Assembly (NCBI GenBank): GCA_041687695.1 | Contig: JAWLBL010000006.1 | Coordinates: 32,001 to 96,000, forward strand | DNA from: Myxococcota bacterium | GTDB lineage: Bacteria > Myxococcota_A > UBA9042 > PHBI01 > JAWLBL01 | Direction: 5' to 3' | Length of the DNA: 64,000 bases | In this document: positions 1-64,000 of the stretch, one piece after another | How positions within the stretch are numbered: the stretch's first letter is position 1 | Layout of the letters: every line of letters begins with the position of its first letter | Position numbers and translations under genes: made by a program | Notes under the pieces: model-generated | Databases searched by the model: none | What the model was told of the DNA's origin: nothing | The model's input: only the letters and a program-made list of their open reading frames with translations

Positions 1-549
1 GCCAGCGCCGGCGAGGGGCCGGACGGGCGCAAGCAGCTCCGGGCCGTGCGGGTGCCGACCGACGCCCCTGGGCTGAGCTTCGCGCCGATGCCGCCGACCC
101 CGTTCGCGCCCGAGCTGGGCCACGCCTCGGTGCGCCTGGACGGGGTGCGCGTCGGCGCGGACGCGGTGCTGCCCGGCGACGGCTACCTGCGGGTGGTCAA
201 GCCGTTCCGCACGCTCGAGGACGTCCACGTCCACGCGGCCGTGCTGGGGCACCTGGCCGGGTGCGCGCGCCGGTGGCAGTGGCCGGCGAGCGCGCTCGAG
301 CGGATCGTGGCCGCCGTCGTCGGGCTGGCGCCGCTCGCGACCGCGCCGCCGCTGGATCCGGCGGTGCACCGGGTCCTGGGCGGGCAGCTGGCGGCGATCG
401 CCGATCTCATCGCCGAGCTGGCGCCGCACCTGGACGCGATGCCGGACGAGGTCGCGACGCGCTGGAGGCGCGATCGGGCGCTGTTCACCGTGGCCGGCAA
501 GGCACGCGCCCTGCGGCTCGAGCGCGCGCGACAGGCGCTGACGGCCTGA
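1..549 (+). CDS. Acyl-CoA dehydrogenase family protein, C-terminal part (5' truncated by the window)
   Basis: Frame is open from position 1. PELGHASVRLDGVRV...VLPGDGY..VKPFRTLED resembles the ACAD middle/C-terminal junction. Confidence 0.6.
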   Translation, partial: ASAGEGPDGRKQLRAVRVPTDAPGLSFAPMPPTPFAPELGHASVRLDGVRVGADAVLPGDGYLRVVKPFRTLEDVHVHAAVLGHLAGCARRWQWPASALERIVAAVVGLAPLATAPPLDPAVHRVLGGQLAAIADLIAELAPHLDAMPDEVATRWRRDRALFTVAGKARALRLERARQALTA

Positions 550-559
550 GGCGGACCGG

Positions 560-1243
560 TCACTCCGCGGGGCACTCCGTCCCCCCGCCGCTCAGGTCGA
601 AGCACAGCGGCCAGTTCGCCTGCACGTCGCACGGCTTGGGGCAGCCATCGAGCAGGCAGCAGTTGTCCTGCTGCGAGCACGTCCCGGGGAACCCATCGAG
701 GAAGGCATCGGCCTCCGCGTAGTCCGCCATGAGGCCCGGCCACGGGCTCGCGGGCAGGGGCAGGTCGCACTGCCACAGGGTGGCGCTGCCCTCGACCTCG
801 CGGGCGATCTCGAGGCGGCAGTGTCCATCGGCGTGGCGCCCGAGGACCCGGAGCCCGACCGAGCCGAAGTGCCAGTAGAAGCCGCCGGCGACCGGCTCGC
901 AGCGCAGCATCGCGTCGAGGAAGGGCTCGGCGGCGTCGCTGCACAGGCAGGCTTGGGTCAGGCACGGGACGACGTCCCAGGCGTCGTAGCTGGTCTCGGC
1001 GGTCGGGGTGGGTGCCACGGGGCCGTGGGCCGGGTCGCACAGCGGCGCCGCGGGGTCGACGGTGTCGGGGTCGGGTTCGGTCAGGTCGTCCTCGGCGTCG
1101 GGTTGGGTGATCTCGGCGTCCGCCTGCTCCGCGTCTGCGTCCGGGAGGGTGACGGCACCCTCGTCGGCGTCACAGCCAGCGACGAGGGCGGCCAGGAGGA
1201 GGGTCGGGAACAGCGCGGCGGTCCATGGGGCGGTGCGGGTCAT
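560..1243 (-). CDS. Cys-rich hypothetical lipoprotein
   Basis: ATG at 1243 (MTRTAPW...), hydrophobic signal, lipobox LVAGC, acidic linker, Cys-rich C-terminus. Confidence 0.7.
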   Translation of the reverse strand: MTRTAPWTAALFPTLLLAALVAGCDADEGAVTLPDADAEQADAEITQPDAEDDLTEPDPDTVDPAAPLCDPAHGPVAPTPTAETSYDAWDVVPCLTQACLCSDAAEPFLDAMLRCEPVAGGFYWHFGSVGLRVLGRHADGHCRLEIAREVEGSATLWQCDLPLPASPWPGLMADYAEADAFLDGFPGTCSQQDNCCLLDGCPKPCDVQANWPLCFDLSGGGTECPAE

Positions 1244-1512
1244 CTCGAGTCCTGACGGAGAGGGGGAGGGGCGGTGACGGGGCGTCACCGGCGGAAGGTG
1301 GGGGCGAGGTGAGCAAGGGGCGTGCCACCCGGCGTCGAGGCTGCGCTCCCGTGATGCGCGAGAGGCCGCAGGTGAGCAAAATTTCACCACGCTGGGCTGG
1401 ACCGGCCAATCGATCGCCAGTGGGCCGGTCGGACCCTGGCAGGCCCGGGTCCCTGGCGCGGACCGGTCGTCGCGCTCGCGCGCCGCCGCCAAATGGGGCA
1501 ACATCGGCCGCG

Positions 1513-2403
1513 ATGAACGCGATGCAACCGACGGACCTGATTGGGGGCACCCCGCTCGTCGACCTCTCGCCGCTCGTCGGGCGGCCGGGGGTGCGGCTGC
1601 TGGGCAAGCTCGAGGGCAACAACCCGGGCGGCAGCGTCAAGGACCGGCCCGCCTACTGGATGATCAAGGAGGCCGAGGCCCGCGGGGAGCTGCGCCCGGG
1701 CGTGCGGCTCATCGAGCCGACCAGCGGCAACACCGGCATCGCGCTGGCGATGATCGCGGCCATGAAGGGCTACGACGTCGAGCTGGTCATGCCCGGGAAC
1801 GCCACGCGCGAGCGGGTGCTGGCGATGGAGGCCTACGGCGCCAAGGTCACGCTGACCCCCGCCGAGCAGCGCATGGAGGGCGCCATCGACTACGCCCGCG
1901 GCAAGGTGGCCGAAGGCGGCTACCTGATGCTCGACCAGTTCAGCAACCCCGACAACTGGGCCGCCCACCTGCACACGACCGGCCCCGAGATCTGGCGCGC
2001 GACCGGCGGCGAGGTCACCCACTTCGTCTCGGCCATGGGGACGACCGGCACCATCATGGGCACCTCGCGCTATCTCAAGGGTCAGCGCGAGGCCGTGCAG
2101 GTCGTCGGCGCCCAGCCGGCCACCGACGACACCCACATCCCCGGCATCCGCCGCTGGCCGGCGGCCTATCTGCCCAAGATCTTCGACCCGCGCTGGGTCG
2201 ACCGCACCATCGACGTCACCACCGAGGACGCCACCGAGACCACGCGCCGCCTCGCCCGCGAGCGCGGCCTGTCGGTCGGCATGAGCTCGGGCGGGGCCGT
2301 CTGGTGCGCGCTCGAGGTCTGCCGCGAGCTCGACGCCGGCTGCGTCGTCACCATCCTGTGCGACCGCGGCGACCGTTACCTGTCCTCCGGACTCTTCGGC
2401 TGA
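1513..2403 (+). CDS. cysM: Cysteine synthase B (O-acetylserine sulfhydrylase)
   Basis: KLEGNNPGGSVKDR PLP-lysine motif, TSGNTG, MGTTGT, IPGIRRWP (CysM-type), C-terminal CDRGDRYLSSG. Confidence 0.92.
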   Translation: MNAMQPTDLIGGTPLVDLSPLVGRPGVRLLGKLEGNNPGGSVKDRPAYWMIKEAEARGELRPGVRLIEPTSGNTGIALAMIAAMKGYDVELVMPGNATRERVLAMEAYGAKVTLTPAEQRMEGAIDYARGKVAEGGYLMLDQFSNPDNWAAHLHTTGPEIWRATGGEVTHFVSAMGTTGTIMGTSRYLKGQREAVQVVGAQPATDDTHIPGIRRWPAAYLPKIFDPRWVDRTIDVTTEDATETTRRLARERGLSVGMSSGGAVWCALEVCRELDAGCVVTILCDRGDRYLSSGLFG

Positions 2404-2413
2404 GGCGGCGTCC

Positions 2414-2827
2414 ATGCGGGTCACCCTCTCGCGCGTCCACGGCGCGCAGTACGTCGGCACCAACGAGGAAGGTCGCCGGATCACCATCGCCGGCTCGCCC
2501 GACATCGGGCCCAGCGACGACGGCGTGCGGCCCATGCAGGCCGTCCTGATGGCGCTCGCGGCCTGCACCTCGGTCGACGTGCAGCTCATCCTCCAGAAGG
2601 GACGCCACCGGGTCGACAGCCTGGACGTGACCATCGACGCCGAGCGCGCCGACGCCGTCCCGGCCGTCTTCACGAAGATCCACATGCACTTCGAGGCCTC
2701 GGGCGACTTCTCGCAGCACAAGCTCGAGCGCGCGGTCACCCTGTCGCACGACAAGTACTGCTCGGTCGCGGCCATGCTCGAGCCGGGCGTGACGATCACG
2801 ACCAGCTGCGCCTTGCGCGAGGGCTGA
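2414..2827 (+). CDS. OsmC/YhfA family protein
   Basis: RPMQAVLMALAACT and DKYCSV conserved cysteines. Confidence 0.85.
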   Translation: MRVTLSRVHGAQYVGTNEEGRRITIAGSPDIGPSDDGVRPMQAVLMALAACTSVDVQLILQKGRHRVDSLDVTIDAERADAVPAVFTKIHMHFEASGDFSQHKLERAVTLSHDKYCSVAAMLEPGVTITTSCALREG

Positions 2828-2915
2828 CCCGACCGACGGTGGCCCCGCGCGCGGTGGTCCGCCCCGGGTCCGGGCCTAGCTTCCTGCTATGTGCCCGTGA
2901 TCGCTGGGAGCCGCC

Positions 2916-4028
2916 GTGCGCCACCTGCCCCTCGCCGTCGCCCTGACCCTGTCTGCGCTGGCCTGCGCCGAGCCGCAGACCGGGGCCGAGGCCGCGGCGC
3001 CGCGCGGGGCCACGGCCGAGCCGACCGATGATGACGGCGTAGCCACGCTCTCGGCCGACGCCTCGGAGACGGCAGGCGCGGCGCCCGACGAGGCCGTCTC
3101 CGAGCCCACGCCGCTCGCCGCGCGGCGGCTGGACCCGGCCTGTGTCGACGGCCGCGTGACCCTGGACATCCCGGGGCGGCAGCCGTCCATCGCCGCCGAG
3201 GTCGCCGCCTACGAGCCGGCCCGGGCGCGCGCGCTGATGCGGCAGGTCCTGACCGCGCGCTGGCCCTACGGCGAGCGCCTGGTCGACGAGGGCGTCGCGT
3301 TGGCGGGCCCCGACGAGCCGGACTGCGTGACCCGGGGCCTCAACGGCGACCCGCCGGCCCTGGCGCGGGACTTCCTGCTACGCCTGCAGAGCGTCGTCCA
3401 CGAGTGCGGCCACGCCGTGGACCTGGCCGCGGGCGACCCGCTGGCGCCCGCCTACCGGCTGGGGCCGGACACGGTCGTGCGCTGCGAGGGTGGGCGCTAC
3501 GTCGGGCCCTTGGCGACCCCGGCGCGCAGCCGCATCCGTGGCGACGCCTTCGGGGCCGAGCGGCCGCCCTGTCCGGACAAGGGCGAGCGGGGGTGTGACC
3601 CGTACGCGGCGCTGTATCTGGAAGGAGACCCCGGAGACGACCAATTCGATACGGGTGACCAGGGGCTGGCTATGGTGCTCGAGGAGCTGCTGCAGTACCA
3701 GCACTCGCTGATGGCGGCGCGCACGATCTCGGACCACCTCATCGCCCGGACGAGCGCGCGCGACGGGCTGCTGACGAGCCTGTGGTACCTCGAGCGCTAC
3801 CTGCACATGATGCGCCTCGGTCACCCCGAGGCCTACGCGGCGGTGATGGAGTCACCCTGCTGGCGGGGGCTCATCCTGACGCTGTGGGGGCGGTCCTGGC
3901 GGCTGCTCGAGGCGACGGCGGACGAGCGCCACCTGGGCCTCGAGGACGAGGCGCTGCTGGCGCTGGTCGAGGAGCCGGCCCTGCTGCAGGAGATCGAGCG
4001 CGTGCGGCGGGCCCACGGCTGCGACTAG
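2916..4028 (+). CDS. Lipoprotein with possible zinc-metallopeptidase motif
   Basis: Signal plus lipobox ALAC; VHECGH (HExxH) with downstream EEL. Confidence 0.55.
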   Translation: MRHLPLAVALTLSALACAEPQTGAEAAAPRGATAEPTDDDGVATLSADASETAGAAPDEAVSEPTPLAARRLDPACVDGRVTLDIPGRQPSIAAEVAAYEPARARALMRQVLTARWPYGERLVDEGVALAGPDEPDCVTRGLNGDPPALARDFLLRLQSVVHECGHAVDLAAGDPLAPAYRLGPDTVVRCEGGRYVGPLATPARSRIRGDAFGAERPPCPDKGERGCDPYAALYLEGDPGDDQFDTGDQGLAMVLEELLQYQHSLMAARTISDHLIARTSARDGLLTSLWYLERYLHMMRLGHPEAYAAVMESPCWRGLILTLWGRSWRLLEATADERHLGLEDEALLALVEEPALLQEIERVRRAHGCD

Positions 4029-4034
4029 CCGTGG

Positions 4035-4844
4035 TCAGGCCCAGGGTTCGCAGCGGAGCTCGACGTCGGGCGTCACCTGCCACAGCGTGCGGTCGGGCAT
4101 CTCGCGCCAGGGCTCGCCGGTCAGCGGCTCGGACGCGATGACGACGGCGCGGTAGCCGACGTCGGGCTCGAGCCGGGCGTGGGTCTGGGCGCAGATGTCG
4201 CACACGTGCAGGGCGTCGCGCTCGAGCTGGTAGAGCGTGCGCCCCCAGCGGGTCCCGACCAGGTGATTGCCGTCGGTGAGGACGACGTTGAGGCCGTTGG
4301 GCGTGTCGGGGTCGCCGCCGCAGCACCAAGCGAGCAGGTCCTCGAAGGTCGCTCGCAGCGCGGCCATGGGGTCGCCGGAGCCGCGCTCGAGGTAGGACAT
4401 CATCATGTGGAAGAGGTGCTCGCTGTCGGTCGTGCCGCGGATGGCCTCGCGGTGATGGGGCAACATCACCTCGCGCATGCGGTCGCGGACGCGGGCGAAC
4501 TCGTGGACGGTGCCGTTGTGGATGAACGACCAACGCCCCCACACGAACGGGTGGGTGTTGTCGAGCGACGGCGCGCCGACCGTCGCGCGGCGGACGTGGG
4601 CCAGGAACAGGCGCGCGTACTGCCCGGTGACCGACCGGCGGAAGTGCTCGCCGTGATAGGCGGCCCAGGCCTGGCGCTCGACGTGAATGTGGGCCCCGTC
4701 GTAGGTGGCGACCCCCCAGCCGTTGACGTGCTCGCGCCCCGAGAGGTCGCGCCGGCTCTGGGCCATCAGCGCGTTCTGCGCGTGGACGAGGTCGCACTCG
4801 ACGCGGCTCTGTGCGTTGGAGCGGAAGGCGTACAGGCGACACAT
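4035..4844 (-). CDS. Class II glutamine amidotransferase (Ntn hydrolase, EgtC/YafJ-like)
   Basis: N-terminal MCRL, GWGV, AHVRRAT, NTHPF, HNGT, GTTDSE, IASEPL. Confidence 0.9.
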   Translation of the reverse strand: MCRLYAFRSNAQSRVECDLVHAQNALMAQSRRDLSGREHVNGWGVATYDGAHIHVERQAWAAYHGEHFRRSVTGQYARLFLAHVRRATVGAPSLDNTHPFVWGRWSFIHNGTVHEFARVRDRMREVMLPHHREAIRGTTDSEHLFHMMMSYLERGSGDPMAALRATFEDLLAWCCGGDPDTPNGLNVVLTDGNHLVGTRWGRTLYQLERDALHVCDICAQTHARLEPDVGYRAVVIASEPLTGEPWREMPDRTLWQVTPDVELRCEPWA

Positions 4845-4928
4845 GGGTGTTGGAGGGCTCCCTTCGACTGGGCCTCGGGGCGCGTGAGACGCGTTGAACC
4901 TGGCGCCTGCGGCGCGTAGCTATACATG

Positions 4929-4951
4929 TAACCACTTGAAACTGTTGGTTA
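4929..4951. promoter_or_regulatory. AT-rich site between divergent genes: TAACCA-N11-TGGTTA inverted repeat overlapping an IHF-like TAACCACTTGAAA
   Basis: Conspicuous AT-rich patch in GC-rich context. One mismatch to the IHF consensus TAAnnnnTTGATW. Confidence 0.35.
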
Positions 4952-5002
4952 ACTACTCATGGGAGGCCCGATGGGCGCGGGACGCGGCGCGAGGAGGCGC
5001 GC

Positions 5003-6511
5003 TTGAGGCGGCTGGCACCGAGGCGGCGCACGCGCTCGCTGGACGTCCTGCCCTCGCTGCCCGTGCGCGCGCAGATCGAGGTCGAGCTCGCTCCGGCCGA
5101 GCGGCGTGAGCTGGCGCGGCTGGCGGAGCGGCTGCTCGCCGAGGACCCGGCCCTGGGGGCGCTGACCGCCTTCGGGCCGCGGGTGCGCGCCGGGGCGGGC
5201 GCGGTCCCGTCGGTCTTCCTCGAGGACCACGTCGAGATCACGCTCTTTCACGTCAGCGGCGACGCGAGCCTGGAGTATCGGGCCCTGCTGCTGGCGGGGG
5301 ATGGGGACGTGGTGCTGGTCGGCGGCGAGCGGCGCCCGGAGTTCGAGGCCTACTGCCGCGACGTGCTGGGCCTCGGCGCGCCCGAGGTCCTGACCGTCCA
5401 TCGCGAGCCGAGCGCGCCGAAGCTGCCGCTGGCGCTGCGGGTGTTGCGCGAGTGCCAGGTCCTGACGCGGCTCATCGGGTTGGCGCGGCGCCACGGCGGC
5501 CTGAACCTGGTGCCCTACTACGGCACGTCGAGCGCGTGGGCCCTGGCGAGCGTGCTGGCCGACAGCGCGCGGGTGCCGGTGCGCGTGCTGGCGGCGCCGC
5601 CCAAGCTGACGGCCCACGCGAACGACAAGCTGTGGTTCGCGCGGCGGGTCGCCGAGGTCCTGGGGCGCGACGCCCGGCCTTCGACGACCAGCGCCGGGGG
5701 GCCCGAGGCGCTGGCGGAGATCCTGGCCGGGGCCGCTGATCGGTCGGGGCGGCTGGTCGTGAAGCTCCCCGACAGCGCCTCCTCGGTGGGGAACGTGGTG
5801 GTCGAGGCCGCGGCCGTGCGCGCCGAGGGCGCGGAGGCGGTGGCGGCGCGGGTCACGGCGCATCTGCGGGGGATCGGCTGGGAGGACGACTGGCCGCTGC
5901 TGGTGTCGGTCTGGGACGAGCCGGTGCTGGAGAGCCCGTCGGTGCAGCTGTGGATCCCGCCGCTGGCGGACCGCGCCGACGGGGCGGCGGCGGAGGGTCC
6001 CGACCCGATCGTGGAGGGCGTGTTCACGCAGTGGCTGGCCGAAGGGACCGGCCAGTTCCTGGGCGGCGCGCCGTCGCGGCTGCCGGCGCGCGTGCGGGTG
6101 CGGCTGGCGCAGGAGGCCCTCTACCTGGGCGCGCTGCTGCAGGCGCTGGGCTACGTGGGGCGGTGCAGCTTCGACGCCGTGATGGTCGGCACGCGCCCCG
6201 AGACCGCGACGCCGCACTGGATCGAGTGCAACGGCCGCTGGGGGGGCATGTCCATCCCGCTGACCGTGGCGAACCGCCTGTGCGGGGACTGGTCGCGGCA
6301 CCCGTTCACGACCCTGACCCACCACGTCCCGCGCGCGGCGCGGCTGGACGAGCTGCTGGCGGGCTGGGACGACCTGCTGCTGCGCCCGGGGCGTCGGGAC
6401 GAGGGGATCGTGGTGCTCAGCCCGGGGCCGTTCGAGGCCGGCCAACGCTGTCACCTGCTGTCCACCGCGGCGCCGGCCGCGCTGGCCTCAGCGCTGGACC
6501 TGCGGGTCTGA
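5003..6511 (+). CDS. preATP-grasp / ATP-grasp domain protein (peptide-ligase-like)
   Basis: ANDKLWF, VVKLPDSASSVGN, SPSVQL, GRCSFDAV, WIECNGRWGG are ATP-grasp motifs. Start codon uncertain. Confidence 0.75.
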   Translation: MRRLAPRRRTRSLDVLPSLPVRAQIEVELAPAERRELARLAERLLAEDPALGALTAFGPRVRAGAGAVPSVFLEDHVEITLFHVSGDASLEYRALLLAGDGDVVLVGGERRPEFEAYCRDVLGLGAPEVLTVHREPSAPKLPLALRVLRECQVLTRLIGLARRHGGLNLVPYYGTSSAWALASVLADSARVPVRVLAAPPKLTAHANDKLWFARRVAEVLGRDARPSTTSAGGPEALAEILAGAADRSGRLVVKLPDSASSVGNVVVEAAAVRAEGAEAVAARVTAHLRGIGWEDDWPLLVSVWDEPVLESPSVQLWIPPLADRADGAAAEGPDPIVEGVFTQWLAEGTGQFLGGAPSRLPARVRVRLAQEALYLGALLQALGYVGRCSFDAVMVGTRPETATPHWIECNGRWGGMSIPLTVANRLCGDWSRHPFTTLTHHVPRAARLDELLAGWDDLLLRPGRRDEGIVVLSPGPFEAGQRCHLLSTAAPAALASALDLRV

Positions 6512-8242
6512 CCCGGCGCGTCCGCCGGCGCCGGCGTCGTAGGCCGCGGCCGTGCGCGGGAGGGTGAAGCGGAAGCAGCTGCCGCGGCCCTCGACGCTCG
6601 CCACGGAGATCGCGCCGCCGTGCGCCTCGACGATGCCCTTGGCGATGGCGAGCCCCAGGCCGGCGCCGCCGCGTTGGGTCTTCCGGGCCTGCCAGAAGCG
6701 GTCGAACAGGTGCGGCAGGTCCGCCTCGGGGATCCCCGGGCCGGTGTCGCGCACGGAGAACGTCACCAAGACCTCGTCGGCCTCGATCTCCAGCGCGATG
6801 ACACCCTCGGGCGGCGTGAACTTGCGCGCGTTGCCGACCAGGTTGTCCAGGACCTGCATCACGCGCTCGCGGTCGGCGTAGATCGTGGTCTCGACGCGGT
6901 CCGGGTCGCACTCGAGGCGGGCCACGCCCTCGGCGCCCTGGGCGGCGTACCGCTCGCACAGCTCCGTGAGCAGGGGCCCGATCGGGTGCAGGGCCGGCTC
7001 GAGGAACAGGTGCTTGGTCTCGAGCCTGCTGACCTCGAGCAGGTCGGCGATGAGGCGGTTCATCCGGTCGGCCTCTCGGCGGATCAGCGCGATGGGCTTG
7101 CGGGCGTGCTCGTCGGACAGGCGTCGGCTCAGGGCCCGGGCGCTCATGAAGATGGCGCTCAGCGGGTTGCGCAGGTCGTGCGACACGATGCCCAGGACCT
7201 CGTCACGCAGCGCGAGGGCCCGGTCGGCGCGCTCGCGGGCGGCGCGCTCGTCGAAGAAGAGCCGCGCGCGGTCGACGGCCAGGGCGATGGGCTCGGTCAT
7301 CGCCCTGAGCAGATCGAGGTCGCCCTCGGACGAGCCCTCCGCCGAGCAGGCCCCGACCATGAGGACGCCCATGGCGTCGCCGCCGCGCCCGGGCGGCGGC
7401 AGCAGCGGGGCGACCATCAGCGAGCGCAGGGGGCTGAGCCGAGGCGCGTCGGGCACGATCCGAGCGACGTCGGCGTCGTCGATGAGCTGCGGCTCGCCCT
7501 GCTCGAGGAGGCGCCCCACCACCGGATGGCCTACCGGGATCTCCATCGGCGCGGCGCCGGGGCTCGCGATCACCCCCGCGGCTGCGCCCTCGACCAGGGC
7601 CTGGCCGTCGTCCGACCGCATGAACAGGACGGCCCCGTCGGCCGAGAAGGCGGCCATCGTCTGGCCCACGACGTCCTGGAGCAGGGCCTCGGTGTCCAGG
7701 TGGCGCAGCCCCGCCGCGAGGACCTCCTGGAGCGCCTCGAGCCGGCGCGTGGCGGCCTCGGCCCGGGCGCGCGCCTCCTCCGCGGCGGCGACGGCCCGTG
7801 CGAGGCGGGTCCGCTCCTTGCCGAGCGCGCGCTGGGCGTTGACCAGCTCGGAGTTCAAGGCGGTCAGCTCGGCGTTGAGCGGCTCGGCTTGGTCGTCGCG
7901 CGGGTGCTCGACCAGCCACAGACGCGGCAGCTCGGCGCCGTCCGGTCGCGGGGCGACGGGGTGGAAGGTGAGCAGGTCGACGTGGCCACCCGTGTCGAAC
8001 ACCAGCTCCCAGGGGGCCCCGTCTTCGGCGTCACCGCGCTCGAGGAAGCGCTGGTAACGAACGCGCGAGGGCGCGTCGAGCGCTTCGGCGAGGGGGCGCC
8101 CCGTGAGGCTGGTGCCCAGGCGGGCTTCGAGGTGGCCGTTGCTGGCCAGGACGGTGCCGTCGGCCGACAGCGCCAGGACGGCCCCCGGGAAGCCGCTCAT
8201 CCACCGCGCGGGCGCCGGAGGTGGGGCGCCGTGGTCAGCCAC
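6488..8242 (-). CDS. Sensor histidine kinase (PAS-like, GAF, HisKA, HATPase)
   Basis: H-box VSHDLRNPL, N-box NLVGNARKFT, DTGPGI, F-box LFDRF, GAGLGL. Confidence 0.92.
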   Translation of the reverse strand: MADHGAPPPAPARWMSGFPGAVLALSADGTVLASNGHLEARLGTSLTGRPLAEALDAPSRVRYQRFLERGDAEDGAPWELVFDTGGHVDLLTFHPVAPRPDGAELPRLWLVEHPRDDQAEPLNAELTALNSELVNAQRALGKERTRLARAVAAAEEARARAEAATRRLEALQEVLAAGLRHLDTEALLQDVVGQTMAAFSADGAVLFMRSDDGQALVEGAAAGVIASPGAAPMEIPVGHPVVGRLLEQGEPQLIDDADVARIVPDAPRLSPLRSLMVAPLLPPPGRGGDAMGVLMVGACSAEGSSEGDLDLLRAMTEPIALAVDRARLFFDERAARERADRALALRDEVLGIVSHDLRNPLSAIFMSARALSRRLSDEHARKPIALIRREADRMNRLIADLLEVSRLETKHLFLEPALHPIGPLLTELCERYAAQGAEGVARLECDPDRVETTIYADRERVMQVLDNLVGNARKFTPPEGVIALEIEADEVLVTFSVRDTGPGIPEADLPHLFDRFWQARKTQRGGAGLGLAIAKGIVEAHGGAISVASVEGRGSCFRFTLPRTAAAYDAGAGGRAGSDPQVQR

Positions 8243-8921
8243 GGTCCTCTCCGGGGTCGCAGGAGGTCGCGCGATCGAAGCGCTCGGCGAGTAGACGCGC
8301 CGCCTCCTCGGCGTCGCGCGCCGTGGCGTCGGCGCCCACGGCCGCGGCGAGCGCCGGGTCGTCGAGGAAGGGCCGCCCGCCGACCAGGATGAGCGGCATG
8401 CGCGGCAGGTGGGCCTCGCGGAGGGCGGCGACCGTGGCGGCGAGGGCCGGCACGTGCGGCGAGATGCTGGCCGACAGGGCGACGGCCTCGGGCCTGCGCT
8501 CGCGGACGAGGGCGACGAAGGACTCGAGGGGCACCGAGGCGCCGACGAAGTCGGTGTCCCAGCCCTCGCACTCCAGGAGATCGCAGACCATGCGCAGGCC
8601 GATCTCGTGGCGCTCTCCCTCGGGGCAGGCGGCGACGAGGCGAGGCCCGGACGGGGCGGGGCAGGCGTCGAAGAAGCGGGCGTACAGGCGGGCCATCGCC
8701 GTCTGGGTGATGGCGGTCGCGAGGTGCTCCTGCGCGACCGTCAGCTCGTCGCGTTCCCACAGCTGGCCGATGTCGCGCAGCGTCGGCTGGAAGACCTGCA
8801 GGTATAGGGTCTGCAGGGTGCAGCCGCGCTGGACGAGCGCATCGACCACCTGGAAGGCGCGGCGGCGGTCGCCGGCCCGGACGGCCGCCAGATACTCGTG
8901 GTGGAGCTCGCGCTCGCTCAT
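8235..8921 (-). CDS. Stand-alone cobalamin (B12)-binding domain protein, CarH-type
   Basis: W-x9-EH (WERDELTVAQEH), ExHxxG (ERHEIG), ALSAS, VGG. No MerR HTH. Confidence 0.88.
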   Translation of the reverse strand: MSERELHHEYLAAVRAGDRRRAFQVVDALVQRGCTLQTLYLQVFQPTLRDIGQLWERDELTVAQEHLATAITQTAMARLYARFFDACPAPSGPRLVAACPEGERHEIGLRMVCDLLECEGWDTDFVGASVPLESFVALVRERRPEAVALSASISPHVPALAATVAALREAHLPRMPLILVGGRPFLDDPALAAAVGADATARDAEEAARLLAERFDRATSCDPGEDRG

Positions 8922-9083
8922 GACGCGGGCGCCTCCGGCGCGACGGTGAGAGGGCTGACGCAGACGGACACGGCGATCCTCGGGCTGGGCCGGCGCTGTG
9001 GGGGGACGGGCCCATCGTAGCGCGCGGGACCGGCGGCCCCTACGGTCCGGACCCGCTGCGATCGGGGCCCGGCGCCAGCGGGG

Positions 9084-10694
9084 TCAACCCTGCTCGCCGG
9101 GGAACGCCGAAGGTCCGAGCCGGAGCGCGACCTCGAGCAGGGCGTTGGCGCCGCGCAGGCCGAGCTTGGTGCAGATGCGCTGGCGGTGGTTCTGCACGGT
9201 GCGCGTGCTGACGAACAGGGCGCGCGCGATCTCGCGGCTGGTCAGGTTGCGCGACAGGTGCAGCAGGACGGTGCGCTCGGCGGGCGTGAGGGTCTCGAGG
9301 GCCGCGCGGAGCGGCTCGGGCTCGGCGCCCGGGGCGGGGGGCTCGGCCGGAGCGGCGGCGGGGGCCTCGGCGGAACGCGGGGGATCGTCGGGCTCGCCTT
9401 CGAGGCGGCCCTCGAGCTGGGGCGGCAGCTCGACCGTGTCGCCGGGGCTCGCGGCCAGGCAGGCCCACAGGAGCTGCTCGAGGGCGCGCACCTCGAGGCG
9501 GTCGGCCGCCTCGAGCAGGGTCTCGACGAGGCCGGCGTCGACCCGCGGGCCCTGGCCTGGGGCCAAAAAGCGCGCGGCCAGGGACGCGTCGCCGTCGAGG
9601 GCGCGCTGCAGCAGGTGGCGCACGAGCAGCGGGACGTCCTCGCGCCGCTGGGCGAGCGGCGGGACCCGCAGGACGTGGCGGAAGCGTTGCAGCAGCTCGG
9701 GGCGCAGGGCCTCGGGCGAGGCGGCGGTCGCGAGGACCCGCAGGTCGGCGCGGCGGGTGCGCGGGTCGCCGAGGCGTTGGTAGTCGCCATCGAGCAGGCG
9801 GAGCAGGGTCGCCTGGCCGGCCTCGTCGAGGGCGTCGACGCCGTCGAGGAAGAGCGCGCCGCCGCTGGCCTGGCCGACCAGGCCCGGGCGCTCGGGGGCG
9901 CCGGGGTCGGGGAAGCCGGCCGCGTGTCCGAACAGCTCGGCCTCGAGGTGTGCGGCGGGCAGGGTCGCCGCGTTGCGGATGACCAGCGGTCGCGACGCTT
10001 GGGGCCCTTGGCGGTGCACCGCGCGGACGGTCAGCTCCTTGCCCGAGCCGGCGGGTCCGACGACGAGGACGTGTCCGTCGCGCGGGGCGGCGAAGGCGAT
10101 GGCGTCGCGCAGGGTCCACGCGGCGGGGCTCTCGCCGACGAGCCCGTCGGCGTCGGGCGCGCCGAAGGGCGTGGCGTCGGGCGCGAGGACGCTGCGGGCG
10201 GCGGGCCACGGTGAGGGGCGGGCGCACGCCAGCAGCAGGAGCTGGCCCTCGAGCTCGACCAGATCGCCGGGGCCGATCGTGCCCTGGGCGGTGACGCGGC
10301 CGCCCACCCGCAGGGGCAGCCGCCCCAGGTTCTCGACGGTGGCGCGCTCGCGCTCGAGGCGGCACAGGCGCAGCTGGCGGCGCGACAGGTGCCGCGAGGC
10401 GAGCGGCGCGCACAGGCGCTGGGCGCCCGGGCGCTGCTGGACGAGGGGCAGGCGGACCTCGCCGGGCTCGACCGGGCCGTCGCCGCGCCCGAAGAGCCCC
10501 GCGGGCCCCCCCGGTGGGCTCAGGCGGAGCACCTGGCCCGCGCGGCCGAGGCCGTCCGCGTCCCAGGCGACCACCAGGACCAGCTCGGTCTCGGGCGCGG
10601 CGGCGCGGAGGCCAGCCGGGCGCACCTCTTCGGTCGTGAGATCGGCCGCGGACGGTTGGGGTTCGGTCTTGGGTTCGTTCGTCGGTTCGGTCAT
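9084..10694 (-). CDS. FHA-like / sigma54-interaction-type AAA+ regulator with C-terminal LuxR HTH
   Basis: ATG at 10694 overlaps the kinase stop (ATGA). GLVGES, GPAGSGKE, ELFGH, GGALFLD; LTPAERTVL..TSREIARALFVSTRTVQNHR. Confidence 0.85.
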   Translation of the reverse strand: MTEPTNEPKTEPQPSAADLTTEEVRPAGLRAAAPETELVLVVAWDADGLGRAGQVLRLSPPGGPAGLFGRGDGPVEPGEVRLPLVQQRPGAQRLCAPLASRHLSRRQLRLCRLERERATVENLGRLPLRVGGRVTAQGTIGPGDLVELEGQLLLLACARPSPWPAARSVLAPDATPFGAPDADGLVGESPAAWTLRDAIAFAAPRDGHVLVVGPAGSGKELTVRAVHRQGPQASRPLVIRNAATLPAAHLEAELFGHAAGFPDPGAPERPGLVGQASGGALFLDGVDALDEAGQATLLRLLDGDYQRLGDPRTRRADLRVLATAASPEALRPELLQRFRHVLRVPPLAQRREDVPLLVRHLLQRALDGDASLAARFLAPGQGPRVDAGLVETLLEAADRLEVRALEQLLWACLAASPGDTVELPPQLEGRLEGEPDDPPRSAEAPAAAPAEPPAPGAEPEPLRAALETLTPAERTVLLHLSRNLTSREIARALFVSTRTVQNHRQRICTKLGLRGANALLEVALRLGPSAFPGEQG

Positions 10695-13600
10695 CGGTGG
10701 CGGCCGGCGAGCACCCAGAGATCGGTGCGCCAGAGCCGTGCATACCCCAGGGCCGCGATCTCGGTCCAGGCCGCACGGGCCGCGTCGCTGCGGCCGGCGC
10801 GCGCCCCGAGGCGGGTCAGCGTATCGGCGCGCAGGGCCATGAGGTCGGTGCGGTAGATGAGCATCGTCTCGCTGCGGGGCCACTCGGGCGGCGGGACGGC
10901 CGCGTCGAGGGCGGGCAGGGCGTCGGGGGCGCGGCTGTCGGGGAAGGCGAGCAGGCGGGCGCGGGCGGCCAACGCTCGGGCGAGCTGGTGGTAGGCGTCG
11001 CGCTCGAGGCGCGAGACGCCGAGGTCCATGGAGGCGCCCTCGGCCGCGCCGGCCGCGAGGAGCAGGCGATCGGGGCGGGTCTCGGCCAGGGCGTAGACGA
11101 GCAGGAGCTCGAGGCGGACGTCGGCCGGGGTGTCCGCGGCCTCGAGCTGGACCCTCAGGGCGTCGGCGACCTCGTCGGGGGAGCGGCCGGCGGCGAGCTC
11201 GAGGCGTGGGCGGAAGAAGGTGGCCTGCCGGCGGCCCGAGGGGCGCCGATCGGCCCAGCGGTCCAGGGTCTGCCGGGCAGCGTCCCACTGCTGGCGACAC
11301 GTCAGGGCCTGGACGGCCAGGCTGTAGGTCCAGTCGAGGTAGGTGCCGCGGCCGCGCTCCTCGATGGCGGTGACACGGGCGAGCGCCTCGACGGCGGCCT
11401 CGTCGCAGCGGCCGGCCAGGATGAGCGTCGACAGGCGCAGGTTCTCGGAGTAGGGCTGGCCCGGGGTGTGGGCGAGGTGGCGGTCGAAGGCGGCCAGGGC
11501 GTCGTCCCACCGGCCGGCGTACAGGGCGAGCTCGGCGGGCAGCTCGCCGTAGGAGGGCTCGTCCAGTGGGACACCCAGCTCGGCGAGCAGGGCGGGGGCC
11601 TGGTCGGCGCGGCCGCGGAACGCCAGGGCGCGGATGAGCCGGGAGGCGGCGCCCTCGTGGCGGGGCGCCAGCGCGAGGAGGCGTCGGGCGAGGGCCTCGG
11701 CTTCGGCGAGGTCGGCGATCTCGGGCTCGCCAAAGCGCACGGTGAGCAGCATCTCGAGGGCCTCGAGGTCGTGCGGCCAGAGGTCGAGCAGGTCGGTCAG
11801 GCCGGCGACGGCGTCGGTGGGGCGGCCTTCGCCGAGGGCGAGCCAGGCCTGGGCCATCGCGCGGTCGCGGGCGCCGAGCGAGGCCTCGTCCAGCAGGGCG
11901 CGAGCCTCGGCGGCGAGGGCGGCCCGGTCCTGGGTGACCCGCAGCAGCTCGAGCCGCTCGATCCGGGCGGTGACGAAGGCGGGGTCGAGGCGCAGGGCGC
12001 GCGCGAGGGCCTCGGTGGCGCGCGCCTGGTCGTCGGTGCGGCGGGCGCGTCGGGCGTCGAGCAGGGCGGCCCAGGCCTCGGGCGAGCGGGTGGGCGGCGC
12101 GGCGTCGGCGGGGAGGCGGGCGCCGAGCAGCGGCAGCAGATCCTGGGCGATGGTCCGGGCGAGGGCGGCCGGGGCGTCGCGTCGGCCAGGGTAACGACGG
12201 GTCAGCAAGGGGCGCCCGCGGGCCGGGTCGAAGACGTGGACCTCGGCCGTGACGGCGCCGTCCGCGTCGAGGTGGAGGACGCCCTCGACGAAGGCGTCGA
12301 CGTGGCCGAGCGCGCGGCCGGGGCGGGTCAGGGCGGCGGCGGCGGCGGCGGCCGTGCGGGGCCGATCCGGCGGAAGAGCGCCGTCGAGGACCGAGGCGGG
12401 GGACGCGACGAGGCGCATGGGATCGAGCGCCAGGAAGCCGCGCAGGGCGTCGGCGAGGACGGCGGCCGTGAGGTCCGCGTCGGAGCCGTCGCCGGAGGGC
12501 TCGAAGGCCAGGACGGCGACCACGGGGCGCGGAGGGAGCTGCTGGGCGAGCGTAGGAGGCGCGGGCGGGGAGGGCGCCTCGGCGAGGGCCCCGGGGCCCA
12601 GCGGCCTGGGGGGCGTAGGGCCGGGGGGGCCTGGAGCGAGCAAGCCGACCGAGGCGACCAGCGCGAGGGCGGCGGCGGCCGCGAGCGCCCAACCCCAGCG
12701 CCGGCCGCGCCGCGACCCGGCCGGGCGGCCCGTCCAGCCGCGACGCAGCTCGGAGTCCAGCGCCGAGGGCGGCGAGGCGGAGGTCGAGGGGGCCAGAGCG
12801 GGGGCGTCGTCGGCTTCGGGTAGGGGCTCGACGGCCGCGGCCAGGGCGTCGCCGTCGAGCCAGCGGTCCTGGGGGTGCGGCGCGAGGCAACGCTCGACGA
12901 CGGCGACCCAGGGCGAGGGCAGTCCCGGGGCGGCTTCGTCCAGCGGGCGGCGCAGGCCGGCCGAGATGGCGGCGACGGTGCCGGCCGTGGTCTCGCGCGC
13001 GAAGGGGTGGACGCCCGTCAGCAGGCGATAGGCCAGGACGCCGACGGCGAAGACGTCGGCGGGGGGCCCGACCGGCTCGCCGCGGACCTGCTCCGGGGCC
13101 ATCCAGGCGGGGGTCCCGACGACCGCGCCGTCCGCGGTGACCCGCTCCTCGTCGGCGTCGGCGCGCCGGGCGAGGCCGAAGTCGACGACCCGGGCGCGGC
13201 CCGCGGCCTCGAGCAGCACGTTCGACGGCTTGACGTCCCGGTGGGTCAGTCCGGCGGCGTGGGCGGCGCCCAGCGCGCGCGCGACGTCCAGCAGGACGCG
13301 CTTGGCGTCGCGCGTGGTCCAGGGCGCCTCGAGGGCGTCCTCGAGCGAGGTCCCCTCGACCAGCTCCATGGCCATGAAGAGGCTGCCGTCCGCGTCCTCG
13401 CCCATGTCGTGCACCCGCACGACGCCCGGGTGGTCCAGCGCCGCCAGCGCACGCGCCTCTCGCCAAAAGCGCGCCCGCACCTCGGCGACCCCACGCCGCG
13501 GCGCGGCGATGCGCTTGACGGCCACCCGCCGCTCGAGCCGCTCGTCCCAGGCGGCCCACACCTCGCCCATGCCGCCGCGTCCCAGCAGGCGCTCGAGGCG

Positions 13601-13720
13601 ATAGTGGCCGAGTCGCTCCGGCGCTCCCGTCGGGCCGCCGGCCGCACGCCGGGCCCGGGTCGGGCTCTCGAGCGTCTCGCCGTCGGCGAGGTCCGCTATC
13701 GGGCGCTCCTCGTCGGTCAT
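10691..13720 (-). CDS. Hanks-type Ser/Thr protein kinase with TM segment and TPR-like C-terminus
   Basis: LGRGGMGEVW, VAVK, HRDVKPSN, DFG, GTPAWMAPEQ. Start taken at MTDEERP. Confidence 0.93.
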   Translation of the reverse strand: MTDEERPIADLADGETLESPTRARRAAGGPTGAPERLGHYRLERLLGRGGMGEVWAAWDERLERRVAVKRIAAPRRGVAEVRARFWREARALAALDHPGVVRVHDMGEDADGSLFMAMELVEGTSLEDALEAPWTTRDAKRVLLDVARALGAAHAAGLTHRDVKPSNVLLEAAGRARVVDFGLARRADADEERVTADGAVVGTPAWMAPEQVRGEPVGPPADVFAVGVLAYRLLTGVHPFARETTAGTVAAISAGLRRPLDEAAPGLPSPWVAVVERCLAPHPQDRWLDGDALAAAVEPLPEADDAPALAPSTSASPPSALDSELRRGWTGRPAGSRRGRRWGWALAAAAALALVASVGLLAPGPPGPTPPRPLGPGALAEAPSPPAPPTLAQQLPPRPVVAVLAFEPSGDGSDADLTAAVLADALRGFLALDPMRLVASPASVLDGALPPDRPRTAAAAAAALTRPGRALGHVDAFVEGVLHLDADGAVTAEVHVFDPARGRPLLTRRYPGRRDAPAALARTIAQDLLPLLGARLPADAAPPTRSPEAWAALLDARRARRTDDQARATEALARALRLDPAFVTARIERLELLRVTQDRAALAAEARALLDEASLGARDRAMAQAWLALGEGRPTDAVAGLTDLLDLWPHDLEALEMLLTVRFGEPEIADLAEAEALARRLLALAPRHEGAASRLIRALAFRGRADQAPALLAELGVPLDEPSYGELPAELALYAGRWDDALAAFDRHLAHTPGQPYSENLRLSTLILAGRCDEAAVEALARVTAIEERGRGTYLDWTYSLAVQALTCRQQWDAARQTLDRWADRRPSGRRQATFFRPRLELAAGRSPDEVADALRVQLEAADTPADVRLELLLVYALAETRPDRLLLAAGAAEGASMDLGVSRLERDAYHQLARALAARARLLAFPDSRAPDALPALDAAVPPPEWPRSETMLIYRTDLMALRADTLTRLGARAGRSDAARAAWTEIAALGYARLWRTDLWVLAGRHR

Positions 13721-14000
13721 TCGCCTTGGTGTCCCCCGCCCGTGGTTCGCTTGACGCCCCGGTCGTCGCCGGTCGCGGTGCGTGGACGCCGACCCCGCGC
13801 GGAAGTTCCCGACGCCCCACCGGCGCGGCGCAGGATACGCAACGGGCGCGCCGTCTGGCAAACCGCGTGGCCGAGGCGGAGGCCGTGACGGTGGCCGTGG
13901 AGGTGGCGTTGGCGGAGGCGTTGGCGATGGCCGTGGCCGAGGCCGTGACGGTGGCCGGGGGCGTCAGCGGTGCCTAAGGCATTGATCCTGGAGGTCTTTC

Positions 14001-14822
14001 ATGCCCGAGACATCGATGAGTGGGGCGCGGGTCGCGTGGGCGTCGCAGGGACGCGGCGAGCCGGGCCTGCTGCTGTTGCCCGGGTGGTGCGAGACGCGGG
14101 CGGTGTTCGAGCCGCTGGTCCGGCGTCTGGCGCGGGCGAGGCGGGTCGTGACCCTGGACTGGCGGGGCCACGGCGAGTCGGGGACGACCGCCGGCGACTA
14201 CGGCACCGGGGATCTGGTGGCCGACGCCCTGGCCGTCATCGAGGCGGCGCGGCTGCGTGCGGTCGTCCCCGTCGCGTCGGCCCACGCGGGCTGGGTCGCC
14301 ATCGCGTTGCGGCGCCGGATGGGCGCCCGGGTCCCGGCGTTGGTCGCGCTGGACTGGCTGATGCTCGAGCCGCCGCCCGCCTTCCGCGCCAGCCTTGCGG
14401 CCTTGCAGGATCCCATGCGCTGGGAGGACGCGCGCGCGCACGCCTTCGAGCAGTGGAAGGGCGTGGTCCGCCACCCGCGCGTCGAGGCCCACGTCGAACG
14501 GGACATGGCGCGCTTCGGCTTTCGAACCTGGGCGCGCGCCTCGCGCGCGGTGGCCGCGAGCTACGCGCGCGCCCGCAGCCCGCTGGACGAGCTGGCCGAG
14601 CTGCCGAAGCGGCCCCAGACGCTGCATCTGTACACGCAGCCGCGCGACGCGGGGTTCCTGGCGACCCAGGAGCGCTTCGCGGCCGAGCACCCGTGGTTCC
14701 ACGTCCACCGACTCGACGGCGGCACCCACTTCTCGAGCCTCGAGTCGCCCCGCGAGGTCGCGCGCGCCATCGAGCGGTTCGTGGCGCAGCGCGAGCGCGA
14801 GGCGACCCGAAGCTGGGTCTGA
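14001..14822 (+). CDS. Alpha/beta-hydrolase-fold cofactor-independent 3-hydroxy-4-quinolone 2,4-dioxygenase homologue (HOD/QDO/AqdC-like)
   Basis: LLPGWC, WRGHG, AHAGW, DWLM, LQDPMRW, HLYTQP, FAAEHPWF, GGTHF are colinear with the HOD sequence as I recall it. Confidence 0.8.
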   Translation: MPETSMSGARVAWASQGRGEPGLLLLPGWCETRAVFEPLVRRLARARRVVTLDWRGHGESGTTAGDYGTGDLVADALAVIEAARLRAVVPVASAHAGWVAIALRRRMGARVPALVALDWLMLEPPPAFRASLAALQDPMRWEDARAHAFEQWKGVVRHPRVEAHVERDMARFGFRTWARASRAVAASYARARSPLDELAELPKRPQTLHLYTQPRDAGFLATQERFAAEHPWFHVHRLDGGTHFSSLESPREVARAIERFVAQREREATRSWV

Positions 14823-14826
14823 CCGG

Positions 14827-15756
14827 TCAGGGGTTCGAAGGCGGCTGCTGGCCCGGGGGCTGCTGGCCGGGCTGCTCGGCCCCGGGCTGCTGCTGGCCGG
14901 GCCGCTGCTGACCCTCTCCGCCCTCGGCCTGGTTCAGCTCGGCGCACGCGATGGGGATCATCTCGTGCGCGGGCGTGCCGCCCTCGGCCTGCACCGTCTC
15001 GGGCAGCTGAGCGTCCTTGGCCACGCCGTGGATCATGACCACGCGCTTGTCGAGCATCATGTCCGAGACCTGCCGCTGCGACTGCAGGGCGCTGGCCAGC
15101 TCGCTCTTCTGCACGACCTTGTTGTAGGTCAGGGCCTGCTCGTCGTTCTCGGCGAAGCTGGGCTCGCCGTCCATCTTGGTCGGGTCGTCGCTCAGCGGGA
15201 TCATGGGCTCTCCGACCGCGGCCTTGGCCTCGGTGGCGTCGATGATCCCGTCGCCGTTGGCGTCGTCCTGCATCGTCGGGCAGCGCGCGTCCTTGCCGTC
15301 CTTGAAGCCGTGGACGTGGATCGGGTGCGTCACGCCGGTCGGCACGTTCTGGGCGTCGATGGCCATCGTGACGCGCTCCTCGCGCACCGTGAACGTGGCG
15401 GAGCCGGCGATCTGGGCGTTGGTGACGCGCTGGTTGATCGGCTGCAGCTGACCCGCGAAGACCTGCGCGTCCATGCGCTGCTGCCCTTCCTGCATGCCGG
15501 GCTGCTGCTGGCCCGGCTGGGCCGCGGGCTGCTGGCCTTCCTGCATGCCGGGCTGCGTGCCGGGCTGCTGGCCCTCCTGCATGCCGGGCCGCTGGCCCTC
15601 GGGCGCGGCCTCGCCCGGCTGCTCGGCGCGCTCGGCTTCACCGGTCGGCTGGGCCGGCGGCTGCTCCTGGGCCCCCTGGCGGCACCCGGGCAGCGCCGCG
15701 AGCGCGAGGGAGGCGAGGACGATGGACGTACGGAAGCCAGGCCACTGAGTCTGCAT
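14827..15756 (-). CDS. Lipoprotein with Q/P/G-rich repeats and a His-containing SOD/CHRD-like domain
   Basis: Lipobox LPGC; PGMQEGQQ repeats; HPIHVHG, DDANGDGIIDATEA, VVMIHG, PIACAEL. Confidence 0.65.
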   Translation of the reverse strand: MQTQWPGFRTSIVLASLALAALPGCRQGAQEQPPAQPTGEAERAEQPGEAAPEGQRPGMQEGQQPGTQPGMQEGQQPAAQPGQQQPGMQEGQQRMDAQVFAGQLQPINQRVTNAQIAGSATFTVREERVTMAIDAQNVPTGVTHPIHVHGFKDGKDARCPTMQDDANGDGIIDATEAKAAVGEPMIPLSDDPTKMDGEPSFAENDEQALTYNKVVQKSELASALQSQRQVSDMMLDKRVVMIHGVAKDAQLPETVQAEGGTPAHEMIPIACAELNQAEGGEGQQRPGQQQPGAEQPGQQPPGQQPPSNP

Positions 15757-15834
15757 GGCGGACACTCCTGTGACGGGTTGTCGGGTGTGCGCGCATGCTA
15801 GCCAGTGCTTCGCCCCGGGCCGAGCCTCCGGTTG

Positions 15835-16821
15835 TTAACGGGGCCTCAGTCCGGTCCGCGCCGCGTGGGCGCGCGCCAGCAGGGCCGCGACGAGCTGCTC
15901 GAAGCTCATCCCGGCGGCGCCGGCCGCCTTGGGGAACAGGCTCTCGCGCGTCAGCCCCGGCAGGGTGTTCGTCTCGAGCAGGTGCGGCTGCCCCGACGCG
16001 TCGACGATGACGTCCGTGCGGCTGTAGCCGCGGCACGACAGGGCCGCGTGCGCGGCGAGGCCCAGGGCCTGCAGGCGCTCGGTCAGCGGCTCGTCGATGG
16101 GCGCCGGACACAGCTCGTCGGTCGCGCCGGGCGTGTACTTGGCCGCGTAGTCGAAAAAACGCGCCGACCTGGGCCGGATCTCGATGACCGGCAGGGCGCG
16201 CGCCGCGCCGTCCGCGTCCTCGAGGACCGGGACGGTGAACTCACGCCCGGTCACGTACTGCTCGACGAGCAGCGCGTCGGTCTCGGCCAGCAGCGCGTCG
16301 CCCCGCTCGGCGAGCGCCTCGACCGACTCGACGACCTCGACCCCGACGCTCGACCCGCTCTGGCTGGTCTTGAGCACCAGCGGCAGTCCATGCCGATCGG
16401 CCATCGCCGCCCAGTCGGGGCGGTCCCCGCGCCGCAGCGTCACGTCCGCCGCGACCGGCAGCCCGGCGGCCCGGTACACGGCCTTGGTCCACGACTTGTG
16501 CATGCCCAGCGCGCTGGTGGCCACGCCGGAGCCCTGGTACGGGATGCCGAAGAGGTCCAGCGTCCCCTGCACGCGCCCGTCCTCGCCGTCGGCCCCATGC
16601 ATGGCGATGAAGGCCACGTCCGGCGCCCATCCGGCGATGGCGGTCAGCGCCTGCGCCACGGACCCCGATCCGCCCGGCCACCGCGCGCCGCCCTCCTTGC
16701 CCAGCACCACCTCGAACCGCGTGTGTCCCAGCCGCTCGAGCGCGGCCGCCACCGCCTTGCCCGTCTCGAGGGACACCTCGTGCTCGCCGCTCCGGCCGCC
16801 CATGATGAGTGCGATCTTCAT
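15835..16821 (-). CDS. ddl: D-alanine--D-alanine ligase
   Basis: GGRSGEHEVSL, HGADGEDG, GSSVG, FFDYAAKY, ETNTLPGLT. Confidence 0.95.
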   Translation of the reverse strand: MKIALIMGGRSGEHEVSLETGKAVAAALERLGHTRFEVVLGKEGGARWPGGSGSVAQALTAIAGWAPDVAFIAMHGADGEDGRVQGTLDLFGIPYQGSGVATSALGMHKSWTKAVYRAAGLPVAADVTLRRGDRPDWAAMADRHGLPLVLKTSQSGSSVGVEVVESVEALAERGDALLAETDALLVEQYVTGREFTVPVLEDADGAARALPVIEIRPRSARFFDYAAKYTPGATDELCPAPIDEPLTERLQALGLAAHAALSCRGYSRTDVIVDASGQPHLLETNTLPGLTRESLFPKAAGAAGMSFEQLVAALLARAHAARTGLRPR

Positions 16822-16886
16822 GCGCCTTACATATCAGCGCCCGCGGCCGTGGTGTAGAAAGGGCCTCCAACGCCCCCGGAGTCCGC

Positions 16887-17300
16887 ATGGAGCCTCGCCC
16901 AGACGCCGCGGCCACCCGCCGCCGACGCCTCGCGCGCTTCGCCGTCCTCGCCTTCGTCGCGGTCGGCTTCTTCCTGGTCCGCGCGACCGCCCCGACCGAG
17001 GTCGACGTCAGCTTCGAACTGCCGCCCTCGTTCTCTGTCGGCGGCGCCAGCGTCCCTCGCGAGCGCTTCACCTCCGTCGAGATCACCGTCTTCGACGACG
17101 AGCAGCGCGTCGTGTCGACCGCCCGCCAGACCCTGCCCGACGGCCTGGAGAGCCCCCTGACGCCCCCCGTGTCCCTGCGCGTGCCGCGAGGCCGCTACGT
17201 CGCCCGCGTGACCCTGGCCGCCCCCGACGGCGCGCGCGTCACCCGCGGCGCCGCCTTCGAGGTCGCCGACGAGCCGTCGCTGCGGGTCGAGCTGCGCTGA
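16887..17300 (+). CDS. Hypothetical membrane-anchored protein
   Basis: ATG at 16887, N-terminal TM helix, typical GC3-rich codon usage. Confidence 0.6.
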   Translation: MEPRPDAAATRRRRLARFAVLAFVAVGFFLVRATAPTEVDVSFELPPSFSVGGASVPRERFTSVEITVFDDEQRVVSTARQTLPDGLESPLTPPVSLRVPRGRYVARVTLAAPDGARVTRGAAFEVADEPSLRVELR

Positions 17301-17303
17301 AGG

Positions 17304-19808
<2,505 letters not shown>

Positions 19809-19929
19809 TCGACCCCTGGAATCACCGGCGCCCCGGACGAAGACGGCCCCTGGATAGCACAGCGTCTCACGCCCGGGCAACGCGGCAGGGCGCGCGGCTG
19901 GTGACGCGCGGCGGGGAGGCGTCGGCGGC

Positions 19930-20784
19930 TCAGGGATAGACGCTCAGGACGTTGTAGCCGCGCCAGCTGCGCCGCACGTCGACGCGCCCGTGCGGGGCGG
20001 CCAGCGCGCCGACCAGGGCCAGCTCCTCGCTGGTCAGCAGGCCGGCGGGGTCGTAGCCGGGCCGGCCAACGGCGCGCGACCGACGGCCGCTGGGACGGGG
20101 CTCGAGGCGGGCGCCGGCGCCGTGGCCGAGGACGGCGGCGTGGAAGCCGCGCCGGGCCATCGGCAGGCCCGAGGCGATGAGGCGCGCGAGGCCGCCGGGC
20201 AGCGGCGGGGCGTCCGGGAGGGCGACCACGAGGTCGAAGCGGTCCACCAGATCCTCTGGAGGCGGCAGCTGCGCGCGCGAGGCGAAGCGCACCGGCAGGG
20301 TGGCGGTCCGGAACGTCAGGCGGCTCGCCTCGGCGAGCGCCTCGTCGTCGGCGTCCGTGCCGACCACCTCGGCCGGGAGGCCGCGCTGCTGGAGCGCTCG
20401 CGCCAGGGCCAGCGTCCCCTGGCCGCGGCCGCAGGCGACCTGGAGGATGCGCGCCGGGCGCCGCTCGGTGCGCCCCGTCTCGCGGGCCAGCGGCGCCAGC
20501 CGTGACGCCAGCCGGTCCGCGGCGCGCGCCAGGGCCGCCGCCCCCGCCATCGGATCGAGCAGCCCGCCGGTCGACAGCGGGGCCGTGACGCGCGCCACGG
20601 CGTCGCGGACCCGCTCGGCCAGCTCCAGGGCCGCGCCGCGGTCGCGCCGCGCCCGGGCGACGAGGGCGTTGGCCAGCGCCTCCAGCTGGTCGAGTGTGGT
20701 CCAACGCCCCGAGCCTCTGGCCGCCTCCGTCGTCCCGCCGCCGCTCCGATTCAGCCGCTCCATCATCCACGCCTCCGCGCGCAC
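19930..20784 (-). CDS. Hypothetical protein with SAM-methyltransferase-like region
   Basis: RILQVACGRG ... EVVGTD resembles motifs I/II but is degenerate. Start uncertain. Confidence 0.45.
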   Translation of the reverse strand: MRAEAWMMERLNRSGGGTTEAARGSGRWTTLDQLEALANALVARARRDRGAALELAERVRDAVARVTAPLSTGGLLDPMAGAAALARAADRLASRLAPLARETGRTERRPARILQVACGRGQGTLALARALQQRGLPAEVVGTDADDEALAEASRLTFRTATLPVRFASRAQLPPPEDLVDRFDLVVALPDAPPLPGGLARLIASGLPMARRGFHAAVLGHGAGARLEPRPSGRRSRAVGRPGYDPAGLLTSEELALVGALAAPHGRVDVRRSWRGYNVLSVYP

Positions 20785-21328
20785 GACGCGCGCACGAACG
20801 CCGCGGCACCCAACCCGTTGGCCGGCCGCCGTCGGCGACGATGACTCCCGATGTTCCCGGTGCGACCAGAGACCCCCGTTCGGGGGATGGCGTCAACGAT
20901 CTGGCTGGAATACATCTGCGGGGGCGCCTGTGGCCGGGTGGGGCCGGGGCCGGTCAGGGGCCGCGCGTTCCGGCTGTGGAGATCGTAGTGAGATGACCCT
21001 GCAGCGCAGTGCATGGAGCGGTCGTCGGCGTGTTTGCGCGTGACTCCGACAAGAAAAGTGGACATCTCGCATTGGCGAGGCCGATGCGTCCGGGTTACGC
21101 TGTCGGTTGGGGAGACCTCGCCGACCTCGCGCGGGGCCTTGGGGACGTGATGAAGAGCCACGCCAGACCGGGGGGGCCGGGCAGGGTGGTTCGGTCCGCC
21201 CCGCGAGCCCGCTTGCCACGCACAAAGCACCAGGACTACCGATTCACCGGCGTCCCGCCGTCTGGCGGAGGCGTCGCCTGCCACGCCCGCCGCCGCCGCG
21301 GGCGCGCGGCCCCCGAAGGTGTTCGCCC

Positions 21329-23611
21329 ATGAGCAGCCCGTCGTCAGGTCCGGGCAAGTTCGGAGGGGGCTCGGTCGTCCTCAAGGGGCCCGCCTCGCTC
21401 GACGACCGCACCCGCTACGGGCTCGTCGTCATGGAGGTCCAGGCCTTGCTCGGCGGCCGCAGCCAGCGGCTCGCCATCAGCGACTTCAGCCGACGCGGGG
21501 CCTTCCTCGAGAGCCACGAGCCGGCCCCGATCGGCGCCGTCCTGCACCTCGACGCGCCGCTGCTCGGGCAGGAGCGCGTCCAGCTGCGCGCGCGCGTGGT
21601 GCGCACCGTGTCGGCGACCGACGCCTCCATCGCCCGCACGCTGCCGGGCATGGGCGTCCTGTTCTTCGGGCTGACCGCGTCCGCGCAGCGCCTGGTCGAC
21701 TCGGTCCTGGGGCTGTTCGAGCGCCTCGAGGCGGTCGAGCTGCCGGGCCGTCTCGAGGCCCTGGGCATGACCTTCGGCGCCTACCGGCTGGTCGCGCCCG
21801 ACAACGTGCCGCGCAACAACCGCCGCCGCACCGCGCTGGATCTGATGGCCAGCGGGCGCGCCGCCTTCGAGCAGGGCGCCTTCGTCCGCGCCGCCCTCGA
21901 GCTGACCCAGGCCACCTCGCTCGATCCCTCGGATCCCTCCATGCGCGGCTGGGCCGAGCGGGCCTGCCAGCGCGCGGCCGAGGCCAAGGCCAAGCTCGCC
22001 TTCCTGCTGGGGGTGTACGCCGACCAGCGCGGCGACGCCGAAGGCGCGCAACGCTACTACGCCGAGGCCGCCATCCTGGCGCCCGACAACGCCGAGTACC
22101 ACCGCAGGGCGCTGCGCGATCCGCCGACGCCGTCGGCCGAGCCGGCCTTGTCGCTGCTGCCCGAGCCGACCTTCGCCGACCTGTCGTCGCCAGCGGCGAC
22201 CGAGCCCGACCTGCCGTCCGCGTCCGCCCCGGCGGCGCCGCGCGACGCCTTCGACGGCGGCCTCTGGTTCGAGGGGGCCCCGGTCGGCCTGGCCGCCCTG
22301 GGTCCCGACGGCGGCGTCGTGCGCGTCAACCGGGTCTTCGCCGAGGCGCTGGGGTACGCCCCCTTCGAACTCGCGGGGCGCCGCCTCACCGAGCTCGCCG
22401 CGGCCGAGGACGTGGCCGAGGTCCGTCGCGCGATGGTCGCCCTGCGCGAGGGCGACGCGACCCGCTATCAGTGGCGCGCCGCCTACGTGCGCCACGGGGG
22501 CAAGCTGGTCGGGCTGCGCATGAGCGGCTCGCCCCTGTTCGACGCCTCCGGGGCGCGGCTCGGGGTCGTCGTGGCCCTCGACGCGGTCGAGTCGGTCATC
22601 CGCACGCCCGAGGCCGCCGACTACCGGTCCCTGGTCGAGCACACCGGCGAGGCCATCGTCGTCCACAGCCGCGGCGACCTGGTCTATGGCAACGGCGCCG
22701 CCGCGCGCCTGCTGGGGGCGACGTCGACCCAGGATCTGACGGGGCGCCGCTTCGCCGACCTGCTCCACCCCGAGCATCGCCCGCTCGCCGAGACCCGCGA
22801 GCGCGAGCTCGCCCAGCGCGGCCTGGACGGCGAGCCCGTCCAGGTCACCATGCTCGGCCTCGAGGGGCAGGGCATCGACGTCGAGCTGCTGGGGACCGCC
22901 GTGCGGCACGGCGAGCGGCCCGCGGTCGCCGAGGTCATCCGCGACGTCAGCCACCACAAGCACAAGGTCCAGCGCCTGTCGCGCTGGGTCGAGGAGCTCA
23001 GCCGGTCGAACGAAGAGCTGCAGCAGGTCCTGACCGCGCTCGAGGCCCGGCTCGCCGAGGCGGTCGTCGCCGAGCGGGAAGGCGGGCTCGGCCGGGTCGC
23101 GCGCCTGGCCGAAGACCTGGCGACGTACGTCCGCGTCCAGAAGTCGTCGCTGCACGTCGGAACGGTCGACGTCGGCCAGCTGCTCGACGGCGTGCTGCGG
23201 CGCCTGCAGCCCCTGCTGGCCGCCACGGCGACGCGGGTCGTGCGCGGGCCGCTGCCGGCCGTGCGCGCCGACTCGGTGCAGCTCGCCGCGATCCTCGAGC
23301 ACCTGCTCCACAACGCGCTGACCCACGGCGGCACCGATGCGGCCACGGTCGAGGTCCTCGGGCGTCGCTCTGGCGCCTCCTGGACGCTGTCCGTCATCGA
23401 CCACGGCCCGGGCATCCGCCCGCGCGACGCCGATCGCATCTTCCGCCTGTTCGAGCGGGCCGGCCCGACCCCGTCGGGCGCCTCGGGCGCCGGCGCCGGG
23501 CTCGGGCTGGCGATCTGCCGGCGCGCGGTCGAGCGCCACGGCGGCCGGATCTGGGTCGAGGAGACCCCCGGCGGCGGGGCCACGGTCCGCTTCACGCTGA
23601 GCGACGCATAG
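21329..23611 (+). CDS. PilZ-like + TPR + 2x PAS + HATPase sensor protein with degenerate HisKA
   Basis: DFSRRGAFL..RARVVR..PGMGVLF (PilZ-like), TPR helices, two PAS folds, HNALTH, DHGPGI, IFRLF, GAGLGL. Confidence 0.8.
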   Translation: MSSPSSGPGKFGGGSVVLKGPASLDDRTRYGLVVMEVQALLGGRSQRLAISDFSRRGAFLESHEPAPIGAVLHLDAPLLGQERVQLRARVVRTVSATDASIARTLPGMGVLFFGLTASAQRLVDSVLGLFERLEAVELPGRLEALGMTFGAYRLVAPDNVPRNNRRRTALDLMASGRAAFEQGAFVRAALELTQATSLDPSDPSMRGWAERACQRAAEAKAKLAFLLGVYADQRGDAEGAQRYYAEAAILAPDNAEYHRRALRDPPTPSAEPALSLLPEPTFADLSSPAATEPDLPSASAPAAPRDAFDGGLWFEGAPVGLAALGPDGGVVRVNRVFAEALGYAPFELAGRRLTELAAAEDVAEVRRAMVALREGDATRYQWRAAYVRHGGKLVGLRMSGSPLFDASGARLGVVVALDAVESVIRTPEAADYRSLVEHTGEAIVVHSRGDLVYGNGAAARLLGATSTQDLTGRRFADLLHPEHRPLAETRERELAQRGLDGEPVQVTMLGLEGQGIDVELLGTAVRHGERPAVAEVIRDVSHHKHKVQRLSRWVEELSRSNEELQQVLTALEARLAEAVVAEREGGLGRVARLAEDLATYVRVQKSSLHVGTVDVGQLLDGVLRRLQPLLAATATRVVRGPLPAVRADSVQLAAILEHLLHNALTHGGTDAATVEVLGRRSGASWTLSVIDHGPGIRPRDADRIFRLFERAGPTPSGASGAGAGLGLAICRRAVERHGGRIWVEETPGGGATVRFTLSDA

Positions 23612-23693
23612 GCTCGCGAAACCGCCACGTTGGACTACCCCCGACGACTCGGTGACGCTAGTATGACGCCGCCGTGACCCCGGGGTGAATCCA

Positions 23694-26375
23694 ATGCGCT
23701 TGCGTCGATCCGTCCGCCTCCTGCTCGCCGGCTCGCTGATGTTGACCGCCTGCGGCGACGAGCCCAGCTCCAACGCCGACGCCGGCAAGCTCGACGACGT
23801 GGCCGACGCCGTGGACGCCGGGTCGGACGAGGGCGGCGAGGACACCTCGACCGACGCTGCGGACACCCAGGGCGAGCCGGACGCCGACGTCGTCGATCCG
23901 GGCCCCGTGGATCTCGGCGAGCGGCTGGCCGACGGGCAGGTCCGGGCCGGCGTCGTCGACGACGCCAACCACCTGATCGGTGGCATCAAGGCCGACGGCC
24001 AGGTCGGCGACATCAAGCTCTACAACGCCCAGGCCGCCTTCATCATCGAGTCGCCGCGCCGCGCCAGCGGCTATCGCTTCTTCGGGGGCCACCCGGTCGA
24101 CCTGGACATCATCCGACCGGCGGGCGAGGCCGGCGAGGACCGCTTCGGCGAGACCTTCCTGACCTGGAACATGATGATCTTCCAGCCCGAGTCGTTCGAG
24201 GTCGTCAGCGACGGCCGCGACGGCGAGGCCCACGTGCGATTCGTCGGACACACGGCGCCCTACGACTTCGCCGAGAGCTTCCTGCGCGACCTCATCGACC
24301 CGCCTCCGGTGCAGTTCGACATCGTCTACGACTACCGTCTGCGCCCCGACGATCGCGCGCTGCGCCTGACCGTCACCGTGACCAACACGGCCGAGGACGA
24401 GGCCTCGCTCGACTTCCCGCTCCTCTTCTCCAACCACGGCGACGGCGCCCAGCAGTGGACGCCCTTCATCGGCTTCAGCTCCCCCCAGGCCGAGTGGGTG
24501 CCGTACTTCGGCCTGCTGGGCGACGCGGCCAGCTACGCGGTGATGGCCAAGTCCGACGACCTCACGCACCTGTTCAACTACAAGGCCGTCGCGCTCACCC
24601 AGCAAACGACCTGGACCCTGGCGCCCGGCGCGAAGCGGACCTCCGAGTACCTGTTCCTCGTCGGCGGCCCCGGCTCGGCCGATCTGGACGCCGAGCGGCG
24701 CGCCCGCTTCCCGTTCGCGCTGCAGCCCCAGGGGACGCTACAGGGCGTGGTCGATCTCCCCGAGACCGCGGCCGGGCTGACCAAGTGGCTGGTCGCCTGG
24801 CAGGGCCCCGAGCCGGTCGCCATGGTCCCCGTCACCGAGGACGGCGCCTTCTCGCTGCCGCTCGAGATCGGCGAGTACCAGCTCGAGGTCTTCGTCCACC
24901 GGCACGCCTCCAGCGGCCTCGTCGACGTCGAGGTGCTCGAGGGCCAGGAAACGACCGCCCTGCCGACCGTCCCGGCCGCCGGTCGCGTGGTCGTGAACGT
25001 GACCGACGGCGACGGGGCCCCGCTCGATGGGCGCGTCACCCTGACCCGCAAGGCGGGCACGCCCACCCCCTGGGCCCCCGACGCGGTCCGCACCGACGCG
25101 ATGCTGGCGGGCAACATCAGCGAGATGGCCTACGCCGTGGGCGGCACGCAGACCGTCCTGGTGCCGGCCGGCAGCTACACGGCCGTCGCCAGCCGCGGCT
25201 TCTCCTACGAGCTGGACGCCCAGGACCTCGACATCGGCGCGGGCGAGACCAAGACCCTGGACTTCCAGGTCGTCCGGGCCGTCGACACCACCGGCTGGGT
25301 CTCGGCCGACTTCCACGTCCACGCGCTGCGCAGCCCCGACAGCATCGTCCCCTACGAGGTGCGGCTGCGGCAGGCCATCACCGACGATCTCGACCTGCCC
25401 ATCCTGACCGAGCACGTCATGCTGTCGCACATGAAGCACAGCGCGAACGAGCTGGGCCTCGCGGACAAGCTGGTGACGCTCGACGCGCAGGAGGTCACGA
25501 CCTTCGAGTACGGGCACTTCAACGCCTTCCCGCTCATCTGGGACCCGAACGGCATCAACATGGGCGCCGTCTACGAGCACGGCCAGACGCCGAGCGCGCT
25601 CTTCGCCGCCATCCGCGCGCAGAACCCGGCCGACGAGGTCATCCAGGTCAACCACCCGCGCGGCGTCAGCATCTCGAGCTACTTCGACTACGTCGGGCTC
25701 GACGCCAAGAACGACAAGGTCTCCAACCCCGCCGGCTGGTCGACCGACTGGGAGGCCGTAGAGGTCTTCAACGGCAACTGCCAGCATAGCGGCAACAAGG
25801 TGCTCGACGACTGGATCGGCCTGACCAACGCCGGCTACGGCAAGACCCTGTCCAGCGGCTCCGACACCCACGACGAGCGCACCCCGCCGGGCACGCCGCG
25901 CAACTGGCTGAAGGTCGACTACGCGGCCCTCGAGGCCGACGAGCAGAACCTGGTGCCGGTGGTCCGCGAGCGCCGCATGTTCGTGTCCTGCGGCCCCTTC
26001 GTGCGCTTCGAGGCGACCGACGGCGCCACCGGCGAGAGCGTCGGCCTGGGCGGCCTGGCCAAGGTCGACGACGACGGGGCCATCACCTTCAGCGTGAACG
26101 TCCAGGCGCCGTCGTGGATCACCGTCGACGAGGTGCGCCTGCTGCGCAACGGCGTCGAGATCGACACCGTCGCCATCACCAGCCAGGACGAGGTGGTCCG
26201 CCTGGACACGGTCCTGACCGACACGCCCACCGCCGACGCCTGGTACGCCGTGCAGGTCATCGGCTCCGGCTCGCTCGAGCCCGTCAGCCGCACCGGCCCG
26301 CCGTTCGCCATGACCAACCCCATCGAGGTCGACGTCGACGGCGACGGCGCCTGGACCCCGCCGGGCAAGCAGTAG
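23694..26375 (+). CDS. PHP-domain (CehA/McbA-like) metallohydrolase lipoprotein
   Basis: Lipobox LTAC; DFHVHALRSPDS, TEH, GHFNAFP, QVNHPR, EVFNG, SDTH. Confidence 0.82.
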   Translation: MRLRRSVRLLLAGSLMLTACGDEPSSNADAGKLDDVADAVDAGSDEGGEDTSTDAADTQGEPDADVVDPGPVDLGERLADGQVRAGVVDDANHLIGGIKADGQVGDIKLYNAQAAFIIESPRRASGYRFFGGHPVDLDIIRPAGEAGEDRFGETFLTWNMMIFQPESFEVVSDGRDGEAHVRFVGHTAPYDFAESFLRDLIDPPPVQFDIVYDYRLRPDDRALRLTVTVTNTAEDEASLDFPLLFSNHGDGAQQWTPFIGFSSPQAEWVPYFGLLGDAASYAVMAKSDDLTHLFNYKAVALTQQTTWTLAPGAKRTSEYLFLVGGPGSADLDAERRARFPFALQPQGTLQGVVDLPETAAGLTKWLVAWQGPEPVAMVPVTEDGAFSLPLEIGEYQLEVFVHRHASSGLVDVEVLEGQETTALPTVPAAGRVVVNVTDGDGAPLDGRVTLTRKAGTPTPWAPDAVRTDAMLAGNISEMAYAVGGTQTVLVPAGSYTAVASRGFSYELDAQDLDIGAGETKTLDFQVVRAVDTTGWVSADFHVHALRSPDSIVPYEVRLRQAITDDLDLPILTEHVMLSHMKHSANELGLADKLVTLDAQEVTTFEYGHFNAFPLIWDPNGINMGAVYEHGQTPSALFAAIRAQNPADEVIQVNHPRGVSISSYFDYVGLDAKNDKVSNPAGWSTDWEAVEVFNGNCQHSGNKVLDDWIGLTNAGYGKTLSSGSDTHDERTPPGTPRNWLKVDYAALEADEQNLVPVVRERRMFVSCGPFVRFEATDGATGESVGLGGLAKVDDDGAITFSVNVQAPSWITVDEVRLLRNGVEIDTVAITSQDEVVRLDTVLTDTPTADAWYAVQVIGSGSLEPVSRTGPPFAMTNPIEVDVDGDGAWTPPGKQ

Positions 26376-26567
26376 CCCCGCCCGGCGACGCTCTCCGTCT
26401 CAGCGCGCGGCGCCCCGTTGCATGGGCGTCGCGCCGCGCATTCTTCGCTGGGCGTCGGTCCGTCGAGGTCGACGAGCGGCACGGCACGAGTCGGCTGACG
26501 CAGGGTGGTGGGCAGTTGATGCCTCCACTGCTACGATGCGAGTCGACTCGACTCGCGGAGGGATGCC

Positions 26568-27101
26568 GTGGCGATGAGGCTCGACGACGCGCTGTCCCAG
26601 CAAGGCGAGACCCTCGCCGAGATCGCTCGGACGGCTCGCATCAAGGATCAGGCGGGGTTCGTGGCCACGTGCGGCAAGCTGTTGACCGCATTGGCCTCCG
26701 GCGTCCCCTGGGTCGGCAAGCTGACGGAGGAAGCCCTGCGCGAGGCCTTCTCCCTTTCGGCTTACGGGCGCATGGCGGCCGAGATCGGGAAGCTCGAGGC
26801 CGAAGAGGCGAGCGGACTCCAGGCGCAGCGCATCGCTGAGCTGGTCGCTCAGCTCTTGATCCATTCGCTCGTCGGCGTCGGCGAAGCTCCTGCCGAAGGC
26901 GCCGTCCCGTTGGATCCCCGCTTCGCCGACTTTGGGCGTCAGGTGGGTGAACTGGTCGCTCGACGCGCCAGGATCGAGGTCCGTCAGGGGACGGTAGCCG
27001 ATGGTGCGACCGGCGTTCGCGTCAGTTCGACCACCGACAAGGATATCCGTGTCGACCAAGACCACGTAGTCGGCAAAGGTACCGTGGGTGTCGACCTCTG
27101 A
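26568..27101 (+). CDS. Small helical protein with C-terminal doubled beta-motif (candidate NLR-associated effector)
   Basis: GGAGG upstream of GTG/ATG. Ends RIEVRQGTVADGATGVRV...IRVDQDHVVGKGTVGVDL. Overlaps the next gene by 14 nt. Confidence 0.65.
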   Translation: MAMRLDDALSQQGETLAEIARTARIKDQAGFVATCGKLLTALASGVPWVGKLTEEALREAFSLSAYGRMAAEIGKLEAEEASGLQAQRIAELVAQLLIHSLVGVGEAPAEGAVPLDPRFADFGRQVGELVARRARIEVRQGTVADGATGVRVSSTTDKDIRVDQDHVVGKGTVGVDL

Positions 27102-30100
27102 CGACACGCGCCCTCGGGTGGCGGTCAATCAGAACGCCATCAGCCACGGCGCCATCGGCGTCAACGTGGCGCATGCTGACCAGGTCATAACCAACAATAC
27201 TACTGTCATCGGTGACCCTGCATCGCTCGGCCTCGACGACCTCCAAATCGTCGAACACGACGAGTACGTCGCCCAACTGCAGGCCTTCCAGCGCTTCCTC
27301 ACCCAAGCGAACCTGCCCTTCGTTCCGCCTGCCGAGGGCTCGCCCACGCACCCGATGGCGCTCTGGGCGCGGCTCCAGGAGACGGAACGACCGGGGATCC
27401 TGCTCGTCGGCTCCGGCGGCGTCGGCAAGACCCGCACCGCCTTCGAGGTGGCCTGCCTCGCCGCGGCCGATGGCTGGCGTGTCATCCACTTGTTACCGGC
27501 CGACCGACCGCTGTCCCTCGAGCGGCTGAGGGCCCGAGTGTGTGCCGACCCGAGGCCAACCCTCCTGGTCTTCGACTACCTGGACCAAATGCCCGACCTG
27601 GACTTCCGCGCCCTACGCCTTCTCCGGGGCGCCTTGGTGATCGCAAGGGCGCCCATTGCACTGCTTGGAAACAGCCGCCCAGGCTGGGTACGCACGGCGC
27701 ACGCCGAGCGGGATACCCTGTTCGAGATCACCCCGCTGACGCCCGAAGAAGATCAGCGAAGTCGCATCCTCGCCGCCATGCTCGAGGTAGCCGCACCCAA
27801 CGCGAGCTACCTGATGGGCGAGCCGCGGCTCCGCGAACTCTGCGGCGACCGGCCCATCATAGCCCTGCTCATCGCGCTGGAGCTCGAGCGGCGTGCCCTC
27901 GCCGGCCGCCTCGGCGAGGACATCGTCCAAGGGATCCGAAGCGGCGATCTGCTCGGCTGGCTACGCCGACGGCTCGAGGGTGACAAGGTGCGCACGTCCG
28001 TGTCATCGAGCCCTTGGGAGCCTCCGATTACGCCTCCGGAAGTGCTCGCTGTGGCCTCGGTTCTGGCGTGCGCTCCGCAAGGCTTCGAGGCCTTGACCGA
28101 CGCTGCGGAGGCCGCCCTGGTCGCCGGGGGAGGGGAAGGCGAGCGTGCGGGTTTCATCGTGGCGAGCCTAGTTCAACTAGGCTGGCTCGAGTCGGAAGGC
28201 GTGAGCTTACGGACCGCCCACGATGTGGTCGCCGACGAGGTGCTGGAGCAAGTGCTAGCACCACAACACCCGGTTCCCGCGAGCGCCTGGTCTACGGTGT
28301 TCGCGCCCTGGACGCGGCGCTCTCGACACATCAGCCGTCTCGCGACCTCGCTCACACGCATGATGGTCAGCAAGCCGGACGCGCATGGCTGGGTCGCCGA
28401 ACGCATCACCGCAGGCCTCAACAGCTGGTGGCCGCGCGGGAGTGAAGCAGCCGGGAAGGTTCTGGCAGAGGGGGCAGCCGTTGAGGGTGCCTATGCGCTC
28501 GGCACCCTGTTGTGGTCGCCGATGTGGCAAGAGCACGTGCTGGCGTCGTGGACGCAGGTCGTCACGCCCTGGTTGACGCGATGGTCGAGCGCCGAGGCTG
28601 CCCGCCACGTCTTCTACACAGGCCTTCGTATCATTCCTGTCGGTCAGGCTGGTGAGCTCACCGCTCAGGCGCTCGCGTGGCTGGGTCATCATGCGACAGC
28701 GTCGGTCGCCAGCTTCGTCATTTCGGCGCTCCTCGGTCGCGACGACCTTTCAGGCGCGGCTGCGTCGACCGTAACCGGCGCCGCGGTGGCCTGGTTCTCG
28801 GCGCATGGGCACAAGTCGGAGGCCGCATACGTCCTCCATCCACTTCTTCACCGAACCGACCTCGACACCGCACACGCCAATGCCACGATAGAGGTCGCGT
28901 TGTCCTGGCTCTCCCAGAATGGCGAGGAGCCCCAGGCCCAACCCGTTCACGGGCGGCTCCTGCTACGATCCGATCTCGGCGCCGCCCAGGCCAGGGCGGC
29001 GGTTCAGGTCGCCCTGGCCTGGCTTTCGGTGCACGATCAGAAACCGGAAGCAGGATTCGTGCTCGGACCATTGCTCAGGCGGCGCGAACTCCAGCGAGAT
29101 CAGCTTGGTTGCGTGGTGGGAGCCGCTCTTGAATGGATCAAGCGGCACCACTTCGGTTCCGCTAGCTGTTCACCATCCGAGCAGCGGCCCGAACGAGCCG
29201 GACTGGATCGATCAGAAGACCCTGGCGATCCGACCTTCGTGCTCAAGGGGCTCCTTTCGCGCGACGATCTCGACGGAAAGACCGCGGAGTCGGTCGTCGC
29301 GACGGCCGTCGCCTGGCTCGAAGTTCACGCCGAGGAGGTCGATAGTCAATACGTACTGACGTCGCTCCTCGACCGGCGCTATGTCGGACGACATCACGCA
29401 ACGATCGTGTCCTGCGCGACGAGGTGGGTCGCGCAGCACGCGGAGAACCCGGGTGCGGACTTCGTCATCAGGCGCCTGCTGCGCCAGGGCAGCGTCGAGC
29501 CGGTGGTTCTTGAGGGGGCTCTGCGCTGGGCGCGGCTGAACGCTTCGAATCCCGATGCGGATTGGGTCCTTAGTCGATTGCTCCTTCGGGACGAGATCCA
29601 TCACGACGCGTGGAACGAGGTCGCTTCGTTAGCGCTGAAGTGGCTGAGCGAAGATCGCGGAGCGACCGCATTCATGGTCCTGGGGGCGATCGGCACCCGA
29701 TGGGACAACTTGGGAGTGGATGACCGGGCCGAGTGGGCAGCGGCCGTTCGCCGTCTGCCCCGTGACAACCAAAGGACATTGCAGGATGTGGCTCGCGAGT
29801 TGGCTCGCGTTGCCGTCGCCCTTGACCGCGGTGAGGACGCGACGTTCAAGACCCTTCGCCGGCTCGTCTCGGACGTGGAGCGAGCGCTCGATACCGGGTG
29901 CCCTCCAACGCCAGGGGATCTCCGGCATATGCTCCGCCTTGCGATCCAGCGGGCGCTTACGTCGCCCCGTGACGCGCGGTTCGCGATCCCTGCGCTGGTC
30001 GCGGGCACCGCTGACGATGACACTGGCCTGGCCGGCTACGTGGATCGATTCGTGCGTCTGTTGCTGGAGGATCATCGGCTCTCGGCAGCTCACCACTACG

Positions 30101-30207
30101 CCATCGGCCTTGCATGTGAACAGCGGTTGAACCAGGGCCGCTGGCCTTCCGTAGAGTTGGTCGAGCAGCGATACAGGGCGCTGGGGCTCATCGGCGACGA
30201 GGACTGA
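27088..30207 (+). CDS. NLR-like STAND P-loop ATPase with ~38-aa helical repeats
   Basis: Walker A GSGGVGKT, Walker B LLVFDYLD, winged-helix-like GWL...HDVVADEVL, repeated ALxWL....A.FVL..LL.R.DL units. Visibly lower GC than the flanks. Confidence 0.75.
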   Translation: MSTSDDTRPRVAVNQNAISHGAIGVNVAHADQVITNNTTVIGDPASLGLDDLQIVEHDEYVAQLQAFQRFLTQANLPFVPPAEGSPTHPMALWARLQETERPGILLVGSGGVGKTRTAFEVACLAAADGWRVIHLLPADRPLSLERLRARVCADPRPTLLVFDYLDQMPDLDFRALRLLRGALVIARAPIALLGNSRPGWVRTAHAERDTLFEITPLTPEEDQRSRILAAMLEVAAPNASYLMGEPRLRELCGDRPIIALLIALELERRALAGRLGEDIVQGIRSGDLLGWLRRRLEGDKVRTSVSSSPWEPPITPPEVLAVASVLACAPQGFEALTDAAEAALVAGGGEGERAGFIVASLVQLGWLESEGVSLRTAHDVVADEVLEQVLAPQHPVPASAWSTVFAPWTRRSRHISRLATSLTRMMVSKPDAHGWVAERITAGLNSWWPRGSEAAGKVLAEGAAVEGAYALGTLLWSPMWQEHVLASWTQVVTPWLTRWSSAEAARHVFYTGLRIIPVGQAGELTAQALAWLGHHATASVASFVISALLGRDDLSGAAASTVTGAAVAWFSAHGHKSEAAYVLHPLLHRTDLDTAHANATIEVALSWLSQNGEEPQAQPVHGRLLLRSDLGAAQARAAVQVALAWLSVHDQKPEAGFVLGPLLRRRELQRDQLGCVVGAALEWIKRHHFGSASCSPSEQRPERAGLDRSEDPGDPTFVLKGLLSRDDLDGKTAESVVATAVAWLEVHAEEVDSQYVLTSLLDRRYVGRHHATIVSCATRWVAQHAENPGADFVIRRLLRQGSVEPVVLEGALRWARLNASNPDADWVLSRLLLRDEIHHDAWNEVASLALKWLSEDRGATAFMVLGAIGTRWDNLGVDDRAEWAAAVRRLPRDNQRTLQDVARELARVAVALDRGEDATFKTLRRLVSDVERALDTGCPPTPGDLRHMLRLAIQRALTSPRDARFAIPALVAGTADDDTGLAGYVDRFVRLLLEDHRLSAAHHYAIGLACEQRLNQGRWPSVELVEQRYRALGLIGDED

Positions 30208-30426
30208 GTCTCCCGATGGTCTCACGAGCGACTTCGACTACGCGCCGCTGGTCAGCTTGGTTTCGTGTCGCAGGAGCACGTCCGGTGACGCCCGGGAGCG
30301 GTCGCAAAGAGTGCGGCCCTAGGTCGTAGCCACGCGAAGCTCGCCGCACTCGCAGGACCATCCGGCAGGGCGGCGTTGGCCCCGCGTCACCTCGAGAAGC
30401 GTCGTATCGGGCCGATGGGCGTGTTC

Positions 30427-33400
30427 TCACTCGTTGTCTGCGTCGTCCTCGGTTGGGGCGGACGTGCCGCGGCCGGTGGGGAGGTAGGGGACGGCGCCGA
30501 GCTGGCGGGCGAGGTGGACGCGGTCGACCAGGTCGCGGTGCTCGCCGATGCGGAAGCGGGAGAGCGGACCCTGGGGATCCAGGCCGACCTCGTCGGCGAA
30601 GAAGGTGTCGAGCCGCTGGGGCGGCGCGTAGCCCTTACGACGCATGTAGGTGAGCAGCGCGAGATCGCGGGTGATGAAGCTGCGCGGCTTGCGCTCGACC
30701 CAGCCCCAGGGCGTCTCCTCGTGCTCGGGCCCGCGCTTGTCGCGCGGCGGCTCGTCGCAGTCGGTGACGAAGAGGTCGCCCGAGAGCGGAGGCTGGCTGC
30801 GATCGAGCAGCGGAAACGACGCCAGGACGCGCGCGTACTCGGGCACCGACAGGCGGTAGGCGTCGGCCACGATGGCGTCGATCTCGGCGCGCAGCTCGCC
30901 GCGCGTCCAGGGGTCGCGCTCGGCGGAGTCGTAGGTCCAGGCTTGTCCACCCATGACGCCCTCCCAGAAGGGGGCCAGCTCGGGCGTCGTGCACGCGAGC
31001 CGAGCGACATCCCGACTCAATCCAGAAAGGCTGCCTTCCAACGTGCTCGGAGTCGGCACGGGGACTCTTTCAACGAAGGCCCAGTTCAGCGTCGTCGTAA
31101 TCCGCAACCGAACGAGGTGATCCCAAACGAACGAGTTGATGATGGCAGCTAGCGAGGCCAGTAGATCGTCTTGGGGCCCACTCAGCGTTGGGACCTTGTT
31201 CCCCGCCATGCAGGCCGGAGGGAGCGGCGCAGTGAGCATCGAGCGCTCGTTGGTGGCTCCGGTCACGTCGCAGAAGCCGAGGCGCGAGCCTGTCGTGTCG
31301 CTTGTCTCGGACTGCGCGACGAAGACCCTGGGCACCATGGCTTTGTCGACGAGCGATTGATCGGACCACACGGCGCGGCGCCCTTCTCCCGACACGTAGC
31401 GCTTCTGCGCGTGGTCGAATTGGTGGACCATCCGCCCCTCGTACAAGGCTGTGTAGCGGGCGCTGGGAAGAATGCGGAAACGCTCCTCGGCCGTGCGTCC
31501 ACGGCTGGTCCCCTCTCGCGCGTCCTCTGGGTGGACGAAGACGGTAGTAGGCCCGCCGGGCAGGTCGACGACATGCTCGAGGTAGCCGCGTTCGCGGTAC
31601 CAGTCGGCGTCGGCGGCCACCCAGTACTCGCCGCCGGGGGGCAGCGGATCGGGGTACCGGGCGGTGACCGAGCCGAACTCACGCACTCGAGTCCAGCTGC
31701 CGTCCGGCTGGCGCTCGGGACGGACGCACAGGAACCCGCGCTCGCGCATCCACTCGCGCCGCTTGAACAGCCAGGCGTCGTTGGTCATGTGGAGCTCGCA
31801 GCGGTACTTGACGTCCCAGCCGCTCGCCTCGCTGCCCAGCGCTGGATGCTGGTCATGCAGCCGATCGATCAGCGCCGCGTCTCCATCGCTGGGCAGGTCC
31901 AGCAAGGCCAGGGTTCCGGGACTCAGGCGCTGGGCGATCTCGCCCGACATGCGCACCAGGCGCCCGGGGATCAGCCCCTCCATGGCCCGCGTGTCGCGCA
32001 GCATGAAGCCAGCCGGGAACCAGTGGTCCGGGGTCGGCGCTTCGCGGCGGGCCACGAAGGCCGTGAACTTGAAGCGGCTGTCGATGTCGAAGGCCCACTT
32101 GCGATAGTTCTCGAAGACGAACAGCTCTTCGACCGCGTGCTGCTCGAGCAGCAGCCGGCGAAGGCCGGTGCAGCCCTCGGCCTGCCAGAGCGTGCTGGGC
32201 GTCAGCAGGGCGACGCGGCCGCCGGCGCGGGCCGCCTGGACCGCCCGCTCGACGAAGTAGCGGAAGGTGTCGGGATCGCCGCCGGTCTTCTTGCCGTTCA
32301 CCTCGACGACCTGGTGCTGGTACACCCCGCTGTCGCGCAGGAACCGGGCGAGGCGGGTGGTGCCTTGCTCATAGTCCAGCCAGGCTTCGGCGAGGCCCGG
32401 CTGCTCGCCGTGAAGCTTCTGGATGAGCGCCTCTAGTGACGGCCCCTGCCGGTTGGCGACGTCCCACTCGGGCCCCTGCTCTGGCCTCCCGTAGGGGCCG
32501 TAGAAGTGGCGACGCTCGGGCCGGATGCGATCCCAGGGCGGGTTGCCCACGACGGCGTCGAAGCCGAACCCCGGGCGCGCCTGGCCCGCCCCGTCGAACG
32601 CCACCTCGGGGAACTCGAGCTGCCAGTGGAAGTAGGTCTCGGGCCGCGGACCGTAGCCGACCTCGCGACCGCGGCGCAACCGGGCGACCAGCGGGTGGTC
32701 ACCGAGGGCGCGGACGGCCTCCAGCCGCTGCGCGTCCGAGGGCAACCCGCAGATGGCCTTGACCTCGGCGTATAGGCCGTCGAGCCCTTCATAGGCTGCG
32801 ACGTCCTCGGTCGTCGGTTCTCCCAGGAACCATTGCAGGCACCACAGGTCGGCCAGCAGCCGGTGGGCGGCCAGCCGCTCCTCGACCGCCTTGGCGTAGT
32901 CCTGTCCCTTGCGTTTGATGTCCATGGCCGTGTCGCTCGGGCGCGCCAGGATCGCGCGGATGCTGGCCAGGATGCCCGAGAAGAGCGAGGTGTCGATCGG
33001 CAGCGGTAGGGCGATCTGCAGGTCGGCCGCTCCCTTGCGCTTGCGCTTCTTGCCCTTCTTCGGAGCGGCATCCACGGCCTCGGACTCGGCCTCGGCCGGC
33101 GGCGGGATCGCGACCCACTCGGTGCCCTTGCGCGTGCTCTTCGACCGCAACCCAGGCGCCGACAGGCGGTCGAGGGTCGTGCCGACGAGGCTGTTGCCGA
33201 CCTTGAGGTGGTGATCCAGGAACGACAGCGGCTTGCCCGGCTCGGCGGTGTAGAGCCACAGCGCGACCCGGGCCAGCTCGACGGCCATGGGGTTGTAGTC
33301 GACCCCGTAGATGCAGGACTCGACGACCTTGCGCTTCCAGTACGCCCGCTCGGCTGGGCCGTTGTCGCGGGGCGCGTCCGGGTCGACCGGGTCGCAGCGG

Positions 33401-35100
33401 ACCGTCAGGTAGTCGGCGATGACGTCGACCACCTTGACCAGGAAGTGGCCGCTGCCCATCGCGGGATCGAGGACCCGCAAGCGCAAGACCTGCTCGGGGT
33501 CGCTGCCGCAGGCAGACAAAAGCGGCTCGACGGCGCGGCGAACCAAGCGCTCGACCAGCGAGTCGGGCGTGAAGTACGAGCCGCTGGCCTTCCGCTCGCC
33601 CTTCTGGTTGGTCAGGCTGAGGCTCGGCGGGTCGGTGCGGCGGCCGATGAGGCGTTGCTCGAGCAGGCCCTCGTAGATGTCGCCCAGGTCACGGACGTCG
33701 AGATCGGCGTAAGGGACCGGCGCGTCGGTGTTGCCCTGCAGGTAGATGAGCCGCGTGAGCACCTGATGAAGGGCGCCGTCCAGCAGCTTCCAGGTGGCCA
33801 GCTCGGGGTGCTTGTCGCGATCGAACAGCCCGCCGTTGTAGGCCGGGATCTCGAAGCCGGGGTCGCCGCGGTCGATGGCCTCGAAGAGCCTCAGCAGGTC
33901 ATCGTAGACGTTGGAGTAGCGCTCGCGCTCCTCAGCGGGGGTCTGGTCAAGGCGGCGAAAGATCGCGCGTGTCGAGCGCATCTTGGCGTAGGCCGTGTCG
34001 GCGCCTTGCGAGTCGCGCAGCGGTAGCAGGGCCTGCGCCTCGGCCTTGAGCACGAACAGCAGCCGATAAAGCAGGGTCAGCGACACGTCGCGCAGATGGT
34101 CCAGCGCGGACTGGCCGGGCAGCTCGGGCGAGACCGGGAAGCCGCAGTACCGGTTGGAGGGACAGGCCCAGAAGCCCTGGGCGATGGCCTCCACGGCCTG
34201 ATGCGCCTGGTCGCGCAGGACGTCGCGAACGCGCCGGGTGTCGGCCTCGCTCTCGCGAGCCAGCGTGTCGAGGTAGCCGCCGTCCACGGCCGGTGGACCG
34301 AAGAGGTGCCAGAAGAGGTTGAACACCTCGAGGTCCGCGTCGGTCACCTCGCGCCCGCGCAGGTCTTCGAGGAAGAGCACCAGGTCGAAGCGGAGGTTCT
34401 CGTGCAGCCGCCCCTTCTGCATCAGGCGCCAGGAGCGACCGTTCGTCAGGACGCCCCACGGCCGATCGTAGCCGCGCAGGTAGCGGTCGACCTGCTGGAT
34501 GTCCTCGATGGCGGTGGGTTCGGAGCGCTTCTTCTTGCTGGTCGCTTCGTCGGAGGCGACCTCGTCCGCCCCCACGCCCTTGTCGAACCGCTTGACGTCG
34601 ATGATGAAGGCGGCCGACCGGCAGAACTCGGGTCCGTCGGCAACCCGGGCCGCGGAGTCGGCGCCGAAGCGCTGCACCACGCTGTCTCGCACGGCCGGGT
34701 CCGAGTAGAGGACAAGGTCGGGCCGCTGCGCCGCGCTCTTCACCTCGTCGGAGGCGGCCCCGCGCAGCATCAGATGCCGGTTCTGGACCACGGCGTAGCC
34801 CAGCACGGACTCGCACACACGGCGAACGAATACGTTCTCGATGTCGGACTCGGTTGGACCGCGTAACGCCTGCTGGTGGGGGAGCAGACCGACGTAGCGC
34901 CGTCGGGGCGGGTCGGCGTCGAGACGAGCGTCGCGGACGTACATGGACCGCACGGACTCCCAGAGCCCCATCAGGGTCTTCAGCCGTTCCAAGGCATCCT
35001 TCGGGAGCACACGGAGCCGTGGGAAGCTGGGCTCGCGCGCGACCCGCTCGAAGTAGCTGCGGGTGAAGAGGCCTTCGAGGTGCATGTACGGGTGGTCCAT
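30427..35100 (-). CDS. Type IIG (Eco57I-like) fused restriction endonuclease / N6-adenine methyltransferase
   Basis: RPDLVL..IDVK nuclease motif, Q..RY..WGVLTNGRSWRL, YNGGLF, GSYFTP, LDPAMGSGHFL (motif I), GNPPW (motif IV), C-terminal TRD region. Confidence 0.9.
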   Translation of the reverse strand: MDHPYMHLEGLFTRSYFERVAREPSFPRLRVLPKDALERLKTLMGLWESVRSMYVRDARLDADPPRRRYVGLLPHQQALRGPTESDIENVFVRRVCESVLGYAVVQNRHLMLRGAASDEVKSAAQRPDLVLYSDPAVRDSVVQRFGADSAARVADGPEFCRSAAFIIDVKRFDKGVGADEVASDEATSKKKRSEPTAIEDIQQVDRYLRGYDRPWGVLTNGRSWRLMQKGRLHENLRFDLVLFLEDLRGREVTDADLEVFNLFWHLFGPPAVDGGYLDTLARESEADTRRVRDVLRDQAHQAVEAIAQGFWACPSNRYCGFPVSPELPGQSALDHLRDVSLTLLYRLLFVLKAEAQALLPLRDSQGADTAYAKMRSTRAIFRRLDQTPAEERERYSNVYDDLLRLFEAIDRGDPGFEIPAYNGGLFDRDKHPELATWKLLDGALHQVLTRLIYLQGNTDAPVPYADLDVRDLGDIYEGLLEQRLIGRRTDPPSLSLTNQKGERKASGSYFTPDSLVERLVRRAVEPLLSACGSDPEQVLRLRVLDPAMGSGHFLVKVVDVIADYLTVRCDPVDPDAPRDNGPAERAYWKRKVVESCIYGVDYNPMAVELARVALWLYTAEPGKPLSFLDHHLKVGNSLVGTTLDRLSAPGLRSKSTRKGTEWVAIPPPAEAESEAVDAAPKKGKKRKRKGAADLQIALPLPIDTSLFSGILASIRAILARPSDTAMDIKRKGQDYAKAVEERLAAHRLLADLWCLQWFLGEPTTEDVAAYEGLDGLYAEVKAICGLPSDAQRLEAVRALGDHPLVARLRRGREVGYGPRPETYFHWQLEFPEVAFDGAGQARPGFGFDAVVGNPPWDRIRPERRHFYGPYGRPEQGPEWDVANRQGPSLEALIQKLHGEQPGLAEAWLDYEQGTTRLARFLRDSGVYQHQVVEVNGKKTGGDPDTFRYFVERAVQAARAGGRVALLTPSTLWQAEGCTGLRRLLLEQHAVEELFVFENYRKWAFDIDSRFKFTAFVARREAPTPDHWFPAGFMLRDTRAMEGLIPGRLVRMSGEIAQRLSPGTLALLDLPSDGDAALIDRLHDQHPALGSEASGWDVKYRCELHMTNDAWLFKRREWMRERGFLCVRPERQPDGSWTRVREFGSVTARYPDPLPPGGEYWVAADADWYRERGYLEHVVDLPGGPTTVFVHPEDAREGTSRGRTAEERFRILPSARYTALYEGRMVHQFDHAQKRYVSGEGRRAVWSDQSLVDKAMVPRVFVAQSETSDTTGSRLGFCDVTGATNERSMLTAPLPPACMAGNKVPTLSGPQDDLLASLAAIINSFVWDHLVRLRITTTLNWAFVERVPVPTPSTLEGSLSGLSRDVARLACTTPELAPFWEGVMGGQAWTYDSAERDPWTRGELRAEIDAIVADAYRLSVPEYARVLASFPLLDRSQPPLSGDLFVTDCDEPPRDKRGPEHEETPWGWVERKPRSFITRDLALLTYMRRKGYAPPQRLDTFFADEVGLDPQGPLSRFRIGEHRDLVDRVHLARQLGAVPYLPTGRGTSAPTEDDADNE

Positions 35101-35319
35101 CGGGATGACCTCGGCAATGGTGGCGGCGGCTGGCCCCACGGGATCACGAGCGGCGCCACCGTAGCCCCGAAGAGTGAGGAGGCGCAACCAAGGCGTCGAG
35201 CGTGTGGCCGGCCCGTCGTTGCAGACGACGGGCGGCCGGGGGAGCCCGGACGTGGGGCGCGCCGGACGACGCTTGCTGCTCGGGCGCCGGGTTCGGGCGC
35301 TCACCCGGCCACGCAGGCC

Positions 35320-35585
35320 GGTACCGGACCACCCTCGGTCGCTCGCTGACCGACGGAGGGTGGTGCGATACCAGGCTGCGTCGCTCGCTGGACGGCGGTG
35401 GCCGATAGCAGACCCGGCGGGCCTCGCCCGCTGGGCGACGGAGGCTGGTATCGGACCAGGTGGCTTCGCTCGCTGAGCGATCGAGGCTGGTGTCAGACCA
35501 CCCCCCGAGGGGGTCCGACCCCCTCAGGGGGTGGTCTGATACCGGCTGGCGTGGGCCAGCGGACGAGCGAGGGTGGTCCGATGCC
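35320..35585. repeat. Cluster of a 14-bp motif GGTGGTCCGATACC in both orientations (REP-like)
   Basis: Degenerate copies at about 35320, 35359, 35447, 35489, 35530, 35572, plus weaker ones. Confidence 0.6.
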
Positions 35586-35648
35586 GCTGGGAGTGAGTGA
35601 CGCGGGGCGATCGGGCGCGTTGGCCGCGGAGGCAGGCGGCGGAGGGCG

Positions 35649-35692
35649 AAAACGTCAAGGGCCCGGTCACGCGCGCAGCCGGGCCCTTGACG
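35649..35692 (-). terminator. Rho-independent terminator of the 35712-36533 gene
   Basis: Perfect 14-bp stem CGTCAAGGGCCCGG/CCGGGCCCTTGACG followed by TTTT on the minus strand, ~20 nt after the stop. Confidence 0.75.
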
Positions 35693-35711
35693 GGATGATC
35701 AGGCGACCGGT

Positions 35712-36533
35712 TCAAGCGATCGCTTCAGCCTCCGACTCGGGCACGGGCGCGACCGTCGTCTCGGGATCGGCCTCGTCTACGATCTCCTCGCCGCTGACGG
35801 GGTCGACGTCACGGACGGTGCGACGGGCCGACAGAGCCGCGCGGATGGCCTCGTCTTGATGTCGGATGGGCTCCAGCAGGGCCGCGCGGGCCTCGGCTTG
35901 GTGGGGGTCCGGGAACTGGCCCAGGATCCAGGCCACGATGGCGCGGAGGCGCTCGTCGCCTTGGGCGTTGGCCGCGCGGACGTGATCCCAACGGACCAGT
36001 TCGTCCGTGCCCTTGGGGAGCAGGTCGAGGAACTCGGCGTTGAGCTTGCCGAGACGCGCGACCTGGGCCACCAGACCGACGGTCTGGGCCTGGGCGCCGA
36101 GGACACCGTCCGGCGACAGGTGCTCGACGATGGCTCCGACCTCGCTGCCCTGATCCACGTAGGTCAGCGTGGTGATTGCGATGGGCCCTCCCGGGTACAG
36201 CTCGCGAACGATCCGGGCCGCCGCATCCCCCTCGAGCTCGCCAGCGAGCGAGGCCGTCACCTCGACGCAGATGCGGTAGATCGCGCCGACCAGCTTGTCG
36301 ATCTGCGGATCGAGCGCCTGAAGGCGCGGGTCGACCCGGCGGTTCTTGTCGACCTTGTAGCGCCGCTCGAGCTCGCGCACCTGCTTGTCCAGCTGCTCGG
36401 CCTGGGCGCAGCGCTCGACCAGGGCGCTCAGCCCGCGTCCTTCGGCCAGTCGCTTGACTTGCGCGATGGCGAACAACCTACGACCGACCGTGAACTGGTT
36501 CAGCCGGATCCAGGGATTCAGGGACAGCTTCAT
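35712..36533 (-). CDS. Hypothetical helical protein
   Basis: ATG at 36533 (MKLSLNPW) with GGAGAGGAGAGG upstream; has its own terminator. Confidence 0.7.
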   Translation of the reverse strand: MKLSLNPWIRLNQFTVGRRLFAIAQVKRLAEGRGLSALVERCAQAEQLDKQVRELERRYKVDKNRRVDPRLQALDPQIDKLVGAIYRICVEVTASLAGELEGDAAARIVRELYPGGPIAITTLTYVDQGSEVGAIVEHLSPDGVLGAQAQTVGLVAQVARLGKLNAEFLDLLPKGTDELVRWDHVRAANAQGDERLRAIVAWILGQFPDPHQAEARAALLEPIRHQDEAIRAALSARRTVRDVDPVSGEEIVDEADPETTVAPVPESEAEAIA

Positions 36534-36954
36534 CCCGCCTCTCCTCTCCTCCCAATGCAGACTGCACCGCAAGGGGACCCCGCGATCCCTTCGGACGCAT
36601 CGCACATACGGGAGGCGTGTTGATGGTGGTTCCGGGCCATGTTGCCATCCCATCGCACCGACGCACAACCCGCCCGCAGGATCGAAGACCATCAAGCATG
36701 CTGCGAAGCAGGATTGTCGCCCCCTACGTCTCAGTGACCGCCGGAACAGGGACGGAGCAGGGCCCGGGAATTCGGCCGAAGTGTGGACCGCGGTGGTCGG
36801 CGCAGCGGACGTGGTCCAGCGCGGCCTCGACGCCGGGGAGCCGACGCGCACGCCGCCGTCGGGGCCGGCGTGGCCACGGACGGGTGGCGCAGCGCGCTCT
36901 TGCGGGTGCCGTCGTGGAGGTGGAGGCCGCCCCAGGCGCCCGGCGTCCGCCGCG

Positions 36955-38103
36955 TCAGACCATCTGCTCGGGGCGGCCGCCGGAGCTGGCGGGGCGCCGC
37001 GCGGACTGCACGATGCGGTAGCCCAGGTCGGAGCGGATGAAGAGGTACAGGAACGCCAGGATGGTCACGAGGACGCCGCCCGCGAGCCAGAGGTTGTAGA
37101 CCTCGCGGACGAAGATCTTGCCCTCGCCGACGTTGGGCATGGTCTTGGGCTGCAGCGGCAGGCCGTAGCGCAGGGCCAGCTGGTCCACGTTGACCAGGTG
37201 GATGACGGGGACGCCGTCCTCGACGAAGCGGGCCATGACCGAGTCGAGGCCGGAGGCGCCCTCGGGCAGCGTCCGGTTCAGGCCCGGCTTGAACAGGCGC
37301 TTGCCGACCTTGGTGCCGACCGAGGTCGTGCCGCCGCCGATGTTGACGTAGGCCTTGACGGGCGTGCCGGCGGCGCCCTCGACGAACAGGCGCATGCGCT
37401 CTTCGACGCTGGCGTTGTAGTTGGCCGGCTTGATGTGCGCGACGTCGTTGCGGACGATGGCGTCGACCAGCTCCTTGCGGCCCTCCTTGCTCATCCCGAG
37501 CCCGCGGTCCTCGATGCCGCCCATCGAGGCGGCCAGGGACTTGTAGGGGAAGAGGTTGCGCTGGCGCAGGACGCGCTCCATGTCGAGCCACGAGAAGCCC
37601 GGGACGTTGGCGCCCCACTGCGAGGCCGCGACGGACGAGACGATGACGGGCTTGGCGCCGACGGTCTTGAGGGCCGCGTAGGTCGCGACGTTCAGGGCCG
37701 GGAAGGAGCCCGACACGCCGACCGCCACCACGTCGCCCTCGTTGACGCCGGCCCGCTTGAGCATCTGCACGATGACCGCGGCGAAGTTCGGGTTCACCGA
37801 GGTCTGCTTGGCCGGCAGGCTGCCGCTGTTCGAGGTCACCGCGCTCATCAGCAGGCCCATCATCCCGGACCGCGTCGGGTCGGTCTCGGGATCGATGGCC
37901 GGCTGGCGGCGCGTCCGCTCGATGCGCAGCGCCTCGAAGGCGTCGCGGGTCAGGCGGGCCGCGGCGAGCTTCTCGGCGTACCACGGCTGCTTGGCCTGGG
38001 TCAGGAACGCCTCGACCGCGGTCATGCCGCCGAGCGCCAGGATGGCGACCAGGGCTAGGACCGAGCGGGAGACCTTGTTGGGGCGCCAGTAGAGCTTCTT
38101 CAT
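36955..38103 (-). CDS. pgsW: Poly-gamma-glutamate system protein (PgsW-type)
   Basis: GSLPAKQTSVNPNFAA, SGSFPALN, SQWGAN, GGIED, YVNIGGG; directly follows pgsC. Confidence 0.82.
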   Translation of the reverse strand: MKKLYWRPNKVSRSVLALVAILALGGMTAVEAFLTQAKQPWYAEKLAAARLTRDAFEALRIERTRRQPAIDPETDPTRSGMMGLLMSAVTSNSGSLPAKQTSVNPNFAAVIVQMLKRAGVNEGDVVAVGVSGSFPALNVATYAALKTVGAKPVIVSSVAASQWGANVPGFSWLDMERVLRQRNLFPYKSLAASMGGIEDRGLGMSKEGRKELVDAIVRNDVAHIKPANYNASVEERMRLFVEGAAGTPVKAYVNIGGGTTSVGTKVGKRLFKPGLNRTLPEGASGLDSVMARFVEDGVPVIHLVNVDQLALRYGLPLQPKTMPNVGEGKIFVREVYNLWLAGGVLVTILAFLYLFIRSDLGYRIVQSARRPASSGGRPEQMV

Positions 38104-38564
38104 GAGATGGCCAGCAGCTCCGAGCCCACGGTGAGGACGAGCACGAGGCGGACGATGACGGAGACGGTCATCAGGGTGGCGATGGTCTCGACGACCCCCT
38201 GGCGGTCGAGCCAGATGGCGATGAGGCCGGGGATGATGAAGCCGATGACCTGGTAGACCTCGCCGAAGGCGCCTTCGGTGCCTGCGAAGAGGCTGCGCAG
38301 GCCGATGCCGACCAGGTAGCCGGTCAGGATCATCAGGGCGGTGCGGCGGCGGCCGTAGAGGATGACGATGGGCGACAGCAGGCGCACGAAGGCGAAGGTG
38401 ATGAAGCCGGCCAGCACGGTCAGCGCGATGTCGACCGGCTGCGTGAGGCTGAGCGCCATGTAGCCGGGCACGACCATGCCGCCCGGCGCGACGCCGAAGA
38501 CTTCCGAGAAGATGAGGCTGACGGCGAGGCCGAGGCCGATGGCGACGGGGAGGAGCTCGATCAT
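38100..38564 (-). CDS. pgsC: Poly-gamma-glutamate biosynthesis protein PgsC/CapC
   Basis: PGGMVVPGY, LYGRRR, IGFIIPGLIAIW..RQG; ATGA overlaps at both ends. Confidence 0.92.
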   Translation of the reverse strand: MIELLPVAIGLGLAVSLIFSEVFGVAPGGMVVPGYMALSLTQPVDIALTVLAGFITFAFVRLLSPIVILYGRRRTALMILTGYLVGIGLRSLFAGTEGAFGEVYQVIGFIIPGLIAIWLDRQGVVETIATLMTVSVIVRLVLVLTVGSELLAIS

Positions 38565-39820
38565 GCGGCGGCGTCCTTCGAGGATGCGTCCGAGGCGTCT
38601 TGGGAGGCCCGCTGCGAGGGGGCGCTCGGGGAGAGGATGCTGCGGTTGCGGAAGTAGGCGACCAGATCGAGGCCCTGGCCGCCGATGTTGCCCATGCCGA
38701 CGATGAGGGCGGAGCGGCCCGACAGGCCGATGAGGGTCTCGAAGATCTGGTCGGTCGAGTAGTCGTCGACGTGGTGGACGCGGCTCGAGTCGAGGCCGCT
38801 CGGGACGCCGGCCTTGGCGAAGATGTAGGTGCCGCTGCCCATCAGGACGAGCTCGTCGGCCTGCTGCCACTTGGGGTAGGCCTCGCCGAGCTGGATGGAG
38901 CGGTCGGGGCGGTCGGCGCGGCAGTTGAAGACGGCGATGCGGCGGTCGACGTCGGGGAAGCGCTCGATGGCGATGTCCCAGACGCGCTCGGTCGACTCGG
39001 GGTCGTTGGCGGCGAAGGCGTTGACGAAGGTGATGCGCCGCCCGAAGAAGTCGACGTCGTAGGTCATCATGGCGCCGGGGTCGGGCGTGGCCTCCCACAT
39101 GCCGCGCAGCGCGGTGGCGCGGTCGACCCCGACGGAGGCGCAGATCTTCAGGGCGAGCGCGACGTTCTCGGCGTGCTCGATGTAGCGGAAGCCGGCGAGG
39201 TCCTCGGCGGAGATGGCCTGGACCTCCTCGAGGGTGATGCCGACGCACTTGGAGCCGCGGTCGGCGGCCGACATCTGGAAGACGTCGAGGTGGTCGCGCT
39301 CGGCCGTGTACAGGGTCTGCCCGTGCGGGGTCATGCCGGCCAGGGCCAGGGCCACATCGCGCTCGGTCGGCCCCATGACGTCGAGGTGGTCGGGGCGGGC
39401 GTTGGTGATGACGCCGTGGGTGGCGCGCACGATGCGCGCCTCGCTGAGCCACTGCAGGTAGGGCTGCAGGGCCATGCACTCGATGACCAGCGCCTGCGCC
39501 TTGTAGGCGTTGGCGGCCGAGACGATGCGCAGCTGCTCGATGATGTTGGCGCGCGCCGGGCGGAAGACCGGGTACTCGCGCCCGTCGGGCATGATCATGC
39601 GGGGCAGGGTGCCGGTCGTCTTGGCGCAGGTGGTGACGCCGCCGGCGCGCAGGCCCGCGGCGATGAGCCGCGTGACGCTGGATTTCCCGCGCGTGCCGTT
39701 GACGTGCACCCGGATGGGGATCCTGGCCAGGCGCTTTCGGTGCAGCCACAGCTCGATCGCGCCCAGCGCCACGATGAGCACGGTCGTCGCGGAGAGCAGC
39801 ACGATGTACCAGGTGTCCAA
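38561..39820 (-). CDS. pgsB: Poly-gamma-glutamate synthase PgsB/CapB
   Basis: HVNGTRGKSSVTRLI, AKTTGT, ECMALQP, DHLDVMGP, NAFAANDPES; TTG start. Confidence 0.93.
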   Translation of the reverse strand: MDTWYIVLLSATTVLIVALGAIELWLHRKRLARIPIRVHVNGTRGKSSVTRLIAAGLRAGGVTTCAKTTGTLPRMIMPDGREYPVFRPARANIIEQLRIVSAANAYKAQALVIECMALQPYLQWLSEARIVRATHGVITNARPDHLDVMGPTERDVALALAGMTPHGQTLYTAERDHLDVFQMSAADRGSKCVGITLEEVQAISAEDLAGFRYIEHAENVALALKICASVGVDRATALRGMWEATPDPGAMMTYDVDFFGRRITFVNAFAANDPESTERVWDIAIERFPDVDRRIAVFNCRADRPDRSIQLGEAYPKWQQADELVLMGSGTYIFAKAGVPSGLDSSRVHHVDDYSTDQIFETLIGLSGRSALIVGMGNIGGQGLDLVAYFRNRSILSPSAPSQRASQDASDASSKDAAA

Positions 39821-40054
39821 TGTCGCCGAGCCCCTGAAGGCAGCCGATTGCCTCGATGGACCGTCGTGGGAGCCCGCCGGCTCGCCCCGTCGCCTGGCGT
39901 GGGTCGCGACGCGCGCGGCCCGATGCCTCCTCGAGGTCCCCTTCGCCAGGTGGCGCCCAATCTGCGCCCGTCCATGGCGCCCGTCAACGAGGATTGATGG
40001 GCGGGCATTCCCCCGCCGCCGCAGGGGCGCGCGGCACGCCCGCTGCGGTGCCGC

Positions 40055-41028
40055 TCAAGGCTCGCCGACGATCCCCAGGTGCAGGATGCGCGCGCCCATG
40101 GGGCTGACCGGGTTGGTCGACTTGCCGACGACCACGCCGTCCTCGGGGGCGCGGTACTCGGTCAGCACGTCGCCGTAGATGTTGGTCAGGCGGGCGACGA
40201 CCTCGCCGCGGCGGACGGTGTCGGTGACGCCGGGGAAGACCTCGAGCAGGCCGCCGCGGTCGGTGTACAGCCAATAGGAGTGGCGGCAGACCACGGGGTC
40301 CTCCTCGGACTCGAGGATCTCGCCGGGGACGACGCCGAGGTGCACGAGGACGTTCTCGATGCCCTCGACCGAGGTGCGGATGAGCGACTTCTGGAAGCGC
40401 AGCGGGTTGCCGACCTCGACCGTGATGGCGTGCAGGCCCATGGACGCGGCGGCGCTGCGCAGGGTGCCGTCGGCGCCCTTGTTGTGGACCAGGATCTGCG
40501 CGGGCTGCAGCCGGGCGAGCGCGGCGGTGACCGGGTCGGTCAGGTCGGCGCGGACGTACAGCGAGTTGACGCGGCCGAAGGACGCCGTGTGCAGGTCGAC
40601 CAGAAACGCGAGGGGGCGCAGGACGCGGTCGAGCAGGCGGTGGGCGTAGACGGGGGCGGCGGCGCCCTGGGGGCGGCCGGGCATGACGCGGTTGAGGTCC
40701 GAGCCGTCGGCGTAGCCGCGCTGGTGGGCGTGGAAGCCGGGGACGTTCAGGACCGGGACGCCGACCACGGCGCCGCGGAGGCGGGCGAGGTCCAGGTTGC
40801 GCAGGACCTGGTGGACGACGGGGAGGCCGTTGACCTCGTTGCCGTGGATGGCGGCGGTGAGGCCGACCACGGGGCCGTCGTGGGGCCCGCGGGCGACGAT
40901 GACCGGGACGCGGACCGGATCGCCCATGGCGTCGCTGGCCAGGGTGACGCGCAGGCGGGAGACGGCGCCGCGGGGCAGGGTGTCGATGTCCAGGCGGTCG
41001 ACCTCGAGTGGGTCGGAGGCGCCCGAGA

Positions 41029-41032
<4 letters not shown>
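40055..41032 (-). CDS. Succinylglutamate desuccinylase / aspartoacylase (M14-like) family protein
   Basis: [28 protein letters not shown]. The TTG start overlaps the upstream TGA. Confidence 0.88.
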
Positions 41033-42585
<1,553 letters not shown>

Positions 42586-42700
42586 GTCTGCGGGAACCTC
42601 GAAGGGGGCGCGTGGTGCGTCGAGCATGACCACGGCGCCGCGGCCGCGGCAAGGCCCGGGCCGGGGGAGCGGGTTACGCGGGTGGGATGGGGGATGAGGA

Positions 42701-42777
42701 GGGGCAGGGGAGAGGGGCAGGGGAGAGGGGCAGGGGAGAGGGGCAGGGGAGAGGGGCAGGGGAGAGGGGCAGGGGAG
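42701..42777 (+). repeat. (GGGGCAGGGGAGA)x6 G-rich tandem repeat at the outer edge of element 1
   Basis: Exact 13-bp period read directly. Confidence 0.95.
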
Positions 42778-42782
42778 CGGGA

Positions 42783-43073
42783 GAGGCGCGGTAGCCTCCG
42801 CTTCGGCCGGCCTCAATGGCTTTGTCCCCCTTGGCCGGCCTGGTCGGCCGGCCAATTCCTCGCGGACGACAAAGCCATTGACCCCGGCCTACGCTGCGGC
42901 TGGGGGGCTGATATCGGCCCGGAAGGGGGCCTTCCGGGCCGCTTCGCGTCCCGGCGCGGGCACTGGCGGCGGGTGCTGGGGAGGGCGGCTGTTCGGGGCT
43001 TCCAGGGGGCCGGAGCGGTGCTTGGTCGCGTGGGCCTGGGGTGGGGTGTAGAATTAAACAACCGTGTGATTAG
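42783..43073. other. Conserved structured arm (copy 1 left); possible ncRNA or ssDNA hairpin
   Basis: Stems 42813-42826/42868-42881, TTGGCCGGCC/GGCCGGCCAA and CGGCCCGGAAGG/CCTTCCGGGCCG. Confidence 0.7.
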
Positions 43074-43338
43074 TCGTCCCGGGGCGGAAGCTGGCCGTCG
43101 TCCCGGGGCGGAAGGGCGCGGGTCGTCGTCCCGGGGCGCGAGCGCGCGGGTCGTCGTCCCGGGGCGGGAGCGCGCGGGTCGTCGTCCCGGGGCGCGAGCG
43201 CGCGGGTCGTCGTCCCGGGGCGGAAGCGCGCGGGCCGTCGTCCCGGGGCGGAAGGGCGCGGGTCGTCGTCCCGGGGCGCGAGCGCGCGGGTCGTCGTCCC
43301 GGGGCGGGAGCGCGCGGGTCGTCGTCCCGGGGCGGAGG
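43073..43338 (-). repeat. Array A: 10 units of the CTTCCGCCCCGGGACGACGAC-type motif, 28-bp period
   Basis: CCCGGGG cores at 43078, 43102, 43130, 43158, 43186, 43214, 43242, 43270, 43298, 43326. Confidence 0.95.
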
Positions 43339-44619
43339 TCACCCACGAGCTGCTCGCCCGGACTGAAGGTCGGCGCTTCCGTCCCGGGGCGGAACGGACC
43401 CGGCCCGCCGTTCGCCGATCTTCCGCGCGACGACGCGAGCCCCCAGCTCCTGGCGGGCGATGAGCAGGTTGTGGGCCTGACAGACGACCCGGATGTTGTC
43501 GACCGAGTGAGCGCCGCCCCTGGCGAAGGCCTCATCGTGGTGCAGCTCCAGCCGGCGCGTCTCGGTGCACCGCCCTCCCGGGCCCTCATAGGTGCACCGC
43601 AGCCCGTCCCGCTCGACCACGGCCCGCTTCACCTCGGCCGGGATGGCACGGCTGCGTTCCGTCACCTCGGCCACCGGCTCGCTCGCCGCGGCCTCGACCG
43701 ACTCGCCGGCCATGGCCAGCCTCTCGGTCGACTCATCGGCCATGGCCGCGCTCTCGACCGACTCTCCGGCCACGGCCACGCTCTCGGCCGACTCGCCGGC
43801 CACGGCCACGCTCTCGGCCGACTCGCCGGCCACGGCCACGCTCTCGGCCGGCTGGGGCGCCTTCACGACGACCTTCTTCACCCGCCGCTTGGCCCCGATC
43901 CCGAACCGCTGCTTCTTCTTCGCGGCCAGGAAGACGTCCAGGGCCATCTCCAACAAGGCCTCGTAGTCCCCGGACGCGACCTGATGGCCCGCCAGCGCCA
44001 TCGCCTCCTCGAGCTTGGCCGCTACCCGCGCGCCCACTGTCACCTGGACCCGGTACCGGGTCTCTGACAGCGGCTCGACCCGGTGCTTCGGCTTCGGCTG
44101 CTCCAGCGTCAGCTCGGCCACCTCCCGCGGTGCGCCCCGCTTCGCCGCCTCGACCCGCGCTCCGCCCCGGGACGGCGGCAACCGGAACACCCGCGCCGGC
44201 ACGTCCGGCCGCGGCGACCACTTGGCTACGAGCTCGGCCAGCTCGCGCTTGCTCTTCCCGGCCGCCTCGGCCAGCCGCTCGCCGGCGTCCTCGTCGCTCA
44301 GGTGAGGTCCGATGACCCGCACCCCGCTCAGGCTCAGCCGTCCGTCGGCCAACATGGCGCCCATCTCGGGCCACCGCCGCACCCACCCGACGGCCTTCAC
44401 ATAGTTGTAGGCCTTGTCCTCACCAAAGCCCCACCGCGTCCGGCACCACTCGAACAGCGACGGGCTGCCGTCCCGAAGGTGAAGCTCCCTGGCCTCGACC
44501 TCGGCCAGATGGACGACCAGGTTGGCCGTCGTCCGCCGCTCCAGATCCACCAGCTCACCGACCCGCCCCAGCAGCCCCTCGTCGGACAACTTCCCCAGCA
44601 ACTCCAAGCCCTTGCTCAT
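43339..44619 (-). CDS. HNH endonuclease with DUF222-like N-terminal region, 426 aa
   Basis: GGGAGG RBS. N-term LVVHLAEVEARELHL...SLFEWC; C-term RAIPAEVKRAVVERDG.RC....C...LELHH......GG....N....C..HN. Confidence 0.9.
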   Translation of the reverse strand: MSKGLELLGKLSDEGLLGRVGELVDLERRTTANLVVHLAEVEARELHLRDGSPSLFEWCRTRWGFGEDKAYNYVKAVGWVRRWPEMGAMLADGRLSLSGVRVIGPHLSDEDAGERLAEAAGKSKRELAELVAKWSPRPDVPARVFRLPPSRGGARVEAAKRGAPREVAELTLEQPKPKHRVEPLSETRYRVQVTVGARVAAKLEEAMALAGHQVASGDYEALLEMALDVFLAAKKKQRFGIGAKRRVKKVVVKAPQPAESVAVAGESAESVAVAGESAESVAVAGESVESAAMADESTERLAMAGESVEAAASEPVAEVTERSRAIPAEVKRAVVERDGLRCTYEGPGGRCTETRRLELHHDEAFARGGAHSVDNIRVVCQAHNLLIARQELGARVVARKIGERRAGSVPPRDGSADLQSGRAARG

Positions 44620-44646
44620 CCCGCAGCCCTCCCAATCGAGGCCTGC

Positions 44647-44655
44647 AGCATAGCA
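44647..44655 (-). promoter_or_regulatory. Putative extended -10 promoter TGcTATGCT of HNH copy 1
   Basis: Same position in both copies (TGtTATGCT at 61059-61067), ~27 nt before ATG. Confidence 0.5.
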
Positions 44656-44874
44656 CGGGGGTCCCAATCCCCTCGGAGCACCCCCTGGACGGCCGTTCAG
44701 GCCTCTCGGACGACCCGCGACGACCCTCACCCCTGATCAGCGCGTTGTGGAGCCTGGAAGAGGCCTCCCAGCCCCTCCACCTGGCCGACCGCGGACTTCC
44801 AAAATCGGGCCCCCAAAACCCGTCAACAACTATTCGCCGTCTCGACCCGTCCACATGTCGATTTCTCGTCCCGA

Positions 44875-45707
44875 CTTCCGCCCCGGGACGACGACCCGCC
44901 CCGGGACGACGACCGGCGCGCTTCCGCCCCGGGACGACGACCGGCGCGCTTCCGCCCCGGGACGACGACCGACTTCCGCCCGGGACGACGACCGACTTCC
45001 GCCCCGGGACGACGAGCGACTTCCGCCCCGGGACGACGAGCGACTTCCGCCCCGGGACGACGAGCGACTTCCGCCCCGGGACGACGAGCGACTTCCGCCC
45101 CGGGACGACGACCCGCGCTTCCGCCCCGGGACGACTGCTGGGTTCCGCCCCGGGACGACGACCGGCGCGCTTCCGCCCCGGGACGACGACCGGCGCGATT
45201 CCGCCCCGGGACGACGACCGGCGCGATTCCGCCCCGGGACGACGACCACCGCGCTTGCGCCCCGGGACGACGACCGACTTCCGCCCCGGGACGACGACCG
45301 GCAGGCTTCCGCCCCGGGATGACGACCGACTTCCGCCCCGGGACGACGACCGGCGCGCTTACGCCCCGGGACGACGACCCGCGCTTCCGCCCCGGGACGA
45401 CGACAGGCAGGCTTACGCCCCGGGACGACGACCCGCGATTCCGCCCCGGGACGACGACCCGCGATTCCGCCCCGGGACGACGACCGGCGCGCTTACGCCC
45501 CGGGACGACGACCCGCGCTTCCGCCCCGGGACGACGACCGGCAGGCTTCCGCCCCGGGACGACGACCGACTTCCGCCCCGGGACGACGACCGACTTCCGC
45601 CCCGGGACGACGACCGACTTCCGCCCCGGGACGACGAGCGACTTCCGCCCCGGGACGACGAGCGACTTCCGCCCCGGGACGACGAGCGACTTCCGCCCCG
45701 GGACGAC
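44875..45707 (+). repeat. Array B: 33 units of CTTCCGCCCCGGGACGACGAC with short reused linkers
   Basis: 33 CCCGGG cores counted between 44881 and about 45700. Periods mostly 24, 26 or 28 bp. Confidence 0.95.
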
Positions 45708-45990
45708 TAATTGCGCGGCCGTTTAATTACCAACCCCACCCCAGGCCCAATCGACCAAGCACGACCAGCCGCTGGAACTCCCGCACACCCGCCTCCCCCC
45801 AGCACCCGCCGCCAGTGCCCGCGTCGGGACGCGAAGCGGCCCGGAAGGCCCCCTTCCGGGCCGATATTGGCCCCCCAGCCGTCCGCTACGGCCGGGGTCA
45901 AGGGCTTTGTCGTCCGCGAGGAATTGGCCGGCCGCCAGGTCGGCCAAGGGGGACAAAGCCCTTGATGCCGGCCGTAGCGGAGGCTACCGC
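45708..45990. other. Conserved structured arm (copy 1 right), inverted relative to the left arm
   Basis: Stems 45882-45895/45968-45981 and 45898-45911/45952-45965; followed by a C-rich tract to about 46075. Confidence 0.7.
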
Positions 45991-46107
45991 ACCCCCACCC
46001 ACCCACCCCCAACCCCCCCACCCACCCCCAACCCCCATCCCCCAACCCCGCCCACCCCCCAACCCACCGTGGCCCCCAACCGCCACTTGCGATAGCCTCC
46101 CCCCGCC

Positions 46108-47364
46108 ATGAACAAGCTGCTCGTCGCCATCGTCGTCGCCATCGTCCTCGCCTTCGCGTCCGTGTTCACCCTCGGCGGGGCGATGGCAGACGTGTACTGG
46201 GTGGGCGAGCTGTTCTTGCGGGCGCTGAAGATGATCATCGTCCCGCTGGTGGTCTTCTCGATGGTCAGCGGCATCGCCGGGCTCGGGGACGTGCGCAAGC
46301 TGGGGCGGCTGGGCGGCCGGACGGTCCTGTATTACGCGACGACGACGCTGCTGGCCGTGGTGCTGGGCGCGGTCGTGGTCAACCTGATGCAGCCCGGCGT
46401 GGGGATGGTGACGACCGGGCTCGAGGTGCCCGAGCGGCTGGCCGCCAAGGAGGACATCGGCCTCCCCGAGATCCTGATGGGCTTTCTGAGCGACAACATC
46501 GTCGCGTCGGCGGCCGAGATGCAGATGCTGCCGCTCATCGTCTTCAGCCTGGTCTTCGGCGGGGTGCTGACCACCATCGGCGACAAGGGCAAGCCGGTCA
46601 TCGCCTTCTTCGAGGGCGGCAACGAGGCGATGATGAAGATCGTCCACCTCGTCATGTGGCTGGCGCCCGTCGGCATCTTCGGCCTGGTCGCCGGACGCTT
46701 CGGCGTCGCCATCGACCAACTGGGCATGGAAGGGTTCTGGAACGAGCTGTCGGCCGTCGGCTCGTACATGCTGACCGTGCTCATCGGCCTGGCCATCCAC
46801 TCGCTGCTCGTCCTGCCGCTCATCCTGTGGGTGACGACGCGGCGGAGCCCGCTCCTGTACGCCCGCGGCGTCGGCAAGGCCCTGCTCACCGCGTTCTCGA
46901 CCGCCAGCTCGGCCGCCACGCTGCCGCTCACCCTCGAGGGCGTCGTCGAGGAGAACCGCGTCGACCCGCGCTCGGCGCGCTTCGTCATCCCGCTCGGCGC
47001 CACCATCAACATGGACGGCACGGCCCTGTACGAGGCGGTCGCCGTCATCTTCATCGCGCAGGCCCTCGGCGTCGACCTCAGCATCGGCCAGCAGATCCTC
47101 ATCGTCCTGACCGCCGCCCTCGCCGCCATCGGCGCCGCCGGCATCCCCGAGGCCGGCCTCGTCACCATGGTCATCGTCCTCAACGCCGTCGGTCTGCCGC
47201 TCGAGGGCGCCGGCCTCATCCTCTCGGTCGACTGGCTGCTCGACCGCTTCCGCACCGCCGTCAACGTCTGGGGTGACGCCGTCGGCGCCGGTGTCGTCGA
47301 GCGCTACGTCGATGGTGACCAGCCCGAGCGCCCCGAGCTGTCGGCCGCGGTCGGCGGCCGCTGA
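46108..47364 (+). CDS. Dicarboxylate/amino acid:cation symporter (DAACS, GltP-like)
   Basis: LKMIIVPLV, AFSTASSAATLP, GATINMDGT, GAAGIP, DWLLDRFRTAVNVWGD. Confidence 0.95.
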   Translation: MNKLLVAIVVAIVLAFASVFTLGGAMADVYWVGELFLRALKMIIVPLVVFSMVSGIAGLGDVRKLGRLGGRTVLYYATTTLLAVVLGAVVVNLMQPGVGMVTTGLEVPERLAAKEDIGLPEILMGFLSDNIVASAAEMQMLPLIVFSLVFGGVLTTIGDKGKPVIAFFEGGNEAMMKIVHLVMWLAPVGIFGLVAGRFGVAIDQLGMEGFWNELSAVGSYMLTVLIGLAIHSLLVLPLILWVTTRRSPLLYARGVGKALLTAFSTASSAATLPLTLEGVVEENRVDPRSARFVIPLGATINMDGTALYEAVAVIFIAQALGVDLSIGQQILIVLTAALAAIGAAGIPEAGLVTMVIVLNAVGLPLEGAGLILSVDWLLDRFRTAVNVWGDAVGAGVVERYVDGDQPERPELSAAVGGR

Positions 47365-47414
47365 CGCCCGCGCCAGGCCTTCGCCGGCCCGCCCCGGGTG
47401 TCTAGGGTCTCGGG

Positions 47415-49577
47415 GTGCCCCCCGAACCCCCCGAGATCCTTCAGCCCGGCCGCAACGTCTGGCGCCGCGCGCGCGCCGGTCGCCTCGCCTGGCTCATCGA
47501 CGCCGCCCCCTACGCGCGCGCCTTCCTCGAGGCCGCCGAGCAGGCGGACGAGGCCCTGTACATCCTTGGCTGGGACCTCGAGAGCCGCCTCGCGCTGGTC
47601 CGCGACGACGACGACCCGCGCGCGGGGCTGACCCTGCGCGACCTCCTCGAGGACCTGGTCCGGCGCAAGCCTCGCCTGCACGTCCACCTGCTGGTTTGGG
47701 ACTACGCCGCCGTCTACGCCCCCGACCGCGAGGTGCTGCAGCGCCTGCGGCTGGACTGGAGCACCCACGCGCGCATCCACTACCACCTGGACGATCACCA
47801 CCCGACGGGCGCCTCGCACCACCAGAAGGTCGTGGTGTTCGACGACGTGCTGGCCTTCGCCGGTGGCATCGACCTGTCCAAGGAGCGCTGGGACACCCCG
47901 GCGCACGAGCCCGACGATCCGCGCCGCCGCGACCTCGACGGCCAGCCGTATCCGCCGTTCCACGACGTCAGCGTGGCCGTGGACGGCGCCGCGGCGCGGG
48001 CGCTGGGCGCGCTGGCCCGTGAGCGCTGGCGGCTGGCGACCGGCCAGGTGGTGTCCCCGCCGACCGCGCGCGCGCACGACCTGTGGCCTGAGAGCGTCCG
48101 GCCGGACCTGACCGACGTCGAAGTCGGTGTGGCCCGCACGCTGCCCGCGTGCGGCGAGCAAGAGGCGGTCGCCGAGATCGAGCAGCTGCACCTCGACGCC
48201 ATCGCGGCCGCGCGCCACGCCATCTATCTCGAGAACCAGTTCCTCAGCTCCGAGCGCATCGCCGAGGCCCTCGTGCGGCGCCTGGAGGAGCCCGATGGCC
48301 CGCAGGTCCTGGTCGTCACCGCCCGCGACCTCGAGGGCTGGCTCGAGCAGCTCACCGAGCGCGTGGCCCGCCACCGGGTCACGTCGCGGCTGCGCGAGGC
48401 GGCCGCCGAGGGGCGCCTGCGCATCGTCACGCCGGTCCGGCGCCTCTCGGACGGGCTCCCGGTCAAGATCCACAGCAAGGTCAGCGTCATCGACGACCAG
48501 CTCGCCCAGGTGGGCTCGGCCAACCTGACCAACCGCTCGCTGGGCCTCGACACCGAGTGCGACCTGGTCATCGAGGCCCGCGGCGACCCGCGGGTGGCGC
48601 GCGCCGTGCGCGGGCTGCGCGACCGGCTCGTCGCCGAGCACCTGGGCGTGGCTCCCGACGACGTGGCGCAGGCCATCGACGCCGAGGGGGCGCTGCTGGG
48701 GGGCGTCGCGCGCTGCGAGCAGCGGCCCGAGGCGCGGCCCTTCGCGCCGCTCGCGGACGAGGTCTCTCCGTGGCTCGACGCCCTGCTCCCCGGGACCGAG
48801 CTCATCGACCCTGGCGCGCCGCTGACGCCTCGCCGCATCGTGCAACAGGTCGCGCCGCCCATGACCGGACAGGAGCCCAGCAGGATGAGTCGCAAGGCGA
48901 TCTGGTGGACCCTGGGGGTCGCGGCGTTCCTGGCCCTGGCCGCCGCCTGGCGTCTGACGCCGCTCGCCGAATGGCTCGAGCCGACGCGCCTCGCCGCGCA
49001 GATCGACGCGCTGGACGCGTCCGCCTGGGCGCCGCTCGTCGTCCTGGGCGCCTACGTCGTCAGCGGTCTGTTGTTCATCCCGCTGACGCTGCTCATCGTC
49101 GCGACGGCCATCGCCTTCGACCTGCTGCCCAGCGTGGCCCTGGCCATGGCCGGCAGCCTGCTCAGCGGCCTGGCCAGCTACGCCGTCGGTCGCGGCGTCG
49201 GCGCCGAGGCCGTCGCCCGCGTGACGCATCCCAGGGTGCGCGAGGTCGCGCGCTGGGTCGGCGCCCGCGGCACCCTGGCCGTCGCCCTGGTCCGCGTCCT
49301 GCCCATCGCGCCCTTCGCGGTCGTCAACCTGGTCGCCGGCGCCACCCGAGTGCGCGTGCTGCCCTTCGTGGTCGGCTCGTTCATCGGCCTCGTCCCGGGC
49401 ATCCTGGCGGTCAACGTGTTCGAGGCCTCGCTCGAGGCCATCGTCGCCGACCCCAACCCGCTCGCCGTGGCCGTGGCCGTGCTGGTCGTCGTCCTGGTCC
49501 TGCTGGGCCTGCGCGCGCTGCGTCGCGCCCTGAGCGCCCACGGCCCCGGCCGCGAGGGGCTGGGGGACCATGGCTGA
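47415..49577 (+). CDS. Phospholipase D family protein fused to a VTT (DedA/SNARE-associated) domain
   Basis: Two HKD motifs (HHQKVVVFD, IHSKVSVID...GSAN). C-terminal TM region with RVLPIAPFAVVN. Confidence 0.9.
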   Translation: MPPEPPEILQPGRNVWRRARAGRLAWLIDAAPYARAFLEAAEQADEALYILGWDLESRLALVRDDDDPRAGLTLRDLLEDLVRRKPRLHVHLLVWDYAAVYAPDREVLQRLRLDWSTHARIHYHLDDHHPTGASHHQKVVVFDDVLAFAGGIDLSKERWDTPAHEPDDPRRRDLDGQPYPPFHDVSVAVDGAAARALGALARERWRLATGQVVSPPTARAHDLWPESVRPDLTDVEVGVARTLPACGEQEAVAEIEQLHLDAIAAARHAIYLENQFLSSERIAEALVRRLEEPDGPQVLVVTARDLEGWLEQLTERVARHRVTSRLREAAAEGRLRIVTPVRRLSDGLPVKIHSKVSVIDDQLAQVGSANLTNRSLGLDTECDLVIEARGDPRVARAVRGLRDRLVAEHLGVAPDDVAQAIDAEGALLGGVARCEQRPEARPFAPLADEVSPWLDALLPGTELIDPGAPLTPRRIVQQVAPPMTGQEPSRMSRKAIWWTLGVAAFLALAAAWRLTPLAEWLEPTRLAAQIDALDASAWAPLVVLGAYVVSGLLFIPLTLLIVATAIAFDLLPSVALAMAGSLLSGLASYAVGRGVGAEAVARVTHPRVREVARWVGARGTLAVALVRVLPIAPFAVVNLVAGATRVRVLPFVVGSFIGLVPGILAVNVFEASLEAIVADPNPLAVAVAVLVVVLVLLGLRALRRALSAHGPGREGLGDHG

Positions 49578-50295
49578 GGCGGCCCGGGCGCGGCGCGCGC
49601 TGCGCGTGGCCACCTGGAACGTCCACGGGTGCGTCGGCGCGGGCGACGTCGCGCCCGACCCGGAGCGCGTCGCGCAGGTCGTGCGCGCGCTGGACGCCGA
49701 TCTGGTCGGGCTGCAGGAGGTCAGCTGCTGCCGCCTGGGGCCCGGCGGCGAGTCGCACCTGGCCCACGTCGCGCGCGTCGCCGGCCTGCGGGCCCTGCGC
49801 GGGACCACGCGCCACAGCCTGGGGCTGCACTGCGGCAACGCGCTGCTGGTCCGGCCCGAGGCGCGTGTCGAGGGCGTCGCCGTGCACGACCTGAGCGTCG
49901 CCCGGCGAGAGCCGCGCGGGCTGCTCGAGGCGGTGGTCGCGACCGCGGCGGGACCGCTGCGCGCCTGGGTCACCCACCTGGGGCTGGCCGCGCCGGAGCG
50001 CTGCGACCAGGTCGCGCGGCTGCTGGCCCACTTGCCGGCCGACGATGAGCCGTTGGTGGTCCTGGGCGACCTCAACGAGTGGTGGCCGTTCGGGACCTGC
50101 GCGCGGCGGCTGACGGCCGCCCTGGGCCGCTCGGCGCGGCTGCGCACCTTCCCGGCGCGCCTGCCGGTGCTGGCGCTGGACCGGGTGTTCGCGCTGGGCG
50201 GGGCGCGGGTCGTCGAGGCGCGCGTGCACCGCAGCCGCGAGGCGCGGCGCGCCTCGGATCACCTGCCCGTGGTCGCCACGGTGAGGCTGGACTGA
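49570..50295 (+). CDS. Endonuclease/exonuclease/phosphatase family protein
   Basis: ATWNVH, LQEV, THLGL, GDLNEW, LDRVF, ASDHLP. Confidence 0.92.
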   Translation: MAEAARARRALRVATWNVHGCVGAGDVAPDPERVAQVVRALDADLVGLQEVSCCRLGPGGESHLAHVARVAGLRALRGTTRHSLGLHCGNALLVRPEARVEGVAVHDLSVARREPRGLLEAVVATAAGPLRAWVTHLGLAAPERCDQVARLLAHLPADDEPLVVLGDLNEWWPFGTCARRLTAALGRSARLRTFPARLPVLALDRVFALGGARVVEARVHRSREARRASDHLPVVATVRLD

Positions 50296-50299
50296 GGCC

Positions 50300-50959
50300 T
50301 CAGCTGCGGACGGCGGCGATCGCCTCGGGGACGCCCAGCGGCTTGGGCTCGAGCTTGACGACCAGCAGGCCGTCGCCGTTGCCGCCCTGGGTCGCGACCT
50401 CTCGCACGCCCAGGACCGGCGAGACGGTGCGGACGACCTTGAGGAAGCGCGGGTTGGCCGCCAGCTTCGGCGCCTTCATCAGGTCGACCACGATGAGGTC
50501 GTCCTTGGCCGAGGCGATGACGGCGGGCTTCTTGCCCATGAAGTTCAGCAGATTCGCGGGCTTCTTCAGGTCGATGGCGCCCGACTTGAGCAGCTTGCCC
50601 AGGTTGCTGTTGGGCTGCGAGGGCGTGTCGGCCCGCACGTCGGACAGCCGCAGCGACACGCGCACCTCGTCGGCCGACAGCCGCACCTCTTCGATGCGCA
50701 CGGTCGCCTCGAGCTCGAGCTTGGTCCCCATCAGATCCAGGACGGTCTCGACGCGCAGCCCCGGCGGACGCGCGGACAGGCGCAAGCGCTCGGGCCGCTT
50801 GTTCGTGGGCACGACGTTGTCGACCAGCCAGCCGAGCGCGTCCACGGGGACGGACAGGCCGAACCGCGACGCGTTCTTGGCCATTCGGACGAGCACGGTC
50901 GGGTGGCGAAGCAGCCACGTGGCCGAGGACTGGACGGCGTTCTTCAAGGGGATGCGCAT
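50300..50959 (-). CDS. Hypothetical protein
   Basis: Clean ORF with typical codon usage; no motif recognised. Confidence 0.7.
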   Translation of the reverse strand: MRIPLKNAVQSSATWLLRHPTVLVRMAKNASRFGLSVPVDALGWLVDNVVPTNKRPERLRLSARPPGLRVETVLDLMGTKLELEATVRIEEVRLSADEVRVSLRLSDVRADTPSQPNSNLGKLLKSGAIDLKKPANLLNFMGKKPAVIASAKDDLIVVDLMKAPKLAANPRFLKVVRTVSPVLGVREVATQGGNGDGLLVVKLEPKPLGVPEAIAAVRS

Positions 50960-51120
50960 GGCCCGGAGCCTACACGACAGCCTTTCGGGCGGCCAAGCGG
51001 AAACCGGCTCGACCGTTGGCGCCTCCGTGCCTCCCGTTCAGGCTCTGGCGCCGAGCGGGAATCGGGCGCGCCCGCGCGGCGTTGGCGCGCCCCGACCCCC
51101 GCCTGCCGAAGGACGCCACG

Positions 51121-52407
51121 ATGTCAGCCCTCACCTGGTCCCTCGAGGTCCTGTTGTCGACCGCCCTGTCGCTGCTGGGCGGCGCCGGGGACGCCAAGCC
51201 GGCGCCCGCTGCGCCCGCGGCCCGCGCCGTCGAGGCCGCGGTGTGTGGCGAGCGCAGCCCCTGCCGGGCCGTCGGCGTGCACGCGGCGGGGCAGGGCGCC
51301 AGGAAGCAGCCGCTGTGGGTGGCCGAGGTGGCGCTGCACGACCGCGAGGGCGAGGACTGGAAGCAGCCCGATCTGCAGGACTGCGCGTCCTGGGAGGTCT
51401 GGCTGCTGGAGGGGCCGGCCGGCAAGCCGCGCGCGACGCAGAAGCTGCTGGCGCTGTGCAACGACGGCTACGGCGCGGCCATGATGGGCGAGGACGTCCT
51501 CGAGGTGGGGCCCAACCGGCTGACGCACACGCAGCACGGCGGCTCGAACTGGCGGTGGTCGACCACCAAGGCGCTGCGGCTTTCGCCGCTGGCGCTGCTC
51601 GAGGAGCGCTCGGAGGGGAGGTGGACGGTCGGGCCCAACGAGGAGACGCAGCGCTGGAGCTGGGCCGAGGCGCGCGGTGACGTGAGCTGGGCGGCTCCGG
51701 TCTGCCGTGATGACGGCACGATGCCCGAGCCGGTCGAAGGGGCCGCGCTGCCGCGTCATCGGTATGAGACGCTGCCGCGGGTCGACCTGGCGCGCGAGGT
51801 GGTCGAGGGCGGCTGGAAGGAGCTGGGCCTGGGGACCTGCGCGCTGCGGCTGGACGCGTCCGAGCGCCGCGGGTTCGTTTTGGATCCCACCGCGCCCGCC
51901 GCCACGCCGGGCGACGGCGCGCTGCGGGCCCTGATGGTCGACGGGACGACCCTGCTGCTCGAGGTGACCGACGACGCGCTGACCTCGGCCAAGGCCGACG
52001 ATCGCGACCAGATCGAGGTCTACCTGGGCCCGCAGCTCGGCTTCTCGGACCACTGCGTCGACCCGCAGGCCCGCGTCCACCGCTTCATCGTCGATCTGGC
52101 GACCGGCGACGTCCGCGGCGACGGCGCCCTGCCGCGGGTCGAGCGGCACGTCGCCAAGGCCGGCAAGGGCGTGGCGGTGCGCCTGAAGGTCACGCTGCCC
52201 GAGGAGATCGGCAACCTGACCCTGGTCCACGTCGACGCCGACCCCGGCGAGCACCCGCGCCGCGTCGCCTCGAGCGCCCTCGACCCGCTGTCGGCGGCCA
52301 CGCTCGGCGGCTGGCGTCACCTGGGCGACGCCAGGTGCGTGCCCCGCAAGGGCCAGCTGACCCTCCAGCCTCCCGGACCGGCGGGTCGCGACACGCCGGC
52401 CCTCTGA
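51121..52407 (+). CDS. Hypothetical secreted protein
   Basis: ATG at 51121, N-terminal hydrophobic segment, paired Cys residues. Confidence 0.65.
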   Translation: MSALTWSLEVLLSTALSLLGGAGDAKPAPAAPAARAVEAAVCGERSPCRAVGVHAAGQGARKQPLWVAEVALHDREGEDWKQPDLQDCASWEVWLLEGPAGKPRATQKLLALCNDGYGAAMMGEDVLEVGPNRLTHTQHGGSNWRWSTTKALRLSPLALLEERSEGRWTVGPNEETQRWSWAEARGDVSWAAPVCRDDGTMPEPVEGAALPRHRYETLPRVDLAREVVEGGWKELGLGTCALRLDASERRGFVLDPTAPAATPGDGALRALMVDGTTLLLEVTDDALTSAKADDRDQIEVYLGPQLGFSDHCVDPQARVHRFIVDLATGDVRGDGALPRVERHVAKAGKGVAVRLKVTLPEEIGNLTLVHVDADPGEHPRRVASSALDPLSAATLGGWRHLGDARCVPRKGQLTLQPPGPAGRDTPAL

Positions 52408-52647
52408 AAGTTCCGGGACCGCCACGCAGCCTCTCTCCTGCGCGGCCCTGCGAAGCCGTGACGCCCGGCGGCCACGGCGACGTCGCCCGCAGCCCCGAGG
52501 GCATGCTCCACGCCCTGCGCTTCCTGCCGACCTGGGCCGCCGGTCGGGGTCCAACCCTCCTGGCCCCCTGCGCCGAGCTCGGCACGCCGCCCCGGTGACC
52601 TCGCGGCGTCCTTTGCGTCCGAGCGCGCACGCTCCTATGCTCGCGCC

Positions 52648-53499
52648 GTGACGTCGACGTCTTCCGCACCCCCCCTCTCGCGCCCCATCGCGGCGCTCAC
52701 CATCGCCGGCAGCGACTCGGGCGGCGGCGCCGGCGTCCAGGCCGATCTCCGCACCTTCGCCGCCCACGGCCTGCTGGGCTGCACGGCCATCACCGCCATC
52801 ACCGCCCAGAACACCGTGGGCGTGCAGCGCGCCGACGCCCTGGACCCGTCGCTGGTCGTCGCCCAGATCGACTCGGTCCTCGCCGACCTGCCCGTGCGCG
52901 CCGCCAAGACCGGCATGCTGGCCAACGTCGCCATCGTGCAGGCGGTCGTGGCCGCCCTGGCGCGCCACCCGCGCCTGCCGGTCGTCGTCGACCCGGTCTG
53001 CGTGTCCAAGCACGGCCACCCGCTGCTCACCGACGACGCGCTCGTCGCCCTGCGGTCCGAGCTGCTGCCGCGCGCGACGGTCATCACGCCGAACCTGCCC
53101 GAGGCCGCGGCCCTGCTGGGCGTCGCCGCCATCGACGACCCGGCCGAGGCCGCCGACGCCCTGGCCGCGCTGGTCACCGGCGCCGGCCCGCCGCCCACCG
53201 TCGTGCTCAAGGGCGGCCACCGCGAGAACACGCCCGTCAGCTGCGATCTCGTGCGCCTGCCCGACGGCCGCCGCGTCTGGCTGGACGCTGCGCGCATCAC
53301 GACCCGCTGCGATCACGGCACCGGCTGCACCCTGTCGGCCGCCATCGCCGCCCACCTCGCGCTCGGCCATCCCATCGAGGAGGCCATCCGACGCTCCAAG
53401 CGCTACCTGACCGGCGCCCTCCGCCACGCGCGCCCCGTGGGCAAGGGCCACAGCCCGGTCGACCACCTCTGGCAGCTGCAGCGCGCCGACGACGAGTGA
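52648..53499 (+). CDS. thiD: Hydroxymethylpyrimidine/phosphomethylpyrimidine kinase
   Basis: LTIAGSDSGGGAGVQADL, TAQNT, KTGML, VVDPV, TPNLPEA, KGGH, HGTGCTLSAAI. Confidence 0.95.
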   Translation: MTSTSSAPPLSRPIAALTIAGSDSGGGAGVQADLRTFAAHGLLGCTAITAITAQNTVGVQRADALDPSLVVAQIDSVLADLPVRAAKTGMLANVAIVQAVVAALARHPRLPVVVDPVCVSKHGHPLLTDDALVALRSELLPRATVITPNLPEAAALLGVAAIDDPAEAADALAALVTGAGPPPTVVLKGGHRENTPVSCDLVRLPDGRRVWLDAARITTRCDHGTGCTLSAAIAAHLALGHPIEEAIRRSKRYLTGALRHARPVGKGHSPVDHLWQLQRADDE

Positions 53500-53514
53500 G
53501 CCCGCGCGGCGTCC

Positions 53515-54219
53515 TCAGCGGCCCCGCAGCTCGCGCAGCCGCATCTGCACGATCTCGCCCAGGACGTGCCGGATGCGGCGCAGGTTCGCGACCTTGCTGT
53601 GGCCGTGCAGGCGCGGCTGCGCCTCGATCTGCACGACGGCGTGGGGCGTCCGCAGCCGCAGCGCGCGGATGGGCAGCTCGAGGTTGACGAAGAAGCTGTC
53701 CGAGCGCAGCGGGCCGACCCGGTCGAGCAGCTCGCGCCGGAACATCATCGTGCCCGTGAAGTCGCCGCGCTGGCCGGTCATCAGCCGCACCGTCGTCTGG
53801 AACCCGCGCGACAGCACGGCGCGGCCCAGGCCGTCGTCGCGCTGCCGGTAGGTCGACAGGACCAGATCGCTGGTCGCCATGTGCGGGAAGAAGCGCAAGA
53901 AGACGCGCGGGTCGATCTGGCAGTCGGCCGGCAGCTGGGTCACCCAGCGGCACCGCGCCGCGGCGTAGCCGGAGCGGATGGCGGCGCCCATGCCTCGGTT
54001 GACGCCGTGGTGCAGCGCGGTGATGTGCTCGGGGTCCTGCGTCATGTACGCGTCGGCGATGACCCCGGTGCGGTCGGTCGACCCGTCGTCGACGATGACG
54101 ATCTGCCAGTCGGCCGTGTGCTCGCGCAGGAAGTCGCGCGTGCGCTCGACCTGGACGGGCAGGTTGTCCTCCTCGTCGAGCGCCATGATGACCACGGTGA
54201 GACTGATGGGTTCGGCCAC
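53515..54219 (-). CDS. Glycosyltransferase family 2
   Basis: IVIVDDGSTDRT, NRGMGAAIRSG. Confidence 0.88.
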   Translation of the reverse strand: MAEPISLTVVIMALDEEDNLPVQVERTRDFLREHTADWQIVIVDDGSTDRTGVIADAYMTQDPEHITALHHGVNRGMGAAIRSGYAAARCRWVTQLPADCQIDPRVFLRFFPHMATSDLVLSTYRQRDDGLGRAVLSRGFQTTVRLMTGQRGDFTGTMMFRRELLDRVGPLRSDSFFVNLELPIRALRLRTPHAVVQIEAQPRLHGHSKVANLRRIRHVLGEIVQMRLRELRGR

Positions 54220-54290
54220 CCGGCACCTCCGCCGCCACCATCGAGGCGGCGGAGGCGGGTGTCAAGGCTGGCGCAAGGCGCCGTCGTCAC

Positions 54291-55505
54291 TCAGGTTCCG
54301 CGCAAGATGGCGGCGACGCCCGAGTCCGCGGGCAGCCGCCCCGGCGGCACGACGACGACCTCGGCGCCGTGCAGGACCGCCTGCTCGGCCAGCTCGTCGA
54401 TGAGCTCCACCGAGTCCTGGGTCGGGCCGCTCCGGCCGTCGCCCAGCACCTCGAGCGTGCCCATCTCGGTGTCGTAGCGGCCCCAGTACTGGCGCCCGCG
54501 CTCCATGATGAGCATGCGGATCTGGTTGGCGACGAGCAGCTGCCCGATGCTGGCCAGGTCCGTCTCGAGCTTGCCGCGCCCGAAGCCCACCTCGAAGTGC
54601 TTCAGCGCGCGCTCGACGAGGGCGTCGCGCTGGCGCTTGGCGATGGGCCAGGCCTGCTCGTGCAGCTGCGCCGTGGACCACCGCTCGACGTTGGCGCGCA
54701 CGGCCTGGTCGGCCAGGTTCTCGATGGAGCAGACCTCGCGGAACAGCGGCTCGTTGATGTCCACCGTCGCCAGGATGAGCGGCCCACGCTCGTCGCGCAG
54801 CAGCTCCTGCACGCCGTCGGCGACCATCCGGAAGAACTTCTTGCGCTCGACCTTGTCGTCGTCGTCGCCATAGCCCTGGCCGTTGTAGATGACGCCCTTG
54901 CCGACCGCCCAGCTTCCGCGCCCCCCGTGCTCGGTGGACGACACGGCGCCCGTGCCGCGGAAGTCCAGCGCGTCCTGCGCGACGGCGTACCCCAGCGCCT
55001 CTTTGAGCGAGCGCGGGACGCCGGCGAGATCGATGGGCCAGCAGCCGCCCTGGTTGCCCTCGTACAGGCGCACCGCGCCCTGGCTCAGGGCCAGGACCCA
55101 GTAGCGCTCGGGCGACTGCAGGTACTCGATGAGCGGCCGCGTGTGGAAGTTGTCGTTGATGGCGACGCGGTCCTCGAACCGGACGGGCAGGCCGTAGACC
55201 CGGAAGAAGTCGGGGCCGCGGAAGATGCACAGCCCCTCGGTCGTGTGGGCGCGCCAGAACGCAACGTCGTCGACCAGCCGCGCGATGGGCTCGATGAGCG
55301 CGGCCGTGGTCCGCTTGTCGAGCTGCCCGGCGAGCTGACGCTCGGCCTGCTCGACGAGGCCCCGCAGGCGGAGCCGCTCCTCGGGCATGTGCTGCTGGTC
55401 CCGCTCCGTCCGCAGGTAGATGGAGATGGCCGGCCCGACGGCCTCCTGGCCGGAGACCCGCTCGTCGAGGAGCTCCCTCAAGTGTTCTTGTCCGAAGTAG
55501 TCCAT
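54291..55505 (-). CDS. Bacterial aeRF1-like protein (baeRF family)
   Basis: ISIYL, FHTRPL, YWVLALSQGAVRLYEG, PLILA, IDELAEQAVLHGAEV, VAAILR. ATG at 55505 with AAGGAGG upstream. Confidence 0.8.
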   Translation of the reverse strand: MDYFGQEHLRELLDERVSGQEAVGPAISIYLRTERDQQHMPEERLRLRGLVEQAERQLAGQLDKRTTAALIEPIARLVDDVAFWRAHTTEGLCIFRGPDFFRVYGLPVRFEDRVAINDNFHTRPLIEYLQSPERYWVLALSQGAVRLYEGNQGGCWPIDLAGVPRSLKEALGYAVAQDALDFRGTGAVSSTEHGGRGSWAVGKGVIYNGQGYGDDDDKVERKKFFRMVADGVQELLRDERGPLILATVDINEPLFREVCSIENLADQAVRANVERWSTAQLHEQAWPIAKRQRDALVERALKHFEVGFGRGKLETDLASIGQLLVANQIRMLIMERGRQYWGRYDTEMGTLEVLGDGRSGPTQDSVELIDELAEQAVLHGAEVVVVPPGRLPADSGVAAILRGT

Positions 55506-55701
55506 GCGCTCGGCCTCCTTCACGAGTGGTCGGGTCAGCGAGGGTGCGCTTCGGCCGGTCCCTCCCGGCAGGAGACACCTTAGGAACGCGGGCGGCGAGG
55601 TCAGCCGGGGCGAGGTCTCGCGGCCCCGTGGGTGGCCAGGGTCACGGGCCGGCGGGGCGCGCCGATTGTGGCGGCCGCCCGGGGTCGGGTAGCATCGAGG
55701 C

Positions 55702-56811
55702 ATGCGAAGCCGATGGGTGGTCTTTGGGGGCCTCGTCGCGGGGCTCGGGCTGGTGGCGTGCGCGGCGCCCGACGGATGGGGTGGGCCCGGGACGCGGGTC
55801 GGCGGGCTCTGCGATCCCGTCGACGGCGGCGCGGCGGACGCTGGGAGCGACGCCAAGGTCAGCCAGGACGCGGGTGCCGACGTCACAGGGCCGCCCCCAG
55901 AGGTCTGGGTCGCGCCCCCGCTGCCGCCGTGCGACGCGGCCTGCGACCGGGTGGTGCGGTGCGCGGTGGACGGCTGCGAGGGGTTCTCGTGGGTGAACGC
56001 CGGGGCCCTGACCGAGCAGTGCCTGGACACCTGCGGCGCCGGCTTGTCGGCCGAGGTCGAGGCGGCCGCGGACTGCGGGGCGGTGCTGGACGCGGCGCGG
56101 ACGCGCATGTCGGGCTTCGAGGCGGCCTGCGAGCGCGACCCGTGCCTCGAGGCCTGCGAGCACTTCGCCGGCTGCATCACGCAGGAGTGCGAGGCCGTCG
56201 GGGCCGACTTCGCGGTGCAGATGAAGCTGGGCTGCCATCAGGGCTGCACGCCGGCGCAGGCCGAGCAGATCCTGGCCGTGACGTCCTGCGAGACCCTGGT
56301 CGGCTACGTAGAGGCCGACTCGCCGGACTTCGCGCAACAGTGCCACGGGCCGCCGCCCTCCGGGACCTGCGCGGGGCCGGAGCTGTGCGAACCCTACGCC
56401 GACAAGGTGGCCGCCTGCATGGTCGACCACTGCGGCGATCCGATGGCGCCGTGGGAGGACGGCCTGCGCGCGGCGCTGCGGTCGTACTGCCTCGAGGCCG
56501 CCGATTGCCCGCCTCCGGCCGCGGTCGCCTACGTCGTGAGCGAGGCGGTGACCTGCGACACGGCGCCGCTGGACGAGGTCGGCCCGGCGCCGCCCTTCAC
56601 GGCGATGTGCGAGGGGACGGTCGGGGCGACGGCGGCCGAGCTCGAGGCCGGCTGCGCCAAGATCCTGGCGTGCCCCGGGGGCGAAGGGCTGGGGAGCGCC
56701 GAGGCGTGCTCGGTGCTGCTGGCGATGCAGCCGGGGGCCGGGACGCGCGCGGCTTGCCTGCTCGAGGCCGAGGGCTGCCCGGCCGTCTACGCGTGCCTGG
56801 AGGGGCTGTGA
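55702..56811 (+). CDS. Cys-rich lipoprotein
   Basis: Lipobox LVAC; repeated CxxxC helical motifs; TGATG-coupled to the CotH gene. Confidence 0.75.
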   Translation: MRSRWVVFGGLVAGLGLVACAAPDGWGGPGTRVGGLCDPVDGGAADAGSDAKVSQDAGADVTGPPPEVWVAPPLPPCDAACDRVVRCAVDGCEGFSWVNAGALTEQCLDTCGAGLSAEVEAAADCGAVLDAARTRMSGFEAACERDPCLEACEHFAGCITQECEAVGADFAVQMKLGCHQGCTPAQAEQILAVTSCETLVGYVEADSPDFAQQCHGPPPSGTCAGPELCEPYADKVAACMVDHCGDPMAPWEDGLRAALRSYCLEAADCPPPAAVAYVVSEAVTCDTAPLDEVGPAPPFTAMCEGTVGATAAELEAGCAKILACPGGEGLGSAEACSVLLAMQPGAGTRAACLLEAEGCPAVYACLEGL

Positions 56812-58229
56812 TGAGGGCGGCCACGTTGCTGCTGGCGGGGTTGGCGCTGGTCGCCTGCGGGTCGGACCCGGCCGGGACCGGGGCCATCGACGTCGTGCCG
56901 GAGCAGGGCCTCGACTGCCCGCCGTCTTCGGGCGCGCCGGTGGTGAGCCTGCCCGAGCCGCCGAAGTTCGGGCCGCCGCGGCCGCCGACGGCTGGGCCCG
57001 GCTATCTGTTCGACGACCTGGCCCCGGTGCGGCGCTTCGACCTGACGGTGGCCGAGGACGACTGGGCCTGGCTGCGTGACCATCCACTCGAGGAGAGCTG
57101 GGTCCCGGCGACGCTGGACCACGCGGGGCAGCGCTTCGAGGGGGCCTCGGTGCGCTTCAAGGGCAGCTACGGGTCTCTGGTCTCGTGCGTCGACGCCGAC
57201 ACCGGCGAGGTGACCTGCCGCAAGCTGTCGCTGAAGGTCAGCTTCAACGAGGCCGACCCCGACGGGCGCTTCCACGGCGTGCGCAAGCTGGTCTTCAACG
57301 CCTGCCAGCGCGACGACACGTGCCTGCGCGAGCGCCTGTCCTACGCGCTGTTCCGCCGGGCCGGCCTGCCCGCGAGCCGCGCCGTCCACGCGCTGGTCAG
57401 CGTCAACGGCGGCCCCGCCAGCCTGTACCTGCTGGTCGAGCACATCGACCGCGAGTGGCTCGAGGAGCGTTACGACGACCCCGACGGCAACCTCTACAAG
57501 GAGGCCTGGCCGCGCGCGACCGACCCGGCGGTCTACCAGGCGAAGCTCGTCACGAACGAGGCAGAGGGTGACGTCTCGCGCCTGGTGGCCTTCGCCAAGG
57601 CGCTGGCCGCGGCCCCGGAGGGCGCCCTCGGCGAGCACCTGTCGCTGTGGATCGACCCCTTCGCCATGGCCCGCTACTTTGTCGTGGACCAGATGACGAA
57701 CAACTGGGACGGCATCTGGAAGTTCTACTGCCAGGGCCCCTACTGCGGGAACCACAACTTCTACCTGTACGACGACCCCTCGTCCCGGCGCTTCGTGGTC
57801 ATCCCCTGGGACCTCGACCACACCTTCAACGTGCCCAACGAGGACATGGCGCGCTCGTGGCTCGACGACAGCCCCGCGGCCTGCCAGATCAAGCCCATCA
57901 ACCTGGGCGTGGGCGTCGGCGTGCAGGCGCCGCAGTGCGACAAGCTGCTGCGCGGGCTGATGCAGACGCAGTGGGAGCAGTACCGCGCGCAGGTCCACCA
58001 GCTGGTGGTCGCCCCGGGGGCGCCGCTGGGCCGCGACGCTCAGCTGGCGCTGCTCGATCGCTACCGCGCGACGATCCTGCCCCACGTCGAGGCCGACCCC
58101 CGCTCGCCGCCGCCGCTGGTGTGGCGCAAGGCGGTCGCCCAGCTGCGCGAGATCGTCGTCGAGCAGACCCGGCAGGCCGAGGCCTTCCTCGAGGACCCGA
58201 TCGCGCCGCCCGCCCCGGTCGCCCCGTGA
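56811..58229 (+). CDS. CotH kinase family lipoprotein
   Basis: VRFKG, SLKVSF, LRERLSY, LYLLVEHID, GNLYK, NWDG, HNFYLY, IPWDLD. Confidence 0.88.
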   Translation: MRAATLLLAGLALVACGSDPAGTGAIDVVPEQGLDCPPSSGAPVVSLPEPPKFGPPRPPTAGPGYLFDDLAPVRRFDLTVAEDDWAWLRDHPLEESWVPATLDHAGQRFEGASVRFKGSYGSLVSCVDADTGEVTCRKLSLKVSFNEADPDGRFHGVRKLVFNACQRDDTCLRERLSYALFRRAGLPASRAVHALVSVNGGPASLYLLVEHIDREWLEERYDDPDGNLYKEAWPRATDPAVYQAKLVTNEAEGDVSRLVAFAKALAAAPEGALGEHLSLWIDPFAMARYFVVDQMTNNWDGIWKFYCQGPYCGNHNFYLYDDPSSRRFVVIPWDLDHTFNVPNEDMARSWLDDSPAACQIKPINLGVGVGVQAPQCDKLLRGLMQTQWEQYRAQVHQLVVAPGAPLGRDAQLALLDRYRATILPHVEADPRSPPPLVWRKAVAQLREIVVEQTRQAEAFLEDPIAPPAPVAP

Positions 58230-58828
58230 CCCGCTTCGAGCGGGCCATCGCGCGCCTCGACGCCGAGCACGCCCAGGACCCGCGCACCGAGGAGGTCCCG
58301 GGCGAGGGCCCCGTCCCCCAGGAGCTGGCCTACGCACGGCGCATGACCGCCTGGCTGGAACGCCTGGCCCCCGACGCGTCCGAGCCGCTGAGGCTGGCCG
58401 TGCGCGCCCAGCACCTGTGCCGCTGGCGCATCCCGCGCGACCGCTTCCCGATGGATCGCGTGGGCTACCTGAGCTGGCGCGCCGAGCTGTCGCGCCTGCA
58501 CGCGGAGCTGGCCGGCGAGCTGCTGGCCGAGGTCGGCTACCCGGCCGAGACCATCGCGCGTGTGCAGGCGCTGGTGCGCAAGCGGCACCTCAGGAGCGAC
58601 CCCGAGGCGCAGCTGCTGGAGGACGCGGCCTGCCTGGTCTTCATCGAGACGGGGCTGGCCGCCTTCGCCGAGGGGCGCGACGAGACACAGCTGCTGGGTG
58701 TTTTGCGCAAGACGTGGGCGAAGATGGGCGAGCGGGGCCGCGCCGAGGCGCTGGCCCTGCCGGTGCCCGAGCCGGTGCGTGCGCTGGTCACGCGGGCGCT
58801 CGCCGAGTCGGACGAGCCGCCCGCGTGA
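58226..58828 (+). CDS. DUF4202 family protein
   Basis: QDP..ELAYARRM, AQHLCRW, GYLSWR, LEDAACLVF, KTWAKM. Confidence 0.8.
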   Translation: MTRFERAIARLDAEHAQDPRTEEVPGEGPVPQELAYARRMTAWLERLAPDASEPLRLAVRAQHLCRWRIPRDRFPMDRVGYLSWRAELSRLHAELAGELLAEVGYPAETIARVQALVRKRHLRSDPEAQLLEDAACLVFIETGLAAFAEGRDETQLLGVLRKTWAKMGERGRAEALALPVPEPVRALVTRALAESDEPPA

Positions 58829-58834
58829 GGTGCG

Positions 58835-59377
58835 TCAGGCCGCGGCCTTGACCGAGGCGTCGTCCGCGCCGGCGGCCGTCGCGCCGCGGGTGAAGACCTG
58901 CGCCAGGTCCCAGGCCGGCCCGGCCAGGAAGGACAGCGGGTCGTCGCTGAAGGCGGGCTTGTTCTTCTCGTAGACCGCGTGGCCGACGATGTTAAGGGCC
59001 CAGCCGCCCGCGAACAGGCCGGCGGACGCGAGCCACGGCGGCGTGTAGGAGGGCGAGGCCAGCAGGCCCACCGCGCCGCCCACGATCATCGGGATGCCCA
59101 CGATGTGCAGCTTGCGGTTGACGTCGTTCTTGTGCTGCGTCTCGTAGAAGTCGATGGCCGCCTTCCAGCGGTCCTTGAGGCCGCCCTGGAACTCGGGGTG
59201 GGCCTTTCGCCAGCGCTTCTCGATGCCGGCCGCGCCCGCGGCGAACATCGCGAGGCCCGCGAGCTTCTGGCCGGCCAGCAGGGCCGCCATGCCGCCGACA
59301 GCGAGGCCGACGCCGACCTTCTCGTTTTCGAGCAGCTTGGTGTTGTTCATGACGAGCCCGAGGAGCTTGTCGCGCAT
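58835..59377 (-). CDS. DUF962 (Mpo1-like) membrane protein
   Basis: HKNDVNRKLHIVGIP, GWALNIVGHAVYEKNKPAF. Confidence 0.8.
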   Translation of the reverse strand: MRDKLLGLVMNNTKLLENEKVGVGLAVGGMAALLAGQKLAGLAMFAAGAAGIEKRWRKAHPEFQGGLKDRWKAAIDFYETQHKNDVNRKLHIVGIPMIVGGAVGLLASPSYTPPWLASAGLFAGGWALNIVGHAVYEKNKPAFSDDPLSFLAGPAWDLAQVFTRGATAAGADDASVKAAA

Positions 59378-59529
59378 GGTCTCTCCTTCAGTCGCACCGG
59401 TGGGAGCGCCCAGCATAGCCGCCGCGCGTCAGACGCCAAGGTCCAGTGGGGAGCGGGCGCGCAAGGCGCCGAGATCACGGCGCCTTGCAAGGAGCGGGCG
59501 TGCCGGCGCGCTGCGGCCGGGCCGATCGG

Positions 59530-59991
59530 TCAGAGCGAGAACTTCACCAGGCGCCAGTCGTTGCCGGCGGCGGGATCGCGCCGGAACTCGATGGGCGCGG
59601 GGTCGGTGAAGCGGTCGACCTTCTTGACGAAGCGCTTGGCGAAGATGCGCAGCTTGGCGTCGTCGGACTCGTCCTTCTTGAGGTAGGCGAACTCGCACTT
59701 GGCGTACAGCCGGGCGAAGTCCTTGCCCTTGCCGCTCGAGCCCCACCAGTAGCGCATCGCGTCGCTGGGGGCGTCCGAGTGCAGGATGGCCTTGAAGCCG
59801 GCCTCGTCGGTGGCGAGCAGGATGCCGCAGAGCTTGGCCGTCAGCGTCTTGGCCTGCGTCTCGCGGGCGTCCTCGGGGGCCGGGGCCGGTTCGGCGGGTC
59901 GCGCCGGCGCCGGCGCGGGCTCGTCGCCAGCGACGGCGGCGCCCGGGGCGAGCAGCAGCGCGAAGGCGAGGCCGGTCAACAGCTTTCTCAT
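59530..59991 (-). CDS. Hypothetical secreted protein
   Basis: ATG at 59991 (MRKLLTG) with GGAGG upstream and a signal peptide. Confidence 0.7.
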   Translation of the reverse strand: MRKLLTGLAFALLLAPGAAVAGDEPAPAPARPAEPAPAPEDARETQAKTLTAKLCGILLATDEAGFKAILHSDAPSDAMRYWWGSSGKGKDFARLYAKCEFAYLKKDESDDAKLRIFAKRFVKKVDRFTDPAPIEFRRDPAAGNDWRLVKFSL

Positions 59992-60130
59992 GGGTTCCTC
60001 CGAGGTCGGCCCGCCAGGGGCGGCGCCGGTGCGTGGGTGGCGAAGGGGGTAGGACAAGAGGGAGCGCCGTCGGCGCGGGCCCTGCGACGCACGATGCGCG
60101 CCGGATATTCGCGCGAGTTGGGCGGTCGTG

Positions 60131-60194
60131 GGTCGTCGGGTCGTCGGGTCGTCGGGTCGTCGGGTCGTCGGGTCGTCGGGTCTTCGGGTCGTCG
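60131..60194 (+). repeat. (GGTCGTCG)x8 microsatellite outside element 2
   Basis: 8-bp period, one variant unit GGTCTTCG. Confidence 0.95.
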
Positions 60195-60280
60195 TTAAGG
60201 CTAGCTTGGAGGGGGGAGGGCGTCTAGTGGGGTGGGGGCGGGGGGGAGAGGTTGGGGGTGGGGGGGAGAGGGATTGGGGG

Positions 60281-60566
60281 GAGGCGCGGTAGCCTCCGCT
60301 TCGGCCGGCATCAAGGGCTTTGTCCCCCTTGGCCGGCCTGACGGCCGGCCAATTCCTCGCGGACGACAAAGCCCTTGACCCCGGCCTACGCTGCGGCTGG
60401 GTGGCTGATATCGGCCCGGAAGGGGGCCTTCCGGGCCGCTTCGCGTCCCGGCGCGGGCACTGGGCGGCGGGTGCTGGGGGAGGTTGGTGGTCGGGAGTTC
60501 CGGGGGGCGGGGCGGTGCTTGGTCGCGTGGGGCTAGGGTGAGGGGAATTAAACGCTTGTGTGATTA
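60281..60566. other. Conserved structured arm (copy 2 left)
   Basis: Near-identical to 42783-43073; stem 60311-60324/60365-60378; preceded by a G-rich tract at about 60208-60280. Confidence 0.7.
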
Positions 60567-60840
60567 GTCGTCCCCGAGGCGGGAGGGCCGGGGTCGTTGG
60601 TCCGGGGCGGAAGCGCGCGGGTCGTCGTCCCGGGGCGGAAGGGCGCGGGTCGTCGTTCCGGGGCGGAAGCGCGCAGGTCATCGTCCCGGGGCGGAAGGGC
60701 GCGGGTCGTCGTCCCGGGGCGGCAAGCGCGCGGGTCGTCGTCCCGGGGCGGGAGCGCGCGGGTCGTCGTCCCGGGGCGGCAAGCGCGCGGGTCGTCGTCC
60801 CGGGGCGGGAGCGCGCGGGTCGCCGTCCCGGGGCGGAAGT
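60567..60840 (-). repeat. Array C: 10 units, 28-29 bp period
   Basis: Cores at about 60572, 60601, 60629, 60657, 60685, 60713, 60742, 60770, 60799, 60827. Confidence 0.93.
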
Positions 60841-61094
60841 CGGGGACAAAAAACGACATCCGGTCGGGGCGAGGAGGCAAATAGTTGTTGACGGAATTTC
60901 AGGGGACGTTTCGGGGGACCCGCGGTCGGCTTGGAGGAGGGGCCGGGAGGCCTCTGGCAGGCTCTACAGCGCGCTGATCGGGGGTGAGGGTCGTCGCGAG
61001 TCGTTCGAGAGGCCTGAACGGCCGTCCAGGGGCTGCTCCGAGGGGATTGAGACCCCCGTGTTATGCTGCAGGCCTCGATTGGGAGGGGTGCGGG

Positions 61095-62261
61095 ATGAGC
61101 AAGGGCTTGGAGTTGCTGGGGAAGTTGTCCGACGAGCGGCTGCTGGGGCGGGTAGGTGAGCTGGTCGATCTGGAGCGGCGGACGACGGCCAACCTGGTCG
61201 TCCATCTGGCCGAGGTCGAGGCCAGGGAGCTGCACCTTCGGGACGGCAGCCCGTCGCTGTTCGAGTGGTGCCGGACGCGGTGGGGCTTTGGTGAGGACAA
61301 GGCCTACAACTACGTGAAGGCCGTCGGGTGGGTGCGGCGGTGGCCCGAGATGGGCGCCATGTTGGCCGACGGGCGGCTGAGCCTGAGCGGGGTGCGGGTC
61401 ATCGGACCTCACCTGAGCGACGAGGACGCCGGCGAGCGGCTGGCCGAGGCGGCCGGGAAGAGCAAGCGCGAGCTGGCCGAGCTCGTAGCCAAGTGGTCGC
61501 CGCGGCCGGACGTGCCGGCGCGGGTGTTCCGGTTGCCGCCGTCCCGGGGCGGAGCGCGGGCCGAGGCGCCGAAGCAGGCGAAGGGCGACGCGCAGGGGAC
61601 GACGGAGCTGACCTTGGAGCGTCCGAAGCCGCAGCATCGGGTCGAGCCGCTGTCAGAGACTCGGTATCGGGTCCAGGTGACCGTGGGCGCGCGGGTGGCG
61701 GCGAAGCTCGAGGAGGCGATGGCGCTGGCCGGTCACCAGGTCGCGTCGGGGGACTACGAGACCTTGTTGGAGATGGCGCTGGACGTCTTCCTGGCCGCCA
61801 AGAAGAAGCAGCGGTTCGGTCTCGGTGCCAAGCGGCGAGTGAAGAAGGCCGTCGCCAAGGCGCCCGAGTCGGCCGAGAGCGTGGCCATGGCCGGCGAGTC
61901 GGTCGAGGCCGCGGCGAGCGAGGCGGCAGTGGAGGTGACCGACCGCAGCCGTGCCATCCCGGCCGAGGTGAAGCGGGCCGTGGTCGAGCGGGACGGGCTG
62001 CGGTGCACCTACGAGGGCCCGGGAGGGCGGTGCACCGAGACGCGCCGGCTGGAGCTGCACCACGAGGAGGCGTTTGCCAGGGGCGGCGAGCACTCGGTCG
62101 ACAACCTTCGGGTCGTCTGTCAGGCCCACAACCTGCTCATCGCCCGGCAGGAGCTGGGGGCCGGGTTCATGGCCCGCAAGGTCGGAGCGCGCCGTTCGAG
62201 GGCGCTTCCGCCCCGGGGCGGAAGGGTCGACGGTCAGTCCGGGCGAGCAGCTCGTGGGTGA
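61095..62261 (+). CDS. HNH endonuclease with DUF222-like N-terminal region, 388 aa (paralogue of 43339-44619)
   Basis: Near-identical N-terminal ~150 aa and intact HNH/Zn motif. Confidence 0.9.
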   Translation: MSKGLELLGKLSDERLLGRVGELVDLERRTTANLVVHLAEVEARELHLRDGSPSLFEWCRTRWGFGEDKAYNYVKAVGWVRRWPEMGAMLADGRLSLSGVRVIGPHLSDEDAGERLAEAAGKSKRELAELVAKWSPRPDVPARVFRLPPSRGGARAEAPKQAKGDAQGTTELTLERPKPQHRVEPLSETRYRVQVTVGARVAAKLEEAMALAGHQVASGDYETLLEMALDVFLAAKKKQRFGLGAKRRVKKAVAKAPESAESVAMAGESVEAAASEAAVEVTDRSRAIPAEVKRAVVERDGLRCTYEGPGGRCTETRRLELHHEEAFARGGEHSVDNLRVVCQAHNLLIARQELGAGFMARKVGARRSRALPPRGGRVDGQSGRAARG

Positions 62262-62518
62262 CCTCCGCCCCGGGACGACGACCCGCGCGCTTCCGCCCCG
62301 GGACGACGACCTGGGCTTCCGCCCCGGGACGACGACCTGGGCTTCCGCCCCGGGACCAACGACCCGCGCGCTTCCGCCCCGGGACGACGAGCAGCGCTTC
62401 CGCCCCGGGACGACGAACAGCGCTTCCGCCCCGGGACGACGACCTGGGCTTCCGTCCCGGGACGACGACCAGCGCGCTTCCGCCCCGGGACGACGACCGG
62501 CGCGCTTCCGCCCCGGGA
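62262..62518 (+). repeat. Array D: 10 units, 26-29 bp period
   Basis: Cores at about 62268, 62296, 62322, 62348, 62377, 62403, 62429, 62455, 62483, 62511. The first unit abuts the HNH stop codon. Confidence 0.93.
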
Positions 62519-62634
62519 TTACTGATTGCACGAGCGTTTAATTGCCGTCCACTGCCCGACTGCGCGACCAAGCACGCCCCGTCGCTGGAACTCCCGACCA
62601 GCCACCTCGCCCAGCACTCGCCGCCCAGTGCCCG

Positions 62635-62666
62635 CGCCTGTCCGCCTGTCCGCCTGTCCGCCTGTC
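62635..62666 (+). repeat. (CGCCTGTC)x4 at the truncation point of the right arm of element 2
   Basis: Four exact 8-bp units. Confidence 0.9.
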
Positions 62667-62823
62667 CTCGTGCCTCACCCCCGCCGAGTCATCGGGCCGC
62701 ACGCACGAACACCTATCGACCGCGCTCCGCGGCGCCCGGCGGGTTGATGGTCGGCCAGCGGTGCCGCACGGTTAGGCGGGTCAGCAGAGAGAAGAGAGCC
62801 TGGACGACAGCGGAGGAACGGCG

Positions 62824-63102
62824 ATGAGCCAGCAGCTACGAAACGCGCTCGCGCGGGCCGAGCGGACCTGGAACCGGCTGGCCGCGGCCGGAGGGCGACA
62901 CGGCAGCGAGCAGACCGCCCTCGTGCACGCGCGGCGGGCCAAGGAGCGTTTGGACGCCAAGGACTACGACGCCGCGCTCGAGCACGCGCGGACGGCGGCG
63001 GGCTTCGACGTGGTCTGGGAGGAGCTCGCGAACCACATCCACGAAGCGCAGCGCTTCGCCCACATGCAGGACCGCGGCAAGGGCAGCTGGGCGCCCGGCT
63101 GA
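62824..63102 (+). CDS. Small hypothetical protein
   Basis: GGAGG RBS, helical 92-aa ORF. Confidence 0.6.
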   Translation: MSQQLRNALARAERTWNRLAAAGGRHGSEQTALVHARRAKERLDAKDYDAALEHARTAAGFDVVWEELANHIHEAQRFAHMQDRGKGSWAPG

Positions 63103-63171
63103 GGGGCGCCGGAGACGAGAGGGGCTCGGACGCGAGGTGCGTCCGGGCGCCTTCAGGGGCGCGCCGGGGAC

Positions 63172-64000
63172 TCAGCCTGGCGGCTCGGGGCGGGCGCGCT
63201 TGAAGACGCGGAAGAGGAACCACAGCGAAGGCGCCAGCAGGGCCACGCCGAAGGCCAGGGCGGGCAGGAGCGCCTCGATGACCTCGGGCCGGCCGCCCGC
63301 GTCACCCAGGCGCACATCGGGGACGATCAGCCAGTCGCCCATGGCGAGGCCCCAGCCGACCACGACCAGGCCGACCTGGGTGGCGGCGGCGAGGCGGGCG
63401 AGGCCGAAGCGCCGGGTCCACAGCGTGGCGATGGCGGTCAGGGCGGCGAGCGCGGTGGCGCCCTGCACGGGCCAGGTCCAGGGTGAGGCGGAGAGCCGCT
63501 CGAACAGCAGCGGCGCGTCCACCGAGGCGCGCCAGAAGACGAAGGCGGCGAGCGCGGCGGCGACGCCCTCGGCCACCAGGGCGCGGCGGCGGAAGTCGTC
63601 GGCGAGCGCCGGGTCGGTGACCTCTCGGGCCAGGTAGACGGCCGCGAGCAGGGCGAACAGGGCCAGCGTGAAGAGGCCGACGCCCCAGGCGAAGGGCGTG
63701 GTCCAGCCGGCCAGGAAGCCGGTGGTCACGGCGCCGTCGGTGACGCGGATGGCGCCGCTGGAGACGCCCGCCAGGGTCGTGCCCAGGAAGACGGGCGTCA
63801 GGGCCGACGACCAGGCGAAGACGTGGCCCCAGCGCTCGCGGGCGGGCTCGGGCTGCAGGCCGTAGGCGCGGAAGGTGAAGGCCGCGCCGCGCATGACGAT
63901 GCCGACCAGGGCGAGGGCGATGGGGATGTGCAGGGCGGTCCCCAGGACGGCGAAGGCCCGCGGGAACACCGTGAACATCACGACGATGACGAAGATGAGC
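63172..64000 (-). CDS. cydB: Cytochrome bd ubiquinol oxidase subunit II (5' part outside the window)
   Basis: FTVFPRAF..L...L...IVMRGAAFTFR, LAAVYL, multiple TM helices. Confidence 0.85.
   Translation of the reverse strand, partial: LIFVIVVMFTVFPRAFAVLGTALHIPIALALVGIVMRGAAFTFRAYGLQPEPARERWGHVFAWSSALTPVFLGTTLAGVSSGAIRVTDGAVTTGFLAGWTTPFAWGVGLFTLALFALLAAVYLAREVTDPALADDFRRRALVAEGVAAALAAFVFWRASVDAPLLFERLSASPWTWPVQGATALAALTAIATLWTRRFGLARLAAATQVGLVVVGWGLAMGDWLIVPDVRLGDAGGRPEVIEALLPALAFGVALLAPSLWFLFRVFKRARPEPPG

What the first reader, a model, noticed from the sequence alone, without database searches (positions are those of the whole stretch)
26568..30207. Candidate amyloid-signalling NLR pair: effector with two C-terminal motif copies overlapping an NLR with one N-terminal copy
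Seen: the 177-aa ORF ends with IEVRQGTVADGATGVRV and IRVDQDHVVGKGTVGVDL (26970-27098). The overlapping 1039-aa ATPase begins with VAVNQNAISHGAIGVNV (about 27118-27168). Shared pattern: [IV]xVxQxx[VI]xx(x)G[AT]xGVx[VL]. The large protein then has Walker A/B motifs and a superstructure-forming repeat domain, but no enzymatic N-terminal effector. Known: fungal HET-S carries two pseudo-repeats and its adjacent NLR NWD2 carries one at the N-terminus; bacterial BASS motifs link Bell-domain proteins to neighbouring NLRs in the same way. Inference: the NLR templates a beta-solenoid/amyloid fold onto the small protein, whose helical N-terminal domain (with a hydrophobic LLTALASGVPWVG segment) may be a membrane-acting death effector. 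The motif may be a new family. Lower GC and the adjacent R-M gene fit a defence role.
Basis: partly seen in the sequence, partly recalled or inferred. Interest (0 to 1): 0.82.

Follow-up and report, generated by a model that had tools for sequence, protein, structure and literature searches.

The report
Myxobacterial-type amyloid-motif sensor–effector gene pair
A small protein and the immune-type sensor encoded right after it carry matching short repeats that probably stack into an amyloid-like switch, a known defence design that here uses a repeat and an effector domain that match no described family.

Summary
A 177-aa ORF ends in two copies of a motif (hxhxxxxV-arch-GhxH), and the overlapping 1039-aa STAND NTPase begins with one copy. 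The small protein belongs to a family with no Pfam or NCBIfam match (72 representatives). Five other loci pair a two-copy tail with a motif-led partner, and the partners are unrelated: NB-ARC/WD40, NACHT/TM, AAA/TPR and two unclassified. Named carriers are Myxococcota. Across 35 tails the two repeats carry opposite charges at matching positions (44 opposite, 1 same; 0 of 10,000 shuffles), as in-register beta-solenoid stacking predicts. The only structural match of the tail model was the HELLF prion amyloid, and it was weak (Z 3.0). In most relatives of the NTPase a fused nuclease, protease or TIR domain stands where the motif is. The motif fails HRAM and BASS4 patterns, and the effector lacks the hydrophobic first helix of Bell domains. 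Amyloid formation, cross-seeding, toxicity and defence are untested. Two of six pairs show no partner-specific similarity. The scan noted other motif-coupled pairs elsewhere, but sequence look-ups found none like this one. Verdict: new variant of amyloid NLR signalling.

The parts
26568..27101 (+). Effector gene, 177 aa from GTG (175 aa from ATG 26574 as called in the protein collection); helical domain plus two-repeat tail
26568..26966 (+). All-helical N-terminal domain of no known family; also found fused directly to NLR-type NTPases elsewhere
   Evidence: fused forms P0153 and L002
26658..26723 (+). Conserved, moderately hydrophobic helix-GVP-helix hairpin (residues 31-52); candidate membrane-acting element (inferred)
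   Evidence: P45 nearly invariant in A2 numbering; family hydrophobicity maximum at median position 36, KD19 >= 1.6 in 23 of 53
26973..27023 (+). Repeat R1 (residues 136-152): strand, arch, strand
27045..27098 (+). Repeat R2 (residues 160-177), ending at the stop codon; E/R, R/D and R/D charge pairs with R1
27067..27090 (+). In-frame TAG (27067-27069) closing the NTPase frame upstream, AAAGGT Shine-Dalgarno-like element (27075-27080) and the GTG start (27088)
   Evidence: sequence; start not tested experimentally
27088..30207 (+). STAND-type NTPase (nSTAND5-like, below the Pfam cut-off) with helical-repeat sensor, 1039 aa
27118..27198 (+). Sensor-side motif R0 (27118-27168, no charged residue apart from His) plus a short third-strand extension shared with partners in L008 and L016
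27409..27432 (+). Walker A, GSGGVGKT
27562..27579 (+). Walker B, LLVFDY
28600..29667 (+). About 38-aa helical repeats (8 pattern matches), putative sensor domain
30427..35304 (-). Convergent neighbour: type IIG restriction-modification / DrmMI-like gene (context, not part of the pair)

Best explanation
This is a two-component, amyloid-type signalling pair. (1) The repeat domain of the STAND protein senses a ligand, probably of phage origin, and the NTPase oligomerises (inferred from the STAND class). (2) Oligomerisation brings several R0 motifs together into a beta-arch stack (inferred from HET-S/NWD2 and Bab/Agp). (3) The stack templates the effector's two repeats, R1 and R2, into a parallel in-register two-rung beta-solenoid held by charge pairs. 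The in-register geometry is supported here by covariation; templating and fibril growth are inferred. (4) Folding of the tail releases the helical domain, which most likely damages the membrane through its GVP hairpin and kills or arrests the cell. This is the weakest step, about 45% if steps 1-3 hold. The motif works as a plug that replaces a fused effector and lets one effector family serve unrelated sensors.
For: Tail conserved at the C-terminus: all 53 aligned members end 0-7 residues after the window's last column (the 53 were selected, see the full report). Opposite versus same charge at matching R1/R2 positions: 44 versus 1 in 35 tails, 0 of 10,000 shuffles, slid registers at most 17 versus 5; 52 versus 5 in 49 tails with separate anchoring, 0 of 5,000 shuffles. 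Tail model pLDDT 90.8 with four strands. The only chain of 48,161 with Z >= 2 is HELLF prion amyloid 6EKA (Z 3.0, rmsd 4.8, 40 aligned). Five further loci have a motif-led neighbour: L006 NB-ARC/WD40, 15-nt gap, downstream of drmABC; L016 NACHT/TM, 26-nt overlap; L018, a convergent 1141-aa protein; L019 AAA_16/TPR, frameshifted; L008, another N-terminal domain, broken. The window R0 is closest to its own effector tail, rank 1 of 56; diagonal 11 of 720 permutations. Of 106 NTPase homologues, 91 carry a long N-terminal domain sorted by motif and 9 have short N-termini, several with BASS-like or the same motif. Homology with the TIR-fused P0017 starts at residue 53, after the motif. All-in-one forms of the effector domain exist (P0153, L002), a duality described for fungal and bacterial systems (10.1101/2020.01.06.895854). 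Low GC3 and an R-M neighbour.
Against: No experiment on fibrils, seeding, toxicity or phage. The structural match is weak (Z 3.0; Foldseek E 2.0-9.3). Cognate similarity fails for L016 (rank 21 of 56) and L019 (44 of 56), and kin share motifs, so 11 of 720 overstates. The window R0 scores weakly against an effector-only profile. The tails are poor in N (1.1%) and moderate in Q (5.6%), whereas BASS motifs are described as enriched in Q and N. The effector has no hydrophobic first helix (0 of 53 with KD >= 1.0 over the first 19 residues), and its own best window is only 1.42. Two of the five other loci are broken. Neighbours are known for only 5 two-repeat effector-family loci, counting the window.
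Confidence: 0.68

Rival explanations
1. Finite beta-complementation, not a self-propagating amyloid: R0 adds one rung to the folded two-rung tail and simply recruits the small protein to the activated NTPase, in the manner of effector-associated-domain coupling.
For: Covariation shows R1-on-R2 stacking but not polymer growth. The tail is predicted folded as a monomer. Low N content. Adjacent genes sharing related coupling domains are described without amyloid (PMC7159879 passages).
Against: Both edges of a two-rung solenoid are open and the tail ends at the stop codon with no capping element. The 2+1 layout and a less charged sensor copy are the pattern reported for HET-s-related motifs (PMC4518210 passages); of the six partner segments only the window's and, partly, L018's and L019's are low in charge.
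Confidence: 0.16
2. The coupling is as proposed, but the helical domain is an adaptor, inhibitor or scaffold and not a killer; the output lies elsewhere.
For: No match to HeLo, MLKL, Bell or any pore-former in Pfam, NCBIfam, PDB sequences or fold searches. Borderline hydrophobicity. Some members carry further C-terminal domains (P0152, P0180, P0182).
Against: The domain occupies the effector position in all-in-one NLRs (P0153, L002), and the window's pair has no other recognisable output domain.
Confidence: 0.1
3. One all-in-one NLR gene split by a frameshift or an assembly error near 27090-27100, with the motifs forming an internal linker repeat.
For: All-in-one forms exist, one with a single motif as linker (P0153). 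Reads could not be checked.
Against: The stop falls where the family's stops fall. An SD-like element precedes the GTG. The same split occurs in L006, L016, L018 and L019 with different spacings, and in L018 on opposite strands.
Confidence: 0.03
4. The effector family is real, but the NTPase N-terminus only resembles the motif by chance or is a decayed remnant, so this pair is not coupled.
For: Weak effector-profile score. Two trypsin N-termini score as high in pairwise comparison.
Against: Rank 1 of 9,811 with the leave-out partner profile; rank 1 of 56 for the cognate tail; both frames intact.
Confidence: 0.03

Closest known systems
BASS motif pairs: Bell-domain effector plus NB-ARC/NACHT NLR (10.1101/2020.01.06.895854)
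   Same: Adjacent, often overlapping genes; motif at the effector C-terminus and the NLR N-terminus; about 25-aa unit rich in V, G and I; all-in-one counterparts.
   Different: Effector lacks the hydrophobic first helix of Bell. Sensor is nSTAND5-like, not NB-ARC or NACHT. The paper states that Bell is not found in Myxococcota, where the named carriers lie. The motif is poor in N.
BASS4 (cluster C06 of the PMC8086366 supplement; the equation is my inference from the set size of 127)
   Same: Often repeated on the effector side; about 24-residue period; shares an IxV...V..GGxGV-like junction by eye.
   Different: The unit is phased differently (starts at GVxh and has a central hxhxGD strand). 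The tails here have a polar 7-residue linker there and a 25-residue period. 0 of 53 tails match either of my two BASS4 patterns. A distant link or convergence is not excluded.
HET-S/NWD2 and HRAM motifs, including HELLF (PMC4518210; PDB 6EKA, 2LBU)
   Same: Two pseudo-repeats on the effector and one on the sensor; charge compensation between repeats; weak fold match of the tail model.
   Different: HRAM spacing (hydrophobic 5, 8, 10, 16, 18; G19) is met by 0 of 53 tails; no HeLo or HET-s Pfam match; bacterial.
Bab/Agp with BASS11 (10.1101/2024.11.07.622273)
   Same: A tested antiphage system of the same logic: a small helical effector activated through a shared motif by an adjacent sensor.
   Different: Agp is TPR-GreA/B-PIN, not a STAND. 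Bab has an N-terminal hydrophobic helix. BASS11 has key D99/N100 residues; no conserved Asn is seen in these tails.
Single-gene STAND defence proteins with fused effectors (nSTAND5-like clade; Avs-type logic, PMC13581612)
   Same: Same NTPase and repeat sensor, 28-43% identical over most of residues 1-700.
   Different: The fused nuclease, protease or TIR domain is replaced by a short motif and a separate effector gene. No PADLOC model matches either protein.

Membership tests
NLR-associated amyloid signalling pair (general) | Adjacent genes, motif at effector C-terminus and sensor N-terminus | tested here: met
   recurs in L006, L016, L018, L019
NLR-associated amyloid signalling pair (general) | Sensor has an NTPase and repeats, with the motif in place of a fused effector | tested here: met
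NLR-associated amyloid signalling pair (general) | Concerted evolution of cognate motifs | tested here: inconclusive
   window rank 1 of 56; L006, L008, L018 ranks 5, 3, 5; L016 rank 21 and L019 rank 44; six pairs only
NLR-associated amyloid signalling pair (general) | Motifs form cross-beta fibrils and cross-seed | not testable with these tools
   indirect only:
NLR-associated amyloid signalling pair (general) | Effector causes cell death on activation | not testable with these tools
   no assay
Bell-domain effector | Hydrophobic N-terminal helix, about 100-aa domain in 120-140-aa proteins | tested here: not met
   first 19 residues median KD -0.37, 0 of 53 >= 1.0; members 165-202 aa
Bell-domain effector | Profile or fold similarity to Bell, HeLo or MLKL bundles | tested here: inconclusive
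   no hit; model pTM 0.35; no Bell profile was available
HRAM (HET-s-related) | Hydrophobic 5, 8, 10, 16, 18; G19; N/Q/H at 3 | tested here: not met
   0 of 53 tails and 0 of 8 partner segments; definition
HRAM (HET-s-related) | Two in-register pseudo-repeats with compensating charges | tested here: met
BASS4 | GVxh-xxxx-hxG[DN]hxhxxh core | tested here: not met
   0 of 53; the pattern is my own reading of supplement sequences, not the authors' profile
BASS1-3 and 5-10 | Family motif profiles | tested here: inconclusive
   compared by eye with one validation fold and by six five-letter word searches, of which the first 6 places each were shown; authors' HMMs not run
BASS11 | Motif with conserved Q92, D99, N100 | tested here: inconclusive
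   full sequence and logo not seen (figure); no conserved Asn in the tails
RHIM / PP / sigma | Pfam profile match | tested here: not met
   no such family for the window proteins or among the 25 of 38 families shown for the 53 members
nSTAND_NTPase5 (PF25199) | Score above the gathering cut-off of 34 bits | tested here: not met
   22.2 bits, E 1.3e-4; many homologues carry the label, so 'nSTAND5-like'

The most novel reading that the evidence does not exclude
Myxobacteria have their own amyloid signalling module: an undescribed two-rung beta-solenoid motif used as an interchangeable plug by at least four unrelated sensor types, driving a cell-death domain unrelated to HeLo, Bell or MLKL that inserts an internal helical hairpin into the membrane. 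It would fill the reported gap that Myxococcota have NLRs but no Bell effectors, and show that amyloid-gated killing was paired with a second executioner fold.
Probability: 0.3. Interest if true: 0.82.

Novelty: new variant of a known kind. Interest (0 to 1): 0.62.

Why it matters
The design is known and was tested once against phage in E. coli (Bab/Agp). This locus adds a motif outside the families I could test, an effector domain with no family match, a third sensor class, and a phylum reported to lack Bell domains. The charge covariation gives a residue-level structural prediction that cheap peptide work can test. The tail is a compact bacterial counterpart of the HET-s two-rung solenoid, and cognate versus non-cognate pairs allow a direct test of seeding specificity.

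Tried and rejected
Complex prediction of tail plus R0 gave no verdict (score 0.12, mark 0.32). No sequencing run was listed, so the junction and expression were not checked. The search for related loci could not use alignments A2, A3, A4 or A6. A degenerate DNA pattern gave 6 genome hits, of which 3 were family members (L016, L018, L019) and 3 were chance, and 0 viral hits. Genome searches with the effector profile: 5 of 401 (own genome, one fused form, one motif-only, two weak hits not inspected), 1 of 107, 1 of 182, 2 of 401. With the tail profile: 5 of 401, three of them unrelated on inspection, 2 of 3 and 1 of 401. The tail profile found only known effectors among longer proteins. No plasmid match for P0123. 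The ESM Atlas gave only an unnamed 144-aa cluster below the reliable range (0.78 and 0.81). Fold searches of the whole effector gave generic helical hairpins (best Z 7.2); HeLo, MLKL and Bab were not listed, which does not exclude them. No PDB sequence relative was found. No promoter-like site and no tRNA. Five literature searches showed no paper on this motif, on a BASS12/13, or on amyloid signalling in myxobacteria. The library lacks most subscription papers, including the journal version of Dyrka et al. 2020, and figures are not held.
Full report
Observation. The window holds two intact + strand ORFs, 26568-27101 (177 aa) and 27088-30207 (1039 aa), overlapping by 14 nt. The NTPase frame is closed by a TAG at 27067-27069 and an SD-like AAAGGT lies 7 nt before the GTG, so 27088 is the first possible start (not tested experimentally). 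The pair is single-copy in the genome, has GC3 of 0.76-0.79 against 0.94-0.99 in three host neighbours, and gave no DNA match longer than 70 bases in 16 relatives. It faces a type IIG/DrmMI-like R-M gene. This fits recent acquisition as defence cargo (inference).

The large protein. It has Walker A and B motifs, 8 matches to an about 38-aa helical repeat and a sub-threshold nSTAND_NTPase5 match. A search with residues 1-700 returned 107 proteins among 8,000 scored candidates. I sorted the 106 non-self proteins by short N-terminal motifs (my labels): 50 restriction-nuclease-like, 31 trypsin-like, 6 caspase-like, 3 DUF4062-like, 1 TIR-like, 3 other, 3 partial and 9 with short N-termini. Alignment with a TIR-fused homologue begins at residue 53, so the motif sits where a fused effector usually is. 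Of the 9 short forms, P0075 carries the same motif, P0065 and P0105 resemble BASS cluster C02 by eye, and six carry a GDKV-type repeat.

The small protein. A three-sequence profile found 72 representatives among 1.84 billion. I aligned 53 proteins: 51 of the 72 plus two. The 21 left out were 7 with the tail but odd starts or truncations, 4 with the motif followed by more sequence, 6 without a tail, 2 long fusions and 2 apparent chance hits, so tail conservation in the 53 is partly by selection. All 53 end 0-7 residues after the window's last column. No Pfam or NCBIfam family is matched by more than one member. The AlphaFold2 model has helices to residue 131 and four C-terminal strands (pLDDT 80, pTM 0.35). 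The domain also occurs fused to NB-ARC/WD40 in Haliangium ochraceum with one motif copy as linker, and to a STAND in L002 with none. The first 19 residues are not hydrophobic in any of the 53. The family's hydrophobic maximum is usually the GVP hairpin (KD19 >= 1.6 in 23 of 53); in the window protein the best window is 1.42 and lies further on. Membrane action is therefore plausible but not shown.

Geometry of the tail. Each repeat reads h-x-h-x-x-x-x-V, a Gly-rich arch, then G-h-x-h, with a period of 25 in 25 of 49 parsed tails (4 of 53 could not be parsed, and several of the 27s are mis-anchored by two). At matching positions of R1 and R2, charges are opposite 44 times and alike once in 35 tails. 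Shuffling R2 between sequences gives a difference of 6.7 +/- 5.5 and never reaches 43 in 10,000 trials; slid registers give at most 17 versus 5. A separate anchoring on 49 tails gave 52 versus 5, 0 of 5,000 shuffles. The sequences are mostly 50%-identity representatives but still related, so the shuffle count is not a probability. The window protein has three such pairs (E137/R161, R139/D163, R151/D176). This is what parallel in-register stacking predicts, and three inter-repeat salt bridges are described for HET-s (PMC4518210). The tail model has pLDDT 90.8 (best of five, range 61.9-90.8). Its only match with Z >= 2 among 48,161 chains is the HELLF prion amyloid (Z 3.0, rmsd 4.8). Foldseek ranked HELLF and HET-s amyloids 2 and 4 for the full model but at E about 2, and HELLF 11th for the tail. 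These matches are weak.

Other loci. L006 (metagenome): effector, 15-nt gap, then NB-ARC/WD40 starting with two motif copies, downstream of DISARM drmABC. L016 (Polyangiales): 26-nt overlap with a NACHT/TM protein. L018 (Plesiocystis pacifica): convergent 1141-aa partner with the motif at its start and no Pfam or PADLOC match. L019 (Sorangium sp. So ce315): AAA_16/TPR partner, frameshifted in the record. L008 (G187): a different N-terminal domain with two motif copies and no stop, overlapping a motif-led, hydrophobic, broken frame. All 4 two-repeat effector-family loci that I could read outside the window had a motif-led neighbour. Named carriers are Myxococcota. The family is rare in the genomes searched.

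Is the window's sensor motif real? A profile of the 7 other partner-side segments ranks it 1 of 9,811 N-termini in the genome, and it matches its own effector best of 56 tails. Against this, an effector-only single-repeat profile gives it 0.8-0.9 bits on the full protein and rank 14 of 9,811; two trypsin N-termini equal its pairwise score; and cognate similarity is unremarkable for L016 and L019.

Mechanism. Supported here: the gene arrangement, its recurrence with unrelated sensors, motif-for-effector substitution and in-register repeat geometry. Inferred from HET-S/NWD2 and Bab/Agp: ligand-driven oligomerisation, templating, fibril growth, release of the helical domain and abortive infection. 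I put 0.68 on amyloid-type templating of an output effector, 0.16 on finite beta-complementation, 0.10 on a non-killing adaptor and 0.03 each on a split gene or an uncoupled pair.

Comparison. It works like a BASS or HRAM pair but is not filed under Bell, HRAM or BASS4: the tested features were not met. BASS4 is the nearest motif and a distant link is possible. That cluster C06 is BASS4 is my inference from the set size of 127, and the patterns are my own. Dyrka et al. report no Bell domain in Myxococcota although NLRs are present.

What I read. 10.1101/2020.01.06.895854: parts 1-3 of 10 and passages; figures and supplements not seen, so the BASS logos and Table S2 may hold this motif or pair. 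10.1101/2024.11.07.622273: part 1 of 8 and passages; the BASS11 logo was not seen. PMC8086366: passages, supplement 1 parts 1, 40 and 53 of 241 and one word search; the file is cut. PMC12261475: parts 3-4 of 6 and passages. PMC4518210, PMC13581612, PMC8195603, PMC7159879 and PMC13506858: passages only. The statement that the motif is not in print rests on searches only.

Verdict. A real two-gene module and a new variant of amyloid NLR signalling: undescribed motif, unclassified effector, myxobacterial carriers. Interest 0.62.

Noticed in passing
G000:C1:369495-371455 versus window 30427-30867 and 35290-36678: A second place in the genome carries 83-90% identical copies of the R-M gene's 3' end and of the region with the 35712-36851 gene, side by side, with the bulk of the R-M gene missing.
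   Followed up: partly
L025 (G344:C712): A 76%-identical copy of the R-M gene in a genome of the same order, without the sensor-effector pair in the 1.4 kb held downstream.
   Followed up: partly
P0035, P0039, P0042, P0045, P0054, P0066: Homologous NTPases (one named Vulcanococcus) whose short N-termini hold tandem GDKV/GDKF repeats, a possible second signalling motif.
   Followed up: no
P0065, P0105: Actinobacterial homologues of the NTPase with N-termini resembling BASS cluster C02 by eye, suggesting this clade recruits several motifs.
   Followed up: no
P0075: Homologous NTPase with the same motif at its N-terminus and S1 RNA-binding domains at its C-terminus; neighbour not seen.
   Followed up: partly
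L008:3647-4243 and P0152 C-terminal part: A helical domain with no Pfam match occurs before two motif copies in L008, and a similar-looking one follows effector plus one motif in P0152; resemblance by eye only.
   Followed up: partly
P0183: Effector-family protein of 620 aa with about four motif copies followed by more sequence ending in hydrophobic segments.
   Followed up: no
L018:1-3219 (-): An NB-ARC/TPR gene diverges from the motif-led partner in Plesiocystis, making a small NLR cluster.
   Followed up: partly
window 35712-36851 (-): Gene of unknown family directly upstream of the R-M gene, with near copies elsewhere in the genome.
   Followed up: no

Follow-up and report, generated by a model that had tools for sequence, protein, structure and literature searches.

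What kind of unit is an HNH-nuclease gene that sits between inverted repeat arrays and structured arms? The window, a stretch of 64,000 nucleotides from a Myxococcota bacterium, holds two loci of this layout (locus 1 and locus 2). We favor the reading, at a probability of roughly 55%, that they are copies of a selfish, transposase-free, protein-guided nuclease cassette that marks its own ends, persists and spreads through nicking and host recombination, and is expressed from a wrap- or loop-gated promoter. The minimal unit would consist of an 18-bp palindrome, a leader with -35 and -10 elements about 167 bp apart, the gene and a second palindrome. This anatomy recurs across phyla.

Two loci, 22 copies and a three-domain protein

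The following features define the gene at the two loci:
43339–44619, minus strand: HTH-RHH-HNH gene of locus 1, 426 amino acids
43685–43853: 30-bp in-frame repeats in the linker of the locus 1 gene
44162–44176: one array-type site within the locus 1 gene
61095–62261, plus strand: HTH-RHH-HNH gene of locus 2, 388 amino acids
61538–61552: one array-type site within the locus 2 gene

As the initial annotation had noticed, the two proteins are near-identical N-terminally (1 difference in the first 155 residues) and both keep an intact C..C/HH/N/C..HN motif. Neither locus has space for a further gene. The element had been described as present twice, but the genome search gives 22 gene copies. They are scattered, divergent and located at unrelated sites, and 21 have an intact frame and catalytic motif. 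These 21 copies are under purifying selection, with dN/dS of 0.11–0.18 in the 15 closest pairs and a median of 0.23 over 210 pairs. Leaders co-diverge with genes (Mantel 0.61, p 0.001), as do arms (Mantel 0.33, p 0.02), and sequence comparison shows that the copies are mosaic among themselves. The two window copies have an identity of 83.5% in the leader and of 92–94% in the RHH and HNH parts. Because they differ, and because other NCBI records hold proteins 91% and 93% identical to the two window proteins, duplication by assembly artefact, a possibility raised earlier, is unlikely. The closest pair of copies reaches a best core identity of 95.9%. Since near-identical copies are absent and proteins 89–99% identical to the copies occur in other records, much of the set may consist of long-standing residents passed on vertically. 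The position between divergent host genes holds at both window loci, but not as a general rule: a rough ORF call gives 5 divergent, 7 tandem and 3 convergent contexts, and 7 contig ends.

The family protein is built of a ParB-type HTH, a ribbon-helix-helix (RHH) and an HNH domain. In the window proteins Pfam matches no domain but HNH, and a sequence search of solved structures returned weak matches alone. In structure comparisons of the model, where all Z-scores stay below 8, the N-terminal domain resembles ParB/KorB/Spo0J DNA-binding domains (Z 6.2–7.2, rmsd 2.9–7.7 over 91–118 residues), the middle domain RHH proteins including pCXC100 ParB and TraM (Z 4.1–4.8), and the C-terminal domain HNH nucleases including a nicking enzyme (Z 6.4–7.7). 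Foldseek gave no match at E≤0.001. DUF222 (PF02720) is matched by neither window protein at E≤0.1 and by 7 of 48 relatives, weakly (best E 3.3e-5); judged by sequence, the family would be at most distant kin of DUF222. The NCBIfam model guided_IscB scores 26–28 bits against a cut-off of 175 and covers the HNH stretch alone. Structural overlap with IscB is likewise confined to HNH (57–58 residues).

Palindrome, arrays and a putative split promoter

The repeats around the gene are arranged as follows:
43052–43073, plus strand: AT-rich AATTA..ATTAG box at the arm-array junction of locus 1
43073–43338, plus strand: downstream array of locus 1, made of 10 units derived from the palindrome, directly next to the stop codon
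44876–45707, minus strand: upstream array of locus 1, 33 units of 24–28 bp
45708–45729, minus strand: AATTA..TAATT box on the upstream side of locus 1
60546–60567, plus strand: AATTA..ATTAG box of locus 2
60567–60840, plus strand: upstream array of locus 2, 9 units and 1 degenerate unit
62263–62522, minus strand: downstream inverted array of locus 2, 10 units

A single 18-bp palindrome, multiplied locally, underlies the arrays. Inverted arrays flank the gene at both window loci, and in both the downstream one starts at most 1–3 bases from the stop codon, in agreement with the original description. The proposal that the repeats are tied to the HNH gene in a self-contained unit also holds: 24 of the 33 exact 16-bp palindromes in the genome are at gene copies, 8 at arm loci and 1 at a contig end, and none of these 33 is solo. 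In a second genome, G011, 27 of 31 palindrome matches are at elements. Relatives from several phyla carry the palindrome on both sides of the gene, most often as one copy at each end. In other phyla it was found upstream of 31/65 genes and downstream of 30/72, with 8 matches in 398 kb elsewhere, by a pattern derived from the same loci. The terminal single palindrome and the split -35/-10 leader, both overlooked in the initial annotation, are the most conserved features of the family.

One residue of the recognition helix of the HTH covaries with one base of the palindrome. An N or D residue goes with base T in 16/17 loci, and G, R or S with base G in 30/31; the changes amount to 4 independent pairs (3.7 in the same direction, 0 opposite, p 0.125). 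Fold and covariation strongly suggest that the ParB-type HTH reads the palindrome directly, and the protein is probably a dimer through its predicted RHH domain. Because of this ParB-type fold and helix-base covariation, the repeats are most likely binding sites of the element's own protein. Thus, of two roles suggested earlier for the arrays, protein binding gains support, whereas that of small-RNA templates does not: linkers are short and repeated within each array, and variable guide spacers are absent. Constant repeats with unique spacers, which characterize CRISPR- or TIGR-type guide arrays, were not observed.

Between the upstream array and the gene lies the leader:
44647–44655, minus strand: extended -10 (TGnTATGCT) of locus 1
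44653–44820, minus strand: 168-bp spacer from -35 to -10 of locus 1, fixed in length, with a purine/pyrimidine period of ~10.3 bp family-wide
44821–44826, minus strand: -35 hexamer TTGACG of locus 1
60888–60893, plus strand: -35 hexamer TTGACG of locus 2
60894–61061, plus strand: 168-bp spacer of locus 2, RNA fold equal to shuffles (z 0.03)
61059–61067, plus strand: extended -10 (TGnTATGCT) of locus 2

A consensus -35 and an extended -10 are spaced by 164–169 (or 176–181) bp, that is ~167 bp versus the usual 17. The spacing is 168–169 in 21/21 leader-bearing copies of the genome and occurs at no other genome site (background 0.1 per distance). It is 165–169 in 54 of the 61 loci with both motifs; under the first pattern the motif pair is missing in 41/102 loci, many of which have a short leader. 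It is 164–168 or 176 in 15/26 held-out loci, and 177–181 in 9/9 loci of G011. There are two spacing classes about one helical turn apart, of ~16 or 17 helical turns in all. Within the spacer, a period of 10.3–10.4 bp keeps its phase across divergent spacers, both in a set of 23 (p 0.0025) and in one of 36 (p 0.001), with ancestry shared among relatives, and is detectable in the central part alone too; in 9 held-out spacers alone it is not significant (p 0.16). No spacer-deleted copy occurs among ~125 loci.

Other functions of the leader were considered. A structured RNA or an end-to-end hairpin found no support: on both strands the spacer folds like shuffles (mean z -0.2 to -1.2), and no locus-specific pairing stands out clearly between its ends. 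Period 3 is absent, which discards a coding frame, and no clear dyad symmetry was seen.

We infer that the leader is a wrap- or loop-gated promoter. Wrapping or looping of ~150 bp of spacer would allow -35 and -10 to meet on one RNA polymerase, and such gating could keep a toxic nuclease off unless a particular DNA topology or protein occupancy is reached. It is possible, though in our opinion doubtful, that the distal TTGACA is instead bound by another factor, or belongs to a recombination accessory region that a host protein wraps, the extended -10 alone driving the gene. Extended -10 promoters function without a -35, and short-leader relatives retain the -10 with the distal hexamer absent. 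On the other hand, TTGACA is the exact sigma-70 consensus hexamer and often follows an A-tract, it stands from the -10 at distances of the two helical classes, and no conserved -10 is present 17 bp past it. This question touches the promoter alone, and either answer is compatible with a selfish cassette. No description of such a split promoter, or of the element layout, was found in the main texts of the open-access papers searched.

Proposed spread of the cassette, and the hairpin arms

The family is patchy, being found in 12/31 relatives and, at E≤1e-25, in 15/251 genomes of the phylum. Three copies of one genome alone are similar inside the palindromes and different outside, as an edge of homology at the palindrome would have it; distant pairs have diverged on both sides. 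No target-site duplication was seen in the 14 loci with both palindromes, whose outer flanks share 0–6 bases, and no empty orthologous site was found. The proposed comparison at locus 1 had no purchase: the gene on its left has homologues in 7/17 genomes of the order; within 1.5 kb of these neither the transporter nor an HNH gene occurs, and thus there is no synteny for an empty-site test. The mobility of the cassette is thus putative. Plasmids contain no full-length relative and viral contigs give HNH-only matches, so that neither points to a vehicle.

An HNH domain alone cannot join DNA. In the cassette reading, it would nick or cut near bound palindromes, and host recombination and repair would then copy cassette DNA. 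Copies would thereby convert one another, deleted ones would be restored in the fashion of TnpB/IscB and, now and then, new insertions would arise; slippage would have grown the palindrome into arrays in this genome.

A rather unlikely alternative is a stress or defence nuclease useful to the host and autoregulated, the palindromes being operators for looping repression, the split promoter a sensor, and the rare duplications host-selected. Repressors commonly have an HTH/RHH build, with operators upstream and downstream of a gene. Purifying selection, the lack of identical copies of recent origin, the orthologue-like proteins of other records and the missing target duplication would all fit. 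This does not account well for up to 22 unrelated sites with the same non-coding frame, for the patchy spread or for gene-less derivatives; moreover, PADLOC (2023 library) matched 0/3 proteins to a known anti-phage system.

The outer parts of the loci are made of the following features:
42700–42781, plus strand: G-rich 13-bp tandem repeat just beyond the arm of locus 1, variable between copies
42790–42953, plus strand: downstream hairpin arm of locus 1, GGTAG start, two stems, compensatory changes
45825–45988, minus strand: upstream hairpin arm of locus 1, in the opposite orientation to 42790–42953
45989–46066, minus strand (that of the arm): G-rich low-complexity tract beyond the upstream arm of locus 1
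60130–60282, plus strand: 8-bp tandem repeat and G-rich tract beyond the arm of locus 2
60288–60450, plus strand: upstream hairpin arm of locus 2
62563–62638, minus strand: partial downstream arm of locus 2, inner part with the hairpin end missing, followed by an 8-bp tandem repeat

The G-rich tracts outside the arms are indeed present, and the arm folds far above chance (DNA z -7.7); the hairpin is 92.8% paired (slid controls 28–50%), with compensatory changes in 14/56 pairs. Inverted arms, reported for both loci, are complete at locus 1; at locus 2 ~75 bp of the inner part is left and the GGTAG-started hairpin is missing. The upstream arm is present in 19/19 genome copies with enough sequence, but the symmetric two-sided layout is complete in 7/22 copies alone. 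Arm-array-arm loci devoid of the gene occur at three internal genome sites. The flanks of the arms in this genome are dissimilar to each other, and a metagenome scan with the arm gave one chance match. Arms had been proposed to define the ends. This fails for the family because most relatives have no long arms and those of G011, unrelated in sequence, lie inside the palindromes. Long hairpin arms are thus lineage-specific additions, which would fold as single strands.

The GTAG-tagged arms could also be ends of REP/TIR type that a host HUH transposase (RAYT) mobilizes in trans; the HNH cassette would then be cargo or, like IscB/TnpB in IS200/IS605, a retention nuclease. They begin sharply at GGTAG, show compensatory changes, and form dimers and head-to-tail duplications; the genome has 11 Y1_Tnp matches, and the layout is like that of REPtrons/TIRtrons as excerpted from PMC3733652. 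We regard this origin as improbable. Arms flank 0/11 Y1 genes, which speaks against resident RAYTs serving them, and several of these genes bear other repeat families (125–170 copies). In addition, free arms are few, and neither the armless, palindrome-bearing relatives nor the internal arms of G011 are expected.

Finally, an RNA-guided nuclease, with leader, arm or array transcribed as guide or scaffold like the omega-RNA of IscB, is very unlikely: the constant-length non-coding leader upstream of an HNH gene, the weak IscB match and the strongly structured arms recall such systems, but RNA guidance, part of the initial annotation, is unsupported because variable spacers are missing, no match near the Rfam gathering score exists in 42000–46500, the spacer folds like shuffles and the IscB match is HNH-only, while the model has no RuvC-like region and the palindrome covaries with a protein helix.

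Significance and comparison with known systems

Soil and sediment bacteria very commonly carry multicopy HNH genes of this build, labelled 'McrA' or 'hypothetical'. The cassette supplies a cognate site and, for it, a candidate code of one residue, along with defined ends and putative promoter halves at a fixed distance. A functional distal -35 would mean that DNA wrapping can build a promoter for bacterial RNA polymerase. A small nickase that recognizes an 18-bp site, as the protein may be, would also serve as a tool. More tentatively, the family might be a very large undescribed class of transposase-free mobile elements, with more than 10,000 protein clusters at 50% identity, a ParB-like nuclease that reads a re-codable 18-bp palindrome and a sigma-70 promoter formed only on nucleosome-like wrapping of ~150 bp around a protein; if true, the promoter architecture would be new, and the long-unexplained DUF222/13E12-type repeats would gain a mechanism. 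The layout hints at new ways for a gene to spread and to be switched on.

The REP13E12 repeats of mycobacteria are described, in the part of PMC13061034 considered, as gene-conversion hotspots (87 events) with no defined function. Like these DUF222-HNH genes, the cassettes are multicopy, dispersed helical-domain and HNH genes that lack a transposase, and their copies are mosaic too. Unlike them, the window proteins have no DUF222 match, and comparison by description found no terminal palindrome, arm or split promoter for REP13E12 in the literature. In REPtrons and TIRtrons, a RAYT or TIRYT is flanked by REPs or long inverted repeats (PMC3733652, in excerpt). In both, the nuclease gene stands between inverted, self-complementary repeats with a GTAG start, and the repeat also forms dimers and clusters devoid of the gene. 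However, the cassette nuclease is HNH rather than HUH/Y1, and 0/11 genomic Y1_Tnp matches are at elements. The cassette shows no genome-wide amplification of its repeat, its gene is multicopy, and its conserved end mark is a double-stranded palindrome, predicted to be read by an HTH. Within IS200/IS605 elements, IscB and TnpB plausibly serve retention by cutting vacated sites (10.1101/2023.03.14.532601, in part). The cassette is similarly a small element bearing an HNH nuclease, plausibly for retention, but has no RuvC, omega-RNA or TnpA, and targeting is apparently by protein readout.

ParB/parS, Noc/NBS and KorB share with the cassette the predicted N-terminal fold, a palindromic site of 16–18 bp and tandem site arrays, and the middle-domain fold is that of RHH centromere-binding proteins (pCXC100 ParB, TraM). 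In contrast to ParB/parS, the model has no ParB CTPase domain, the element no ParA partner gene, the HTH is fused to a nuclease, and the sites bracket their own gene. Free-standing HNH homing endonucleases also combine a site-specific DNA-binding domain with HNH, and spread by break-induced recombination. The cassette differs in being outside introns, inteins and phage, in its many ectopic copies, and in carrying its site at both ends, whereas a homing insertion destroys the site. Unlike classical DDE insertion sequences, it has neither a transposase nor a target-site duplication.

As for the leader, the gyrase motif spans 130 bp with a GC period of 10.75 bp (PMC6379681, in excerpt). The spacer resembles such gyrase or nucleosome wrapping signatures in its ~130–150 bp and its 10–11-bp period; it differs in a signal that is mainly purine/pyrimidine, at 10.3–10.4 bp, with no clear dyad. 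IS2, IS3, IS30 and IS110 build junction promoters from a separate -35 and -10, whereas in the cassette both promoter halves stand in order at one end.

Anatomy of the cassettes and of their copies

The two HNH-gene cassettes of the window are organized as follows.

42783-45990, locus 1: arm, array (33 units), leader, gene, inverted array (10 units), inverted arm
43339-44619, - strand: locus 1 gene, 426 aa
60281-62637, locus 2: arm, array (9 units and one degenerate), leader, gene, inverted array (10 units), partial second arm
61095-62261: locus 2 gene, 388 aa

The initial annotation gave both loci an identical layout, which holds for the complete locus 1 but not for locus 2, whose second arm is reduced to ~75 bp of the inner part. 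The near-identity that it noted over the N-terminal ~150 aa is borne out, with a single difference in the first 155 residues for 81% identity overall. In-frame tandem repeats of 21-30 bp (43685-43853 and equivalent linkers in other copies) lengthen the disordered RHH-HNH linker and vary from copy to copy. The neighboring host gene (41029-42627, - strand), labeled "ATP-grasp" in the initial annotation, has no Pfam match; homologs with 52-61% conservation are present in 7/17 genomes from the same order, and in two or more of these the next gene resembles the downstream neighbor here.

Rather than the two copies first reported, the host genome G000 (7.97 Mb, 73% GC) contains 22, at 51-100% identity to the locus 1 gene. 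All are intact with a full catalytic motif except one that lost its 5' end (21/22), and they are found in mixed host-gene contexts. The upstream arm is present in 19/19 copies with sufficient sequence, and the full downstream arm in 7/22. Arms start sharply at GGTAG, and the arm of the window loci has a folding z of -7.7 as single-stranded DNA. In a comparison of 41 arms, both partners are altered in 14/56 pairs and pairing is kept in 92.8% of cells, as compared to 28-50% in slid controls. Copy-specific tandem repeats occupy 21/39 outer arm flanks versus 66/600 control stretches. Exact 16-bp palindromes (n=33) are located at genes (24), arm loci (8) or a contig end (1). Arm-array-arm loci without a gene occur at three internal sites, one with extra head-to-tail units; there is one lone arm, the remaining free arms being at contig ends. 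Gene-less arm/array loci (C3:293018-295045, C7:201565-202473, C27:85546-86549 and C47:29732-30449), with composite units of two palindrome variants, are either deletion derivatives or empty sites. Three near-perfect palindromes stand apart from gene copies and arms at C42:42426-47329, two of them within repeated surroundings close to where the contig ends.

The only Pfam match of the protein is a sub-threshold HNH. The NCBIfam match to IscB is weak and confined to the HNH stretch, and the cassette was ruled out as an IscB. DUF222 was found in 7/48 aligned relatives. The predicted structure (pLDDT 82) has three domains.

Residues 30-138: similar to the DNA-binding domains of ParB, KorB and Spo0J (Z 6.2-7.2)
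Residues 190-245: similar to RHH proteins, e.g. pCXC100 ParB, TraM and NikR (Z 4.1-4.8)
Residues 278-358: similar to HNH nucleases, among them GVE2 and the Gme nicking enzyme (Z 6.4-7.7)

Since every Z-score of these model-based matches is below 8, the assignments are leads. The family comprises 10,557 clusters at 50% identity (E<=1e-30), and the nearest Atlas clusters are mostly from Myxococcota. Some relatives (P0040, P0054, P0061) have a C-terminal helical extension, and two members of the alignment match Pfam RuvA_C.

The palindrome and the split leader

The best 80 of 338 confirmed loci of relatives (Acidobacteriota, Armatimonadota and other phyla) were examined, most of which have no long arms. 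An 18-bp palindrome, of which the window array units are variants, was found upstream in 31/65 loci, mostly ~250 bp ahead of the start, directly past the HNH domain in 30/72, and on both sides in 13/58, against a background of 8 hits over 398 kb, for a pattern derived from the same loci in which it was counted. Held-out loci of the host phylum have their own palindrome variants at the same positions. The genome G011, which belongs to a different family, has nine copies with an upstream arm and eight with an inverted downstream arm; 27/31 of its exact palindromes are at elements. Because these arms are unrelated in sequence to those of G000 and are situated inside the palindromes, the arm-enclosed layout initially described is found in two lineages, but the common end mark is the palindrome. 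None of 14 loci showed a target duplication. Two bins assigned to different phyla (L050 and L073) have the same leader and protein, more likely by binning error than by transfer.

Half-site base 6 tracks one predicted recognition-helix residue (50 loci, omitting one with two unlike half-sites): N/D goes with T in 16/17 and G/R/S with G in 30/31. With the helix left out of tree construction, 3.7 of 4 independent pairs go in the same direction and none in the opposite one (p 0.125), so that the covariation is suggestive in this underpowered comparison.

Between the upstream palindrome and the gene, the leader contains a -35 of consensus sequence (TTGACA/G, in many cases preceded by an A-tract), followed by an extended -10. 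The latter is probably real, since in many relatives the ATG is 4-7 bases past it, as in leaderless transcripts. The two motifs are separated by 165-169 bp in 54/61 loci having both (of 102 examined, a few of them duplicates). All of the 21 G000 leaders have a distance of 168 or 169, which is found at no further site in that genome, for a background of 0.1 motif pairs per distance and only 6 sites at 16-18. It is 164-168 in 13 and 176 in 2 of 26 held-out loci, and 177-181 in 9/9 G011 leaders. The distances thus fall into two classes, offset by roughly one turn of the helix.

The spacer sequence is divergent (mean identity 38% among 38 leaders from outside G000), with no folding found, no clear end-to-end pairing and no period 3. 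A purine/pyrimidine periodicity of 10.3-10.4 bp is in phase across spacers at 12-14x the null (23 and 36 representatives, <50% identity), and is also present in the central part; in 9 held-out spacers alone the period is not significant (p 0.16) with a mean phase in agreement, and shared ancestry may contribute. By analogy, constancy of length combined with helical periodicity looks like protein-wrapped DNA. The gyrase motif spans 130 bp with a 10.75-bp GC period (PMC6379681), and an R/Y decamer is reported as a proposal for nucleosomes (PMC3691935).

It is possible, if doubtful, that the distal hexamer does not serve as half of a promoter. No joined form with 17-bp spacing was seen among the copies. 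One subgroup with short leaders retains the -10 but has no distal hexamer. This subgroup (L027, L028, L030, L033, L036, L057, L065, L066, L069) has a conserved CGGACC-like motif ~20 bases ahead of the -10, resembling the palindrome center or an activator site.

Evolution of the copies and a proposed mechanism

The closest pair is formed by the two window copies (95.9% over 278 core codons), and the 15 closest pairs have dN/dS values of 0.11-0.18. Divergence between leaders mirrors that between genes (Mantel 0.61), and divergence between arms does so weakly (0.33). Identity is uneven along the window copies (N-terminal domain 98-99%, leader 83.5%, RHH and HNH parts 92-94%), another G000 copy has an N-terminal domain nearest one subfamily and an RHH nearest the other, and identity runs reach the permutation floor in 7/210 pairs for 0.7 expected. 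Gene conversion is therefore the preferred reading of the N-terminal near-identity of the window proteins. Ten proteins in other NCBI records are 89-99.8% identical to single G000 copies; thus many copies are not very recent.

Our overall reading, to which we give a probability of about 0.55, is that of a self-marking nuclease cassette spread by site nicking and host repair, with split-promoter gating. The protein would bind its own palindromes, a strong inference, and its intact HNH would nick or cut near them; host repair would then copy cassette DNA. Together, these steps would account for conversion between copies, array expansion, edge tandem repeats, the scarcity of solitary palindromes and the selection acting on individual copies. 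The split promoter may gate a toxic gene through DNA topology. The cassette is putatively mobile; neither an empty site nor a vehicle was found, the closest genomes available being of the same order.

An autoregulated host nuclease is unlikely. Still less probable is movement of the arms by a RAYT with the cassette as cargo: G000 has 11 Y1_Tnp matches, none adjoining arms and several bearing their own repeat families. RNA guidance is very improbable, and a guide array and a classical IS were both rejected.

RAYT-like Y1 genes lie at C22:44011, C15:152243, C26:55485 and C54:488, each with its own flanking repeat family. Three RAYT-associated motifs occur 125-170 times in G000, and one is inserted within three HNH cassettes. 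A second Y1_Tnp group (C59, C40, C61, C48, C53), mostly on small contigs and with some truncated members, combines long extensions of the C-terminus with short inverted motifs at the ends.

Comparison with known systems

Overall, the element is real, widespread and uncharacterized, with a clear and testable anatomy. No description of a palindrome-bracketed cassette or of a split promoter was found in the open-access literature searched. REPtrons/TIRtrons have a similar layout, but their HUH enzyme is missing from the cassette (PMC3733652). REP13E12 is also multicopy, unexplained and conversion-prone (PMC13061034, PMC10589994), but going by the DUF222 matches the cassette would be a distant relative at best. 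TnpB/IscB retention (10.1101/2023.03.14.532601) offers a parallel for the proposed mechanism, from which the cassette would differ by its proposed protein readout.
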